64,000 nt of DNA from assembly GCA_963820525.1 (NCBI GenBank), contig CAWGAA010000001.1, forward strand, positions 352,001 through 416,000. Direction: 5' to 3'. Under the pieces are notes generated by a model. The model saw nothing but the letters and a program-made list of their open reading frames with translations. It ran no database searches and had not been told where the DNA came from. The translations under genes were made by a program, and so were the position numbers. Source of the DNA: an uncultured Spirochaetota bacterium (GTDB lineage: Bacteria; Spirochaetota; Spirochaetia; SZUA-6; Fen-1364). Of this stretch, positions 1 through 64,000 are shown in pieces. Each line of letters starts with the position of its first letter. The stretch's first letter is position 1.

Positions 1-926
1 ATGCCGATGGAGACCGTCACGTGAAACTCATCCGAATTGTACGAGAAATGACAGGCCTCCATCTCCTTTCGGAAGCGCTCGCCGATCCTCACGGCCTGCG
101 TCTCGGTGGAATTGGAGAGAACGACGAAGAACTCCTCCCCGCCGTAGCGGCCCGCGTAGTCGTACTTTCGAAGGCCGTTCTGGAGCCTGGCGCCGATCTC
201 GCGGATCACGATGTCTCCGCACTGGTGGCCGTAGTTGTCATTGATGTCCTTGAAGTGGTCGATATCGATCATCAGACCCGTCAGGGGGAGCTCGAGGCGG
301 ATGGCGCGGTCGATCTCGACCGCGATCCTGTGGAAGAGGCTCCGCCTGTTGAGCAGGCCCGAAAGGCTGTCATAGGCCGCGATCAGCTCCAGCTCCTTGT
401 TCGCTTTCTCCAGCTCCTCGTTGAGCCGTCTGATCTTCTCATAGGCTTCCTTGAGGTTCCTGTTCTGATCCAGGACGAGCGAGGAGAGCCTTTCCTCCTC
501 TGCCACGGCAATTCTGTAAAACTCCCTTTCCTTTATCAGGTTGGCCTGGCTCTGCCATCGCATGTACGCCGCCATGACCCTGGCCTGGAGCTCGTTCATG
601 TCGAAGGGTTTTTTTAGAAAATCGTCGGAGCCCACCTCGATGGACCTGTGGATCTCCTCCTCCTGGCGCACGGTGGAGAGCAGGAGGATCTGGAGAGGGG
701 TCTCGTGGTGCGACTTCCTGATCTGCCGGCAAAGCTCGTAGCCGTCGATGTCGGGCAGGCTCGTGGTGAGGAGGATGATGTGAACCTCCTCCTCTGCGAG
801 GATGCGCAGGGTATCCCCCCCATTGGATGCCTGAAGGATGCGATACCCCTGGCCCTGCAGGGCCTCGACCATGAGGCGCGCGTCCTCGGCATTGTTCTCC
901 GCGATCAGTACATTCGCCGTCGCCAT
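1..926 (-). CDS. Diguanylate cyclase, REC + coiled coil + GGDEF (PleD/WspR-like); 3' end runs off the window
   Basis: Absent from the ORF track because it has no stop in the window. Manual translation from ATG 926: MATANVLIAENNAED...DDFLKKPF (receiver), then DSLSGLLNRR, IDIDHFKDINDNYGHQCGD, RKYD (RxxD I-site) and RYGGEEF. Confidence 0.92.
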   Translation of the reverse strand, partial: MATANVLIAENNAEDARLMVEALQGQGYRILQASNGGDTLRILAEEEVHIILLTTSLPDIDGYELCRQIRKSHHETPLQILLLSTVRQEEEIHRSIEVGSDDFLKKPFDMNELQARVMAAYMRWQSQANLIKEREFYRIAVAEEERLSSLVLDQNRNLKEAYEKIRRLNEELEKANKELELIAAYDSLSGLLNRRSLFHRIAVEIDRAIRLELPLTGLMIDIDHFKDINDNYGHQCGDIVIREIGARLQNGLRKYDYAGRYGGEEFFVVLSNSTETQAVRIGERFRKEMEACHFSYNSDEFHVTVSIG

Positions 927-966
927 TCCCGTCCCGTTTCAAGGCTAATATAGCGCATACCGGGCT

Positions 967-2529
967 TTACGACACGCGCAAAACTCTCAAGAGCAGCTGG
1001 AAAAGCCCGATGACGAAGCCCAGAATCGCGCCGAAAACATCGATCCAGCGCAGGTGGCTGGCGATCACCTCCAGGAGGAGCCTCTCCACATCCTTCACAT
1101 CAAGGGCGTCGATTTTCTGCACGACGAGCTCTTCCACGTCGATGCCCTTGAGGATCTCCGGCAGCTTCGCGTCAACCAGGCCGATCAGCCGATCCGTGAG
1201 AAACGCGTCCAGCTTCCCCTTGGCCTCCGAATCGAGGTGGAGGATCGTGCCGATGGGGGTCTGGGCATTGTCGCTCAGGAACCTTTCCAAAAACCCGGCC
1301 AGTTCATGCGAAAAGAGACCCGATGTCTCCTTTCTCCCCAAGTACTCGAGGAGGCGGTTGGAAAGCCCGTCGACGATCTGTTCTTCCCGAAGCCCCAGGA
1401 ACCGCAATGCGAGGTTCCCCAGGGTCGGGTCACCGGTGCCGAGGAGCTTGTCCATAATCGTGTCGGCCGCCTTTTCTCTCCGCTCCGGGCTTTCGAGCTC
1501 CGAGAGAAAGCCGCTTACGATGGTGGTGAGCGCTTCCGTGAGTCTTTCCATCCCCTGACCGTCGCGACCCGAAGCCAGGCTTCCCCGCCAGTCGCGGAGG
1601 GCCTCGGCGATCATCGAGAGGATGGCGCGCTGGTTGACGGGGTCGCGCGCCGTTGCCTCCAGGGTGGCGATCGTGTCGTCCACGATCTCCGGCATCTTCT
1701 CGTCGAGCCTCCGATCGAACTGGCCGGCGGACAGGAGGAACCGCTGGAGGAGATTGAGCTTTTCCAGAATCCCGGAAAGAAGCCGCCTCCCCTTCGACTC
1801 GAGCTCCGCGTGCATCCGGCTGGAGTGGAGCCATTCAACCAGGCGGTCCACGGCAGGGTCCATGAGAGGCTCGACGATGCCGGCCGCCGCGTCAATGAGG
1901 GGGTCCGAGAGGAGATCCGCGGCCCTCTCGCTTATCGATAGGGCCACGGAGAGCGCGAGAGATTCGCGGGTGCCTTTCTCCGCGAGCAGGGGAAGCAGCC
2001 TCTCGGAGAGAAGCGGCCGAAGCTCCAGACGGTTCGCCAGCTCCCGCGCCTTGAGCGCTCCGAGCGAGGAAACGATGCGGCCCAGGATGTCCCGCACGGC
2101 ATAGATGCCGGCCCGGGAGCTGAAAAAGCGGGTGAGCAGATCCCCCAAGATGGTCTTCAGCGAGGAGGAGAGAGCGGAGGAGGCGTTTGCCGAAAGCCCC
2201 GAGAGGGGGGTCGAAAGCAGGCGCGAACTCAAGGAGGAGACGCTCGCGGCAAGCTGTGCCCTGGTCTTCTGGGATCCTATCTGCCTTCGGAGGGCTTCCT
2301 CCGTGATGAGCTCGCGCGATACCATCCGGCCGATGCTGCGGGAGAGCACGTAGCGCTCCTTCGGGAAGATCCCGGGCGTGAAAGGAACCCGCAGACCGAA
2401 GACCCTGACCTCCTTGAGCGGCCGGAAGAGCATCCGGATGGCGATGTCATTTGTGACGTAGCCGATGATCGCCCCGATGATGGGCGGTGTAACCCAGGGG
2501 AGAAGCTGGCGGAGAAACGGCAGGATCAT
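967..2529 (-). CDS. DUF445 family membrane-anchored protein
   Basis: N-terminal GAIIGYVTNDIAIRMLFRP and C-terminal LRWIDVFGAILGFVIG; ATG 2529 overlaps the upstream stop (ATGA). Confidence 0.85.
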   Translation of the reverse strand: MILPFLRQLLPWVTPPIIGAIIGYVTNDIAIRMLFRPLKEVRVFGLRVPFTPGIFPKERYVLSRSIGRMVSRELITEEALRRQIGSQKTRAQLAASVSSLSSRLLSTPLSGLSANASSALSSSLKTILGDLLTRFFSSRAGIYAVRDILGRIVSSLGALKARELANRLELRPLLSERLLPLLAEKGTRESLALSVALSISERAADLLSDPLIDAAAGIVEPLMDPAVDRLVEWLHSSRMHAELESKGRRLLSGILEKLNLLQRFLLSAGQFDRRLDEKMPEIVDDTIATLEATARDPVNQRAILSMIAEALRDWRGSLASGRDGQGMERLTEALTTIVSGFLSELESPERREKAADTIMDKLLGTGDPTLGNLALRFLGLREEQIVDGLSNRLLEYLGRKETSGLFSHELAGFLERFLSDNAQTPIGTILHLDSEAKGKLDAFLTDRLIGLVDAKLPEILKGIDVEELVVQKIDALDVKDVERLLLEVIASHLRWIDVFGAILGFVIGLFQLLLRVLRVS

Positions 2530-2978
2530 CGCAGCTTTTCCGCGTACTTCTCCGCCTTGAACCGCGAGTCGAACACCTCGAGGTACGACCCGAAGACCCA
2601 TCCCTTCAGGCCGCTGTAGTTGATCCGATACCAGTATGCGCTCTCGCCCTCCATCGTCTCCTCCTTGTCAGATTTGGCGATGATCTCCACAACCACGCCC
2701 ATGCGGATATGGGACATTACATCGGCGCTATTTGTCGGCTCTTCGCGCACCCGCAGAAGCGGAGACTTGACCACCGCCCAGGTAGATCGTATCGTCAGGA
2801 CCGGGGTCGGGGGAAACCGCACGCGCTCGGGGCTCGATTCGCGCCGGCACGACACCGCAGCCGCTACAACGAGCAGAATTGCCGCCAGGAAGAGAAACCA
2901 GGGACCGCGGCCGCGTGCTGATTTTTCCCTCCTGCCTGCAATATACTTATCACTGGATGACTGCGAAAGCGCTCTCAC
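2526..2978 (-). CDS. Bacterial SH3-domain lipoprotein (start uncertain)
   Basis: Hydrophobic stretch ending AVSC (lipobox-like); LRVREEP...WYRINYSGLKGWVFGSYL is an SH3b pattern. Confidence 0.75.
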   Translation of the reverse strand: MRALSQSSSDKYIAGRREKSARGRGPWFLFLAAILLVVAAAVSCRRESSPERVRFPPTPVLTIRSTWAVVKSPLLRVREEPTNSADVMSHIRMGVVVEIIAKSDKEETMEGESAYWYRINYSGLKGWVFGSYLEVFDSRFKAEKYAEKLR

Positions 2979-3580
2979 GAGCCTTACTATTCATTATTTT
3001 ACTCATCTGCACAACAGGGAAGCTTGCGGCGTTCACCCTTGGCTCGTTCAGCCTCGGCGCGACGGTTGGCGGAGCTGCGGTAATCTCTGAGGCGGCCGGT
3101 TTCGGCCCGAAATCCCAGCTTGGGGTTTCCGCTTCCCTCACGGCGGCGTTTCCCTTTTTCGAGGATGCCATTGGTCCCGGCGTCTCCATCTTCACTACAA
3201 ACGTCTGGCCATCCGATCTGGGCGGCGGATTCGGCTACCGGGGCTACTCCGACATGGGACTCAGCGCTTTTGTTCTCGGACAATGGGTAATCGCCTCCTT
3301 AAGCGGTGTGGGGGATTTCCGACTCGGTGGAACCGCGGGAATGAGCGGCTCGATCGCCACCTATCAGTATTCGACCCTCGTCTTTTTCGTTCCTAGCGTG
3401 GATGCCACCGTGTTTCTCGCCTGGACGCCCTCGGCGGCCCCGGAATGGGATTTCACCCTCTCCCTGCCCGCCCGGCTCCTGCTCAGGAAAGACCTAAGCT
3501 ATTCCTACTCACTCGGGCTCCTCCTCGGCGCCGCCTGGGTGCCGGGGGGCCATCCCAAAAGACAGGAAGATTCCCAATGA
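2957..3580 (+). CDS. Exported hypothetical protein, probable small outer-membrane beta-barrel
   Basis: Signal-peptide-like N-terminus, then alternating hydrophobic/Gly-aromatic strands (LGVSASLTAAF, FRLGGTAGMSG, WDFTLSLPA, YSYSLGLLLGAAW); stop overlaps the next ATG. Confidence 0.6.
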   Translation: MTAKALSRALLFIILLICTTGKLAAFTLGSFSLGATVGGAAVISEAAGFGPKSQLGVSASLTAAFPFFEDAIGPGVSIFTTNVWPSDLGGGFGYRGYSDMGLSAFVLGQWVIASLSGVGDFRLGGTAGMSGSIATYQYSTLVFFVPSVDATVFLAWTPSAAPEWDFTLSLPARLLLRKDLSYSYSLGLLLGAAWVPGGHPKRQEDSQ

Positions 3581-4571
3581 CCTCAGGCTTACGATTGACG
3601 ATCCTTGGGGCGGCCGCGACGGCGCTTCTCTCCTGTGCGATGCCGTCACCCTACGTGGGGCACCGCTACGCGCTGGTGTATGGGATAAGCAAGTACATCT
3701 CGAGCTATGCGGACGGTTCGTTTCCGAATCTCACTTTTCCGGCCGCTGATGCCATTTCGCTCGGATCGATGTTCAGCCAGAAGGGATTCGACGAGGTGCG
3801 GGTGCGGACCGTGGATTACAGCGGGAACTATTCGTACACACTGAATGGGAGCCTCCTCGACTCCGCGTCGACCGGCGCGCCGACCAAAGCGAACATCCTG
3901 GCAGATCTTGCGGATTTTTCAGGCATCCTCGGGCCGACGGACACGCTCGTGTTCTATTACTCCGGGCATGGGACTCAGGACTCACAGGCAATCAATGAAT
4001 ATATAATTCCCTTAGGCGCACTTGCGCCCAATGGAATGGGCGGCATTACGATCGATTACTCATCGATGATCAACCAGACTGAGCTTGCGGATGCACTGGC
4101 TGCCATTTCGACCCCACGCAAGGTCATAATCCTCGATTCGTGTTTTTCGGGTGGCTTCATTGACAATGGCCTTGAGGTGGACCTTACACCGCCGGCGTAC
4201 CATGGAACGGCCGATTTCTCACTGTCGCCAGCCACCATTGCCCAGGCCATTGCCAACTACAACAACTTCTCTGCCTCCGGCGGAGATGCGATTTCGCCGT
4301 ACGGGAACGCCGTCGTGCTCGCGGCTGCAGGCGCCAACGAGGAATCTTGGGAGGACTTCACATTTCCAGATGGGACGCAGCTCCAACACGGCGTCATGAC
4401 CTATTTCCTCCTCCAAATCCCCCAGCAGGGAGACCTGAACAAGGATGGGGTCGTCACCGTCATGGAGGCATTCTCGCTGGTGAAGGCCGGAATCGACACG
4501 AAGTGGAACGACGCTGGGGGTCCACTATTCGAGCCCCACGTTTCCGGCGGGCCCGTGGACTTCGTGCTCTT

Positions 4572-4575
<4 letters not shown>
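3577..4575 (+). CDS. Caspase-fold (peptidase C14, metacaspase-like) lipoprotein
   Basis: Lipobox [15 protein letters not shown]; catalytic His in FYYSGHG and Cys in [20 protein letters not shown]-hand-like [12 protein letters not shown]. Confidence 0.88.
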
Positions 4576-6563
<1,988 letters not shown>

Positions 6564-6569
6564 GGCGGC

Positions 6570-7757
6570 CTACTGTCTGCCCGGCCGCTCGATCAGCTTG
6601 ACTGATACGCTCTTCTCCTTGCCGGCCCTCAAAACCTTCACGTTCACGACCTCGCCGGGCTTCGTGTTTTCCAGGGCACCCAGGAAATCCGAGTAGCTGC
6701 CCACCTTCTGGCCGTTCACCTCGATAATGATGTCCCCGCCGCCGTAGATGATCGATCTGCCGTAGCGCACAGCCTTGCTCTGGTCTCCCCCGTGAATCCC
6801 GGCGGCCTGGGCATTGCTTCTGGCAACGGAGACAAGGACCCCTTTCTGCACGGGAAGCCGGAAAGCCCTCACCAGGGCGGGGAAGATGGGCACGTAATCC
6901 ATGTCGATCCAACCGCGCCGCACGGCCCCATACGAGATAAGCTCATCGACGACCCTCTTGGCCGTATTGATGGGAACGGCGAACCCGACCCCGGCCGATG
7001 CGCCGGAGGGAGAATAGATTGCCGTGTTGATGCCGATCAGCTCTCCGCTTGAGTTGAGGAGCGGGCCGCCGGAGTTGCCCGGGTTGATCGCGGCATCGGT
7101 CTGGATCGTCTCCCTGATCACGTAGCCGTCCTCGGTCTGGAGGGGCCGTGCCAGGCCGGAGACGATGCCCGTGGTGAGAGTCCTGTCGAACCCGAAGGGG
7201 TTTCCGATTGCCAGCACCTTCTGCCCAATTTTCAAGCCCGTCGAGGAGCCGAACTGTATCGTGGTGAGGGCCTTTCCTTTGGGATCGAAGCGCAGCACGG
7301 CCAGATCGTTTTCCGGGTCTTCTCCGACGACTTTTCCCTCCACCTCGGTGCCGTCGGCAAGCGTGATGCTGAGCTGCTCCGCGTCCTTGATGACGTGTCG
7401 ATTGGTGAGCACATGGCCGATTAAATCGATGATGACCCCGGACCCGGTGCCCTGCTGGGGCATGGGCTCCAGGAACCAGTTGTATTCCACGGTCACGCTC
7501 GTGATGTACACGACAGCCTTGTTGACCTTCTGGTAGATGTCGATGTTGTTGAGCTCGTCGTCCGTGAGACTGCCGGGCTTCACGGAGGCTGAATATTGGG
7601 CGGGCTCAACGGGGATGGCGGGCATTCCGGCGCCCTGGCTCTGACCTGAATCGCGCTCGGGAATGGCCACTCTGGCGACAATCGCACCCGCCGCGAGCGC
7701 AAGAGCCCCCAGGATCGAGCACATGATGATGACCTGTCGACTGCTGTAAAGCTTCAT
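6570..7757 (-). CDS. htrA: HtrA/DegS-like trypsin serine protease with one PDZ domain
   Basis: N-terminal TM; catalytic triad TNRHV, ENDLA, GNSGGP; C-terminal PDZ; start reassigned to ATG 7757. Confidence 0.9.
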   Translation of the reverse strand: MKLYSSRQVIIMCSILGALALAAGAIVARVAIPERDSGQSQGAGMPAIPVEPAQYSASVKPGSLTDDELNNIDIYQKVNKAVVYITSVTVEYNWFLEPMPQQGTGSGVIIDLIGHVLTNRHVIKDAEQLSITLADGTEVEGKVVGEDPENDLAVLRFDPKGKALTTIQFGSSTGLKIGQKVLAIGNPFGFDRTLTTGIVSGLARPLQTEDGYVIRETIQTDAAINPGNSGGPLLNSSGELIGINTAIYSPSGASAGVGFAVPINTAKRVVDELISYGAVRRGWIDMDYVPIFPALVRAFRLPVQKGVLVSVARSNAQAAGIHGGDQSKAVRYGRSIIYGGGDIIIEVNGQKVGSYSDFLGALENTKPGEVVNVKVLRAGKEKSVSVKLIERPGRQ

Positions 7758-7848
7758 TGCTGACCCCTCCCGGCAATAATAGCAGGAACTTCGCAGGAGG
7801 GGCAACCGACGTCGAAAGCCCGCGGCCGCCGTCACCATCCGCCGGCCG

Positions 7849-9414
7849 TTACACCTTTGACCAGTAGAAATCGCTGTCGCCGTACCTCCTGAGCTCGATT
7901 GCCTCCAAAAGGTGCGCCGTACGGATGGATTGGGAGCCTTCCAGGTCCGCGATGGTGCGCGCGATCCGGATGATGGAGTGATATGCACGCGAGGATACGG
8001 AAAGCTCACGGGCGCCCTTGATGAGATGGTGCAGGCACTCGGGGTCCAGCGGGCAGTACGTATCGAGAAGACCAGCCGGCATGCGGGCATTGCTTGAGAA
8101 ATCCTGCCCGGCGAAGCGTTTCCGCTGTATCGCGATGGCCAGCGCGACCCTCTCCCGGATCTCTTGCACTTCCTCGCGTCGGCCCGGCCTGCTCATCTCC
8201 TCCGCCGACACGGGGTCAAGCGGCACGCGGATGTCTATGCGGTCCAGGAGCGCCCCTCCGACGCGGCGCCAGTACCTGTGGATTTCCGTTGTGCTGCAGA
8301 TGCAGACGTGGCTGTCCCTGCCCAGGTTTCCGCAGGGACAGGGATTGAAGGCGAGGATGAGCTGGAAAGCGGCCGGGAACCTGACAGTAGCCCCTGCCCT
8401 GGCAATCGAAACCGCTCCATCCTCGATGGGCTCCCGAAGGCCCTGCAGAAGATCCATGCCGAACTCGGGCGCTTCGTCGAGAAAAAGCACTCCGTGATGC
8501 GCGAGGGAGACTTCTCCCGGTTTTAGAGTATGCCCGCCTCCGATTATTCCCTCATTGGATGCGGAGTGATGGGGCATGCGGAAGGGGGGCATCGTCACCA
8601 TCCCTGAGCCCGGCGCGAGGACGCCGGCGATGGAGTGGATCCTGGTCACGGCGAGCGCCTCTTCCCGTGCAAGCGGGGGAATGATGGATTTGAGGCTTCG
8701 CGCGCCCAGCGTTTTTCCGCTTCCAGGTGGGCCGAAGAGAAGGACATGATGCCTGCCCGCCGCCGCAATCTCGAGCGCCCGCTTGAGGTTGTCGTGTCCG
8801 CGGATATGGGATATATCGCAGGAGGTGTCGTCATCGATGGCTCGTGCGGCCCGCGGCGGATCATGCGTCAAAGCCTTTCGGAGCGGCGGTGATTCTCCGC
8901 GTGCTATCCGCAAGACAGCCTCCGCGGCTTCCCGCAGAGATCCGATTCCGTAAATCGATCCCTTTTCCAGTGCCACCGCCTCCTGCACGTTCTCCAGAGG
9001 CACCAGGAAGCTCCCGATCCCCTCCCCCGTGCCGGTGCCGACCGCCGAAAGCACGCCGTTTACAGGCCTTACCCTCCCCGAGAGGTTCAGCTCTCCGAGC
9101 ACCATCACGTCTTTGGCGCTTATAGGGCCGATCTGCCCCGAAGCGGCGAGGATTCCAAGGGCAACCGACAGGTCGTAGGATGCGCCTTCCTTCCTGATCC
9201 CCGCGGGGGCAAGAGAAACGAGGATGCGGTCAGCCGGAAAGGAGAAGCCGCTGTTGCGGATGGCTACGCGGACCCTTTCCTTCGACTCCCGCACGGCACC
9301 GTCCGGAAGCCCCACGATGTCGATGCCGGGAAGGCCGCGGCGGATGTCAACTTCGACGGAGACTAATCGACCTTCGACTCCGGCGGGCGCGTGGCTTGTG
9401 ATGACGGCGAGCAT
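7849..9414 (-). CDS. comM: YifB/ComM Mg-chelatase-like AAA+ ATPase
   Basis: IVGLPDGAVRESKERVR, GPPGSGKT, PFRMPHHS, FLDE, NPCPCG Zn site, IARTIADL. Confidence 0.93.
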   Translation of the reverse strand: MLAVITSHAPAGVEGRLVSVEVDIRRGLPGIDIVGLPDGAVRESKERVRVAIRNSGFSFPADRILVSLAPAGIRKEGASYDLSVALGILAASGQIGPISAKDVMVLGELNLSGRVRPVNGVLSAVGTGTGEGIGSFLVPLENVQEAVALEKGSIYGIGSLREAAEAVLRIARGESPPLRKALTHDPPRAARAIDDDTSCDISHIRGHDNLKRALEIAAAGRHHVLLFGPPGSGKTLGARSLKSIIPPLAREEALAVTRIHSIAGVLAPGSGMVTMPPFRMPHHSASNEGIIGGGHTLKPGEVSLAHHGVLFLDEAPEFGMDLLQGLREPIEDGAVSIARAGATVRFPAAFQLILAFNPCPCGNLGRDSHVCICSTTEIHRYWRRVGGALLDRIDIRVPLDPVSAEEMSRPGRREEVQEIRERVALAIAIQRKRFAGQDFSSNARMPAGLLDTYCPLDPECLHHLIKGARELSVSSRAYHSIIRIARTIADLEGSQSIRTAHLLEAIELRRYGDSDFYWSKV

Positions 9415-9444
9415 TCCCTCCCCCGTGGTGGTACAATGGGGGCG

Positions 9445-9897
9445 TCAGGAATGCCGCTTGAACTCCTCTTCCACCATCCCGTGGCACATCTCGTTGCCGT
9501 GATCTCCCGAATGCCCCATCACCCAACGCCACGAGATCGGGCGCGAGCGGGAAAGCTCCCAGAGCTCGGCCCAGAGATCGGCGTTCATCACGGGCTTCTT
9601 CGCTGTCGTCTTCCACCCGTTCCTTATCCAGGCATGGATCCACTGCGTGATCCCCTTCTGCACGTATTGGGAGTCCGTGGTGAGGGACACGGATGCCGTG
9701 CTCCAGTCGGGATGAGAGGCAAGCGCGGAGAGCGCCTCCCGAACGGCGGTGAGCTCCATGCGGTTGTTGGTTGTCCGGCTCTCGAATCCGGATTTTGAAA
9801 GGGTTTTCTCCCCCGCTCGGATCACGAACGCCCATGCTCCCGGCCCCGGGTTTCCCAGGCAGCCTCCGTCGGTGAATATCTCCACGGCTGCGCTCAC
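9445..9897 (-). CDS. rnhA: Ribonuclease HI
   Basis: FTDGGCLGNPGPG, TTNNRMEL, TDSQYV, NADLW, WVMGHSG. Confidence 0.97.
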   Translation of the reverse strand: MSAAVEIFTDGGCLGNPGPGAWAFVIRAGEKTLSKSGFESRTTNNRMELTAVREALSALASHPDWSTASVSLTTDSQYVQKGITQWIHAWIRNGWKTTAKKPVMNADLWAELWELSRSRPISWRWVMGHSGDHGNEMCHGMVEEEFKRHS

Positions 9898-12014
9898 GCC
9901 AATTGACCGCCGTCTTCGGCGCGGGATCCGGCCGCGCCCTTTCGGATTCCAGAGGGGGACGGGCGGACGGCCGGGAAGGAGAAGCTGGCCTGAACGCCTC
10001 CCAGGCTGGACACGATGTCGAGAGTCCCGTCGACCCTCTCGGCGATGAGCCGTGCGAAGTACAACCCGAGCCCCTGGTGCCCAGGCTTGGTTGTGAAGAA
10101 AGGCCGGAAGAGCTTTCTCGCCTCCGAGTCGGTGATGCCCAGGCCATTGTCTTCGATCTGGATCGTGATTCGCGAATCATTTGCCGACCCCTGCACCAGG
10201 ATCGGACTTCCGACTCCGTCCTGAGCTTCTACGGCGTTTTCCAGAACGTAGACGAAGGCGTCCACCAGCTCTTCCGGATAGCAGGAGATCTGCGCCGCAG
10301 GTTGCAGGACGGCGGAGAACCGGGCGAGGGGAAACTTCCGCCTCACCCTTTCAACGGCCGTGCGCAGGAGCACGTCGGGAGCCGTCTGCGCGGGGATCGA
10401 TACCGTCGGCCCGCAGAACGATTCCAGCACCCGGATGAAGTCGCCGAGGATGACGCTCGCCTCAACGGCCTTGTCCAGGGCGCCTGCCGACTGCGGTGAG
10501 CCGTCCGGCGCGGCCGCGGCGCTCCCGGCGTCGATGGCGATCAGGGCCGCGGCCATGTCCCGCGCCGGCTCGCGCAGCCGGGAGACCACTCCCCGCAGGA
10601 CGGCGCGAAGCTCGGAGAGCTTTCCGGCCTGGAGGGCGCGCTCCCTGTGCATAAGAGCGCGCTCGAGTGAGATCTGAAGCTGGGCGTTCTTCCGCTCGAG
10701 CTCGGCGAGGTAGCCCGGAGAGCCCCGCCTGACGCCGGCAAAGAGCGCCGAATCCGCGATGCGGATGATAAGCGATCGAAGCGGCACGAGAACGAGAAAT
10801 ATCAGGGCCGCAGCGAAAAAATCCCCCAGGGGAGGCTTCAGGTGATAGCCGCGCGCCAGGGCGTCCCTCAGCGGCAGGAACAACAGGGAGAAGAAGGCGA
10901 ACATCACCAGGAAGAGCGCGACGTAGATTGCGTAGCGGGTGAGCACGAATCTGATGTTGAAAAGGCGATGATGGGTCAGCCCGACGATCAGAAAAATCGG
11001 GATGAATGCGAGGAACACCTCCGCGAAATTGCCCAGGCTCATCCGCATGGAGGAGGCATCGCCGAGAATCAGCGGCAGCTGATCGAAGAAGAAATACGGG
11101 GGAAGGGCGATGAGCATTCCGGCGAGAATCCACAAAAGCTGCTTCTTCTCCGCCTGGGTGCCCGCCCTCAGGTATGAGCTCACCATGAGGCAGGCCCACG
11201 CGACGTAGGCGACGCCATCCGCCACGTTGTTGATCTGGCCGAGAAACCGGTAGCGCGCGTACCACTCCTCCAGGCCGCTCGCCCTCCACGCGAAGAAATC
11301 AGTCATGCGGGCGGCGACGAACGCCGTGTAGACGAGGAGGATGGCGCCGAGCAGGGAAGCGCGGAGCCAGCGGGGACCGCGCGGCTTCGGGAAATACAGC
11401 CCGGAAAGCACGAGGAGCCATGAGGTGATTTTTCCGAAATGAATGAGAAAGTTGGAGAGCGCGTTTTCGTAGTAGAAGGGCTTCACGCAGGTGAACACGA
11501 GGTAGCTGAGCGCGGCGAGCACCAGGGGCAGCGTGTAGGACTCACCGGGGATCTTGAGGGAAAGCGTGAAGGCCGTGCAGGCCAGGGCCAGGGCGAAGAT
11601 CAGGACGAATACCCAGTCGATCCGTGAAAGCATGATGGACGGCGTGATCATGACGGTGAGGATATCGCCGCCGTCCCTTCGGACCTGCACGGGAAAAGGA
11701 TCGAACCCCTTTATCCGGGAGTCCGCCTTTTCGATGTCGAGGCTTCCATGGATCGGCAGGCCGTTGACGGCGAGGATTTCATCCCGGTGCGGGATAAGTC
11801 CCGCCGCCACCGCCGGGGAAAACGGCGCCGTCGGAGAGAAGATCACGGCCCCGTCACGGACGACCACTTCGGGGTAATTGGCCACGAGGCCCGTATTCGG
11901 CTTGGCGAGAAAGCGGGCGAAGTAGACCGCGGAGACGAGGCTGAACGCCGTGCAGAGGGCCAGGAGAATGAGGACACGGCCGCGCGTGCGCAGGACGACC
12001 AGCAGATCGCGCAT
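9894..12014 (-). CDS. Membrane sensor: extracytoplasmic PDZ + multi-TM + HATPase; atypical histidine kinase lacking the H-box His
   Basis: PDZ SPAVAAGL..DEILAVNG; about 8-10 TM helices; N box VLENAVEA, G1 IEDNGLGI, F box LFRPFFTTK, G2 GLGLYFA; H-box reads GVVSRLREP. Confidence 0.85.
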   Translation of the reverse strand: MRDLLVVLRTRGRVLILLALCTAFSLVSAVYFARFLAKPNTGLVANYPEVVVRDGAVIFSPTAPFSPAVAAGLIPHRDEILAVNGLPIHGSLDIEKADSRIKGFDPFPVQVRRDGGDILTVMITPSIMLSRIDWVFVLIFALALACTAFTLSLKIPGESYTLPLVLAALSYLVFTCVKPFYYENALSNFLIHFGKITSWLLVLSGLYFPKPRGPRWLRASLLGAILLVYTAFVAARMTDFFAWRASGLEEWYARYRFLGQINNVADGVAYVAWACLMVSSYLRAGTQAEKKQLLWILAGMLIALPPYFFFDQLPLILGDASSMRMSLGNFAEVFLAFIPIFLIVGLTHHRLFNIRFVLTRYAIYVALFLVMFAFFSLLFLPLRDALARGYHLKPPLGDFFAAALIFLVLVPLRSLIIRIADSALFAGVRRGSPGYLAELERKNAQLQISLERALMHRERALQAGKLSELRAVLRGVVSRLREPARDMAAALIAIDAGSAAAAPDGSPQSAGALDKAVEASVILGDFIRVLESFCGPTVSIPAQTAPDVLLRTAVERVRRKFPLARFSAVLQPAAQISCYPEELVDAFVYVLENAVEAQDGVGSPILVQGSANDSRITIQIEDNGLGITDSEARKLFRPFFTTKPGHQGLGLYFARLIAERVDGTLDIVSSLGGVQASFSFPAVRPSPSGIRKGAAGSRAEDGGQLA

Positions 12015-12017
12015 GAT

Positions 12018-13010
12018 TTAGTCGCCCTCGCGCTGGGTGCTGGGATACAGCGGCGCCCGAACGCGATAGATCTTCTTGCCTTCGAACACGCCGGCGTGCA
12101 CGCAGAAGTCCTTCAAGACGTCAGGCACTACCCGATGGACGTCGGCCGTGAGGGTGAATCTGCCGGGCTCGGTGAACCTCTGGCCGAGGTGGAAAGCGGA
12201 GTTCAGGGCGTCGCAGATGATCCCTCCCGTCCTCTTCTCCCTGTAGATCATGGAGCCGAGGGAGAGTGCCATGCGAAACGAGAGATAGTTCGGCAGTGGG
12301 GATTCCTCGACGTCGTAGAAGGGACGCAGGAGCTGGAGACGGAAGGCGCAGACCATCGGCATGCAGATGCGCCCTCCGACGGGAAACAGAACGATCCCGC
12401 CGAAGCCGGACCACAGCCACAGCTTTCCGCCGTACGGCGAAACTCCGCGATCGATGAAGGAGCGGAAGGTATCCAGCGCATGCGCGAGGTTCTCGTGGCC
12501 GTAACGCTTCTTCATCTCCTCGGCGTCATCCACCTCGATGAAGAGGAAGTAGAACGGGTACTCCCGGCCTTCGACGATTTGAGCCCACGTGCGCGCCGCC
12601 TGTTCAAGATCGGTGACGGCGGGCTCTCCCGTCTCTCCGCGCTGCGACCGCGCATATGCCACGACCTCGCTTACCCGGGCGGCGGACAGCCCGACTTTGG
12701 CCAGGGGCTTGCCCATGTAGTCAACGGCGCCGCGCCGGAACAGGGAGGCGGGATCCGAGACGCTGCCCGTGAAATCGATCACGCCGAAGAGCACATCGGG
12801 GTTCTCCTCCATCACGCCGACGCGCCTGTTCTGCTCTCGAGGCCCGAGGCCGGCCATGTCGAGGTACACGAGGCTTCCCTTGCCGATGGTCGGAAGGTTC
12901 CGCCTGAGGGCGTCGAAGGGATATACTTCGAGGCTGAGCCCCTCGCCCGCATGCCGCGTCCTGCTCTTCAGCCACGCCTGCTTGGTCTTCGAAAAGACGA
13001 ATACTCTCAT
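12018..13010 (-). CDS. Atypical receiver domain + degenerate class III nucleotidyl cyclase domain
   Basis: REC-like LVYLD...GAVDYMGKP; cyclase-like FLFIEVDD, GGKLWLWSGFGG, FRMALSLG, DALNSAFHL; ATG 13010 overlaps the upstream TGA. Confidence 0.7.
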   Translation of the reverse strand: MRVFVFSKTKQAWLKSRTRHAGEGLSLEVYPFDALRRNLPTIGKGSLVYLDMAGLGPREQNRRVGVMEENPDVLFGVIDFTGSVSDPASLFRRGAVDYMGKPLAKVGLSAARVSEVVAYARSQRGETGEPAVTDLEQAARTWAQIVEGREYPFYFLFIEVDDAEEMKKRYGHENLAHALDTFRSFIDRGVSPYGGKLWLWSGFGGIVLFPVGGRICMPMVCAFRLQLLRPFYDVEESPLPNYLSFRMALSLGSMIYREKRTGGIICDALNSAFHLGQRFTEPGRFTLTADVHRVVPDVLKDFCVHAGVFEGKKIYRVRAPLYPSTQREGD

Positions 13011-13930
13011 CGCTTCTCCCACAGAAGGCTGTAGCGATAGAGGGGGCTGTTCTCGGGTCCCGCCACGGGCTTGAAAAACTGGGAAAGCTTCCCTCCGAGG
13101 TCCGTGTACACCCCGGGTGAGACGGTGAGGCATCCCGGCTTGGTGAACTTGGATTCCAGCTGCTCCACCCGCCTGATCGTCTCGCTGGAGGAGTCTTTTC
13201 CGCCGGAGAGGAACTTGCACGGGCCCGCGTGCACGGAAAGGCGCACGTCGAGGGGCTCCGGGAGCCGGGAGTGCAGGAGGTTGAAGAGGAAAAGCTCGTG
13301 CAGGATTTCCATGGCGCAGAGGGTGGCATGGAGGTTCTTATCCATGAAGTAGAACGCGGCGAGCCCTCCATCGCCCTCCCAGCTCCAGATGCGGCCGTTC
13401 CTCTTCTCCGCGCTCCACTGGATCAAGCTGCGCACCCGATCGAAAGCGCCGCGGACGATCTGCTGCGGGTAGGTTCGAAGCAGCTTCGTGTTCTCGACGA
13501 TGTCCGCCCGCATGAGCGCAAACTCGTAGATGTTGCCCTCCTGGAGGGTGCCCCAGCCCATCGTCTTCGCCCTTTGGGCCGATTCCACGAAGACTCTCTC
13601 CGTCTGGCTGTAGCGGTAGCCCTGCGCCTCCACCTCTGCGATGATCCGGTCGAGAAACTGGATCCGCATCGCGCGGCCCATGTCTCCGTTGTAGTGAACG
13701 TCGATGAGGGACTCAACGAGCTTCAGCAGGTAGCCTTCGCGGAGCACGTCGGAGAAGACCTGTCGCGCCGCGTCGACGCGGGGAATGGGAATGTTGGGCG
13801 GAAAGCCGGAGCGCATGTAAATGTCGTAGTCGGGGATGACCTTTTGTGCGATTCTGACGATCATGTCCACGGACAGGGAATGGGAGAGCGCCCGCACAAC
13901 GAGGTTTTCAAGCGCCGCATGGCTCATCAT
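13007..13930 (-). CDS. N-terminal helical domain + class III adenylate/guanylate cyclase-like domain
   Basis: ALMRADIVENT and WSWEGDGGLAAF (both metal Asp), VRLSVHAGP, ETIRRVEQLES; ATG 13930 overlaps the thioesterase stop. Confidence 0.8.
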   Translation of the reverse strand: MMSHAALENLVVRALSHSLSVDMIVRIAQKVIPDYDIYMRSGFPPNIPIPRVDAARQVFSDVLREGYLLKLVESLIDVHYNGDMGRAMRIQFLDRIIAEVEAQGYRYSQTERVFVESAQRAKTMGWGTLQEGNIYEFALMRADIVENTKLLRTYPQQIVRGAFDRVRSLIQWSAEKRNGRIWSWEGDGGLAAFYFMDKNLHATLCAMEILHELFLFNLLHSRLPEPLDVRLSVHAGPCKFLSGGKDSSSETIRRVEQLESKFTKPGCLTVSPGVYTDLGGKLSQFFKPVAGPENSPLYRYSLLWEKR

Positions 13931-14319
13931 GGGCTCAAGCCCTCCAGATGGAAGCGCTGGGGAAGCGGCGCTGGCCTGCCGTTCTCGTCTATGCAGGCCC
14001 ACTTCACCTCGGCTTCCGCTATCTCCTCTCCGCCGCGGAGGATTCTCTGACTGAGAACGCCGCTCAGCCGCGAGCGCTTGAGCGGCCGAGTAATGATGCG
14101 AAGCTCGTCTTCCGCCAGAGCTGGGCGCTTGTACCTGATGAGGATTTCGGCAACCAGAAAGGCGAACCCTGCGGCACGAAGCTCTTCAACGGAGAAAGAG
14201 AGGTCGCGGAGGAACCTGTGGCGGGCGAACTCGAGGTAGTTGAGGTAAACGGCATTGTTGACATGGCCATAGCTGTCGCACTCGTAGGAGCGGACGCTCA
14301 GGGTGCAGCTATGCTCCAT
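13927..14319 (-). CDS. Acyl-CoA thioesterase, 4HBT/YbgC-FadM hotdog family
   Basis: VRSYECDSYGHVNNAVYLNYLEFAR, IRYKRPA. Confidence 0.92.
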   Translation of the reverse strand: MEHSCTLSVRSYECDSYGHVNNAVYLNYLEFARHRFLRDLSFSVEELRAAGFAFLVAEILIRYKRPALAEDELRIITRPLKRSRLSGVLSQRILRGGEEIAEAEVKWACIDENGRPAPLPQRFHLEGLSP

Positions 14320-14450
14320 GCGCCGATCCGCCTCTTACCACGTCACCGTTCCTCCCATGGCTCCCCGGCTTCTCGCGACCCCTAAGGCAGATCCGAGACC
14401 GGCCCATAGACCTGCCGTCAACAGGCCGGAAAAGGGGGACATTCTTCACC

Positions 14451-14480
14451 ATTCTATCGCGCATCTCATTACGCGGTCAA
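14451..14480 (-). promoter_or_regulatory. Putative sigma70 promoter of the thioesterase-cyclase operon
   Basis: TTGACC-N18-TAGAAT on the minus strand. Confidence 0.5.
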
Positions 14481-14497
14481 GCAAATCATCTGCATTA

Positions 14498-14526
14498 TTG
14501 ACAGAAGCGGGGACGGTTGCTATAGT
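14498..14526 (+). promoter_or_regulatory. sigma70 promoter of tRNA-Met
   Basis: TTGACA-N17-TATAGT with extended -10 TG and a GC-rich discriminator. Confidence 0.8.
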
Positions 14527-14543
14527 GCGTGGCCAAGTGCCGC

Positions 14544-14616
14544 GGCGGCGTAGCTCAGATGGTAGAGCATGCGGCTCATATCCGCAGTGTCAGGGGTTCA
14601 AGTCCCTTCGCCGCTA
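14544..14616 (+). tRNA. tRNA-Met (CAT), elongator type; CCA not encoded
   Basis: GGCGGCG/CGCCGCT acceptor stem, D arm TAGCTCAGATGGTAGAGC, anticodon arm TGCGG-CTCATAT-CCGCA, T loop GGTTCAAGTCC. Confidence 0.93.
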
Positions 14617-14649
14617 TCAAGCGAACAATTCATGGAACGCTCGGGCATG

Positions 14650-14679
14650 AAAAAAGCCAGTCGCCAGACTGGCTTTTTT
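14650..14679. terminator. Bidirectional intrinsic terminator between the two tRNAs
   Basis: AAAAAA-GCCAGTC-GCCA-GACTGGC-TTTTTT. Confidence 0.9.
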
Positions 14680-14751
14680 AGCAGGGGCAGGATTTGAACC
14701 TGCGACCTCCGGGTTATGAGCCCGACGAGCTTCCAACTGCTCTACCCTGCG
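14679..14751 (-). tRNA. Initiator tRNA-fMet (CAT); CCA not encoded
   Basis: Reverse complement CGCAGGGTAGAGCAGTTGGAAGCTCGTCGGGCTCATAACCCGG...CCCTGCTA; unpaired C1:U72 and three G:C pairs in the anticodon stem. Confidence 0.95.
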
Positions 14752-14762
14752 TCGTGGCTTTC

Positions 14763-14792
14763 AGTATATCGCCAGCGGCGGGAAAACGTCAA
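14763..14792 (-). promoter_or_regulatory. sigma70 promoter of tRNA-fMet
   Basis: TTGACG-N18-TATACT on the minus strand. Confidence 0.7.
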
Positions 14793-14851
14793 GGGGGCGC
14801 GGAGTTTCCGGGCCGGCGGGCCCGGTATTTCGACCATGGCGGCGGCTCACC

Positions 14852-14880
14852 TTGACATCCGCCTTCTTCGGCACCATAGT
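14852..14880 (+). promoter_or_regulatory. sigma70 promoter of the amino-acid ABC operon
   Basis: TTGACA-N17-CATAGT; SD AGGAGG before ATG 14907. Confidence 0.65.
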
Positions 14881-14906
14881 GAGCGAAACTCACGAAGGAG
14901 GAACAT

Positions 14907-15653
14907 ATGCTCAGAAAGATTGTTCTCGGGCTCATGCTCGCGGGCGTTCTCTTCGGGATGCTCTCCTGCGCCCAGAAGGCGGCCGCGAAGATCGTGATCG
15001 CCACGGACGCCACCTGGCCTCCCATGGAGATGGTGGATGAGAACAAGAACATCGTCGGCTTCGACGTGGACCTTCTGAACGCCGCTGCGAAAGCGGGCGG
15101 GTTCGCGGTGGAGTTCAAGAACACGGCCTGGGACGGCATCTTCGCCGGCCTTGAGGCGGGCAAGTACGACGCGGTCATGTCCTCGGTCACCATTACGGAC
15201 GAGCGCAAGAAGACCATGGACTTCAGCATACCCTACATCAACGCCGGACAGATCCTCGTCGTGAAGAGCAACGTCTCCAACGTCAGCACGCTTGCCGACC
15301 TCAAGGGCAAGACGGTTGGGGCCCAGATCGGTACGACAGGCGCGTTCGAGATCGACAAGGTTAAGGACGTGAAGAAGAAGGAGTACGACGAGATCGGGCT
15401 CGCCTTCGAGGATCTCGCCAACGGCAGGCTGGACGCGGTTGTCTGTGACACTCCCGTGGCCGCCCAGTATGCGCTGCAGAACGACAGCTACAAGGGCAAG
15501 CTGAAGATCGTCGGGCAGCCCTTTACCGAGGAGTTCTATGGAGTGGCGGTGAAGAAGGGCAACGCGAAGGTCCTCGACCAGATCAACGCGGGCCTCAAGA
15601 AGGTCATCGACTCCGGTGAAGCGAAGACCCTCGAGGAGAAATGGCTGAAATAA
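14907..15653 (+). CDS. Polar (basic/Gln-type) amino-acid ABC transporter substrate-binding lipoprotein
   Basis: Lipobox MLSC; ATDATWPPME, GFDVDL, WDGIFAGL, TITDERKK, GAQIGTT. Confidence 0.93.
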   Translation: MLRKIVLGLMLAGVLFGMLSCAQKAAAKIVIATDATWPPMEMVDENKNIVGFDVDLLNAAAKAGGFAVEFKNTAWDGIFAGLEAGKYDAVMSSVTITDERKKTMDFSIPYINAGQILVVKSNVSNVSTLADLKGKTVGAQIGTTGAFEIDKVKDVKKKEYDEIGLAFEDLANGRLDAVVCDTPVAAQYALQNDSYKGKLKIVGQPFTEEFYGVAVKKGNAKVLDQINAGLKKVIDSGEAKTLEEKWLK

Positions 15654-16456
15654 GAAGCCCGCTGCGCGAGGCGAGAAACGCCCACAATGCGAAAATCGAG
15701 GTCACAGACGGCGCATTGATCCCCGAAAAGGGGGAGAAGCCGGTCCTCTCGGCCTGGCGAATCTCCTTTTTCGGGGCAATCGCCCTCCTTGTTGCGCTGC
15801 CCTTCATCGAACCCGACCCGTACAAGAACATTCTCCTCTTCATTCCCGACGGCATCCTTCGAACCCTCGAGGTGACCGTTCTCTCCATCGTGTTCTCTCT
15901 GTTTGTCGGCCTGATCACGGGGCTCGGAAGGATCTCGCGGGTACCGATCATCAACAGGATCGCCACGATCTACGTGGAGATCATCCGCGGCATCCCCCTT
16001 TTGGTGCAGATCTTCTACATCTACTACGCCATGGGGAAGCTTATAAGAGTCCCCGACATAACGGCGGCAGTCATTGCGATGACGGTCTGCTACGGGGCAT
16101 ACCTCGGCGAGATCTTCCGCGCCGGCATCCAGTCCATCCACAAAGGGCAGATGGAGGCCGCGATCGCCCTCGGCCTCACCCGGGGCCAGGCGATGATCCG
16201 CATCATTCTTCCCCAGACCGTGCGTGTCGTGCTTCCCCCGCTGGGAAACGAGTTCATAGCGCTGCTGAAGGACTCTTCGCTCGTCTCGATCCTCGCCGTC
16301 TCGGACCTTCTTCGACGCGGCAGGGAATACGCCGCGAAGACCTTCTACTATTTCGAGGCGCTCACCGTCGTCGCCCTCGTGTACCTTGTCATGACGCTTT
16401 TCTTCTCGAAGCTGGTGGCGCTCATGGAAGAAAGGTTGAACCGGCGTGGCAGATAG
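15641..16456 (+). CDS. Polar amino-acid ABC transporter permease
   Basis: [16 protein letters not shown] motif [17 protein letters not shown]. Confidence 0.93.
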
Positions 16457-17177
16457 GGTTCGCATCATAGACGCGTGCAAGACCTTCGGCAAAGTGGTTG
16501 CCCTCAACCACGCGAACATATCCGTCAAGCCGGGAGAGGTCGTTCTGGTCATCGGGCCGTCGGGCAGCGGCAAGAGCACGCTCCTTCGCTGCATCAACAG
16601 GCTGGAGAACCTCACCTCGGGGGAGATCTGGATCGACGACGAGCAGGTCACCGATCGCCGCGCGGACATCAGAAAGATCCGCGAGGAGGTCGGGATGGTT
16701 TTCCAGTCCTTCAACCTCTTCCCCCATCTCTCGGCGATGGGGAATATCACCCTGGCTCCGAGGATCGTGAAAAGGATTTCGGACACCGAGGCCGGTGAGC
16801 TGGGGCGCAGCCTGCTGGCCAGGGTCGGCCTTTCGGAGAAGGAGCACTCCTATCCCGACCAGCTCTCCGGAGGCCAGCAGCAGCGGGTGGCAATCGCGCG
16901 CGCTCTGGCCATGAGCCCTAAGGTGATGCTCTTCGACGAGCCGACGTCGGCCCTGGACCCCGAGATGATCAAGGAGGTCCTCGACGTCATGGTGGAGCTG
17001 GCTCGGGAGGGGATGACCATGCTCGTCGTTTCCCATGAAATGGGTTTTGCCCGGGCCGCGGCGCACAAGGTTGTCTTCATGGACAACGGGGAGGTTCTGG
17101 AAGAGGGCCACCCGGAGGAGCTGTTTGCTCATCCCCGGGAGGAGAGGACTCAAAGGTTCCTCAAGCACATCCTCTAG
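16446..17177 (+). CDS. Polar amino-acid ABC transporter ATPase (GlnQ-like)
   Basis: [33 protein letters not shown]. Confidence 0.95.
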
Positions 17178-17184
17178 ACAAACG

Positions 17185-17208
17185 AAAAGAGACCCAAGGG
17201 GGCCTCTT
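17185..17208 (-). terminator. Intrinsic terminator downstream of rpsU (possibly bidirectional)
   Basis: Minus strand AAGAGGCCC-CCTT-GGGTCTCTT followed by TTCGTTT. Confidence 0.6.
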
Positions 17209-17236
17209 CTTATGACAGGATTCCTCGGGAAGTGAA

Positions 17237-17446
17237 CTAGTAGCTCTTCATCTGGGAAACCTTGCGGGCCCTCTTCATTCGCTTGCGCTCAAGGGCCTTC
17301 TTCTTCCTGTTGAGGATGGCGGAAGGCTTCTCATAGAACTCCCGCTTCTTCCACTCGCGGATTATCCCTTCCTTTTCCACCTGGCGCTTGAATCTCTTTA
17401 TCGCCTTCTCCAGGGGTTCATCCTCGCTCACTTCGATGTAGGCTAT
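17237..17446 (-). CDS. rpsU: 30S ribosomal protein bS21 (probable ATA start at 17446; ORF track gives GTG 17455)
   Basis: [33 protein letters not shown] is the bS21 signature. Confidence 0.95.
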
Positions 17447-17451
17447 TGTAA

Positions 17452-18447
17452 TCACCTCCCTTCGTTTCGCAATGTGCCAAAGATACTAATGAAAACGGGG
17501 CTTTTGTCAAGAATCGGGGTTGTGAGGAGGCTCTCCGGATCCACGGCGACACCCATCACTTCGACCTCCCAGTGCAGGTGAGGGCCCGTGGCAAGCCCCG
17601 TCTGGCCCACCCTGCCGAGGAGCTGGCCTTTGTCCAGCACATCCCCTTCCTTCACGTCGATCTCGGAGAGGTGGAAGTACAGGGAATAGAGGCCGGGCAT
17701 ATGCTCCAGAACGACGCTGTTGCCCGTCATGATGCGCGCCGCGGCCATGACCACGCGGCCCCGTGCGCAGGCGGCGACGGGGCTTCCCGCCGGAAGAGCA
17801 TAATCGACCCCATAGTGGACGCTCGCCTCCACCCCTCCTGCCGAATAGCGGTACACCCTTCGATCCCCGAAGCCTGCGCTCTTCCTCAGGGGCTCCACGG
17901 GACGCAGGAAGAGCCCCGCTTCGAAGAGGGCATCCGCGTGGGGACTCGCTACCGCCCGCGCTAATGCAAGGGCCTCTGCGGTCTTCTTTTCGTCGGAAAC
18001 GGTTATCAGGTTGGTCAGGGCCTGATCCAGCGGGATCTCCTCGGATACGAAGCGCTTCGGCGAAACAGCGACCGCGGCCACCTGGAGGAAGGTCCTTCCC
18101 TTGCTCGCCGCCGTCACCACGAGCCTGTAGTCTCCCCCGGGGGCCGTGGCAGGCACTCCAATGAGGCCCGCCCAGGGGGATTCCCCCGACTGGGCATCAA
18201 GACGGAACGTCGATGCCCGCGATACCGTATTGCCGTGCCCGTCTGCAAGGAAGGCGGCAAGCGAATCGATGCCCTCCGCCCAACGGGCGGCAATCCTCAC
18301 CAGGCCGCCGGGCTCCGCCCGATCCTCGCAGACTATTTCCGGGGTGAAGATGATCGGCCCGGGGGGACTCGCCGCCGTAGCGCTCTGGGCCGACAGGGAT
18401 TGCGCGAAGAGCGCGAAGAGAAAAACGGGGATGAGGGAAGTCTTCAT
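17452..18447 (-). CDS. M23 family metallopeptidase, secreted
   Basis: Signal peptide; [28 protein letters not shown] overlaps the recJ stop. Confidence 0.9.
17483..17510 (-). promoter_or_regulatory. Putative rpsU promoter inside the 3' end of the M23 gene
   Basis: TTGACA-N16-TAGTAT on the minus strand, in a locally AT-rich patch. Confidence 0.5.
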
Positions 18448-20567
18448 CTCTGCACGTCGAGCAGCGTGAGCTGGAGATTCTGTCCGCCGCCGTACGTGTT
18501 TCTCCCCAGCCGATAGACGACATCCACGATGTCTCCCACTTTGAAGTCGCCGGGAAACCGCGCGGCCGCGTTCCAGAACACGGCCGGCCACTTCAGCTTG
18601 CCCGCCTCGAGGAGCAGCTTCAGATGGTTGAGCTCCTTGCGGCCGATGAGGTCGCACTGGAGGATCTTCATCCCGCGCGTGAGAAAAGCGAGCGGCGGAT
18701 TTCCCTCGCCATAAGGCTCGAAGAAGTCGACGACCTTCTGTAGATCCGGTGTCAGGTAGGCGAGCGGGACCTCCGCGTCCACGAAGATGCGCTCCTCCTC
18801 CTTTGCCGGAAGCTCCATCTCCCCGATCCCCGCGAAAAAGCTCTCCAGGAAGCCGGCGAGCCCGTCCTTGAGGACGCTGAAGCCGCCTGCGAAATCGTGG
18901 CCGCCGAAATTGGCAAAAAACGCGGAGAAACGGGCGAAGAAGTCGTCGATGAAACGCTCCCGCGTGCTCCTGATCGAGCCGACCGCGGCGGCATCTCCCA
19001 CCGAAATGACGATCGCCGGCACCTTGAAGAATGTCTGGAGGCGGGAGGCCATGATCCCCGTGATGCCGCGCTGGATGCGCTGGTCCGAGACGAGCACGCA
19101 GCGGCCCCCCGTGCGCTCGAAGCTCTCCCGTGCCTGGTCGATCATGATGCCCCAGGTCGCCTCCCCCATGCTCTTCCTGCGGCTGTCCAGGGCGAAGAGG
19201 TGGTCGACGAGCTGCTCCGTCTCCTCCTCCGTCTCGGAAAGAAACAGCTGGGTGGCCTTGCCCGGCTCCCCCATCCTGCCCGCCGAGTTGAGGAGGGGCG
19301 CGATCTGCCAGGCGATCTCTGTTGTGCCGATCCTTTTCCCCAAGAGGTCTTTCCTGAGAAAGATCTGGCGGAGGCCGCTCCTCTCGAACCTGCGAAGAGC
19401 CGAGAGGCCCTGCTTGACCAGTATCCTGTTCTCATTGGCCAGCGGCATCAGGTCCGCCAGCGTACCGAGGGTGACCAGGTCCATCCGCTTGTAGGCGGGC
19501 TCGAGCAGGGCCTTCTCCCGGGCGAGAACGAGCCGGCAGAACAGCTCCTTGAGGGTGTCGATTTCCCCGGCAGGGCGATCGGCGTAGCGAAGATCGCTTG
19601 AGGCCTCCTGGATCTTGAGGAGGCTCTTCCCCGAGAGCCCGGGGAGAAACTGGCGGACAAGGGGAGCGAGGTCGGAGAGGGCAACCTCCACCTCGGCGCC
19701 GAACGCTTGTTTGAGCAGGCGCGCCTGTACCGCTGCGTCGTAGGCGAGCACCTCCCCGCTTCCCTCCGGGGCCGCCAGAAAAGAGGCGAGACGCGTCTTT
19801 TCCAAGGAGACCATTCCCGGCACGATGTTCTCCGCGATCCTCTCCGTCTCCACGAGGTTGACGAGGCGCACGGCTTCAACGACGAGGGTCTCGTTCGCCG
19901 GGCGGGCGTTCAAAAGGCAGATGGGGACGTCGAAGAAGGCGGTGCGTGAGAAGCGCAGCGCCCATTCCACCTTGGAGGTCACGGCGCAGCCGCACAAGTC
20001 GCGGAATGGATACACGGAGCCCGGGAGCTTCGGGTTCACGATGGCGCACGCGTTGGGAAGCTCCGCCGGCGGGTTGTGGTGGTCGATGACGATGGTTTCG
20101 ATTCCGAGGCTCGACGCCAGGTCGATCTCGGCGGAGTTGGAAACGCCGCAATCGACGGTGATGAGAAGCCCCACCCCTGATTCCACTGCTTTCTCAATGA
20201 CCTTTCGCGTGAGGCCGTAGGAATCCTCCCCCTCGGGGAGCATCCACTGCACATCGGCCTCCATCTCTTTGAGGATCTCGAAGAGAAGCACGGTGGCCGT
20301 GATGCCGTCGACATCCCGATCCCCGAAGATGAGGATCTTCTCGCCGCTGTCCGCGGCCGCGTTGATCCGCTCCACGGCAACGGTCATGGAGCTCATGAGA
20401 AAGGGGTTGTGCAGGTAGCGCACATCGCTTTCCAGGAAGAAGAGCAGCGCCGATGGAGAGGTGACCGATCTGCGAGAGAGGATGGTGGCGGTGAGCAGGT
20501 CCACCCCGTAGCGGCGGGACAGCTCCTTCACCGCCTGAGGCTCCACGTCCTTTTTTTGCCACTTCAT
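18444..20567 (-). CDS. recJ: Single-stranded DNA exonuclease RecJ with an internal insertion
   Basis: GDRDVDG, ITVDCG, IDHH, TLADLMPL, APLLNSAGR, GGH, EPYGEGNP. Confidence 0.93.
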   Translation of the reverse strand: MKWQKKDVEPQAVKELSRRYGVDLLTATILSRRSVTSPSALLFFLESDVRYLHNPFLMSSMTVAVERINAAADSGEKILIFGDRDVDGITATVLLFEILKEMEADVQWMLPEGEDSYGLTRKVIEKAVESGVGLLITVDCGVSNSAEIDLASSLGIETIVIDHHNPPAELPNACAIVNPKLPGSVYPFRDLCGCAVTSKVEWALRFSRTAFFDVPICLLNARPANETLVVEAVRLVNLVETERIAENIVPGMVSLEKTRLASFLAAPEGSGEVLAYDAAVQARLLKQAFGAEVEVALSDLAPLVRQFLPGLSGKSLLKIQEASSDLRYADRPAGEIDTLKELFCRLVLAREKALLEPAYKRMDLVTLGTLADLMPLANENRILVKQGLSALRRFERSGLRQIFLRKDLLGKRIGTTEIAWQIAPLLNSAGRMGEPGKATQLFLSETEEETEQLVDHLFALDSRRKSMGEATWGIMIDQARESFERTGGRCVLVSDQRIQRGITGIMASRLQTFFKVPAIVISVGDAAAVGSIRSTRERFIDDFFARFSAFFANFGGHDFAGGFSVLKDGLAGFLESFFAGIGEMELPAKEEERIFVDAEVPLAYLTPDLQKVVDFFEPYGEGNPPLAFLTRGMKILQCDLIGRKELNHLKLLLEAGKLKWPAVFWNAAARFPGDFKVGDIVDVVYRLGRNTYGGGQNLQLTLLDVQR

Positions 20568-21874
20568 TCGCCGGAAATCTCCTCACGCACGAGCGGGGTT
20601 TTCGGGGACAGCCGTTCGCCGAGCTCCCACGCGGAGGCGCACATCCCCATGGCCTCGCGCACCCGGGATTCATCATCTCCATGCAGGAGGGCAAGCTCTT
20701 CGCCCCGGCGAACGCGGTCTCCCTGGACCTTGAGCAGGGTAATGCCAACCCCGGGAAGAACGGCGTCTTCCTTGCGGGATCTTCCGGCGCCCAGGACCAC
20801 GGAAGCGACGCCGACCTTGTACGCATCCACACGGCCGACGAAGCCTTCCCCCTCAGAGGTGAGCGGCCGGATGATCCGCGCCCGCGGGCCCTTGGCCGTA
20901 TTCATCACGCATTCGGTATCGCCGCCCTGGAACTCGACGTTGTCGAGAAACTTCTTCCAGGCGCTGCCGTCCGAGAGTTTTCCGCGCGCCATCTCCTCCC
21001 CATCCGGCAGGCGGGCGCATACGCCGCCGAGAACGAGCATCCACGCGGCGAGCCGTATCGTGAGATCGGTGAGGTCCCGCGGCCCCTTGCCCGTGAGGCA
21101 GTCGACGCTCTCCTCCACCTCCAGGAAGTTGCCGATCTTCCGGCCCAGCGGCTGGTCCATATCCGTGATAACGGCCGTCACCCCGCGGCCGAGGCTCCTG
21201 CCCGTGCGCACCAGGGACTCCGCCAGGGCGCGGGCCTCCTCGATGCCCTTCATGAAGGCTCCGGAGCCGGATTTCACGTCGAAGACCAGCGACTGCGCCC
21301 CTTCGGCGAACTTCTTGGACATGATGCTTGCCGTGATGAGCGGGATGGACTCGACGGTGCCCGTCACGTCCCGCAGGGCGTACATCTTCCTGTCTGCCGG
21401 GACGACAGACTCACTCTGGCCGATCATCGCGAAGCCGACGTCGAGCAGGCCCCGGATGAACCTTTCCCGGGGGAGGTCCGTTCTGTATCCGGGGATCGAT
21501 TCGAGCTTGTCCAGGGTTCCCCCGGTGTGGCCCAGAGATCGGCCGCTCATCATCGGAACGCGGATCCCGCAGGCCGCGGCGAGCGGGGCGAGGATGAGGG
21601 AGACCTTGTCACCCACCCCTCCCGTGGAATGCTTGTCGACAAGGGGACCGGGAACCCCCGACAGGTCGATCACCTCCCCCGAGCGGATCATCGCCTGCGT
21701 GAGGCCGGCTGTCTCCGGGAAGCTCATTCCGCGCCAGAGGATGGCCATGAGCAGGGCGGAAACCTGGTAGTCGGGGATGGCTCCGCGAACGTACCCGTCC
21801 ACCAGGAAGTCGATCTCTTCAGGGGAAAAGCTCGCCCCGTCGCGCTTTTTCACGATCAAGTCGACCGCCCTCAT
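20564..21874 (-). CDS. pdp: Pyrimidine-nucleoside/thymidine phosphorylase
   Basis: DKHSTGGVGDK, SGRSLGHTGGTLDKLESIPG, YALRDVTGTV, SIMSKK. Confidence 0.93.
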   Translation of the reverse strand: MRAVDLIVKKRDGASFSPEEIDFLVDGYVRGAIPDYQVSALLMAILWRGMSFPETAGLTQAMIRSGEVIDLSGVPGPLVDKHSTGGVGDKVSLILAPLAAACGIRVPMMSGRSLGHTGGTLDKLESIPGYRTDLPRERFIRGLLDVGFAMIGQSESVVPADRKMYALRDVTGTVESIPLITASIMSKKFAEGAQSLVFDVKSGSGAFMKGIEEARALAESLVRTGRSLGRGVTAVITDMDQPLGRKIGNFLEVEESVDCLTGKGPRDLTDLTIRLAAWMLVLGGVCARLPDGEEMARGKLSDGSAWKKFLDNVEFQGGDTECVMNTAKGPRARIIRPLTSEGEGFVGRVDAYKVGVASVVLGAGRSRKEDAVLPGVGITLLKVQGDRVRRGEELALLHGDDESRVREAMGMCASAWELGERLSPKTPLVREEISGE

Positions 21875-22428
21875 TTTCCCCCCTCCGTGAAAGATACGCG
21901 CGAGAGCGGCTCGTACTCGGCCCCGCCCGGCTTGAGGATCGATCTGAAAAGGACCAGCTCCTGGAACGCGAACTCGACGCCCGGCAGCGCGAGCTTCCGC
22001 ATCCAATCCCCGTCAATCCGCGCGCCGGGGTTCCGAGCGAGGGTGAGGTGGGGATGAAATCCGCGGGGATCTTCCCGGTACCCCAGCCGGGAAATCTTGG
22101 ACTGGAAGAGGGTATTGTAGCGGACAAGCTCCTCGGCCCCTTTCTCGACCGCGAGCCAGACCACTCGCGGGCTTCCCTTCTCGGGAAATTGGCCCAGGGC
22201 GCCGAAGGAGGCCGGTATGACGGACCGCACGAGATCGGGGTCCTTCATTGTTTCCCGGATATCCTGCACAGCCTCGTCAGGGAGCTCTCCGAAGAAATGA
22301 AGGGTGAGGTGGATTCCCGCGCTCTTGACGTAGCGCAATCTCGCTTCGCGCCTTCGAAGCTCCGCTATCACGGTCTCCACGGCGAGCAGGGCCGGTCTTG
22401 GCAGGGGCAGTGCGGCGAATACCCTCAT
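21871..22428 (-). CDS. thpR: RNA 2',3'-cyclic phosphodiesterase (2H family, LigT/ThpR)
   Basis: Two HxT motifs (IHLTLHF, FHPHLTL); PRVVW. Confidence 0.92.
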   Translation of the reverse strand: MRVFAALPLPRPALLAVETVIAELRRREARLRYVKSAGIHLTLHFFGELPDEAVQDIRETMKDPDLVRSVIPASFGALGQFPEKGSPRVVWLAVEKGAEELVRYNTLFQSKISRLGYREDPRGFHPHLTLARNPGARIDGDWMRKLALPGVEFAFQELVLFRSILKPGGAEYEPLSRVSFTEGGK

Positions 22429-23180
22429 CGTGAGGCTCCCAGGAATCGAAGGGATTTCGGCTCGCCCTCGAGAACCGCTCTGATCGCCTGGAACAGGAAC
22501 TCTTGGAGATGCTTGAGGGACTGCAGGTCCAGCCGTATCTTCATGGCCTGCTCCAGGGGGAGGGCTTCCGTGGCCTGCAGGAACCGAAGCGCCCCTGCAG
22601 TCAGCGGCAGGGAAGTGGACAGGCTGCAGGAGCGGCAGAGGAGCGCATTGGCGGACGACTCGTAGAATGCCGGGTCCTCAGCCGAGAAGCGCTTCCCGCA
22701 CTTGTCGCAGGTCGAGATATCGGGCTGGTAGCCCGAGAGGGCGAGAAACCGCCACAGGAACTGGTCCGTGACATAGGGCTCCTCTTCGGGGCTGGAGGCA
22801 TCCAGAAGCCGCAGGCAGCCGATGAAGAGGCGGAAAAGCGTGTTGGAGGTTTCTCCGGCGCCGTAGGATTTCAAGACCACCTCGGCCCAGAGGGAGGCGG
22901 CGGAGAGCCGGGGGAGGTCCCGGTGAAGCCTGTCGAAGCTCTCCCGGACCTCCAGGTCCGTGATCTTGTAGCTCCTCTTCACCGGGTTGTGATACAGGAC
23001 GGCGCGGGAGTAAATGAACGGCTCGCTCGCCATGCGGATGCGGCTCTGCATCTTGAAGGCGCCGTAGGCGGCCGCCGTGATGAGCCCCAGATCCGAGGTG
23101 AGGAGGTGCAGGTTCTTGTGATACTCGCCCATCCGATCCCTTCGGATGACGATTGCCTCTGTCGTGATGCTTCGAAACAT
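22425..23180 (-). CDS. recO: DNA repair protein RecO
   Basis: MFRSITTEAIVIRR OB-fold start; GYQPDISTCDKCG...LLCRSC Zn finger. Confidence 0.9.
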   Translation of the reverse strand: MFRSITTEAIVIRRDRMGEYHKNLHLLTSDLGLITAAAYGAFKMQSRIRMASEPFIYSRAVLYHNPVKRSYKITDLEVRESFDRLHRDLPRLSAASLWAEVVLKSYGAGETSNTLFRLFIGCLRLLDASSPEEEPYVTDQFLWRFLALSGYQPDISTCDKCGKRFSAEDPAFYESSANALLCRSCSLSTSLPLTAGALRFLQATEALPLEQAMKIRLDLQSLKHLQEFLFQAIRAVLEGEPKSLRFLGASR

Positions 23181-23199
23181 TCTCCAGCCGCTCTGACCC

Positions 23200-23228
23200 A
23201 TCATAGTGAAGAAGGGGCCGAGTGGCAA
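23200..23228 (-). promoter_or_regulatory. Putative promoter of the recO-thpR-pdp-recJ-M23 operon
   Basis: TTGCCA-N17-TATGAT on the minus strand. Confidence 0.6.
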
Positions 23229-23249
23229 CCGAAGCTGCCCGCGCGCGGC

Positions 23250-23278
23250 TTGACTCGGCCGAGGAGATTCCTTACTTT
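23250..23278 (+). promoter_or_regulatory. Putative lon promoter
   Basis: TTGACT-N17-TACTTT. Confidence 0.5.
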
Positions 23279-23321
23279 CAAAAAAACAGTAGCGCGCCGA
23301 CAGAGAACCAGGAGAAGCTTC

Positions 23322-25661
23322 ATGAGCGATCATCACATCGTACCCGCCGATCAGATTCTGCCCGTCCGCCTGCTGATTGTTGCTCTGCGGGGAAAGCCCA
23401 TCTATCCCGGCATCCTCACCCCGCTGATGCTTCCCTCCCAGAGCGACGCCGACGTCGTGGAGAAGTCCATCCAGGGCGACAGCTTCATCGGGCTGGTGCT
23501 CACGAAAAAGGAGGATGTCGACAATCCCGCGGCCGAAGACCTGTTCACGATCGGGACGGCGGCCAAGATCGTGCGAAAGATCAACCTCCCCGACGGCGGG
23601 GTCAACATCTTCATCTCGACGGTAAAGAGGTTCGAGATAAAAAGAGTGCTCAAGGGGCAGGATCCCATCAGCGTTGCCGTCCAGTACATCGAGGACGAGA
23701 ACACCGACACCCCTGAGGTGAAGGCCCTCACCCGGGCGCTCCTGAGCGAGATGAAGCAGGTCTCCGAGGGCAATCCCCTGTTCTCCGAGGAGATGCGCCT
23801 GTCCATGGTGAACATCGACAACCCAGGAAAGATCGCGGATTTCATCACCTCGATCCTCAACATCGACCGGGCCGAGCAGCAGAAGATTCTCGAAGAGCCG
23901 AACGTCCAGACCCGCATGGAGCATGTCCTGATCTTCATCAAGAAGGAGCAGGAGCTTCTCAAGATCCAGAAGAAAATCCAGGAGCAGCTCAACGAGAAGA
24001 TCACCAAGAGCCAGAGGGATTACTTCCTCAAGGAAGAGCTGAAGGCCATCAAGCAGGAGCTGGGCATGGCGGTGGACGCCAAGTCAAGCGATTACCAGCG
24101 GTTCAAGGAAGCCGTGGAGAAGCTCAACCTCCAGGGGGAGGTGAAGGAGCAGGTGGAGCAGGAGCTGGAGAAGTTCTCCCTCATGGACGCCAACTCGCCC
24201 GAGTTCACCGTCACGCGCAACTACCTGGAAACCATCGTCGCCCTTCCGTGGAACGACGAATCCGCGGAGAGGGTCGATATCGAAAAGGCCAAGGCCATCC
24301 TCGACGAGGACCATTACGGCCTGGAGGACGTGAAGGAGCGGATCCTCGAATACATTTCCGTGCGGAAGCTCAAACAGGACACCAAGGGGTCCATCCTCTG
24401 TCTTGTGGGCCCGCCGGGAGTGGGAAAGACGTCCGTGGGCAAGTCCATCGCGCGCGCCCTGGGCCGGCAGTTCTTCCGCTTTTCCGTGGGGGGCATGCGG
24501 GACGAGGCCGAGATCAAGGGCCACCGCCGAACGTACATCGGCGCGATGCCCGGAAAGATCATCCAGGGCCTGAAGATCGTCAAGAAGCGGAATCCCGTCT
24601 ACATGATCGACGAGATCGACAAGCTGGGCGTCTCCTTTCAGGGAGACCCCTCCTCGGCGCTCCTGGAGGTTTTGGACCCCGAGCAGAACGTGGCATTCCG
24701 CGACCACTACCTCGATCTTCCCTTCGACATCTCCCACATCCTCTTCATCACCACGGCCAACACGCTGGACAGCATCCCCGCTCCGCTTCTGGACAGGATG
24801 GAGGTGATCAGGCTCTCCGGCTACATCGAAGCCGAAAAAGTGGCGATTGCGCGCAAGTACCTCATCCCCCGGTCCCTGGAGCGCACCGGAATCCAGAAGA
24901 ACGGGGTAAAGTACGACAATGGAGCCCTCCTCGCCATCTCCGAAGGATACGCGCGCGAGGCCGGGCTTCGCAACTTCGAGAAGGCGCTGGACAAGATCCA
25001 CAGAAAGATCGCCAGAAAGTCTCTTCTCGGCGGGGTGAAGCTTCCCGTTTCTCTCAAGAAAGCCGACCTCGAGGAATACCTGGGAAAGCCCGTGTTCCTT
25101 GACGAGGAGATGGTGAGCGAGCTTACCCCCGGAATGGCGTTGGGGCTCGCATGGACCCCGCTCGGCGGCGCCGTGCTCACGATCGAGGCCGTGGCCAACC
25201 CGGGAAAGGAAGGTTTCCGCCTCACCGGGAAGCTGGGCGAGGTGATGCAGGAATCGGCAAACATCGCTTACTCCTACGTGCGGCACGTCGCGTGCAAGTT
25301 CGGCGTGAAGGAGGACTACTGGGAGAAGAACATCATCCACCTCCACGTCCCGGCAGGGGCCACTCCCAAGGACGGGCCTTCGGCGGGGATAACCCTCGCT
25401 TCAGCCCTCCTCTCGCTGGCCACGGGCAAGAAGATCAAGAAGTGGCTCGCCATGACTGGGGAGCTTTCACTTGTAGGAAGGGTCCTGCCTATCGGCGGCT
25501 TGAAGGAGAAGGTCATCGCGGCCCGCAGAAACCGCGTCAAGCAGATCATCATCCCCGAGGGGAACAAGCGGGACATGGAGGAGATCCCCGAGCACGTTCG
25601 GGAGGGAATCACCTTCCACCTCGTCTCATCCATGGACGAGGTCATCGAAAAGATATTCTGA
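23322..25661 (+). CDS. lon: ATP-dependent Lon protease
   Basis: GPPGVGKTS, GHRRTYIGAMPG, IDEIDK, PKDGPSAG (catalytic Ser), GGLKEK (catalytic Lys); SD GGAG before ATG 23322. Confidence 0.98.
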   Translation: MSDHHIVPADQILPVRLLIVALRGKPIYPGILTPLMLPSQSDADVVEKSIQGDSFIGLVLTKKEDVDNPAAEDLFTIGTAAKIVRKINLPDGGVNIFISTVKRFEIKRVLKGQDPISVAVQYIEDENTDTPEVKALTRALLSEMKQVSEGNPLFSEEMRLSMVNIDNPGKIADFITSILNIDRAEQQKILEEPNVQTRMEHVLIFIKKEQELLKIQKKIQEQLNEKITKSQRDYFLKEELKAIKQELGMAVDAKSSDYQRFKEAVEKLNLQGEVKEQVEQELEKFSLMDANSPEFTVTRNYLETIVALPWNDESAERVDIEKAKAILDEDHYGLEDVKERILEYISVRKLKQDTKGSILCLVGPPGVGKTSVGKSIARALGRQFFRFSVGGMRDEAEIKGHRRTYIGAMPGKIIQGLKIVKKRNPVYMIDEIDKLGVSFQGDPSSALLEVLDPEQNVAFRDHYLDLPFDISHILFITTANTLDSIPAPLLDRMEVIRLSGYIEAEKVAIARKYLIPRSLERTGIQKNGVKYDNGALLAISEGYAREAGLRNFEKALDKIHRKIARKSLLGGVKLPVSLKKADLEEYLGKPVFLDEEMVSELTPGMALGLAWTPLGGAVLTIEAVANPGKEGFRLTGKLGEVMQESANIAYSYVRHVACKFGVKEDYWEKNIIHLHVPAGATPKDGPSAGITLASALLSLATGKKIKKWLAMTGELSLVGRVLPIGGLKEKVIAARRNRVKQIIIPEGNKRDMEEIPEHVREGITFHLVSSMDEVIEKIF

Positions 25662-26449
25662 TGGCCGTTCTGCTTGCAGCCCTGTTGTTCTTCAGCGTGG
25701 CATCAAGCGGCTGGGCGCGCGGGGAAACCGACATCGACCCGGCGTTCGCGCTCTCGAAAAGCGAGCTCGAATCCGCGGCATCACGGCTCCCCCCCGCCGT
25801 CAAGGAGCGGATCCTTGAAAACCCCAAGGGCTTCCTCGAACTCTTGGCGAAAACCCTTGAGGAGCCTCAGGACCTCCTGACTCTGGTTGACAAGGCGCAT
25901 GCCCTGCCGTCGGACAGCGCGCCGCCTGACCTCGTTCCCCTGTCAGGGTATTCCCTTTCCGTCACCAAGAAAGGACTCTCCCTGCGCAGGATTCTCCTGC
26001 CCGACCTCCTGGATATGGCAAAAACCGCGAAGACACAGGGAATCACCCTCCCTCTGTCGTCGACCTACCGTTCCTATGAATACCAGGTGGAGCTGTATCA
26101 GAGCGCCCTCAAAACGCAGACACGGGAGCAGGTAGAGCGGGAGCTCGCTCCCCCGGGCCACTCCCAGCACCAGCTCGGAACCGTGATCGATTTCGGCTCG
26201 ATCGATGCGGCCTTCGCGAAAACAGCGGCAGGCATGTGGCTCTTCGTCAACGCATGGCGGTTCGGCTTCACCCTGTCCTATCCGGAAGGGAAGGAAGAGG
26301 AGACGGGATACTCCTCTGAGCCCTGGCACTACCGCTACGTGGGAAAGAGCGCGGCAGCGATCATCCATCGGTATTTCGCCGACAGCCAGCAGGAGTTCCT
26401 CGTCTTCTATGAGGAGTCTCACGGTTTCTTCGAAGGAAAAAGGCGGTAG
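25661..26449 (+). CDS. M15B (VanY/LdcB-like) D-Ala-D-Ala carboxypeptidase
   Basis: Signal peptide; STYRSYEYQ, APPGHSQHQLGTVIDF, EPWHYRYVG; ATG overlaps the lon stop. Confidence 0.88.
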   Translation: MAVLLAALLFFSVASSGWARGETDIDPAFALSKSELESAASRLPPAVKERILENPKGFLELLAKTLEEPQDLLTLVDKAHALPSDSAPPDLVPLSGYSLSVTKKGLSLRRILLPDLLDMAKTAKTQGITLPLSSTYRSYEYQVELYQSALKTQTREQVERELAPPGHSQHQLGTVIDFGSIDAAFAKTAAGMWLFVNAWRFGFTLSYPEGKEEETGYSSEPWHYRYVGKSAAAIIHRYFADSQQEFLVFYEESHGFFEGKRR

Positions 26450-26477
26450 CCGGGAAGGGCAAGAGCGATCCCCGCCC

Positions 26478-27050
26478 TCACGGCTGCTCCAACTCCTGAG
26501 GGCTGATCTCCAGTGCCCCCTGCCTTGTGACCCGAAACGGGCGGAAAGTCGCGTCAACGATGGTCGAGGGCCGGCTCCCGGGAAGATCTCCCGCGTCGAC
26601 GATGAGGTCCACGTCGCGCTCGAACTCGCTTGCTATTTCTTTAATCCTCCAGAGAGGAGGGTTGCCCGCCCTGTTGACGCTCGTCGAGTAGATGGGCCTG
26701 TCGAGGCCGCTGATCAGGTCCCTGAGAAACGGAGAATCGGGCACCCGCAGCGCCACGGTTTTCGAGGCATACGCGGGGATAATGATGGTGAGCGGTCCGG
26801 GCCAATGGCCCGCCAGGGCCGCCGGGATGCTGAAATCCGATACACGGGAAACCCACGAGGCATCGGGAATCAGCTGGAGAAAAGGCTTGTCTTCCCCCCT
26901 CCCCTTCACCTGGAGGATACGGTCCTCGGATCCGGGTGCTGTGCCGACGATCCCATACATCGTATCGCAGGGGATGATGGCAACCCCTCCGCCCCTCAGA
27001 AACCGGGAAAGCTCCTGGAGCAGCTCAGGAGCGCCTGCGGTGATGATCAC
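26478..27050 (-). CDS. tsaC: L-threonylcarbamoyladenylate synthase (TsaC/YrdC family)
   Basis: PCDTMYGI, KGR, WPGPLTII, ALRVP, STSVNRAG, PSTIVD. Confidence 0.85.
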   Translation of the reverse strand: MIITAGAPELLQELSRFLRGGGVAIIPCDTMYGIVGTAPGSEDRILQVKGRGEDKPFLQLIPDASWVSRVSDFSIPAALAGHWPGPLTIIIPAYASKTVALRVPDSPFLRDLISGLDRPIYSTSVNRAGNPPLWRIKEIASEFERDVDLIVDAGDLPGSRPSTIVDATFRPFRVTRQGALEISPQELEQP

Positions 27051-27480
27051 GATTGCCCCGTTTATTGAAGAGAACGTGCAGGACCAGGAAAAGGGCGGCG
27101 AGCAGGCTCGTCACGCCTGCTCCTACAGTTTTCATCGTCGCGCCCCTGCCTTCCCGCTGCCGGGGGAATCTCAAGAGGTTGCCCACCTGGTAGGAAACCC
27201 GGGGAGCGAGCCCCCCTTCGAGTTTGACAACCCGGTCTCCATCCTTGAACAGGCCCAGCTCGCGGGCCAGGACCTCGATCCGATTCGGGTCTCCCTTGAG
27301 GTTCTCCAGGTCATCGGTGAGCCTGCCGTTGAGGTCCGTGAGGGTGTCGACATTCGCCGAGAGGCGGTTCCGATAGGCCTCCAGCGCACGATATGCCGTG
27401 ACCCCGGAGTCTCCGAAAAACAACACCGCGAGAGATGCCGCGATAAACCCTATGAAGCAGAGCAACAGGAGCCTGCGCAT
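27025..27480 (-). CDS. Septum formation initiator (DivIC/FtsB family)
   Basis: TM, FGDSG, coiled coil, IEVLARELGL; extra C-terminal TM. Confidence 0.8.
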   Translation of the reverse strand: MRRLLLLCFIGFIAASLAVLFFGDSGVTAYRALEAYRNRLSANVDTLTDLNGRLTDDLENLKGDPNRIEVLARELGLFKDGDRVVKLEGGLAPRVSYQVGNLLRFPRQREGRGATMKTVGAGVTSLLAALFLVLHVLFNKRGNRDHHRRRS

Positions 27481-27540
27481 GGTCTTCACCAAACATGAAC
27501 GGCGAATCGGGCGTTTTCATTGAGGGAAAACTCCCTTCTA

Positions 27541-27570
27541 TTGACAACGGGAAAAGCCTGGGGGTACAGT
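27541..27570 (+). promoter_or_regulatory. sigma70 promoter of the acidic-protein operon
   Basis: TTGACA-N18-TACAGT, about 100 nt upstream of ATG 27669. Confidence 0.6.
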
Positions 27571-27668
27571 TGATGGGGTCACGGCGATACGTAGAGAATA
27601 CGATGAAAGTGGGGAGAGTGATCTGCCGATAATGAGGATAACGCAAAGCGTATCCTCAGGAGAGTACA

Positions 27669-29516
27669 ATGGTGAGGGAAATGAAACATAACCCGACCGG
27701 CGAAAAGAAACTCGAGCAGTACGGCGTGTGGGTGAAAATCGAGCCCCAGGAGTTCACCGGCTCCCGCCAACCCGAAGCCGCTTTCGAGCTCACCGACCTC
27801 GAGGCCCCGACCGAAGAGCGCGAGCCCCTCTCCGAGCCTTCCGCGCAGGCGACCCTGACTCCCGAAGAAGAAGAGCTCTTGGACGAGCTGGAAACCGAGG
27901 TCTCGCACGCGGAGGGCGGCGAGCTCGCCGGCGAAGCCCCCGAGGCCGCCGGGCTGGAGGAATTGCCTTCTTTCTCGGCCGACGACACCCAGGCCGAAGG
28001 AATCGTGGAAATCGAAGCTGAGGTGCCGGGTGGGGAGGTCCTGCCCGACCTCGATCTTGCCGACATCGACTCGCTGGGAAAAGCGCCGGATGAAAGCGAA
28101 CAGGTCCCGTCTCTGCTCTCCGAAGACGTCTTAGAGATGCCCGAGGAAGTGTCCGTCGAAGTTCCGCTCTCCGACAATCTTCCGCAAGAGGAGCACTTCG
28201 ATGACCTCGCGGCGCTGGAAGAGCAGATCGCTTCCACCCCCGTCAGTGCACGGGACGGCGCTCCCGCCGGGGATAAATCAATCTCCAGCGACATCCTTGC
28301 CCGCATCGAAGACGAGCTGAAGTCAATCCGTACGGACCTCACCTCATTGAAGAAAGAGCTCACCGGCTTGAAGAAGACCACGAAAACCGCCGGCGGCGGC
28401 CGCGCCGCTTCCGAGGCTGAGGCGAGCGGCTTCTTCGACGAGGACGAGGACGAGACTATAGCTCTGACCGGGGATGAGCTGGACAACATTCTGAGCACCG
28501 CGGAAATCACGGAGGAGCCCGCCGAAGGCGCCGTGGTCGAGGGTCTGATTGAAGAGCAGGCCCCACAAGAGGCGGAAGCGCTTCCGAAGGACGAGGACAT
28601 TCTCAGCTATGAAATCCCCGCTTCCGAAGAGCGGGCTGCGGCCCCCGCGGAAGAGGGCATGGAAGCCGAGGCCGACCTGGAGGAGCTTTCCGAAGACCTG
28701 ACGCTCGCGGTGGAACCGTCCGCGGCCGGCGAAGGGGTGGATCTCGAGGCCGAGCCTCTCCAGATAGTCTCCGAAACGCCGGCGGAGCAGACCGCAGACG
28801 GTGAGCTTGAGCTGGAGCTGGAAGACCTCGATGCCGTCTCATCCTCCGTTGCTTCGAGGGAAGGCTTGATGGAAGGAGAGCCGGTCACTCTCGGCGAGAT
28901 TGCCGAGGAGAGCCCGGCAGCGCAAAAGATTGAAGGCTTCGAGCTTCAGCCCATTGGGGGAGAAGAAGGCGAGGCTGAAGAAGCCATAGACCTCGAGACT
29001 ATCCCCGAGATCGAAGAGGTGAGCGCCGCCGTTGAAGAGCCTGCCGCCTCGAAGGCCGCGAGCGCAGCCGAAGAGATCGATCTGGAGGCGCTCGAGCCGC
29101 TGGGCGAGCAGGCGCCGCAGGCTTCCTCCGCTTCCGAAGAGCCTTCCGACTTCGACCTCGACGAGCTGGAGGTGCTCACCGACGAGGGTTTGACCGCTGA
29201 AGAGAAGGGAATAGAAATAGCCTTCGAGGGGGACAAGACAGCAGCCCCTCTCGAGTCAGCCGAGGCGGAAGGCCTCGTCGAGGAGGCAGTGGAGGTCGAG
29301 GAGATTCCCATGGAGGAACCCCCTGCAAGAGAGCAGCCTCAGAAGGGCGGATCGGTGCCGGTCCCCGAGGACCTGAAGGGCGAGATCCGAACCGTATTAA
29401 AATATATGGACCAGCTTCTCGAAGCGCTTCCCGAGGAAAAAATCCAGGAGTTCGCAAGCTCCGAGTACTTCGTCATGTATAAAAAGCTCTTTGAGGATCT
29501 CGGACTAGGGGAGTAA
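27669..29516 (+). CDS. Highly acidic, largely disordered protein with an internal coiled coil and a C-terminal helical domain
   Basis: Glu/Asp/Ala/Pro-rich; coiled coil DILARIEDELKSIRTDLTSLKKEL; C-terminal LKGEIRTVLKYMDQLLEALPEEKIQEFA; SD GGAGAG. Confidence 0.85.
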   Translation: MVREMKHNPTGEKKLEQYGVWVKIEPQEFTGSRQPEAAFELTDLEAPTEEREPLSEPSAQATLTPEEEELLDELETEVSHAEGGELAGEAPEAAGLEELPSFSADDTQAEGIVEIEAEVPGGEVLPDLDLADIDSLGKAPDESEQVPSLLSEDVLEMPEEVSVEVPLSDNLPQEEHFDDLAALEEQIASTPVSARDGAPAGDKSISSDILARIEDELKSIRTDLTSLKKELTGLKKTTKTAGGGRAASEAEASGFFDEDEDETIALTGDELDNILSTAEITEEPAEGAVVEGLIEEQAPQEAEALPKDEDILSYEIPASEERAAAPAEEGMEAEADLEELSEDLTLAVEPSAAGEGVDLEAEPLQIVSETPAEQTADGELELELEDLDAVSSSVASREGLMEGEPVTLGEIAEESPAAQKIEGFELQPIGGEEGEAEEAIDLETIPEIEEVSAAVEEPAASKAASAAEEIDLEALEPLGEQAPQASSASEEPSDFDLDELEVLTDEGLTAEEKGIEIAFEGDKTAAPLESAEAEGLVEEAVEVEEIPMEEPPAREQPQKGGSVPVPEDLKGEIRTVLKYMDQLLEALPEEKIQEFASSEYFVMYKKLFEDLGLGE

Positions 29517-30800
29517 ATGGGGCTCCTTCAAAAAGCCGCCACGATTGCTCCGGGCAAAGGGCTGCTCCACAAGAGCCTCGAGATTCTCGCGGACAAAAAC
29601 GTCGAAAGATCCGTTCTCCTGACCCAGCAAGAGATCAACGAGCTTCTGGCCCATCGCAAGATCTCTCCGCCGCCCGTGAGAATTACGGAGAGCCTCGCGC
29701 CGCAGGCAATCCCCCGTACCTGGGCAGAGGCCGGGCTTTCGGCGCCCCCTTTGCGCGGGCCTCTCATCGACGCGACCGAGTTCGAAAAATCCCGTGGAGC
29801 GAAAAAAGCCCCTTATGCCGCGCCGCACAAGGTCGCGCCCCCTCCAGCGGAACACGCCGCCCCTGCCGCGGACCCCACGGAGAGCATCATCTCGGAGATC
29901 TTCGCCATCCCTTCCAGCGTTGAGCTGCCCTCGAAGGTCTTCGCAATACTCAAGGAGCGGCTCTCCATCGACAAGGGAGCGCTCCTGCTCTATGATCCCT
30001 CGCGCGCGGAGTTTGCCCCATGGGCCATCATCGGGTATGACACGACCACGATCCATCGCCTGCGCATCGCCCGCTCAGCCGGCCAAGAGCTTGCCGGCGG
30101 GGGCAACGGCAGGCCCCTCGTGGTCGCGCGGGCCAACGAGATCAAGACGTACGAGAAATACTTCTCCAGCCGTGAAATCGCTCTCATCGATAGGCTGATC
30201 CTCGTTCCCTTCATCTCCGCCGAAAATCTCCTCGCCATTCTCGTAATTTCCGCCTCTTCCCCGCCCTTCGCCACTGAAGAGGCGTTCTTTACCAGCCTGG
30301 AAAGGATAGCGGGAGCAGCTTCTCCCGCTGTCGAGAAGGCGCGGGAGGAAAGGCTGCGGGGAGTGGAGCCGAAAAGCGAAACTCCCTCGGCCACCCTCGA
30401 AGAGGAGCTGTCCCGGCTTCTCTCCTCTCCCACCCTGTCGCGCAAGAGAGTCCTGTTCCTCTCTCTTTCTCTGGAAGAGTACGAAAAGAGAATCCTCTCC
30501 GAGATCCCCTACCTCGATCCATTCCGTCTGGAAGAAGACATGCGGCACTTCATGCAGGCCTTCTCCGCGGATCTCGGCCGCGCCGTGCCCATCGGCAAGG
30601 CCTCCTATCTCATGGCCATCCAGGACCTCGAGAAGAAGAACCTGGACCTGTTCCTCCATCAGCTGCGGGTTTTTCTGGGCGCCTTCTTTGGAGAAGTCGA
30701 TGGGGCCGGGGTGCTCGACGATTCTTCAATCGAAAAGACGCGCTCTTTCCCCGATGACGGGGACAGCATCGCGGGCCTCGTCTCCTTCTTCTCCACCTGA
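29517..30800 (+). CDS. Hypothetical protein with a GAF-like central domain
   Basis: Starts immediately after the upstream stop; GALLLYD...FAPWAIIGYD...LILVPF..ENLLAILVI is a GAF-like pattern. Confidence 0.65.
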   Translation: MGLLQKAATIAPGKGLLHKSLEILADKNVERSVLLTQQEINELLAHRKISPPPVRITESLAPQAIPRTWAEAGLSAPPLRGPLIDATEFEKSRGAKKAPYAAPHKVAPPPAEHAAPAADPTESIISEIFAIPSSVELPSKVFAILKERLSIDKGALLLYDPSRAEFAPWAIIGYDTTTIHRLRIARSAGQELAGGGNGRPLVVARANEIKTYEKYFSSREIALIDRLILVPFISAENLLAILVISASSPPFATEEAFFTSLERIAGAASPAVEKAREERLRGVEPKSETPSATLEEELSRLLSSPTLSRKRVLFLSLSLEEYEKRILSEIPYLDPFRLEEDMRHFMQAFSADLGRAVPIGKASYLMAIQDLEKKNLDLFLHQLRVFLGAFFGEVDGAGVLDDSSIEKTRSFPDDGDSIAGLVSFFST

Positions 30801-30807
30801 TTCCGCT

Positions 30808-32403
30808 ATGATCGAGGCTTTCACCGCCCGTTCAGGCCACCTCTCGCTGAGGGTGAACGGAATCGCTTTGCACTCACCTTATGACCCCGTGAAGGAAGCG
30901 GAAAGGTTCGCCGAGACCTCCCTCCCGGCGGATGTTCCCTCCACGATCGTGATCCTCGGAGAAGGGCTCGGCTATGCAACCGACGCTTTCCAGAGGCGTT
31001 TTCCCGGGTCCCGGGTGATTTCACTCCACTACTGCGAGGAAGCCTTCAAGCACAGCATCGCGAAGCCTTCCCTCTCGTGGCACCCCGATTCAGGCCAGGA
31101 GCTTGCCGATTTTGCGCGAGGCGCGATCGGAGAGCTCGAAGTCGAAGGCCTGCGCGTGGTGGAATGGCCCCCCTCAGCGCGGATCTTCCGCGAGAAGTCC
31201 CGGGAAGCCAACCGCTCGGTTCAGCAGGCTGTGCAGGAGGCGAGCGGGAGCTTCAGAACCACCGTCGGGTACGGCAGGACCTGGATCCGCAATGCCCTTC
31301 TCAATTTCCTCTCTTTCGATTTCATCCTGACGGGAGCACCGTGCGCTCCACGCTCCCGTATCCTGATCGCGGCCCCGGGGCCCAGCCTGGAGGGGTTGCT
31401 CCCCATGATCGCGAAAAAGCGCGCTTCCTTCGATATCTGGGCCCTTCCTTCCAGCCTCCTCGCTCTTGCCGACCGCGGGATTCGCCCCGATCTCGTCGTC
31501 TTGACCGATCCGGGCTACTGGTCAGCCATGCACCTGCACTTCTCGGGGATTCGCTGTCCTATCGCCATGCCTTTTTCCGCGGCGCCCGGCGCTTGGCGGA
31601 CAGCTTCGCCCATGCTTCCCCTTTTTCAGCCCACCTTTTTCGAGAGAGAGCTATTCAGCAGGGCCCGCATCTCCGCGCCGGAAGCCCCTCCGCACGGCAC
31701 GGTAGCTGCCACCGCGATCGAGCTGGCCCTCGCCTTCTCCCGCGAGCCCGTAATGGTGGCCGGGGCGGATATGTGCGTTCGCGACATCATCTCTCACGTC
31801 CGTCCCAACGCCTTTGACCGGCTTCTCTGGATGGGATCAGGAAGGTTTGCACCACACTACAGCACGAGCTTCCATCGGGCTTCGAGCATTCCCTTCGACA
31901 GCAGGAGGGACGCGGGACAGATCGTTCGAGTGCCCCTGCAGCTGAAAACCTACGCGGGGTGGCTCGGCTCTTCACGCGGGGGAAATGTTCTCCGCCTTCG
32001 GCCGTCTCCCGTTGAGCTTCCTTCAATGACGAGAATGAGCGATGAGAAGCTCCTCGCGCTCCCTGATGCGCCCGGCGGTGGGGAAAGCGGTACCCTGCTT
32101 CACGAAGACCCATCGTATCCAGCCCGCGACGCGCGCAGGTCCATTGTCGGCGCCCTCCTGGACGAGTGGATGGAGTCACTCGAAGCGGGCCTCTCCGCCG
32201 TGAAGCTCAAGGGCGATGCACGCGAGCTGGCGCGCTCCCAGACGCTCCTTTCACTCGCCTACTACATCGAGGCCCGGCTTCTCGCCGAGGCCAGGAGGAA
32301 GGTGCGCCTGGGAAGGTTGACGGAAGCCCGCGGCCTGGCGGTCGAGCTGATCGAAGGCTCGCTGTTGTTTCTGCGAGCGCTGCGGGAGAAGCTGGGTACA
32401 TGA
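30808..32403 (+). CDS. Maf/DUF115 (MptE-like) motility-associated glycosyltransferase-like protein
   Basis: LHSPYDPVKEA, LGEGLGY, APGPSL, HGTVA, GADM. Confidence 0.75.
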   Translation: MIEAFTARSGHLSLRVNGIALHSPYDPVKEAERFAETSLPADVPSTIVILGEGLGYATDAFQRRFPGSRVISLHYCEEAFKHSIAKPSLSWHPDSGQELADFARGAIGELEVEGLRVVEWPPSARIFREKSREANRSVQQAVQEASGSFRTTVGYGRTWIRNALLNFLSFDFILTGAPCAPRSRILIAAPGPSLEGLLPMIAKKRASFDIWALPSSLLALADRGIRPDLVVLTDPGYWSAMHLHFSGIRCPIAMPFSAAPGAWRTASPMLPLFQPTFFERELFSRARISAPEAPPHGTVAATAIELALAFSREPVMVAGADMCVRDIISHVRPNAFDRLLWMGSGRFAPHYSTSFHRASSIPFDSRRDAGQIVRVPLQLKTYAGWLGSSRGGNVLRLRPSPVELPSMTRMSDEKLLALPDAPGGGESGTLLHEDPSYPARDARRSIVGALLDEWMESLEAGLSAVKLKGDARELARSQTLLSLAYYIEARLLAEARRKVRLGRLTEARGLAVELIEGSLLFLRALREKLGT

Positions 32404-34088
32404 CGGGGACCCTTGAGGGAAACCTGGAGGCGCTGGCCGGCGTCGATCCCGAGCTGGCTGAAAGGCTCTCCGCCTGCCCTCCGGCCCGAGGATTCTCTCT
32501 GCTCGAGGCGAAGAATGGATCGCCCGTTCCCGCCATCCAGGGGCAGTCGAGGCCTCTCGCTTTTCACTCGACCGTGGATCCCCAAAGGGAGGGACGACGG
32601 ATTCGCGAGCAGTATCCCGGCGCAGGGTTCGTGGTCTTTCTGGGGCTCGGAGGAGGATACCAGATTTCCCCGTTTCTCGCTGATGTCGAGATATCAGGCA
32701 TCCTGATCGTAGAAACGGATGCTTCCCTTGTGAAGTCTATCCTGCAGGCCGTGGACCTCTCCCGAATCCTGGCGGACGAGCGCGTCCGTCTCCTGGTTGA
32801 CCCTCTCGAGGGAGGCGTGGAGAACGCCCTGCTCGCCACCTACCTTCCCTCCGTGATGGGCAACCTGGCGAGCGTCCCTCTGGGCAGCAGGCTCGAGATG
32901 GAAGGCGCGTTCTTCGCTTCGGTTTCCCGGGGGATCCAGAGCGCGGCATCTCGGATCGGCGCCGACTACGCGGCTCAGTCGCGCTTCGCGAAGCGCTGGC
33001 TTGCCAATACGCTCGCCAACCTTCCAACCGCGGAGTCCGCAGCGCTTTCCCTGGAGGGAAGGCCGACCGTAATGATAGCCGGCGCCGGTCCCTCCCTCGA
33101 CGCGCAGCTTCCACTCATTCGCGCCCGCAGGGAGGGGGCGCTTCTCATCGCCGCTGATACCGCCCTTCCCGCTCTCCTGGGAGGCGGAATCATCCCCGAC
33201 CTCGCGATCTGCATAGACTGCCAGCACTACGGCTACCACCACGCGCTTTCGGCCCGCGACGGCTCCCGTGCCGTCGAGGATGTGGCCTTCCTCATCGACC
33301 TCTCCTCCCCGCACCTCCTCGCGCGATCGGCCGCGAAACACGGCTACTTCGCCGGCGGACATCCCTTTTCGCGCTACATCCGGCGCCACTGGAGACCCTT
33401 TACCGCGCTTGACACGTCAGGGGGAAGCGTTGCGCATGCCGCCGTCTCGCTCGCTCTTTCACTCGGAGCCCGGCAAATCATCCTCTATGGGCTCGATTTC
33501 TCGTATCCCGACGGCAAGCCTTATGCCCGCGGCACCTACCTCTCCAGCCTCTTCGATTCACGGTCGAGCAGGCTCATGCCCGCGGAGTCCTCTTTCATCG
33601 GAATGGTCTTCCGCTCCAACGACGTCATGACCGATAGGATCCCGGGCGGATTGAGGTACACCACTCCCCTCCTCCTTTCCTATCGCCAGGAAATGGAAAC
33701 GCTCCTTTCCAATTCTTCAGTGAGGGTCACCGCGGCTCCGGGAAGGGGACTCGAATTATCCCTGGGCAAAGGCCCCGAAGCGGCAGCAGGGGCCAAGCGC
33801 GGACACGGCACCGTGGAAATCTGGAATACGCCGCAGAGGCCGAAGGAGTCGTGGCGGGCTTTCCTCGAGGGCTATCGATCCAGGCTTGCGGCTCTTCCGC
33901 CCCCATCGCGGCCCGCGGGCGCCTATTGTCGAAGCCTCACCCCTGATCAGAGGGAGATCCTGGCAACAATCCTTCCCCTGGTTCCCTGCATCGAACGGGA
34001 AACGAGGGAAAGCTCGGACAGGGCGAGCCTTTTGGAGCAGGCAAGAGAGTTGACGCTCGAGCGCATCAAGCAGGCGCTCGACGAATAA
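32400..34088 (+). CDS. Maf/DUF115 (MptE-like) motility-associated glycosyltransferase-like protein
   Basis: HSTVDPQREG, LGLGGGY, GAGPSL, ADTAL, DTSGGSVAH, GLDFSY. Confidence 0.8.
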   Translation: MTGTLEGNLEALAGVDPELAERLSACPPARGFSLLEAKNGSPVPAIQGQSRPLAFHSTVDPQREGRRIREQYPGAGFVVFLGLGGGYQISPFLADVEISGILIVETDASLVKSILQAVDLSRILADERVRLLVDPLEGGVENALLATYLPSVMGNLASVPLGSRLEMEGAFFASVSRGIQSAASRIGADYAAQSRFAKRWLANTLANLPTAESAALSLEGRPTVMIAGAGPSLDAQLPLIRARREGALLIAADTALPALLGGGIIPDLAICIDCQHYGYHHALSARDGSRAVEDVAFLIDLSSPHLLARSAAKHGYFAGGHPFSRYIRRHWRPFTALDTSGGSVAHAAVSLALSLGARQIILYGLDFSYPDGKPYARGTYLSSLFDSRSSRLMPAESSFIGMVFRSNDVMTDRIPGGLRYTTPLLLSYRQEMETLLSNSSVRVTAAPGRGLELSLGKGPEAAAGAKRGHGTVEIWNTPQRPKESWRAFLEGYRSRLAALPPPSRPAGAYCRSLTPDQREILATILPLVPCIERETRESSDRASLLEQARELTLERIKQALDE

Positions 34089-34126
34089 GGCGGCTCACCG
34101 GCGAGCGGCTCCGCCATACATCCGCT

Positions 34127-34996
34127 TTATTTCTCCGTGGAGGCTTCCTCTCGATCCGGGCCGCCCGGGGAGGGGTAGACTATAGCCGCGTAGCCGACAA
34201 AGGATTCCGACGGATGCACCTCGTGGCTGGTCATGTACTTCACCAGCTTTCCCTCGGCGCACCCCATTTCGCGGGCGAAGCTCATTGCCGCCACGGCGCC
34301 TCCCACCGAGCACGCCGACCTCTCCCTGAGAGACCTCTCGATGGCGGCGTCCACGTCCATGGCGAGGAGGCTCTCGATAAGCCGCCGATCGTTGATGTCC
34401 CTCACCCACTTCAAGGCCCTCTCGCCGCTTCCCGCGGGTTCGAAGCCGTAGTTGGTGCCGTAATGGGTGAGATCCGTGGAGCCGACCACCGCGATCCTCC
34501 TGCCGATGGCGCGGGACGTCTCCGCGAGGGTCCGGCCCAGCTTCTCGGCATCCCGAGAAGGAGAGGCGCGCACGGCGAGAACCTTGACCCCGGGGAGCAC
34601 GGCACGGACGAAGGGCAGCTGGACCTCGACCGTATTGTCGGCGTAGCGGTCCTCCAGAATGTCGAGCTTCTCCCGCAGCCTTTCCAGGAGCTCTCCATCC
34701 GCCTCGATCGTGCCGAGGGGGGTCTCGTAGCCTTCCTCGAAAGCGCACAATAACCCGTCAGAGGGGCCCAGATGTCCGCCGATAATAACGATGGAATCGA
34801 TGGATCGCACGATACGGGAAAAAACCCCAAGGGCGAGAGCTCCGGAGAACTCCCAGCCCGCATGCGGCGCTACCCCGGCACAGGCGGCGGGCGGACCCGG
34901 CCGAACGCTCGCGAGCATCTGTTCAATCGCATCGCGGGTCTGCTTCGCCGTTGCGGGATACCACCCCGGCGGAAGGTACCTCTTACGCACGCGCAT
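34127..34996 (-). CDS. amrB: AmmeMemoRadiSam system protein B (Memo family)
   Basis: GWYP, VAPHAGWEFSG, YETPLG, VEVQLPF, STDLTHYG, SFVGYAAI; SD GGAGG before ATG 34996. Confidence 0.85.
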   Translation of the reverse strand: MRVRKRYLPPGWYPATAKQTRDAIEQMLASVRPGPPAACAGVAPHAGWEFSGALALGVFSRIVRSIDSIVIIGGHLGPSDGLLCAFEEGYETPLGTIEADGELLERLREKLDILEDRYADNTVEVQLPFVRAVLPGVKVLAVRASPSRDAEKLGRTLAETSRAIGRRIAVVGSTDLTHYGTNYGFEPAGSGERALKWVRDINDRRLIESLLAMDVDAAIERSLRERSACSVGGAVAAMSFAREMGCAEGKLVKYMTSHEVHPSESFVGYAAIVYPSPGGPDREEASTEK

Positions 34997-35094
34997 GGGT
35001 TCCTCCGCCCACATGATACCGGAGAATTCAGGTTTGGTCTATGAACACGCCTCCCGTCGGGATATAGTGTGACCGATAGCGCAGGAGATGTTGC

Positions 35095-36465
35095 ATGGCA
35101 AAAGCGGCCCCGTACGTTTTTCTCGGCTTGAGCATCCTCTTTTTCCTGTTCCTGGTCGGGCTGACGGGCTTTCGGATCGAAACCACGCGGCAGGCCGATA
35201 CGGCGCTGGCCGAAAGCCGGACCCGTGAGCTTCTCGAGCTCGCAAAAACTCTCGCCGATTCCAGCGGAGGATTCCAGTCGCCCCATTTCAAGCAGAAGAT
35301 GCGCGAAATCTTCTCCGAGGAGCCCCGTCTGCTCCTGCTCACCGTCCATTCCCCGACCGACGGCATCCTCTACCTCATCACCCGCAACAAATCCTACGTC
35401 AAGGAGCCCATGGAGATAACGGCAGGCTGGCGGGGAGTCCCCATCTACCAGGTGAGCCCCGGCTATGAGATGCTTTTCACCCAGTCGTTTCCCGCTCCCG
35501 AGGATACGACGAAGCTCGACGCGCTTTTCGTCATTTTCGGAAGGGAAGATCTCTATCCGATCGTCAGGGACGATCTTTACCTCGTCCTCGCTTTTCTGAT
35601 TGTCTGCGGGATCTTCATCTTGATCGCTGCCGCCTCCAGCGAGGGGAACGCCGGCTCCGCCCGGGGCTACCCGGCTGCGCCTCCCTGGCCCGCCCCACCT
35701 TCCGTGTATGTCCCACCGGCGCCCCCTTCAGCGCCTCCTGCGGCCCCGGATATGGGGCCCGCTTCGCCGCAGAACTTTCGCGCCGGGACTGCGCCTGATT
35801 CCGCCTCTCACGACGACTGGCCTCCCTGGGGCCCCCATGAGCCCTCGGCTGACGGCAGACCAGCGGCCGAGGCAGCGCCGGCTCCTGTGCTCGAGAGCGC
35901 CCCCGAGGAGGTCGAGCCTGAGCAGGAGCTGCCGAAAGAAGTCGAAGCGTACCCCAAATCCCTCGTTTCTCCCGTAAGCGGCCTCGTCTGGGCCGAGCAT
36001 TTCGAGGCGCGGCTTGTCAATGAGATCCAGCGGGCGGCCGCGTCCGACGAGGACCTGACGGTTGCGATTCTCGAGATCGACAATCCTCCGGGCCCCAGGG
36101 AACTCCCGGCGGTCTATGCCGGCATTGCCGGTCTCTTGAAGAACGAGTTTCCCCTGCATGACCTGATCTTCGAATCGGGAGGGACCGGGTATGCCCTCAT
36201 CCTTGCCGAAACCGATGTCGATCAGGCGGTGCGCGCCCTCGAGGGAGTCAGGAAAAAAGCGGCGGACACTGAGCTTGCGGGCAAAAAGCGCACGCTCTCC
36301 ATCGGAGCGAGCTCCCGCGGGGGAAGGCTGATAGACGGCCCCATCCTCAGGGAGGAGGCTCTCGTGTCGGTGAGAAAGGCGGCATCTGAAGGCGGAAACC
36401 GCGTCATCGGTTTCAAGGCCGACCCCGCCAAGTTCCGCGAAGCTCTCAGCGGGCTTGAGGGCTGA
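35095..36465 (+). CDS. Membrane protein with two TMs, a Pro-rich linker and a degenerate GGDEF domain
   Basis: SPVSGLVW..F..RL..EIQRA...LTVAILEID; GGDEF position reads GGTGY; LSIGAS; AASEGGNRV. Confidence 0.7.
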   Translation: MAKAAPYVFLGLSILFFLFLVGLTGFRIETTRQADTALAESRTRELLELAKTLADSSGGFQSPHFKQKMREIFSEEPRLLLLTVHSPTDGILYLITRNKSYVKEPMEITAGWRGVPIYQVSPGYEMLFTQSFPAPEDTTKLDALFVIFGREDLYPIVRDDLYLVLAFLIVCGIFILIAAASSEGNAGSARGYPAAPPWPAPPSVYVPPAPPSAPPAAPDMGPASPQNFRAGTAPDSASHDDWPPWGPHEPSADGRPAAEAAPAPVLESAPEEVEPEQELPKEVEAYPKSLVSPVSGLVWAEHFEARLVNEIQRAAASDEDLTVAILEIDNPPGPRELPAVYAGIAGLLKNEFPLHDLIFESGGTGYALILAETDVDQAVRALEGVRKKAADTELAGKKRTLSIGASSRGGRLIDGPILREEALVSVRKAASEGGNRVIGFKADPAKFREALSGLEG

Positions 36466-37438
36466 GGGATTCGCGGGAAGCCAGGGCCTGCTCCACGCGC
36501 CACTCGGGCGCGAGATAGACATACTTGCCAACGGCCAGCGCCGATGGGTACTGGTCCCCTGACACCCGTTCTCCAATAAAGAGCGTGAGCTCCCTGTTGT
36601 CGCTTGTAGAAAGAATGATCGTCGCCCGCGGGCCGGATGAGAGCTTCGTCGCGGCGCCCACCGACGAGTCGAAATCGTTTCCCTCCAGGGAAAGCACGGA
36701 CCGGACAAGGCTCTGCACCTTCGCGTCGTCCGCGGTCGAGCCCGCCTGCCCGCCGAAGCTCCATGCCGGTCTTCCCCGCTGGTCCTGGCCTTTGACAAGC
36801 GTGTAGTCGAGGACCCGAACTCCCTTTGTCCCCGAAAGCGCAAGCCTGCTCCTGACTGAAATCCGGATGATGTCATCCGATTTGAGGCCATCGGGGAAAA
36901 TCTTCAAGTTCTCCCAGAAGCGCTTGTCGGTCGTTATGTACGGCGAGAGGGAGTCTCCCGTCTCGTAGACTTCCCAGCCGTTTCCGACGCGCAGGTACCT
37001 TCCCTTCCCGGTGGCGCCGGTCTTCCCCGCGGTGAGCTGGCACAGTGTTTCTCCCGTGCCACCCGTCACCGTGAGACGAACCGTATCGGCTCCGCTTAGG
37101 CCGAGGCTGGAAGCCGCCTCCTCGCTTCGCGTGACCAAAGTGCCCCTCGTGAGCCGGGAAAGCTCCTGGAGCAGGTCCGATACGTGAGTCTTCGAAGCAG
37201 GGAAAAACGCTCCATCCGCCTCGAGCGCCCACTCGCCATCCCGGGAGAGCAGGGTCTTCCCGCGCGAATCCGAAAGCTCGATCCTTCGCGCCTCCGACTG
37301 CTTGAATCCGGGAACGAGAAGCGCTTCAGTGGCGGCCGCATTGAGGCGCTCCGCGGAGAAGATCTCCCCCAGGATGAACACGGCGAGGAGCGCGGCGGCG
37401 ATGGAGCCGAGCAGGATCACCTTCTTATTGAACGTCAT
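36446..37438 (-). CDS. DUF4340-like protein of the Gld-type ABC cluster
   Basis: N-terminal TM and a duplicated domain (W..E..GAFFPAS..VSDLL; ADDAKVQSLV); ATG overlaps the GldG stop. Confidence 0.7.
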   Translation of the reverse strand: MTFNKKVILLGSIAAALLAVFILGEIFSAERLNAAATEALLVPGFKQSEARRIELSDSRGKTLLSRDGEWALEADGAFFPASKTHVSDLLQELSRLTRGTLVTRSEEAASSLGLSGADTVRLTVTGGTGETLCQLTAGKTGATGKGRYLRVGNGWEVYETGDSLSPYITTDKRFWENLKIFPDGLKSDDIIRISVRSRLALSGTKGVRVLDYTLVKGQDQRGRPAWSFGGQAGSTADDAKVQSLVRSVLSLEGNDFDSSVGAATKLSSGPRATIILSTSDNRELTLFIGERVSGDQYPSALAVGKYVYLAPEWRVEQALASRESLSPQAR

Positions 37439-39054
37439 GGCTTCTCCCTCACCTCCAGCCGTTCGCCCTTTTTCCGCCTCCTCATGGCGAGCCGGATGAC
37501 GCCGAAGGCTACGACGAGCAGCGGAACGAGTGCAACGTTGATGAGCTGGCTTACGAGCATCGCGCGGGATTTCAATGCCGGATCCGCGATCCCGTTCAGC
37601 CGCAGGTCCACTTGGGAGCGCGTCTTTATTGCGAGAAGGTCGTCTTCCCGCGCGAGCCATTCGGCGCAGTTTGAAAGGAAGGCGAGATTGTAGCTGGCCT
37701 GGGTATACTGCACCATGTCCGAGGCGAAATCCGCGTCTCCCACCACCACGAGGCGCGTATCGGGGCTTTTTCCGCGCATGACGGCAGACCGTGGTTTTTC
37801 GCCCGTTCTGGTGGGAGCCGGCCTTCCCTCGAAGAAGCTGGTAAAGGTGCCGGAAAGCGTCAGGGCGAGCGTGTACTGCCCCCGCTGCCCGGTGTCCTGC
37901 ATCACGGGAGTGTTGGAAAGCGCCGGGTTGGTCTCGAATCTGTCCTTCATCACCCAGGCGTTCGGCGATGTGGAGACGAGGGTCTCCGCCTTCACACCCT
38001 GTCTCTCGATCGGCTCGAGCGGTGACGGCCAGTAGAGGTCCAGGCCGGCGAATCGGGCCGTAATGGGATTGGTCCGCGAGACGGTGGCGCCGGAGACCGC
38101 GATCCAATGGGGGTAGTTGACGACCATGATCTGCGTTGGAGTCAGCCGGAACTGGATGCGTTGATTCACGCTGTCCAGCACCAGCTCGTCCTTGACCCGA
38201 ACGCCGTACGCGGCCAGCATGTCTGAAACCGCCGTGTCGGCCACTTTTGTGGCGCGGAGCTGCTGCGCGAGGTCCACGTCGATGCTGTCCACGGCGAAGA
38301 GCGCCTTGCCGCCGCCCATGATGTACTGGTCCACGGGCAAAAGGTCATACTCGTCCAGGTCGCGGTTTCCGATCACGAAGAGGGCCTGGATGCCCGGGGG
38401 AATCTCCGCTCCGGGCTGAATCGGCTCCACGCGGAATCGGGGCTGAAGCTCCTGCATGAGGTAGCGGTAATCCCTGTCCAGGCTCTTCCCCTTGTCTCCC
38501 AGGAGAATGCCGATGGATCTCTCCTGCTTGGTTTCCAGGGACCTTATCTTCGAGGAGATCTCGTATTCGAGCGTTCCCACGTCGGATACGAACGGAAGCG
38601 TCTGATAGCTGTCGAGGTACTGGATCACGACGCCGGAGTACACGGTTGCGACGTTGACCTCCTGCTTCTCCACCACCTGCATCTGCTGGGCAACGATTCC
38701 CAGGCTTTCCAGGTTGCGGGGCGTCTTCGATTTTCCCGGATCCACCACGGCGAGGTCTATCTTTCCCCGGGAGTAGGTGGCGTATTCTCCCAGCATGTCC
38801 TTGATCTGCTGGGGAAACGAATACCTGCTGGAGAGCTTTTCCGAGACGTAGTAGGTGATGGTCACGTGCTCCGGCAGCTCCCGGGCGATCTTCTTGGAGA
38901 CATCCGAGATGGAGAACATCCTGTTCTTGCTCACGTCGAGCCGGACGAAGAATCTCCCGGCGTCGAGGGCCGCCAGCACGATCACCGCGACAACCAGGAG
39001 CGTGACGAGAAGCTGCTCCCTTTTCTTCCTCTCTCCCTGAGCTTTCACGACCAT
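37435..39054 (-). CDS. GldG family ABC-transporter auxiliary component
   Basis: RLDVSKNRMFSISDVSK, LEYEISSKI, DQYIMGGGKAL, LVVVGDADF, C-terminal TM. Confidence 0.85.
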   Translation of the reverse strand: MVVKAQGERKKREQLLVTLLVVAVIVLAALDAGRFFVRLDVSKNRMFSISDVSKKIARELPEHVTITYYVSEKLSSRYSFPQQIKDMLGEYATYSRGKIDLAVVDPGKSKTPRNLESLGIVAQQMQVVEKQEVNVATVYSGVVIQYLDSYQTLPFVSDVGTLEYEISSKIRSLETKQERSIGILLGDKGKSLDRDYRYLMQELQPRFRVEPIQPGAEIPPGIQALFVIGNRDLDEYDLLPVDQYIMGGGKALFAVDSIDVDLAQQLRATKVADTAVSDMLAAYGVRVKDELVLDSVNQRIQFRLTPTQIMVVNYPHWIAVSGATVSRTNPITARFAGLDLYWPSPLEPIERQGVKAETLVSTSPNAWVMKDRFETNPALSNTPVMQDTGQRGQYTLALTLSGTFTSFFEGRPAPTRTGEKPRSAVMRGKSPDTRLVVVGDADFASDMVQYTQASYNLAFLSNCAEWLAREDDLLAIKTRSQVDLRLNGIADPALKSRAMLVSQLINVALVPLLVVAFGVIRLAMRRRKKGERLEVREKP

Positions 39055-39764
39055 TTCCTCCGTATCAGGACCTGCGTGTTGAGGAACAGGAAGAGCGCCG
39101 CTGCCAGAACGTAATAGGAGACGTCGCGGGAATCAATGATGCCCTTCGTGAAGCTTTCGTAGTGCGGCCCGAAGGCCATCGCGGAAAGCGTCGCGGCCAG
39201 CCATCCCGGAAGATTCGCCACCGAGCCGGCCTGGCCCGCGAGGGTGAGGGCCAGCAGGGTGATGCCGCAGAAGATGTACGAGCTCACCTGGTTGGCGGAG
39301 AGCGAAGAGATGAACAACCCCACGGATATGCCGCAGCAGCCCACCAGGAACACGCCGATGTACTGCCCGACGATCTGTCCCGCGTCGAAGGCGCCCAACG
39401 GTGCAAGGGACAGCGGGAGCGGAACGCTTAAAGCCATCATGATGAGCACGAGGAGCGCGGCGCCGATGAACTTGCCCGCCACGACCTCCCCCTCGCGGAA
39501 CGGGAGGGTGAGGAGGATCTCCAGCGTTCCCGACTTCCTCTCCTCGGCCCACGAGCGCATCGTGAGGGCGGGGATGAGGAAGACGAAGACCGTGGGGATG
39601 ATGCCGAAGTACAGCCGGAGGGACGCCTCGTTGTGGACGAAGAACTGGTTGAGGTAGAAAAGCCACACCGAGGTGAAGACGAGATACGCGATGACCACGA
39701 TGTACGCGATCGGCGAGTTGAAGTACGATGCAAGCTCTTTTCTCACCACGGGCGATATTCTCAT
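39045..39764 (-). CDS. ABC-2 permease, GldF-like
   Basis: KELASYFNSPIAY, PALTMRSWAEERKSGTLEILLTLP, HYESFTKGIID. Confidence 0.9.
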   Translation of the reverse strand: MRISPVVRKELASYFNSPIAYIVVIAYLVFTSVWLFYLNQFFVHNEASLRLYFGIIPTVFVFLIPALTMRSWAEERKSGTLEILLTLPFREGEVVAGKFIGAALLVLIMMALSVPLPLSLAPLGAFDAGQIVGQYIGVFLVGCCGISVGLFISSLSANQVSSYIFCGITLLALTLAGQAGSVANLPGWLAATLSAMAFGPHYESFTKGIIDSRDVSYYVLAAALFLFLNTQVLIRRKWS

Positions 39765-40714
39765 TGCGCCGGCCCTCCCTCCCCATCGGTGAGCTTGATG
39801 AAGATGTCCTCGAGGCTGAGCCTCCGGGGGACCATGGCGAGAATCTTGGCCTGCCGGGCAACCGCCCAGTCGAAGATTCTTTCCTCCGCGCCGCCATCCG
39901 GCGAAAGCGAGAGCCGGATCAGCACGCTGTCCCGGGGCGTCCTCTCCTCAGAGATCACCTTGCGGACTCCTTCCACTTTCAGGAGCTCGTCCCCCGCGGG
40001 GGCGGCCCCGCTCATGCGCAGGGTGAGGTCGAGGAGCACCTCTCCGCGCAGCTCCCGCTCGATCTCCTCGCGCGTGCCCTGCGCCACGATCCTCCCTTCG
40101 TTGAGGATGAGGATCCTCTGGCAGGTTGCCTCGACCTCCTGGAGGATGTGCGTGGAAAGGATCACCGTCTTTTCCCTGCCGAGGCTCCTGATGAGCTCAC
40201 GGATCTCCACGATCTGGTGGGGATCCAGGCCCGTAGTCGGCTCGTCGAGGATGAGGATGCGGGGATCGTGGAGGATCGCCTGGGCGATGCCCACCCTCTG
40301 GCGGAAGCCCTTGGAAAGATCGTCGATGTCGCGGTATATCACGCTTTCCAGGCCGCATTCGCCGATGACGCGCTGGAGCCTTTCCCGCTTGCGCTCGCCC
40401 ACGAGCCCCCGCGCATCCGCGATGAAGTCGAGGTATTCGGCCACGGTGAGGTCCGTATACAGGGGCGCATTCTCCGGCAGGTATCCCACGGCGCTCTTCA
40501 CGTCCAGCGGATCCTCGAAAACATCGAATCCCGCCACCCGTGCGGTCCCCGCCGTCGGGAAGAGGTAGCAGGTGAGCATCTTCATGATCGTCGTCTTTCC
40601 CGCGCCGTTGGGGCCGAGAAGCCCGACGATCTCTCCCGTATCCACGGAGAAGGAGACGTCCCGTACCGCTTCCACAGGCCCATAGCTCTTCGAAAGGCCT
40701 AGTGCTTCAATCAC
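39761..40714 (-). CDS. ABC transporter ATPase, GldA-like
   Basis: GPNGAGKTT, LSKGFRQRVG, LDEPTTGLDP, SLEDIF. Confidence 0.92.
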   Translation of the reverse strand: MIEALGLSKSYGPVEAVRDVSFSVDTGEIVGLLGPNGAGKTTIMKMLTCYLFPTAGTARVAGFDVFEDPLDVKSAVGYLPENAPLYTDLTVAEYLDFIADARGLVGERKRERLQRVIGECGLESVIYRDIDDLSKGFRQRVGIAQAILHDPRILILDEPTTGLDPHQIVEIRELIRSLGREKTVILSTHILQEVEATCQRILILNEGRIVAQGTREEIERELRGEVLLDLTLRMSGAAPAGDELLKVEGVRKVISEERTPRDSVLIRLSLSPDGGAEERIFDWAVARQAKILAMVPRRLSLEDIFIKLTDGEGGPAQ

Positions 40715-40746
40715 GAGCCTCTATCCTCCTTTTTCGGAGTCCGGTA

Positions 40747-40776
40747 ACTGTAGCGTAAAAGGCGGCTTTGAGGCAA
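40747..40776 (-). promoter_or_regulatory. Putative promoter of the Gld-like operon
   Basis: TTGCCT-N18-TACAGT; SD AGGAGG upstream of the GTG start. Confidence 0.5.
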
Positions 40777-40812
40777 CACGGGACAGTTGGCCTCGGCCCA
40801 GGCCAGAAGGTT

Positions 40813-40838
40813 GGGCCGGAGGCGTGAGCCTCCGGCCC
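40813..40838. terminator. GC-rich stem-loop after the liv SBP gene (terminator or mRNA stabiliser; no clear U tract)
   Basis: GGGCCGGAGGC-GTGA-GCCTCCGGCCC, perfect 11-bp stem. Confidence 0.55.
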
Positions 40839-40846
40839 GCCTGCTC

Positions 40847-42003
40847 TTACGGCCTTACTTCCTTTACCAGGATCTTTTTTCCGCCGGCGATCTTGAATAT
40901 ATAGACCGGTTTGTTGGTGGGAATGTCGTTTTTCATATCCCAGCTGAACATGATCCCCTGGAAACCCTTCACGTTGGCGCAATACTCGGCGATCTTCCTG
41001 CGCTCGTCGGAAAGCTTCGCTGGATCTCCCGTGACGCCCGTCTTTTCGATCGCCTGCTTGATCATGTAAAGCGCATCGTAGTAGTTGGTGGAGAGGCTCG
41101 GGGGAGCTCTCCGCTGTGGTCCTTCATATATGCCTGCTTGAAGGCGTTCCACCGGGGAGTATCGATGTTCGGGTCTATGTAGTTGTAGATCTCCGCTCCG
41201 TCGATGGCGCTTCCGCCGATGGAGTAGAGATCGGGAGCGTCCCCGCTGGAGAACACCAGGAGATGGTCCAGCTTCGTCCATCCCCGGTTCTGCATTTCCA
41301 GGATGATCTTGGCGATCTTCTGAGGGTTGCAGACAAAGATGACGGCATCGGGCTTCTCCGAGAGGGCCTTCACCACGAGAGGCCCGAAGGTGACCGCATC
41401 CGTGGGAACTTCGATGTTCGAAAGCACATTCACGCCGGCCTGGCTCACTCCCTTCGCGTGCGCCGCCGCCATCCCGGGCCATGGGCCGTAGGGCTCCACG
41501 AACTGGATCACGCTCTTCACGTCGGGAAGCAGCTTCACCCAGGCCGACACGACCATCGCGAGGGCATCTTCTGTGGGTGGGAACCAGGAGATCGACCAGG
41601 GAAAGTATTTCTCCGCATACTCCAGAGAGGTCGTGGCCGTAAATGACATCATCCTGTTTTCCACGGCAATCGGCATGGCGGCCTGGATGACCGGCTCGGG
41701 GACGGGTCCCATCGCCACCAGGGCGTCCTTCACGATCCGCGCCATCTCAACCGAGCCCTTCTGGGCGTCCAATCCCGTGTCTATGCGAACGATCTTTACC
41801 GGCTTTCCGGCGATGCCGCCGGCTTGATTTATCTCCGAAGCCGCCCGTTCCGCCCCCCACATGAGATACTCGCCGATGCTCGCGATGGGGCCCGTAAGAC
41901 AGTCCAGGAACGGGATCTGCCATTCGGTTGCCGCCACCCGCGGCTTGCAGCCCAACAGGGCCACGAGCGCAAGAAGAATCACGGATGCCCAAGCCTTTTT
42001 CAT
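40847..42003 (-). pseudogene. Branched-chain amino-acid-type ABC substrate-binding lipoprotein, frameshifted at a 5-nt C run
   Basis: ORF 41062-42003 (lipobox LLGC, LTGPIASIG, INQAGGIAGK) continues in another frame as LSTNYYDALYMIKQAIE...KEVRP; the switch is at 41100-41104. Confidence 0.8.
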
Positions 42004-42024
42004 ACAACCTCCTTCTCTTCGTTC

Positions 42025-42903
42025 TTATTTCACACGTCGCTTTATGATGAGTCCCTCTATTCTATGGACAAACCGTCTCGTGATCATTCCCTCGGGCTTG
42101 ACGGCGATCACGAGGACCAGGATCGCACCATATATCACTATCCGCCAGGATGACAACCCGGGCGGCAGGAGGAAGGGAAGCCCGTACAGCGCGGGGGCCG
42201 CGACGAGCGCGCCCCATTGGGTGGCGTATCCCCCCACGAAGAGGATCGTCATGAACGTGCCCAGGAGGGAGAAGCCGAAGAAATCGAGGCTGATGCTTTT
42301 GTAGATGAAGGCGTAGAGAACCCCGCAGCCACCCGCGATGGTGCAGCTTGAAATCTGGAGGGCCGCGGCGAGCCTCTTGACGTCTATCCCCAGAGACGCG
42401 GCGAGGGTGCGGTCCGCGAATGCCGTGCAGGCGGCTCGCCCCAGCCGCGATCGATCGAACCTCCAGATGAGAAAGCCGACGGCGAGCAGGAAGAGGGCGA
42501 GGATCGAAAGAAGGGTCACCCGATGCGCGGCCGGGCTTCCGCCGATGTCGGGAAGGCCGAACATGCCAAGGGTGCCGCCCACGGCCGCAAGATTCTGGAT
42601 GACCGTCCGGGTGATGGTGATGAAGGTGAAGCCTACGATGACCACGGCGAAGGTCGGAGCGTCGGCGATGAAAAGGGAGACAAGCGCGCCGATGCCAGCT
42701 CCCGCGGCAAAGCCGGTCAGAAGCGCCACGGCGAACGGCGCGTGGAATGTCGCGACAAGGTACGCGGCCGCGTAGCCCGAAATCGTCATAACGGCGATTG
42801 TCAGGAAGTGGAGCTGCGCGACACGGTAGGGAAGGTACAGCGCCCAGCACATCAGGACGTCGACCGCGGTGATGGCCAGGAAGTAATACAGCGGCAGCGG
42901 CAC
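42025..42903 (-). CDS. Branched-chain amino-acid ABC permease (LivM-like)
   Basis: Multi-TM; FAVVIVGF, GGTLG, SRLGRA, FVGG. Confidence 0.85.
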   Translation of the reverse strand: MPLPLYYFLAITAVDVLMCWALYLPYRVAQLHFLTIAVMTISGYAAAYLVATFHAPFAVALLTGFAAGAGIGALVSLFIADAPTFAVVIVGFTFITITRTVIQNLAAVGGTLGMFGLPDIGGSPAAHRVTLLSILALFLLAVGFLIWRFDRSRLGRAACTAFADRTLAASLGIDVKRLAAALQISSCTIAGGCGVLYAFIYKSISLDFFGFSLLGTFMTILFVGGYATQWGALVAAPALYGLPFLLPPGLSSWRIVIYGAILVLVIAVKPEGMITRRFVHRIEGLIIKRRVK

Positions 42904-42912
42904 GGGATCCCC

Positions 42913-43793
42913 CTACAGCCGCGAGCCGAAGAGTCCCTTCGGCCGGCTGAGGATCACGACGAGCATGACCACGAAGGCGATGGCGTTGGACCAGGTTCCG
43001 GACACGTAGCCCTGCACCAGCGCTTCGATGATCCCGAGGGCGAGCCCGACCACGAGCCCGCCGGCGAGGTTTCCCAGCCCCGCGATTATCGAGATTGCAA
43101 GAACCTTCTGGGCCACCTGCTCGCCCAGGTCCGCGGAGGCGTAGCCCAGGAGCGCGGCGAGGAAAAGGGCCGTTATCCCGCCGAGCAGGCCGGCCAGCGC
43201 GAAGCTCTGAAGGCCCGTGCGCAAAAGAGGGATTCCCGCCAGGCGGGCTCCATCCGGGTCTTCGGCGATGGCCCGGAATGAGCGTCCCGCCCTGCTTTTC
43301 GACAGCAGGAGAAAAAAGCCGCAAACGGCGAGGCCCCCCCAATGAGGGAAGCGACCTGTCCGCTCGAAATGCTGATGAGGCCGAACCTGAATACGCTTGC
43401 CCCCGCGAACGATACGGGAAAAGCGACGGGAAGCCCGTTGTTGAATCCGTGCGAGAGAACGTCCGTGACGACAAGCCCGATCCCGAGGGACATCACCATG
43501 GTGCTGTTGATGTCGACATCGGTGCGCCTGCGCGTTGCCTTCTGGAAAAGGGGCGCCGACGCGAGGCTGATCAGGATGGAGGCGGCCACCGCCGCCAGGG
43601 AGCCGAGGACCAGATCGTTTCCCGAAAGGCGCAGAACGAACCAGGCCGCGTACATCGAGAGAACGACGAGCTGGGGATACGAATAATGGATGATCATGGC
43701 GACGAGGAGCAGGAGATTGAACCCCGTGACCAGAAGCACGTACATGCTTCCGATGGAGAGGCCGTTTATGACCTGGGCGACGAGCACCTCCAT
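42913..43793 (-). pseudogene. Branched-chain amino-acid ABC permease (LivH-like), frameshifted at a 7-nt G run
   Basis: N-half QVINGLSIGSMYVL (ORF 43173-43793) and C-half GRSFRAIAED...IIAGLGN...RPKGLFG (ORF ending 42913) join at 43334-43340. Confidence 0.8.
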
Positions 43794-43795
43794 GC

Positions 43796-44533
43796 CTAGG
43801 CTCCCAGGTACGCCGAACGCACGCCGGGATCCCCGCGAAGCTCATCCGATGCGCCCGACAGCGCGACGGTGCCCGTCTCAAGGACTATCGCCCGCGAGGC
43901 GCAGGCGAGCGCCTTGTTTGCGTTCTGTTCCGCCAGGAGGATCGTGTAGCCCTCCCCGTTCAAGCGCTCGAGGATGGAGAACACCTCGGCCACGATTTTC
44001 GGAGCGAGCCCCAGCGACGGCTCGTCCACCATGACGAGCGCGGGGCCGGACATGAGGGCCCGCCCGATGGCGAGCATCCGCCTTTCCCCGCCGCTCAAGG
44101 TACCGGCGAGCTGCATCGATCGCCCCTTGAGGATGGGAAACCAGTCGAAGAGGCGGCTCAGGCGCGCCCCGCTCCCCTTCATGTCGTTGCGCGCCCCGAT
44201 GAGAAGGTTGTCAAGGACGCTCATCGAAGCGAAGACTCCGCGCCCCTCGGGGACGAGGCTCATGCCGGCGCGCACGTTCCTGTCCGCCGATGCCCCGGCT
44301 ATCGAAATGCCCCGGAAGCGGATCGAACCCGAATCGGGGGTGTGAATGCCCAGCACCGTCTCCAGAAGGGTCGTCTTTCCGGCGCCGTTCGCCCCGAGCA
44401 GTGCCACGATCTCGCCCTCCCGCACTTCCAGGCTCACTCCCTTGAGGGCCTCGACGCGGCCGAAAGAGACGCGAAGCTCATCCACGGCGAGCAGAGGCGC
44501 CCCCCGCGGGGCGGCGTCACGCTTCGGCGCCAA
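43796..44533 (-). CDS. Branched-chain amino-acid ABC ATPase (LivF-like)
   Basis: GANGAGKTT, VPEGRGVF, LSGGERRML, DEPSLGLAP; TTG start behind SD GGGAGG. Confidence 0.9.
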   Translation of the reverse strand: MAPKRDAAPRGAPLLAVDELRVSFGRVEALKGVSLEVREGEIVALLGANGAGKTTLLETVLGIHTPDSGSIRFRGISIAGASADRNVRAGMSLVPEGRGVFASMSVLDNLLIGARNDMKGSGARLSRLFDWFPILKGRSMQLAGTLSGGERRMLAIGRALMSGPALVMVDEPSLGLAPKIVAEVFSILERLNGEGYTILLAEQNANKALACASRAIVLETGTVALSGASDELRGDPGVRSAYLGA

Positions 44534-45275
44534 GGTAGGCCTCCCGGACCCGGGGGTCCTCCCGCACTTCACCTGGAGCTCCTTCGGCGATCTTCCTGCC
44601 GAAGTTCAATACCGACACCCGATCCGACATGCTCATCAGAGTCCGCACATCATGGCTGACGACGACGACCGTGATCCCGGAATCGTGGATCCCGCGGATG
44701 ATTCTCTCGATCCGCTCCGCCTCCCGCGAGCCCATGCCGGAGGCGGGCTCGTCCAGGAGGAGCAACTTCGGCCCGGAAACAAGCGCGCGCGCGATCTGGA
44801 CGAGCTGGCGCTCGACCCAGGAAAGGCTGTCCGCCCACCGCTCCCCGAAATCGGCCATTCCCACCAGATCCAGCGCTTCACGCGCCCGCCCCCGAAGCGC
44901 CGCTTCCTTTCGCGAGGCCGTGAAGGGAAGCCTCAGGCTCATGTCGGCGAGCGAGCTGCCGATGCCCTCGTTGTCTCCGCTCATGACGTTCTCCAGGGCC
45001 GTGAGGGAGGCCACGAGGCGCGCCATTTGGAAGGTGCGCCGCACTCCCCTTGCGGCGATGAGCTCGGCCCTCATGCCCGTGATGTCGTTCCCTTCCAGAA
45101 GAATCCGCCCGGAGTCCGGCCTGAGAAGCCCCGTCACGCAATCGAAGAGCGTCGTCTTGCCCGACCCATTGGGACCGATGATCCCATGGATCGCGCCCGT
45201 GGCGAGATCCATGTCCAGGGAATCGAGAGCGCAGAGCGCGCCGAAAGATTTGCTCAAACCCCGGACCCGAAGCAT
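44517..45275 (-). CDS. Branched-chain amino-acid ABC ATPase (LivG-like)
   Basis: GPNGSGKTT, RTFQ, LLDEPASG, VREAYLG; SD AGGAGG before ATG 45275. Confidence 0.9.
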   Translation of the reverse strand: MLRVRGLSKSFGALCALDSLDMDLATGAIHGIIGPNGSGKTTLFDCVTGLLRPDSGRILLEGNDITGMRAELIAARGVRRTFQMARLVASLTALENVMSGDNEGIGSSLADMSLRLPFTASRKEAALRGRAREALDLVGMADFGERWADSLSWVERQLVQIARALVSGPKLLLLDEPASGMGSREAERIERIIRGIHDSGITVVVVSHDVRTLMSMSDRVSVLNFGRKIAEGAPGEVREDPRVREAYLGAEA

Positions 45276-45300
45276 GACGAGCCCTCCTGGCGCGCCCATC

Positions 45301-46230
45301 TCAACCGTCGACGAACGGGATCCCGATGTGCTGGAGGTCCCGCGTCAGGAAGGAGGGGGGGAAGATCTCGCGCGCCTCTTGCAGGAGCTTCTTCAGCTCC
45401 CTGTCCGAGTAGCGCGGGCTGTAGTGGATCATGCCGAGCTGATTCACCTCGCCGTCACGGGCGATGCGGGCGGCCTGGGAGGCCGTGAGGTGCCTCTTCT
45501 CGAGGGCGGTTTCCGCAAGCTCCTCGGCGAACATCCCCTCACAGATGAACAGGTCCGCGCCACGCACGAAATCGGACAGGCCGGAGGCTGCCACCGTGTC
45601 CGTTGCAAAGCAGAACTTCCTCCCGCGCCTCCTGTCTCCCATGACCTCCCGGGAGGCGACGACGCGGCCGTCCGGCAGGGTCACCGATTCTCCGCCTTGA
45701 AGCTCGGACCACAACGGACCGCGCGGAACGCCGAGGGCCGTCGCCTTCTCGGGAAAGAACACCCCCGGCCGCATCTCCTCTTCGAGGCAATAGGCGAGGC
45801 ATTGCTTCGTGTGGGAGAGCGGGAACGAGCTGATCTGGTATCCTTCTCCCTTGAAAACCGTGGCGCACCCCTCGATCTCTTTCACAATGATCTCGTAGTT
45901 GATATACATGTCGAGCGTGCGCCTCATGGCTTCGACGAAATCCTTGATCTTCGGCGGGCCGAAGATGTACAGCGGCTCGTCCCTGTCGACCTGGGAGGAG
46001 AGCATGAGGATCCCGGGCAGGCCCGTGACGTGGTCCGCGTGGGTGTGAGAGATGAAGATGCTGGTGATCTTCTTCCACCGCAGGTTCAGCCGCCGGAGGC
46101 TTATCTGGGTGCCTTCCCCGCAGTCGAAGAGGAACAGCTCCCCCTCCCTGCGGACGAGGACCGACGTGAGCGCCCTTCCCGGGAGGGGCATCATTCCCCC
46201 GGTTCCAAGAACGAATACCTCGAGATTCAT
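45301..46230 (-). CDS. rnz: Ribonuclease Z
   Basis: LGTGG, FDCGEGTQ, HTHADH, GVPRGP exosite, KRHLT, IHYSPRY. Confidence 0.95.
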   Translation of the reverse strand: MNLEVFVLGTGGMMPLPGRALTSVLVRREGELFLFDCGEGTQISLRRLNLRWKKITSIFISHTHADHVTGLPGILMLSSQVDRDEPLYIFGPPKIKDFVEAMRRTLDMYINYEIIVKEIEGCATVFKGEGYQISSFPLSHTKQCLAYCLEEEMRPGVFFPEKATALGVPRGPLWSELQGGESVTLPDGRVVASREVMGDRRRGRKFCFATDTVAASGLSDFVRGADLFICEGMFAEELAETALEKRHLTASQAARIARDGEVNQLGMIHYSPRYSDRELKKLLQEAREIFPPSFLTRDLQHIGIPFVDG

Positions 46231-46245
46231 GCCTGTATCCGCCGT

Positions 46246-49197
46246 CTACTCTGGAATTTCGCGCACGCTCGCCGCGAGCTCGGCCATCTCCCGCCCCGCC
46301 CGCTCGATCGCCGCGCGGTTGGAGATGACGACCGAGAACCCTTTCTCGTAGCCGTCGAGGAGGATCCGCGCGGCTTCGACCAGCGAGGTGCGATCCATGC
46401 CCAGCACGCGGGATCTGTGCGACTGGCGAAGCTCGTCGGTAATCCCGTACAGCCGTCGCTGGAGGCCCACGAGGCCCTTTTCTGAAGGGTCCATCGGCCT
46501 TTCTTCCTTTCCCACCGTGCCGATCACGGCGCGGTCGATGTCCTTCTCGTCCAGCCCGCCGTCCGCGGCGCGCGCCAGGGCTTCTCGGAAAGCTCCGAGC
46601 GTGCGCACGATGTTCGGGTCCCTGTACGAGGCGAAGAGGAACACACCATCCACGCTCCGGGGGTACGAGAACGCGCCGTAGGCGCCCCCCTCCATCCGCA
46701 CGGACTCCCAAAGGTGCCCCGTGGAGAGGAGGTGGCCGAGCACGGTCTGTGCGGCGCTCTTCGGCTCCTGGTAAAAGATCCCCGTTATCGCCCGTGCAAC
46801 ATACCCGACGGTGGCGCTCGTGACAAGAGATTCCGCGCCGCCGCCTGTTGGACTGAATGCCGGGCGGGCTTCCGCCGGATGAGCCATGCGGGGGTCCGGG
46901 ATCGATGAGGAGAACTCTCCCAGGGCCGATGCAAGCTGCCCGAAGCCCTCACCGGGGGCTGTCGCGTTCAGGATCATGCGGCCGCGCCTGACAAGCGAAT
47001 CGCGGATCTTTTCCAGCCCCTCTCTCACGCCGGAAAGCCGCTCGTCCACGTGCGATGCCAGCTCCTCGAGGAAAACGAGCTGCGTGACCCCTTTCCACGT
47101 CTCCTCTCTCGCGGCGGAGGGGCAGAGCCGTGCGGCCGCGCGCAGCAATGCGAAATGATGCCCTGCGGGAACGAGACTCGATTTTTCGTCGTTTCGAAGC
47201 TCGAGGATCATGTCGCGCAATCGCGATTCATCCGCGAAGTCCGCGCTGAGGAGCAGTCGACGGACAAGATCGAGGGCGGGCACAAGGTTCTTCCACAGCG
47301 CCTTCACCCTGAAGAGCATGTTTTGGCCGATCCCGTTCCGGCTGCCCACGATCCCGCTTGCGTCCACCGAGGAGAAGAAGCCCCCCGTCAGGCGGAACAG
47401 CTCGACCGCCATGTCGGCGTAGGATACCCCGGGAACTCCGCTGCCGCAGACGGCCTTGCAGAAGAGGGGCAGGAGCAGGGAGAGGCCCTCGTCGAGACCT
47501 TCAAGCGGAAACAGGATGTCGATATAGGCGATTCCATTGGTGAAGATATCGTGAAGGAACAATGGAACGCCGCCGGGAAGCGATTGCTCCAAGGTGGGTA
47601 TTTTCTCCACGGCGGCAGGCAGGTCCTTTCGGGCGAGGAAAGGGATCTTGGCGAGCTCCTCGGGGTTTTCAGCGCGCTTCTGGAATGCCGTGAAAGCTTC
47701 GGCGTCAGCTTCGAGCTTCCGCCTCCCCTCGGGATCGATGCCGGCGGAGAGAGCTGCAAGATGCCGAGAGAGCTCCTCGGATTCACTTTTTTCCTGATCG
47801 GGATCCGGCCGTACCACGAGAACGACCCGGTGTTGATTCGAAAGGAGCTCACGCTCGATTACGCCCTCGAAATACTTCGGATCTTCCGACAGCTCTTCCC
47901 GCAGCCTCTCCATTACGGGGGTGAAGGCGAGGGATGCTGCCGGGTCCAGGCCGTAGCTCCAGCCTCTGAGGGTCCGCCTCATGAGCCGAAGCGCGTACGG
48001 ACCGCCCCCTCCCCGGATCTCCCTGTTCCTGAACTCGACCCTGTTGATCACGGATTCGATGAGCGAAGGATCGATCCCGTCCCGGCAAAGCGATGAGAGG
48101 GTATCGAGAATCAGCCCGCGGATCTCCCCTTCCCGGTCCGGCTGCGTGCCCCGCAGGCCCACGCAGAACACGCTCTGCAAGAGCTCCGTCTCCAGGCCGC
48201 TGGCCGGGGAGAGATCCTCGCCGAGGCCGGAGTCAACCAGGCGCTTTCGAAGCGGGGAGCCCGCGTTTGCGATGAGGATGTCGCAGAGCACCTCGAGGGT
48301 GAGAAGCGCGAGCGGATCCGTCACGGGCTGTGAGAGCCAGCTCATGCACACGGTGGACCTTTTCTCCGTCGGCGTTCCCGGCCGCACGGGGAAGGTCTTC
48401 TCGAGCCTGCGCTCCGATTCCCAGCGGCTCTGGGGCGGAAGCGGCTCGGCGGCCGCCTCCCGGCCGAATGAGGCGAGCAGCTGCCGCTGGAGGAACTCGA
48501 GCTTCTCCTCGACCGGGATGTTCCCGTAGAGGAAGATCCTGCAATTCGAGGGATGGTAATAGCGGGCATGGTAGCTCTTGAGATCCGACAGCGCGAGGGA
48601 GGGGATCGCCTTCGGGTCCCCTCCGGAATCGAAACGGTATGGGGTGTCGGGAAACAGGCTTCTGTACGCCCACTCGCCCACCACGGACTCGGGGCTGGAG
48701 TAGGCCCCCTTCATCTCGTTGTAGACGACGCCGGCATATTTCAGGATCTCCCCCTGCCGCTCGAGACGCCAGGCTTCCTGCATGAACGTCTCGGTGCGCA
48801 GGAGCGGAAAGAAGACTGCATCCCCGTAGACGAGCATCAGGTTGAAGTAATCGGCGTGGTTCAGGCTGGCGGCGGGGTAGACGGTCCTGTCGGGGAAGGT
48901 GAAGGCGTTGAGGAAGGTATGCATGCTTCCCTTCATGAGCACGGAGAAGGGCTCTTTCACGGTGAACCGCCGGGAGCCCGAAAGCACCGAGTGCTCGGTG
49001 ATGTGGGTGACACCCGTGTCGTTCGGCGGCGGCGTCATGAAAGAGAAAGCGAAAAGATTTTCGCGGTCATCCGCTGAGAGGTTAAAGACCTCGCACCCCG
49101 TGGCATCGTGCATCAAATGAAGCGCCTGGCACCTGTACTCGGCCACGTCGCTCGCCGACAGGACCCGAAAACCTTTGAGGATGTCGCCTGCTTTCAT
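46246..49197 (-). CDS. M16C insulinase-family metallopeptidase (PreP-like)
   Basis: HITEH inverted Zn motif, FLNAFTFPDRT, GVVYNEMKG, YYHPSN, VRMEGGAYG, SYRDP. Confidence 0.92.
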   Translation of the reverse strand: MKAGDILKGFRVLSASDVAEYRCQALHLMHDATGCEVFNLSADDRENLFAFSFMTPPPNDTGVTHITEHSVLSGSRRFTVKEPFSVLMKGSMHTFLNAFTFPDRTVYPAASLNHADYFNLMLVYGDAVFFPLLRTETFMQEAWRLERQGEILKYAGVVYNEMKGAYSSPESVVGEWAYRSLFPDTPYRFDSGGDPKAIPSLALSDLKSYHARYYHPSNCRIFLYGNIPVEEKLEFLQRQLLASFGREAAAEPLPPQSRWESERRLEKTFPVRPGTPTEKRSTVCMSWLSQPVTDPLALLTLEVLCDILIANAGSPLRKRLVDSGLGEDLSPASGLETELLQSVFCVGLRGTQPDREGEIRGLILDTLSSLCRDGIDPSLIESVINRVEFRNREIRGGGGPYALRLMRRTLRGWSYGLDPAASLAFTPVMERLREELSEDPKYFEGVIERELLSNQHRVVLVVRPDPDQEKSESEELSRHLAALSAGIDPEGRRKLEADAEAFTAFQKRAENPEELAKIPFLARKDLPAAVEKIPTLEQSLPGGVPLFLHDIFTNGIAYIDILFPLEGLDEGLSLLLPLFCKAVCGSGVPGVSYADMAVELFRLTGGFFSSVDASGIVGSRNGIGQNMLFRVKALWKNLVPALDLVRRLLLSADFADESRLRDMILELRNDEKSSLVPAGHHFALLRAAARLCPSAAREETWKGVTQLVFLEELASHVDERLSGVREGLEKIRDSLVRRGRMILNATAPGEGFGQLASALGEFSSSIPDPRMAHPAEARPAFSPTGGGAESLVTSATVGYVARAITGIFYQEPKSAAQTVLGHLLSTGHLWESVRMEGGAYGAFSYPRSVDGVFLFASYRDPNIVRTLGAFREALARAADGGLDEKDIDRAVIGTVGKEERPMDPSEKGLVGLQRRLYGITDELRQSHRSRVLGMDRTSLVEAARILLDGYEKGFSVVISNRAAIERAGREMAELAASVREIPE

Positions 49198-49264
49198 TGG
49201 TTCTGAATATACGGGGGAATCAGCCCCCTGTCCATTCCGCGCCGAAGCTCGGCTGAAGCTCGTC

Positions 49265-50425
49265 TTACGGCCCTTCGCCCAAGTCCATGTTCTGCCAGAT
49301 GTCGGTCCGCTGGGCCGAGTAGGAAACCCGCTTGTAGCCGATTTCGATCTCGAGGGAGAGCCGGACCTTGCCCGCCTCGATTTTCGTTTCCGTATCCTCG
49401 GTAACGCCCTGGAGATTGAGGGGACGCTTCTCCCCATCACTGAAGAGAGTGCCCTGGACGCTCACGGCATCCCCCGAGCGGGTTACCGCGAGCTCGACGC
49501 CGGCCGTGACTTTCTTTCCGTCCCTTCCCGTGAAGGAGAGATCGCGGTTGAGGGCGAGCGGACTCGCGGAGAGCCTGTCGAATTTGACCTCCGCGCCGCC
49601 GAGGTCCTGAAGCTTGTAGATGATGTCGTTGTAGTGCGCCGCATTGGCCCGCACCACCTGCCGCTTTCCCGGCTTCACCTCCACCGGCTGCACCCAATCG
49701 TGGAACGTGAAATCGGGGAGGCTCACCACGCCGAAGCGGGAAAGATGGATCCGAAGTGAATGCGGGCCGGGCTTGACTCCCTCGACGATGAACGGGGTTT
49801 TCGTCTCCTCGGGGCTGTATCCCGAGAACTCCCCGTCGAGGAAGATCTCGGCGTCGATCAACCCCGCGTAGAGCGCGATGCTCCCCGGCGTTTCGTCCTG
49901 CAGAGAAAGGATGGAAAGCTCCCGCTGGGGCGAGCGCAGGCTGACGGTGGCTCCCGTCAGCTTCTGGATGATGCTCTCCGAGAGGGCATGAATCGTGTTC
50001 TCCGTGCTTCCCCTCTGGGAGAAGGTGACGGTCTTCGCCGTGGCCACCGCCGCGAGGGCCGCGTTCACCTGGATCTCCTCGCCGAGGAAGACGTATTCCG
50101 CGCGCAGGAGGTAGTCTGCGCCGAGGATCTTGCCCACTTCGAGGGCCTTTCCCTGGTCATCGATCACGGCGCTCAGCCGAAGCTCCTGCTCCTTGAGGAC
50201 GTCCTCGAGGTGCGACCTGTCGACCACCTGGATGTCCTTCTGCGACGTGATGTCGTAGAGGAGCAGCCCCTGGATGATTCCGGAAAGGTATTCGTGGCGG
50301 GGGTCTCCTCCGCGATTGGTGACGCCGAGAAGCGCGACGGTGACCTTCTCTGCGAAGGCCGAGACACTAACCAGGAGAAAGAGGGCGAGCGCGAAGGTTC
50401 GCGCCGTTCTGGAGGGCCGCATCAT
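49265..50425 (-). CDS. Exported protein with a CsgG/TolB-N-like domain + PEGA domain
   Basis: Signal peptide; VVDRSHLEDVLKEQEL, VGKILGADYLL; PEGA-like AEIFLDGEFSG...PGPHSLRI. Confidence 0.75.
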   Translation of the reverse strand: MMRPSRTARTFALALFLLVSVSAFAEKVTVALLGVTNRGGDPRHEYLSGIIQGLLLYDITSQKDIQVVDRSHLEDVLKEQELRLSAVIDDQGKALEVGKILGADYLLRAEYVFLGEEIQVNAALAAVATAKTVTFSQRGSTENTIHALSESIIQKLTGATVSLRSPQRELSILSLQDETPGSIALYAGLIDAEIFLDGEFSGYSPEETKTPFIVEGVKPGPHSLRIHLSRFGVVSLPDFTFHDWVQPVEVKPGKRQVVRANAAHYNDIIYKLQDLGGAEVKFDRLSASPLALNRDLSFTGRDGKKVTAGVELAVTRSGDAVSVQGTLFSDGEKRPLNLQGVTEDTETKIEAGKVRLSLEIEIGYKRVSYSAQRTDIWQNMDLGEGP

Positions 50426-50464
50426 CCCGTGACTATCTCCCAAGGCTTGCCGATACGTCAAGCC

Positions 50465-50493
50465 TTTACAAAAGAGATTCATCGCGCCATACT
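50465..50493 (+). promoter_or_regulatory. Putative epmA-efp promoter
   Basis: TTTACA-N17-CATACT. Confidence 0.55.
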
Positions 50494-50504
50494 GCCGCGG
50501 GACG

Positions 50505-51491
50505 ATGATGCTTCGCGAGCGACTGGAGCGTACCGCGCGCTTCCGCAATGAGACGAGGAAGTTCTTCTCTGAAAAGGGGTTCATCGAGGTGGACACTCCG
50601 GCGCTCTGTCCCGCCCTCATTCCCGAGGCGTCGATCGAGGTTTTCAAGACCGAGCTTGTGACAGCCTCGGGACGCGCGCATGATCTCTACCTTGCCCCAT
50701 CGCCGGAGCTGTGGATGAAGCGGCTTCTCGCCGATGGCTCGGGCAGCATTTTCCAGATAGCCCCGGCCTTCAGAAACGGCGACGGCGGATCCCCGATCCA
50801 CAACCCGGAGTTTCGTCTCCTGGAATGGTACCAGCCGGGCGCATCCTACACGGATTGCATTCCCTTCACGGAAGAGCTCATCGCGCGCCTGCTGGCTTCG
50901 GTCGGTACACGATGCCCGGCAGAGGAGATCTCCCCTCCCTTCCTCCGCATGACGATGTCCGAGGCCTTCGACAGGCATTGCGGCATCGAGCTTGCCCGCT
51001 GCCGGAAGACTCCCGAATTGGTGAAGAAAGGACAGCGGCTCGGCCTTGTGATGCCGAACGAGCCGACGTGGGAGGAAGCGTTTCATGTAATCTTTCTCAG
51101 CCTCGTTGAGCCCAACCTCCCGCGCGAGAAGCCGCTTGTGCTCCTCGATTATCCCGCGCTCATCCCCACGACCGCCCGGCGCAAGAGAGGCACTCCCTTT
51201 GCCGAGCGGTGGGAGCTCTATTTGCGGGGAGTCGAGATCGCCAACTGCTATTCGGAAGAGACCGACCCCGAAGAGATCAGGAAATTTCTCACGGGCGAGG
51301 AAGAGCGAAAGAAGACCAGCCCGGTTTCCCACCCCACCGACTCCGGCTTCGCCCGGGCAATCGAGAAAGGCCTGCCCGCCTGCGCGGGAGTAGCGCTGGG
51401 ACTGGACAGACTGGAGATGGTATTCTGCGGCGAGACATCACTGGAGGGGGTGATCTTGTTCCCGATTTCTGATACACTCCGCGGCATATAA
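50505..51491 (+). CDS. epmA: EF-P--(R)-beta-lysine ligase (GenX/PoxA)
   Basis: LysRS catalytic domain only: FIEVDTP, LAPSPELWMKRLLA, FRN, HNPEF.LLEWY, GVALGLDRL; adjacent to efp. Confidence 0.92.
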   Translation: MMLRERLERTARFRNETRKFFSEKGFIEVDTPALCPALIPEASIEVFKTELVTASGRAHDLYLAPSPELWMKRLLADGSGSIFQIAPAFRNGDGGSPIHNPEFRLLEWYQPGASYTDCIPFTEELIARLLASVGTRCPAEEISPPFLRMTMSEAFDRHCGIELARCRKTPELVKKGQRLGLVMPNEPTWEEAFHVIFLSLVEPNLPREKPLVLLDYPALIPTTARRKRGTPFAERWELYLRGVEIANCYSEETDPEEIRKFLTGEEERKKTSPVSHPTDSGFARAIEKGLPACAGVALGLDRLEMVFCGETSLEGVILFPISDTLRGI

Positions 51492-51516
51492 TCCGGAACA
51501 AACCGAGAGGAAACAC

Positions 51517-52080
51517 ATGATCAAGGCGAGCGATATCTCCAAGGGCATGTTCATCCTGATCAAGAACGAACCCCACGTCTGCGTGGAGCGTGAGTACGTG
51601 AATCCGGGCAAGGGCTCCGCCTTCGTGAGGCTGAAGCTGAAGAATATAAAGTCGGGCCTCGTTGTCCGGCAGACCAACAAGGCCCAGGACAACCTGGAAG
51701 ACGTCAACGTGGAGTACAGGGACGTTCAGTTCCTCTACACGGACGAGGAAAGCTACCATTTCATGGACACGAAAAGCTACGAGCAGCTGGCCATCCCCGT
51801 GGAGGGAAACGAGGAGAAAAAGGACTTCCTCAAGGACGGAGAGATGTACCAGGTGGTCTTCTGGGAAAACACCCCCATCGATATCAAGCTGCCGACAAAG
51901 ATGGTCTTCACCGTGGCCGAGGCCGAGAAGGCCGAGCGGGGCGACACGGTGAGCGGGGCGACCAAGACCATCACCTGCGAGACGGGCCTGAAGGTGAAGG
52001 TCCCCCTCTTCATCAAGCAGGGCGACAAGATCCTCGTCAATACGGAAACCAGAGAGTACCAGGAGCGCGTGAACTCCTAG
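51517..52080 (+). CDS. efp: Elongation factor P
   Basis: NPGKGSAFVR (modifiable Lys), RGDT, ETGLKVKVPLFI. Confidence 0.97.
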   Translation: MIKASDISKGMFILIKNEPHVCVEREYVNPGKGSAFVRLKLKNIKSGLVVRQTNKAQDNLEDVNVEYRDVQFLYTDEESYHFMDTKSYEQLAIPVEGNEEKKDFLKDGEMYQVVFWENTPIDIKLPTKMVFTVAEAEKAERGDTVSGATKTITCETGLKVKVPLFIKQGDKILVNTETREYQERVNS

Positions 52081-52091
52081 CAGAAAGCCGC

Positions 52092-53240
52092 ATGCAGCTC
52101 TCCCCAACCCTCTTTCTCGTCGCTACCGGGCACTTTATCAACGATATCTACATGGGGTTCCTCGCCCCGCTGTATCCGTTGATCATGGAGAAGTTCAACC
52201 TCTCCCTCTCCCTGGTAGGCACGATCTCCATGGTGGCTGCCCTGGCCTCGGCGCTCAGCCAACCCCTCTTCGGGATGCTCTTCGACCGCTACGGCGCCTC
52301 GATCGCCCTGTACCTCGCTCCGCTGGTCACGGGGGTGTTCGTGAGCCTCATGGGGGCGGCGCCGAGCTTCCCCCTCTTCCTTGCCGTCCTCTTCATCGGC
52401 TGCCTCGGGTCCGCCGCTTTCCACCCTACCGGGGCATCTGTGACTCCTTCCCTGAGCGGAAAGCATCCCGAGGTGGGCATGGCGCTGTTCAGCGCCGGGG
52501 GAAACCTCGGCTTCGCAGCGGGGCCCGCCGTCATTGCCTTCTTCATCGCCGCGTTCGGCTACCAGGCATCCCCCATGCTCGCCCTGCCCGCCGTCGCGGT
52601 GGCAATGGCGCTGTTCTTTCTGCTGCCCATTGCCTCCCTGCGGGAAAAGACGCGGAGGGCGGCACGGATCTCCTGGCGCGATCTGTTCGCCGACAAGAGG
52701 CAGAGCCGCATCGTGCTGCGACTCGTCTTCATCAACTTCTGTCTCACGGTCGGGATCCGGGGAATGCAGACCTTCCTGCCGATCCACCTGGCATCCGGCG
52801 GCATGCCGCTGACATCCATCGGCATACTCTTCACGGTGATGCTGGCGCTCGGAGCCCTGATCTCGATCTGGACGAGCGCGATTTCCCGGACTGCCGGCCG
52901 GCGCCCGCTCATCCTCGCCTCGATCCTTGCCGGAGTCCCTTTATTCCTCCTTGGAGTTCTTCTGCTCCCCTCCCCCCCGGGAAGCATCCTCATCGTTCTC
53001 TCCGGGGTTGCCCTCACCTCCTCCAATCCCATCCTCATCCTCTTTGCGCAGACGTATTCCGGAAACTCCCCCGCCATGGCCTCGTCTCTTCTCATGGGTC
53101 TTTCCTGGGGCATCGCGGGGCTCGCGATGGTGCCGCTGGGAATCCTGGGGGAGCTGATCGGGGTGAAGAGCATGCTCGTCCTGGCAAGCCTTTTTCCGCT
53201 CCTCGGCATCGTCGCATGCCTGCGGGTGCCGAATCGCTAA
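52092..53240 (+). CDS. MFS transporter (Fsr/fosmidomycin-resistance-like)
   Basis: HFINDIY, QPLFGMLFDR, GSAAFHP, GGNLGFAAGP; about 12 TMs. Confidence 0.88.
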   Translation: MQLSPTLFLVATGHFINDIYMGFLAPLYPLIMEKFNLSLSLVGTISMVAALASALSQPLFGMLFDRYGASIALYLAPLVTGVFVSLMGAAPSFPLFLAVLFIGCLGSAAFHPTGASVTPSLSGKHPEVGMALFSAGGNLGFAAGPAVIAFFIAAFGYQASPMLALPAVAVAMALFFLLPIASLREKTRRAARISWRDLFADKRQSRIVLRLVFINFCLTVGIRGMQTFLPIHLASGGMPLTSIGILFTVMLALGALISIWTSAISRTAGRRPLILASILAGVPLFLLGVLLLPSPPGSILIVLSGVALTSSNPILILFAQTYSGNSPAMASSLLMGLSWGIAGLAMVPLGILGELIGVKSMLVLASLFPLLGIVACLRVPNR

Positions 53241-53246
53241 GGCCTT

Positions 53247-54644
53247 CTATTCCCAGAGATACTCGCCCTGCACATAATCCGAGCGGCCGTCCAGGATGCC
53301 GGATTGGGATATCGCGTTGCACGCCTTCATGTACGCCTTGAGGCTCGCTTCTATGACGTCCGTGCTGCCATGCCTTCCATGGAAGCGCCTGCCCTTGAGC
53401 TCGGTGGTGACGGTTACCTCGGCCGATGCCTCGGGGCCGGTCGCCAATGTGTAGAGTGAATAGTAGACGAGCCGGGGAGAGAGTCCCAGGGCCCGATCCA
53501 CCGCCTTGAACAGGGCGTCTATCGGTCCCGTCCCATGGGAGCTCTGCACAAGACGGCCGCCCTCATGCTCGATGACCACGATGCCGACGGGCGGCGAATG
53601 CGATCCCGTGAGGACGCTGAAGGATTCCAGGCGATAAGCGTCGGCCTTCCGGCCCTCCGGCTGTGTGGCGGGCGCGGCAGCGCCCTCGATTCTCCCGATG
53701 GTCTTCTCCTGCAGGAGCTCGCGAAGGCGGGGCTCCAGGGGGCGCGAAACGGGAGAACCGGCCGAGAGAGCGCACCTGCCGATGATGGGCTTGTTGGGAT
53801 GCGTGTGCACTCCGGTGATCTCGTCGAACAACGCGGAAGCCCCCGCGATCTCGGAGAGCCGGATTCCGTGGGAAACGCCGAAGCGCTCTCCGAATGCCGA
53901 GATGAGGAAGGCCACCTCTTCCAGCGCGGCGTTGCCGGCTCTTTCGCCGAATCCGCCCAGAGTCACCTCGACATGGGATGCGCCGGCCTCGATGGCGGCA
54001 AGGGTGTTCGCGGCCGCAAGACCGAGATCATTGTGGCAGTGCACCCCGAGCAGAGCCGCCCGACCCTCGCCAAAGAGCCCGAGGGCTTCGCCGATGAAGG
54101 CTTTCATATCTCCGGGAGAAAGCACGCCGCTTGAGTCTGCAAGGTTTATCACGTCGGCGCCGGCCTCTCGGGCGGCGAGACAGAGCTGGTCACGAAAGGC
54201 CCTCCTGGCGTGGGGAGCTTCGCTCAGCGAAAACTGCACCCGCACCCCGGCGTTCCTGCCCATTCGGATGCATGTCTTCACAGCCTCCACGGCGCGGCTC
54301 TCGCTCATCTTCACGACATCGGTGAGGGATTCGGGGGACACGGGCATGAAAATGTGAAGGTAGGGTTTGGCGGCCTGCGCGAGAGCCCTGAGGGTTTTTT
54401 CGACATCCTCGGGGAGGGCTCTGGCAAGGGCTGAAACGAAGGATGAGGTGATCTCGCGGGCTATGCGGGAAACGCACTCCGCCTCTTCGGGTGAAGAGAC
54501 GGGGAAACCCGCCTCGATGATGTCCACCCCCATGCGCTCCAGCCGATGCGCCAGGATGAGGCGATCCTCCGCTGAGAGCACGACAAAGGGGAGCTTGTTT
54601 CCGTCCCGGAGCGTCGTGTCGAGGATCTCGATTCGACGGGCCAT
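53247..54644 (-). CDS. Divergent 2-isopropylmalate synthase (LeuA)-like DRE-TIM protein with a regulatory domain
   Basis: DTTLRDG, IEAGFP, HCHNDLGLA, GERAGNA, NKPIIG; C-terminal GTGPIDAL...STDVIEAS. Confidence 0.8.
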   Translation of the reverse strand: MARRIEILDTTLRDGNKLPFVVLSAEDRLILAHRLERMGVDIIEAGFPVSSPEEAECVSRIAREITSSFVSALARALPEDVEKTLRALAQAAKPYLHIFMPVSPESLTDVVKMSESRAVEAVKTCIRMGRNAGVRVQFSLSEAPHARRAFRDQLCLAAREAGADVINLADSSGVLSPGDMKAFIGEALGLFGEGRAALLGVHCHNDLGLAAANTLAAIEAGASHVEVTLGGFGERAGNAALEEVAFLISAFGERFGVSHGIRLSEIAGASALFDEITGVHTHPNKPIIGRCALSAGSPVSRPLEPRLRELLQEKTIGRIEGAAAPATQPEGRKADAYRLESFSVLTGSHSPPVGIVVIEHEGGRLVQSSHGTGPIDALFKAVDRALGLSPRLVYYSLYTLATGPEASAEVTVTTELKGRRFHGRHGSTDVIEASLKAYMKACNAISQSGILDGRSDYVQGEYLWE

Positions 54645-54746
54645 GGCGTATGATAGTACGGCTCTTCGCGCGGCGCAAGCCGAGCGGGAAGCCGCATGTG
54701 CCGGCTCGATTTCGCAGAAGCGGGACGGCGGGCCGGATGCGATCTT

Positions 54747-57605
54747 TCAGCGCATGTCGCGCTCGACAGCCAGCATCAACGCCCACGGGCTCTGCGGGTA
54801 GTCTTTCTTCAGCCGCGCTTCGGCGATCCTCGCCTTGCCGAAATCTCCGTTCAGCCTGGCCACGCGCGCCGCATTGGCCAATCCTTCAGCGGCCAGGTCG
54901 GGGAAACTGCGGAAGATCGCGGCGGTCCCGGCGAACATCTCCACGGCCGCTTCCGAGTCTCCCGCGCTTTCCAGGGCCCGGGCAAGCTCGAGGCGGGCCT
55001 GCGCGCCGATCCTGTCGGTTCGCGCCTCCCGCAGGCCCTGGAGGATCTCCCTGGCCTTGTCCAACTCGCCCTGCAGCGTGTAGCACCTCGCCATGAGCAG
55101 AACGGCTTCACCGGCAAGGGGCTCGGGGAGCTGCCGCCCGGAGGCTTCCTTTATCAGCTCGATTGCCTCTTCGGGGCTCCGGGTGATGAGCAGCCTCGCG
55201 TAATCCAGCTCGATTGCGCTCCGGAGCTCGGGTCTCAGGCCGGAATCATCTCTGGCTGCCTCGAGGAGCCCGCGGGCAGCATCGGGGGTTCCGGCCGCCG
55301 TGAGCGCTCTTTCCATCCCTTCGAGGGCGGGATAAAAAAAGGCGCCTCTCGTGTATCGCACCAGGCAACTCCAGAAGAGGAGCGCCGATGCCGAAGCGTT
55401 TCCCGCTTCCAGCTCGGCGTCGGCGGCGCGGTAGAGCGCCTGCTCGGCCAGGGGGTGAGAGGGAAAATCTCGGGAAATCCGCTTGAAACCTTCCACCCCT
55501 TCGCTCAGCCGACCCTGCTCGACCGCCTGTTCCGCCTTCTTGAAAAAGGCCTCGGCCGCGAGCTTTCCGTCGGGAAACTCCGACGCGAGGTCCTCGAACA
55601 CGGCATCGCTCTGCTGGCTCTTGCCCAGCCGGGCAAGAGCCCAGCCTTTCTCGAAAAGCGCCTTTTCCCGCATCTCGCGCGCGGCAGGCCCCGATGCCAG
55701 CGCCAGCGCCCGGTCAAGGATCTCTACGGCGCCTGCATCGTCAGCGAGCTGGGCCGAGCAGAACGAGGCGCGAAGAAGGGATTCGGCGGCTGATGGATCC
55801 TCCGGATGCCTATCCCCGACCAAGAGGAATGACCGGCGCGCGTCCGCCGGCTTTCCCATGCGGAACTGACTCCAGGCAAGCCAGTACAAGGCTTGCGCGG
55901 AACCGCCCTCTTCCGACGGCTCGCCGGCCGCTTCCTGGAAACAAATCGCCGCTTGCGGATACCTCTCCAGTCTGTAGAGGGCACGGCCGGCATACAGGAT
56001 CACCCCTTGTCTTTCGGCCCCTTTCGGAAGGTCAGGAAGGAGGGAATCGAAGCCGGAAAGAGCAAGGGCATAGGCTCCCAGGTTGAACCTGCACACCCCC
56101 ATCGCCAGCCTGCTCCGCAGGGCGAGGTCACGTGATGCAGAGGAGTCCAGCGCGGCCTGAAAAAAGGAAATGGCCCTGGAGAACTCGCTTCTGGCCGAGT
56201 ACACCGCGCCGATGTCATAGGCGCTCTGCCCCGCGAACTCGGACCTGGGGAAATCGCTTCGTATCCTCTGGAAATCGTCGAGAGCCGCCGGCTCGTCTCC
56301 CATCCTCAGGGAGGCCAGCCCTCTCCTGTAGATGCGCTCGGGAGTCTTCCGCGAGGCGGGAAACTCTCGCACCAGGCGGTCCCACCACGCGAAGGAACGA
56401 GGGAAATCATCCCGCTGCCATGACATTTCGCCGAGAAGCTCCAGCGCCTGCTCTGCGAACGGGCTGTCCTTGAAATCGGAAACAAAGCTCTCAAGTCCGA
56501 GCTCAGCCTCTCCCCGCCGGCCGAGCTCGAAAAGCGCTCGCGCCAGCCGGAACCGGCTCTGCTCCGTCACTTTCAAGGATGGGCCGAGCGATGCCTTCTC
56601 GAGAAAATCAACCGCTTCCTCCAGCTTTCCCATCATGGAGAGCGCTATTCCCGCATCCATGCAGGTCTCCTGCCTGCCCGTCCCTTCGGGAAGCTCTTCC
56701 AACGCGCGGGTGTAAACGGCCAGAGCGCCGCCGAAGTCCTTTCCTTCAAGAAGAATGTCCCCGAGGAGGCACAGCGCGCTGCCGATTAGCTCCCCATTCG
56801 CGGCCTCCTTCAAGAGATCCTCCAGAGCCGAAACCGCTTCCGCTTTTCTGCCCTGCCTCCACAGGATCTCTGCGATGCGGTATCGACTGAAAGCGATGCG
56901 CGGTGAGTCCGGATAGAGCGAGAGGAGCGTCCGAAAGCGCCTCTCCGCTTCCGGGAGCCTGCCCAGGGCGAGCTCGCTTTCTGCAAGGAAGAACTGGGAT
57001 TCGCTTGAGAAGCCGGACGAGGGAAAATCGATGAGGAGCTTGCCGTAAAGGTCTCGGGCCGCCGTGAAGCTTCCCCCGCGAAACGAGACTCCGGCAAGGC
57101 GGAACGCCGCTTCGGCCGCGATGGCGAAAGGCGCGCGCCGCGCAAGGATTTCCCGGTAGGCGGCCTCGGCCTCGCCGCTTCTACCCAGCTCTTCCAAGGC
57201 TGCGCCGGCCAGGAGCAATGAATGCGCGGCCATGAACTGGTCCGCGCCTGAGGAATCCCCCGCTACACGCAGATACCCCAGGGCTATCTCGTAGTCCTTC
57301 AGCTTCAGGGCGCAGGCTCCAATCCAATATGAAAGCCGCGCGCGCAGGGGAGATCCTGGATAGCCCGTGGCGAAATCCTGAAATGCTTCAAGGGCCGGGC
57401 GATACTGAGCGCTGGAGAACAGGGACACGGCGGATTGGAAAGCCTTTGCATCACCCCGGGAGTCGGCGCCCAGAATGCTCGCATTGAGGATGATGAGAAT
57501 GGAGAGGGCCGCGCGAGAGCATCGACACGGGCGCGCTGTCGAGCCGCCGCCGTGGCGGCGTTCCGGGATGCTCCGCGCTGTCGAGCCGCCGCCGTGGCGG
57601 CTCAT
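54747..57605 (-). CDS. Large exported TPR-repeat protein (CpoB/BamD-like TPRs)
   Basis: Many A...F...YP.S..A.....G repeats; hydrophobic N-terminal segment; ATG overlaps the clpC stop. Confidence 0.85.
57532..57601. repeat. Two exact 28-bp direct repeats (period 42 bp), each with an internal hairpin
   Basis: CGCGCTGTCGAGCCGCCGCCGTGGCGGC at 57532-57559 and 57574-57601. Confidence 0.9.
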
Positions 57606-60184
57606 GTGGGGATTTTTTCCCTCGGTGGAAGCCCCGGCGTGTCCGATGCGGCTCCTCCGAGCTCCGCTTGAGAATCGGATGGGGCCTTTTCCTTGGCGGG
57701 GAGGAGCTCGCGGTCTTTTGCGCGTCCCTCCTTCTCCTGCTGCTGGCGGAACACGATCTTGTCCGCGCGCACGTCGACATCGATGACGTCGCCGGACTTG
57801 AAGCGCCCCTTGAGGATCTCCATGGAGAGTGGGTCCTCAACCTCTTTCTGCAAGAGCCGTCGCAGGGGCCGGGCGCCGTATTTCTCGTCGAAGCCCTTAT
57901 CGATGAGGAACTCCTTGGCCTTCTTCTTGATGGCGATGCTGATCTTTTGCTCGGTGAGCCGTCCCGAGATCTCGTTCACCATGAGGTCGAAGACCTGCGC
58001 GAGGTGGCCCTTGTCCAGGTTATGGAACACGACGATCTCGTCGATGCGGTTGATGAACTCGGGGTTGAATGTGCGCTTGACCTCCGCCAGCACGAAGCTC
58101 TTGATGTCTTTGAAGTTCATCCCGCCTTCCTCGGACTGGAAGCCGAGGGTCGAGTCCTTGTTGATGTCCCGCGCGCCCAGGTTGGAGGTCATGATGAGCA
58201 CCGAGTTCCTGAAGGACACGGCATGGCCGAGGTTGTCGGAGAGCTGGCCTTCTTCCAGGACTTGAAGGAGGATGTTGAACACGTCGGGGTGCGCCTTCTC
58301 GATCTCGTCCAGCAGGATCACGCTGAAGGGCCGCCTCCTGATCTTTTCGGTGAGAAGCCCTCCCTCCTCGTAGCCCACGTACCCCGGGGGCGCGCCCACC
58401 AGGCGCGACACGTTGTGCTTCTCCATGAAGTCGGACATGTCGATGCGCACCAGGGCGTCCTCGTCGCCGAAGAGGAACTGTGCGAGGGTCTTGGCTACCA
58501 GGGTCTTCCCGACGCCGGTGGGGCCGAGGAACACGAACGAGCCAAGCGGCCTCTTGGCCGAGGAGAGGCCCGTACGGGATCGGCGGATGGCGGAGGCGAT
58601 AACGGTAATGGCCTCGTCCTGCCCAATCACCTTCTTGTGCAGCTCCTCCTCGATGTGGAGCAGTTTCTCGCTTTCGCTCTGGGCGATGCGTGAGAGCGGG
58701 ATGCCCGTCATGTCGGAGATCACCTGCTGGATATCTTCGGTATCCACCACGTTCTCCTCGTATGCGATGGTGCTTTCCCAGCTCTTCTTGATCTCGTCCA
58801 CCTTGCCCTTGAGCTGGCGCACGGTGTCTCGAACCGCGGCCGCCTTCTCGTAGTTCTGCGTGTTGACGAGCGTTGCCTTCTCCGCGTTGAGCTTGTCGAT
58901 CTCCTTTTCCAGGTCCGCGAGCTCCTTGGGCCGAATGGAGTTTTTGATGCGCTTGCGCGAGCCCGACTCATCGATCAGGTCAATGGCCTTGTCGGGCAGA
59001 TAGCGTTCGGTGATGTAGCGCCTCGAGAGCGTGGAGGCCGCCTCCAGGGAGGCGGGTGTATAGGTGACGTGGTGGTGATCCTCGTAGTTCTTCTTGATCC
59101 CCCGGAGGATCTCCACCGTCTCCTCGACGCTGGGCTCGCGCACGTAGATGGGTTGGAACCTGCGCTCCAGCGCCGCGTCCTTCTCGATGTGCTTCTTGTA
59201 CTCATTGAGTGTGGTGGCTCCGATGCACTGAAGCTCCCCGCGCGACAAGGACGGCTTCAGCATGTTGGAGGCATCGATCGCCCCCTCGGCCCCTCCGGCC
59301 CCGATGATGGTGTGAAGCTCGTCTATGAACAGGATCACGTTCCCTGCTGAGAGGATCTCCTTCATGACGCGTTTCAAGCGCTCCTCAAACTCTCCACGAT
59401 ACTTGGTCCCGGCCACAAGCGAGGCCAGGTCCAGGGTGAGGACGCGCTTTCCGATGAGCACCTCGGGCACCGTTCCGTCCACGATCTTCTGGGCCAGTCC
59501 CTCGACGATGGCGGTCTTGCCGACTCCCGGCTCTCCGATGAGCACCGGGTTGTTCTTTGTCCTGCGGGCGAGGATCTGGATGACGCGCTGGATCTCCTTC
59601 TCCCGGCCGATCACGGGATCCAGCTTCCCGTCCCGGGCAAAGGCGGTGAGGTCCCTGCCGAACTCGTCGAGGGTCGGCGTCGGCTTCTTGGGGGGAGATT
59701 GCGCCTTCTTCTTGGCGCCCTGCCCCGAGATCTGCCGCGGGTCCCCCGCGCCGCTGATCTGCATGATCGCATCCCGCAGCCCGCTCGCGTTGATGCTGTA
59801 CTTCGAGAGGTAGCGAGAAACGATGCTTCCCTGCTCTTTTATCGATGCCAGGAGCAGGTGCTCGGTTCCGATGTACTCGTGGCCCATGTTCCTGGCTTCT
59901 TCAGCGGAATCCTCCAGGATCTTCTGTCCCCTTTTCGACGGGGGGACGTCACCGAGGATAAGGCCTCCCTTGCCCTTGGGCAGGCTCTTCTCGATCTCCA
60001 CCTGCATCTCGGGAATGCTCACCTTCAGCCTCTGGAGAGCCTTGACGGCGACCCCCTCTCCGTCCTTCAACAGGGCAAGGATGATGTGCTCGGGAAGGAG
60101 CTGGTCCGAGTGGAACCTCTTGGCCTCTTCCTGGGCGAGTATCGTCAGCACCTTCTGTGCTCTCTGCGTGAGTCCCTTAAACAT
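57602..60184 (-). CDS. clpC: ATP-dependent Clp protease ATP-binding subunit ClpC
   Basis: Clp_N repeats, GEPGVGKT, short UVR-type M domain, [24 protein letters not shown]. Confidence 0.96.
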
Positions 60185-61259
60185 GGCCGTGACCCTCCCG
60201 TCTTCCGACCGTCAGCGTTTCCCTGATCAACTTGGCCCGCGTATAGTCGATGAGCTTCCCGTCGATGGTGTCGTGCTGCGCTTGCAGCAGTTTCTGGATA
60301 TGAGACTTCTGGGAAAGGAAGAGCAGCGCGGTGATGGTCGGGTTGTCCGAGGCGTCGATGAGCCCCAGGCAGACCCCCAGCTTCAGCGACGAGAGGTTCT
60401 CAACGGCCTCGCGCACCGAAATGTAGCGGCAATGGGTCAAGAGCCCCAGAGCGCGGAATACCCTGTCTTCGATGTCCACCCTTCTCTTTTCCATCAGCTC
60501 TTCCCGCGTCTTGTTCTCGAATCCGATGAGCTGGGTCGCGATCCTTCCCAGATTCCCGATGATCTCCTTCTCCGAGAGGCCGATCGTCACCTCATTGGCC
60601 ACGATATACATGTCTCCCAGGGAATCGACGCTTTCGCTGTAGAATCCCCTGATGGAGAGTCCCAACTGGGCCGAGGCCTTTACCGCTCTCTTGATCAGCC
60701 CGCCCATCGCGAGGGCCGGAAGGTGGAGCATCATCGAGGCCTTCAACCCCGTTCCGAGATTCGTGATCGCGGTGTTCAGGTATCCCCACTCCTGCGATAC
60801 CGCATACCCGAGAAACTGCTCCAGCACGGAGTCCAGGGAGTCTATCCGCTGATAGATCTCCTCCAGGCAGGAGCCGGTCTGCATTCCCGTCAGGCGGAGA
60901 TGGTCCTCGTCCGCAATGATGGCCGAGACGCTCTCGTTCTCCCCCAGAACAATCGCCTTGTTCTTCTCGAGGGAGTATCCCTGGGATATGATATTCCTCT
61001 CGAAGAGTATCCGTCTTTCCAGCGGGGTGAGATCGTCAAGGTAGAGTATCGTAAAATTGCCGCCCTTCGGCAATCTCTGGAAGGCGCTGAGGATTTCGGA
61101 ACGAACCTCGCTTTCCTCCTCGGGAGTGCATGTCCCCGGGTAGGCGTGTGCGGCGAGGTTTCGCGACAGGCGGATCCGGCTGGAGATCACGACCCTGTCC
61201 TCGGGTCCGTTCTTGAGCGTCCAGCCCGGCGCGTCCTTCAAGCCCGTGAAATCAAACAT
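60177..61259 (-). CDS. mcsB: Protein-arginine kinase McsB homologue (degenerate active site)
   Basis: [33 protein letters not shown]; located between mcsA and clpC. Confidence 0.88.
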
Positions 61260-61746
61260 CGCTGTCAAGCTCCCGGATCTTGTCCCGCAGGAGTGCCGCC
61301 GCCTCGTAGTCCTCCCGCTCGATGGCCTCCCGCAGCTCGATGGCGAGCGTTTCCCGATCCGGACCCTCCGGGACGGGAACCGCTTCGCTTCGCGGCAGCT
61401 TCCCCATGTGGTGGGTCCTTCCCGTCATCTGGGAAAGGATGGACCGCACGTCCTTCTGGAACGTGTGGAAGCATTCGGCGCAGCCGAACTTGCCCCGCTT
61501 TCTGAAATCCTCCGGCTTCATGCCGCAGCGGGGGCACGCCTCGCCCGGCTCTTCAGTCCCAGAGATGTCCTTGTTGTCGATGAGGCCCGACAGGAGGTTG
61601 GAAATGGAGATTTCGGACTCTTCCTCCTTTATCAGGCCCTTCTCCTGGGCGCATTCCTCGCAGATATGGAGCTCGTTCACGCTCGATTTCTGGATCTGAC
61701 GGATATGAATGACGGCATCGCGGAGGCCGCAGATTTCGCATTTCAT
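61252..61746 (-). CDS. mcsA: McsA activator (CxxC Zn motifs + UVR domain)
   Basis: CEIC, CEEC, CPRC, GCAEC; AIEREDYEAAALLRDKI. Confidence 0.93.
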   Translation of the reverse strand: MKCEICGLRDAVIHIRQIQKSSVNELHICEECAQEKGLIKEEESEISISNLLSGLIDNKDISGTEEPGEACPRCGMKPEDFRKRGKFGCAECFHTFQKDVRSILSQMTGRTHHMGKLPRSEAVPVPEGPDRETLAIELREAIEREDYEAAALLRDKIRELDSDV

Positions 61747-61820
61747 GGTAGGAATAATATAGCACGAAACGAAGGGGCGAATCTATGCGGCGACAGCGGC
61801 GATGCGCCGCTCCTTGCACT

Positions 61821-63125
61821 TTACACCTTTCGGATGATCTCCAGAGGCCGTGCCCTGGCTGCCCGAGCCGCCGGCAGATAGGAGGCGATGCCTGAAAGGA
61901 CAAGGGTCCCGACTGCCGCCATGCAAACCTCGATCCAGCGGATCCGGATCGGGATGGAGGAAAGGTAGTACGAGCTGTTGAAGATGGTCACGGCTTCCAC
62001 CTGCGGCGCCGAGGGAATAAGAGCGGATCGGGCGAGGGAAAAGAGACGGAGCACGGCATTCGCGATCGCCTGGAGTCCGGTAATGATCTGATTTATGTTG
62101 ACGGCTGCGGCGAGCCCCAGGGAAATGCCGAGCGCGGTTCCCAGCAGGCCCGTGACGAAGCCGGCCAGGAGAAAGGAGATGGAAAGGCTTGCCGGCCGCG
62201 CGCCGACACTCTTGAGAATTCCGATATCCAGCCGCCTCTCGAACGCGATCATGATCACGGCGGATGACACGTTGACCCCGGCCACGAGCACGATGAGGGC
62301 CATGATGAAGAGGAGGAGCGCCTTGGTGGTCTGGAAGGATTTCAGCCTCGCGTACTCGAGCTCGCTCCACGTCGAGATGCGCCCCAGATCGTGGAGCCGG
62401 CCGCGGATGGCGCGGATGGCGGGAGACAGATCCCCGAAGGGATCGCTCACCTTGACTCCGATAAGGCTCGCCGAGGCGCGCGGGGAAAGAATCGACCAGG
62501 AGGCTTCCAGGGGGGCGTAGGCATAGAGCTTCTCCAGCTCCTGGTATCCTGTCTGGAAAATGCCTCCCACTCTCATTGGCGTGACCTTGGGAGGCCCCCT
62601 GCCTTCTTCGCCGTACGGGGTGAGCAGGATGACGCGGTCCCCCGCATTGACGCCGATGCTTTCCGCCAGAGACTGCCCGAGGAGAATGGCGGCGGGGTCA
62701 GTGAGGGACGAGGAGCCCGCCGTGAGCTTCACGAAACCGCGCAGTCCGGCGTCCCGGGAGAAAAGATCCGGCGGGACGAAGCGGACGGTCACGCCGGCGG
62801 ACCTGCCCCGCGCGAACAGGAGCCCCAGGCCTTGTCTTTCGGGGATCACGTCCACGGCCGCTCCGCTTCCCTCGATGGCCCGCGCTGCGCGGTCCATCGA
62901 CTCGGCCGTCACCGTGGTAGGAAGAGAGACCTGGAGGTGGTAGGTTCCGATCTCGATGAGCCGCGCCGTTATCCCCTCGATCATCCCCGTGGAGACTTCC
63001 ATCACCACGACGAGCGGAACCAGGCTGAGTGCGATCCCGAGGACCGAGCCCCGGAGGTAGCGGGCGGTCCCGCCCTTCCCCCGCAGGAGGCGCAATCCCA
63101 GGTTCAACGCGAACGCTCCCCTCAT
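61821..63125 (-). CDS. LolC/E-family (MacB/FtsX) ABC permease
   Basis: GIALSLVPLVVV, GIFQTG, DIGILKSVGA, YYLSSIP, PLEIIR. Confidence 0.85.
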   Translation of the reverse strand: MRGAFALNLGLRLLRGKGGTARYLRGSVLGIALSLVPLVVVMEVSTGMIEGITARLIEIGTYHLQVSLPTTVTAESMDRAARAIEGSGAAVDVIPERQGLGLLFARGRSAGVTVRFVPPDLFSRDAGLRGFVKLTAGSSSLTDPAAILLGQSLAESIGVNAGDRVILLTPYGEEGRGPPKVTPMRVGGIFQTGYQELEKLYAYAPLEASWSILSPRASASLIGVKVSDPFGDLSPAIRAIRGRLHDLGRISTWSELEYARLKSFQTTKALLLFIMALIVLVAGVNVSSAVIMIAFERRLDIGILKSVGARPASLSISFLLAGFVTGLLGTALGISLGLAAAVNINQIITGLQAIANAVLRLFSLARSALIPSAPQVEAVTIFNSSYYLSSIPIRIRWIEVCMAAVGTLVLSGIASYLPAARAARARPLEIIRKV

Positions 63126-63808
63126 GAACCGACCAGCTCCCCGCCGGCAAGCTCGAAATGCCTTCCCGCCTTTTCGGCCAGGGCTCGGTCGTGAGTGACG
63201 AGGATCATGGTCCTTCCATGCTTCTCCACGAGCTCGAAGAGCATGTCGCGCACAACGCGCGCGTTCCTCTCGTCGAGGTTGCCCGTCGGCTCGTCCGCGA
63301 GGATCAAGAGCGGCTCGTTCATGAGCGCCCGGGCAACGGCGACCCTCTGCCGCTCGCCTCCCGAGAGCTCTTGAGGAAACGCATCCTTTCTGCGCGAAAG
63401 CCCCACTTCCTCCAGGAGCTTTTCACCCCGCTCGCGGAGGCTTCGAAGCGAAGCGCCGCCCACCATGGAGGGAATGACGACATTTTCCAGCGCCGTGAAA
63501 TCCTTCAACAAGAAATGGAACTGGAAGATGAAGCCGACGTACCTGTTTCGATACCGGCTGAGCTCCTCCTCCGGCATGGCGCCGATCTCCATGTCCGCCA
63601 CGGTGATCTGCCCAGCGCTCGGGAAATCGAGGCCGCCGATGAGATTCAGCAGGGTGCTCTTCCCGCAGCCGCTCTCCCCCGTGACCGCAACGATGGAGCC
63701 CCTCTCGACCTCGAGGTTGACATCCGTGAGCACCTCGATCCGCTCCGCCTCCGTCTCGTATGCCTTTGCCAGCGAGCGCACCGTGAGCAGACTCCCCTGT
63801 TCATTCAT
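63122..63808 (-). CDS. lolD: LolD-like ABC ATPase
   Basis: GESGCGKST, GFIFQFHFLL, LSGGERQRVAVAR, ADEPTGNLD; flanked by two LolC/E permeases. Confidence 0.85.
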   Translation of the reverse strand: MNEQGSLLTVRSLAKAYETEAERIEVLTDVNLEVERGSIVAVTGESGCGKSTLLNLIGGLDFPSAGQITVADMEIGAMPEEELSRYRNRYVGFIFQFHFLLKDFTALENVVIPSMVGGASLRSLRERGEKLLEEVGLSRRKDAFPQELSGGERQRVAVARALMNEPLLILADEPTGNLDERNARVVRDMLFELVEKHGRTMILVTHDRALAEKAGRHFELAGGELVGS

Positions 63809-64000
63809 AGCGAAGGATCTCCGCGGGCCGGAAAGCGGCCACAGTCCGTGAGGCTCCATAAGCGGCGGCGACTGATGCCAGGGTCGCGAAGAACGCGACG
63901 AGAAAAGCCTCCGGCAGGAGCACGCGGGAAGGAACCTCGGTGAGGTAGAAGTACAGCGGCGAGAATATGGCGAAGCCCTCGGAGCCGCCGGCGGGACGGA
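63801..64000 (-). CDS. 3' end of a LolC/E-family permease (partial)
   Basis: Manual translation FAIFSPLYFYLTEVPSRV...FRPAEILRYE*, stop at 63801-63803. Confidence 0.85.
   Translation of the reverse strand, partial: RPAGGSEGFAIFSPLYFYLTEVPSRVLLPEAFLVAFFATLASVAAAYGASRTVAAFRPAEILRYE

Follow-up and report, generated by a model that had tools for sequence, protein, structure and literature searches.

In the mammalian membrane adenylyl cyclases and the soluble guanylyl cyclases, the C1 and C2 domains and the alpha and beta subunits, respectively, divide the catalytic roles between them, with one live site and one pseudo-site, as described in the available parts of PMC2576301 and PMC3591389. According to the same part of PMC2576301, one class III monomer gives two Asp residues and an Arg residue of strand beta4, and the other gives an Asn, an Arg and a beta7–beta8 Lys. 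According to the excerpted text of PMC9552081, bacterial class III enzymes homodimerise and a fused dimeric bacterial one is not known. In clade A PycC, two cyclase domains follow each other within a single bacterial chain (PMC11224242, in part), indicating that a fused bacterial cyclase tandem does exist. The original prediction took the C1/C2 division of labour to be typical of mammalian cyclases and bacterial class III cyclases to be normally homodimers; the excerpts of PMC9552081 and PMC4821796 describe bacterial homodimers, and the clade A PycC tandem shows that paired cyclase domains also occur in bacteria. The heterodimer with a single site is seen as a design of eukaryotes, and a bacterial two-gene version, if true, would be of independent origin. 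Engineered Rv1625c monomers with the D300A and R376A substitutions regain activity when they are co-expressed (PMC4821796, in part), which shows that a heterodimer with a composite site is feasible.

The window, which is the whole 64,000-nucleotide stretch of DNA analysed, carries two short genes, A and B, with the following domains and neighbours:

14451..14480, minus strand: sigma-70-like promoter match upstream of the thioesterase–A–B run, a consensus match only
13927..14319, minus strand: YbgC-like thioesterase gene upstream of A, ATGA-coupled, a neighbour in the near clade only
13007..13930, minus strand: gene A, 307 aa, N-terminal helical domain and predicted class III cyclase-fold domain; putative metal/triphosphate (C1-like) half
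13577..13930, minus strand: N-terminal domain of A, residues 1–118, modelled as six helices with a hairpin, of no known family
12018..13010, minus strand: gene B, 330 aa, receiver-like domain and predicted class III cyclase-fold domain; putative ribose/transition-state (C2-like) half
12639..13010, minus strand: receiver-like domain of B, weak response-regulator matches (best E 0.0095) and a five beta-alpha pattern
9894..12014, minus strand: kinase-like gene 3 nt after B, encoding a protein with a PDZ-like part, a hydrophobic middle and a HATPase part

The stop codon of A (13009–13007) overlaps the start of B at 13010 in an ATGA on the minus strand, and the ORFs, shared motifs and overlap on which the original prediction was built are all present in the sequence, as are the codons cited for D143 (13502–13504), D187 (13370–13372) and N270 (12201–12203). 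In agreement with the proposed paralogy of A and B, BLASTP gives 23% identity over 201 aa (E 8e-14), and profile–profile comparison by hhalign gives a probability of 99.5 and an E value of 1e-22 with 184 columns in register, a likeness well above chance that spans the last 185–200 residues of each protein. There are 354 homologues of A at E<=0.001 and 83 of B, and many of these carry the JGI name 'class 3 adenylate cyclase'. Searches of Pfam and NCBIfam gave no match for A or B, and PF00211 matches 4 of 118 homologues of A weakly and none of 81 homologues of B.

Profile alignment with PDB 3mr7 and Ma1120 and comparison with 12 canonical cyclases of the same genome set the register, which places the catalytic residues as follows:

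13502..13504, minus strand: Asp143 of A, first metal-binding Asp; D in 75/75 first genes
13370..13372, minus strand: Asp187 of A, second metal-binding Asp (WEGDG); D in 75/75 first genes
13241..13243, minus strand: Arg230 of A, triphosphate-positioning Arg of strand beta4; R in 75/75 first genes
13160..13174, minus strand: Arg253..Gln257 of A, at the Asn..Arg positions; Asn with His in 0/75 first genes
12402..12536, minus strand: former metal site of B, where Glu159 and Phe203 replace the two Asp; 0/75 second genes have both
12189..12203, minus strand: Asn270..His274 of B; N in 75/75 and H in 72/75 second genes, with His at the transition-state Arg position
12075..12077, minus strand: Lys312 of B (FEG-K/R loop), aligned to the beta7–beta8 triphosphate Lys; R/K in 50/75, the least secure register of the sites

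These counts come from 75 distinct pairs, six from a contig scan and 69 of the 97 pairs of the phylum sample, which were sorted into first and second genes by their order rather than by residue, and the mean pairwise distances among them are 0.59 for A and 0.65 for B. As predicted, A keeps both metal-binding Asp residues and has Arg and Gln in place of the canonical Asn and Arg, and B has lost the metal site and keeps the Asn, with the Arg replaced by His: the first genes have both Asp residues in all 75 pairs, the Asn in 6 and Asn plus His in none, and the second genes never have both Asp residues, always have the Asn and have the His in 72. The Asn position of the first genes is occupied by K in 42, R in 7, N in 6, E in 6, D in 5 and other residues in the rest. 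B also carries the Thr-Gly arm (T 70 and G 65 of 75) and a Ser (70/75), which are absent or variable in A. The residue roles kept by A and B match the monomer assignment in the available part of PMC2576301, and were counted in favour of a heterodimer. In the alignments, the catalytic residues are reciprocally partitioned in the style of a heterodimeric cyclase, and the complementary split claimed originally stands in the 75 pairs, except that it is incomplete at the phosphate Arg: the beta4 triphosphate Arg site of B keeps Arg or Lys in 61/75 pairs. Since B has R/K at this site and A has Lys or Arg at the Asn site in 49/75, the second site may not be dead.

The purine-specifying Lys is absent from both proteins, as the original prediction stated, and in the checked register Ser-183 of A and Leu-199 of B occupy the adenine-selecting Lys position, where the second genes have M in 38, I in 20 and F in 9 of 75. 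The site of the second adenine selector, Asp, is T in 35, E in 9 and other residues in the remaining second genes. Hence neither the Lys/Asp pair selecting adenine nor the Glu/Cys pair selecting guanine is found in B, and a related unsplit protein, C, has mostly S and then R/S/N/K at the two sites.

AlphaFold models of A and B have mean pLDDT values of 86.2 (118-row alignment) and 85.5 (81-row alignment), respectively, and Foldseek matches each of them to class III cyclases with E values of ~1e-9, in support of the cyclase fold proposed for both genes. Comparison of the A model with CyaC (1wc1) by VIA-align gives Z 21.5 and an rmsd of 2.2 over 170 aligned residues, against Z ~12 for GGDEF domains, and the fold of B was assigned from the Foldseek match of its model. 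The class III catalytic fold is thus predicted to be present in both A and B, at an identity of 11–20% to solved cyclases. The homodimeric enzymes CyaC, Cya2, CyaB, Rv1625c, Rv1900c and Ma1120 are the best structural matches, and clade A PycC (6YII), which like the A/B pair combines two different class III domains in a bacterium, matches with Z 16.4 and an rmsd of 3.1 over 172 aligned residues. The VIA-align scores of adenylyl, guanylyl and uridylyl cyclases lie within ~1 Z unit of one another, and so the product is not named by the fold.

The mammalian membrane adenylyl cyclases and the soluble guanylyl cyclases resemble the A/B pair in the class III fold and in the placement of the metal Asp pair and the phosphate Arg on one side and the Asn, the transition-state residue and the loop Lys on the other. 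In contrast to these enzymes, A and B are bacterial and are encoded by two short genes in which neither membrane anchors nor a haem domain (H-NOX) was found. They also differ from the animal enzymes in the His in place of Arg, the missing selectors, the receiver-like domain and the helical domain without a known family, and their dimer and activity are predictions. Unlike the bacterial homodimers with two sites (PMC9552081 and PMC4821796, as excerpted), neither A nor B has the full residue set. These comparisons lead to the prediction that the A/B pair, class III by its modelled fold, works like the C1/C2 and alpha/beta cyclases while standing outside those animal families.

The phylum sample consists of 401 genomes, of which 98 match the A profile and 97 match the B profile among the matches listed; 9 weak matches to the A profile and 52 to the B profile lie outside them. 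From the matches listed, 102 A-type and 98 B-type genes were chosen by score, and divergent ones by residues. B lies directly downstream of 97 of the 102 A-type genes and A lies upstream of 97 of the 98 B genes, bearing out the strict linkage that the original prediction called for: among the matches listed, there are 97 adjacent pairs in the order A then B, and the two genes are seldom unlinked. The sampled genomes are kin, so that these pair counts are not independent events. Among the five lone A genes, the G168 copy ends 40 nt from a contig end, the G080 copy lies at a probable scaffold gap, and the other three belong to two genomes of one family. Upstream of B in the second, unlinked pair of G080 lies a run of N, and behind this the matching end of A; the lone A and lone B of this genome are likely to reflect a scaffolding break. 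The A-like solo genes L112–L114 and the half-site solo genes L084 and L189 come from two genomes of one family, and no adjacent partner was seen beside them. A scan of genome contigs with a single protein found six loci, all six with the pair, and of 55 metagenome loci, B is present in 41, whereas the remaining 14 end within 159 nt of A. For 107 of 115 pairs the stop of A and the start of B are spaced by -16 to +5 nt, and for 41 by -4, with starts picked roughly. A correlation of mirror distances (r 0.92) was set aside as a sign of contact, because shared descent explains it.

Among the matches listed, B is carried by 88 of the 401 genomes, about a fifth. The pair is near-universal in some families (15/17 in f19 and 11/11 in f23), and the A profile matches 0/75, 0/38 and 1/50 genomes of the well-sampled families f20, f25 and f2, respectively. 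Where homologue sources are given they are named Spirochaetia, and the Atlas clusters are mostly from Spirochaetota. As read from the aligned sequences, the residue split is phylum-wide.

A natural fusion of the two genes is found at the locus L107 of genome G331, which is collinear with the locus L020 of the same genus except for a missing stretch of 969 nt. The first half of A is joined in frame to the second half of B at a homologous Gly-Gly-Leu motif, producing a single gene with D, D, N and H at the catalytic positions. The fused form is present in run X1 on one contig of 15,285 nt at a depth of 17 with a junction ambiguity of 2 nt, and the skipped part has no real cover in this run. Since X1 may be the source of G331, this contig is a second assembly rather than an independent sample. 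Relatives in runs X3 and X4 have the undeleted form, and L020 may derive from X4. Among the RNA data sets listed, none holds L107. At the level of sequence, the fusion shows that the A and B halves are in register and can be recombined. It rests on one population.

The same genome encodes a third paralogue, C, as a solo gene (L001, G000:C1:2501001-2501972) with the N-terminal domain of A and all four catalytic residues. The C clades comprise 26 of 35 solo genes, and the two Asp residues, the Arg and the Asn are each kept in all 26, with H, K and R at the transition-state site in 21, 4 and 1, respectively; the nine solo genes outside this count are the fusion L107, L084, two A genes at contig ends, the two scaffold-gap genes and L112–L114. 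C thus conserves the union of the residues kept by A and by B, sharing the full set of the homodimer type. The exchange of His with Lys and Arg in C fits the expectation for a transition-state site. With C and the natural fusion, the split is better supported than the original prediction could know. With at most five candidates scored per genome and many genomes incomplete, 21 genomes contain C according to a C-specific profile, and the pair is present in 13 of these. No C was detected in 75 of the 88 genomes that carry B, and so C is not the usual partner.

In a FastTree tree of 195 domains, from which L107 and one outgroup were left out, all 75 first genes and six solo A-like genes form one branch (support 95), 74 of the 75 second genes form another (98), and C falls in separate branches. 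The A/B/C family is separated from 11 canonical cyclases that the genome encodes with a support of 100. The tree fits a single origin of the A/B split. The base of the tree, where A, B and C part, has long branches and fixes no root, and so residue parsimony was used for the order of events and for an ancestry from a C-like gene. The genome has 15 PF00211 matches and 26 cNMP-binding domain matches. With the former it would not depend on A and B for cAMP, and the latter were counted in favour of a cyclase role of the pair.

The N-terminal domains of A and B, like paralogue C, are absent from the original prediction. Sequence searches with residues 1–118 of A against Atlas, PDB sequences, Pfam and PADLOC gave nothing consistent, which implies neither a new fold nor a lack of relatives; our guess that the segment is an EAD/death-like or AbiJ N-terminal domain found no support. 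This domain is common to C and to proteins of four other genomes, the C-terminal part of which we take to be HATPase-like by its N-box- and G-box-like motifs, a reading for which Pfam and NCBIfam searches of these proteins gave no support. Two homologues of that C-terminal part occur in the present genome. The distribution of the N-terminal domain suggests that it may be a movable signalling input. In receivers, the consensus residues are an acidic pair in beta1, a Thr or Ser in beta4 and a Lys in beta5. In the receiver-like domain of B, which was put in register with the help of three response-regulator-like ORFs from the genome, Asp-51 at the end of beta3, the phospho-acceptor site, is D in 61, E in 2 and a gap in 12 of 75 sequences. 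The beta1 acidic pair is degenerate, S or T being followed by D in 29 and by N in 11 (n=75), the beta4 Thr/Ser site has Asp-79 (D in 61/75), and Lys-101 is K in only 34/75. By its sequence, the N-terminus of B is an atypical receiver that keeps Asp-51 and departs from the other consensus residues. It resembles pseudo-receivers in the five beta-alpha pattern and Asp-51, and conservation is poor in the acidic pocket and at the Thr/Ser and Lys sites.

The reading that we favour, at a probability of roughly 0.6, is that A and B form a heterodimer with one composite catalytic site producing a 3',5'-cyclic nucleotide, cAMP being favoured by prior only. A and B would pair head-to-tail, and the composite site would convert a nucleoside triphosphate. 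A would supply Asp-143 and Asp-187 for two metals together with Arg-230, and B would supply Asn-270, His-274 in place of the usual Arg, Lys-312 and the base pocket. The mirror site, in which Glu-159 and Phe-203 of B face Arg-253 and Gln-257 of A, would be dead or regulatory. Since the Lys/Asp and Glu/Cys selectors are missing, a relaxed or unusual base specificity may be possible, as may the non-canonical product or the switch raised in the original prediction. The helical domain of A and the atypical receiver of B would provide two inputs gating the one site, and the pair would have arisen by a single duplication of a C-like self-sufficient gene followed by reciprocal loss. We infer binding, including the obligate A/B pairing of the original prediction, catalysis, product, regulation and the order of these events. 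No catalytic precedent for His in place of Arg at the transition-state site was met in the literature examined.

An alternative reading is that the site of the A:B heterodimer only binds or slowly hydrolyses a nucleoside triphosphate and acts as a conformational switch without release of a cyclic nucleotide. The His in place of Arg in B and in most C proteins, the absence of a base selector, the degeneracy of both the receiver of B and the neighbouring kinase-like protein, the many canonical cyclases already in the genome and the title of PDB 6yii, 'adenylyl cyclase-like ATP-binding protein', are all consistent with such a switch. However, none of the metal Asp pair, the phosphate Arg and the Asn varies among the 75 pairs, all of them occur together in 26/26 C proteins, the His is exchanged with Lys and Arg in C, and the available part of PMC11224242 counts 6yii among the clade A PycC cyclases, and so we regard a pure switch as unlikely. 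A more far-reaching form of the heterodimer reading, which we hold to be doubtful, is that A, B and C constitute a spirochaete-specific class III branch with an Asn..His pair and a new base pocket, in which A:B would make one or more cyclic nucleotides beyond cAMP and cGMP, or a mixture, and would serve to detect the coincidence of two non-phosphorylating inputs.

If A formed a homodimer active by itself through the Lys or Arg at its Asn position, B could be a pseudo-cyclase that inhibits or tunes A by its receiver. The first genes do have K or R at this position far more often than Asn, three solo A-like genes (L112–L114) exist, and active cyclases without the Asn are known from the available parts of PMC4215837 (Ma1120, which keeps the Arg) and PMC4886424 (Rv1900c). 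Nevertheless, 26 of the 75 first genes have neither K nor R at that position but D, E, Q, T, A, V, S, M, N or another residue, and A is without three features common to B and C, namely the Thr-Gly arm, the His/Arg and the loop Lys. The role of an inhibitor also gives B little reason to keep the Asn in 75/75 sequences. These points make a self-sufficient A quite improbable, and the heterodimer remains the preferred reading.

Descent alone can keep tandem duplicates linked, and so A and B might be no more than what a tandem duplication has left behind, transcribed together but acting apart from each other or with different partners. This is very unlikely in view of the exact reciprocal retention of residues of the interface site, the coupled spacing, the near absence of a lone B and the failure to detect C in 75/88 genomes. 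A Pycsar-like antiphage role, in which the pair would be a two-gene clade A PycC making a cyclic pyrimidine, draws on weak PADLOC PycC matches for A (E 2.6e-5, 74/226 profile positions) and C (E 1.8e-8) but not for B, on the two cyclase domains of clade A PycC (PMC11224242, in part) and on the absent purine selectors, but is highly improbable because the 25 recurrent neighbour ORFs (flanks of 1.5 kb at L008–L067) include no cNMP-binding TIR or membrane effector, being housekeeping, transport or unmatched, the pair is near-universal in several families such as f19 and f23, purine cyclases rank at least as high as the PycC structures in the structural comparison, and searches gave neither a viral match nor a plasmid match for A, paralogue C matching only distant ordinary cyclases on plasmids. 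The pyrimidine selector sets given in the available part of PMC11224242 are F100/R142/Q144 in EaPycC and F60/K104/F109 in AnPycC; against these, F157/L199/S201 of B, placed only by offset from the catalytic Asp, appear to share just the aromatic residue. Clade A PycC further differs from the A/B pair in being one chain that is paired with a TIR or membrane receptor, none of which was found at the A/B locus.

A literature search in which subscription journals were poorly covered found neither a natural two-gene bacterial cyclase heterodimer nor the A/B/C family, and by this search the A/B pair is a real, well-conserved and undescribed variant. If the heterodimer reading is true, A and B as the duplicated form, C as the unsplit form and L107 as the re-fused form would be a living series for the evolution of C1/C2 asymmetry. 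C and the fusion would let small proteins address what is gained by losing one site, the His in place of Arg and the choice of base without the usual selectors.

Among the 45 neighbour clusters listed, none is conserved phylum-wide. Neither the thioesterase nor the kinase-like gene was retained as part of the core; the thioesterase is a neighbour only in the near clade, and the kinase-like gene is absent from the fetched loci of other families. The kinase-like gene after B is present in 16 of the 24 metagenome loci with room for it, and the H-box His is absent from its product in 11/11 aligned homologues. Therefore, this protein may be a clade-specific, non-phosphorylating partner.

Paralogue C, the unsplit relative of A and B that has the N-terminal domain of A, carries all four catalytic residues in a solo gene and has 333 homologues. 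It is flanked by an aminotransferase-like ORF and a small flavin-binding-like ORF, both named by reading their translations.

L001:9002-9976 (+), the own-genome locus G000:C1:2501001-2501972: paralogue C, a solo gene in which the Asp, Asp, Asn and His set is complete

In one C subclade (loci L096-L099 and L111), the His is replaced by Lys or Arg, and the residue pair there reads as a near-canonical Asn..Arg.

Nine genomes of the phylum sample (G328, G051, G171, G143, G334, G349, G120, G067 and G140) have two A-B pairs each, and the duplication always involves the pair as a unit. In locus L107, a 969-nt in-frame deletion joins the first half of A to the second half of B, as seen on a single contig from a single run that may itself be the source of genome G331.

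L107:4273-5244 (-), G331:C6: A/B fusion, one gene that combines the four catalytic residues

Half-site paralogues without linkage are present in two genomes, both from one family. Some have the N-terminal domain and have lost one or both Asp residues; others are short, with both Asp residues and without Asn/His. They are possibly a second, unlinked split.

Unlinked half-site paralogues:
L084:3914-4678
L189:1-651
L112:588-1505
L113:3629-4231
L114:4129-4725

The N-terminal domain common to A and C also heads a different domain, HATPase-like by its N-box and G-box-like motifs, which has no match in domain libraries and has two own-genome homologues (C2:669318-670892 and C1:3045362-3046849).

Fusions of the N-terminal domain to the HATPase-like domain:
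L183:3207-4412
L184:3482-4663
L185:3616-4782
L186:3504-4637

The following neighbours lie downstream of the pair in the window.

9894-12014 (-): PDZ-like and HATPase protein, adjoining B
7849-9897 (-): RNase H and ComM-like Mg-chelatase ATPase, on the strand of the A-B run

The H-box His is missing from the PDZ-like and HATPase protein in all 11 aligned homologues, and this protein, next to the atypical receiver of B, is a possible pseudo-kinase. The ComM-like ATPase is again near the pair in 15 near-clade loci. Directly upstream of the thioesterase-A-B run is a convergent couple of tRNA genes.

14544-14616 (+): tRNA-Met (CAT)
14679-14751 (-): tRNA-Met (CAT)
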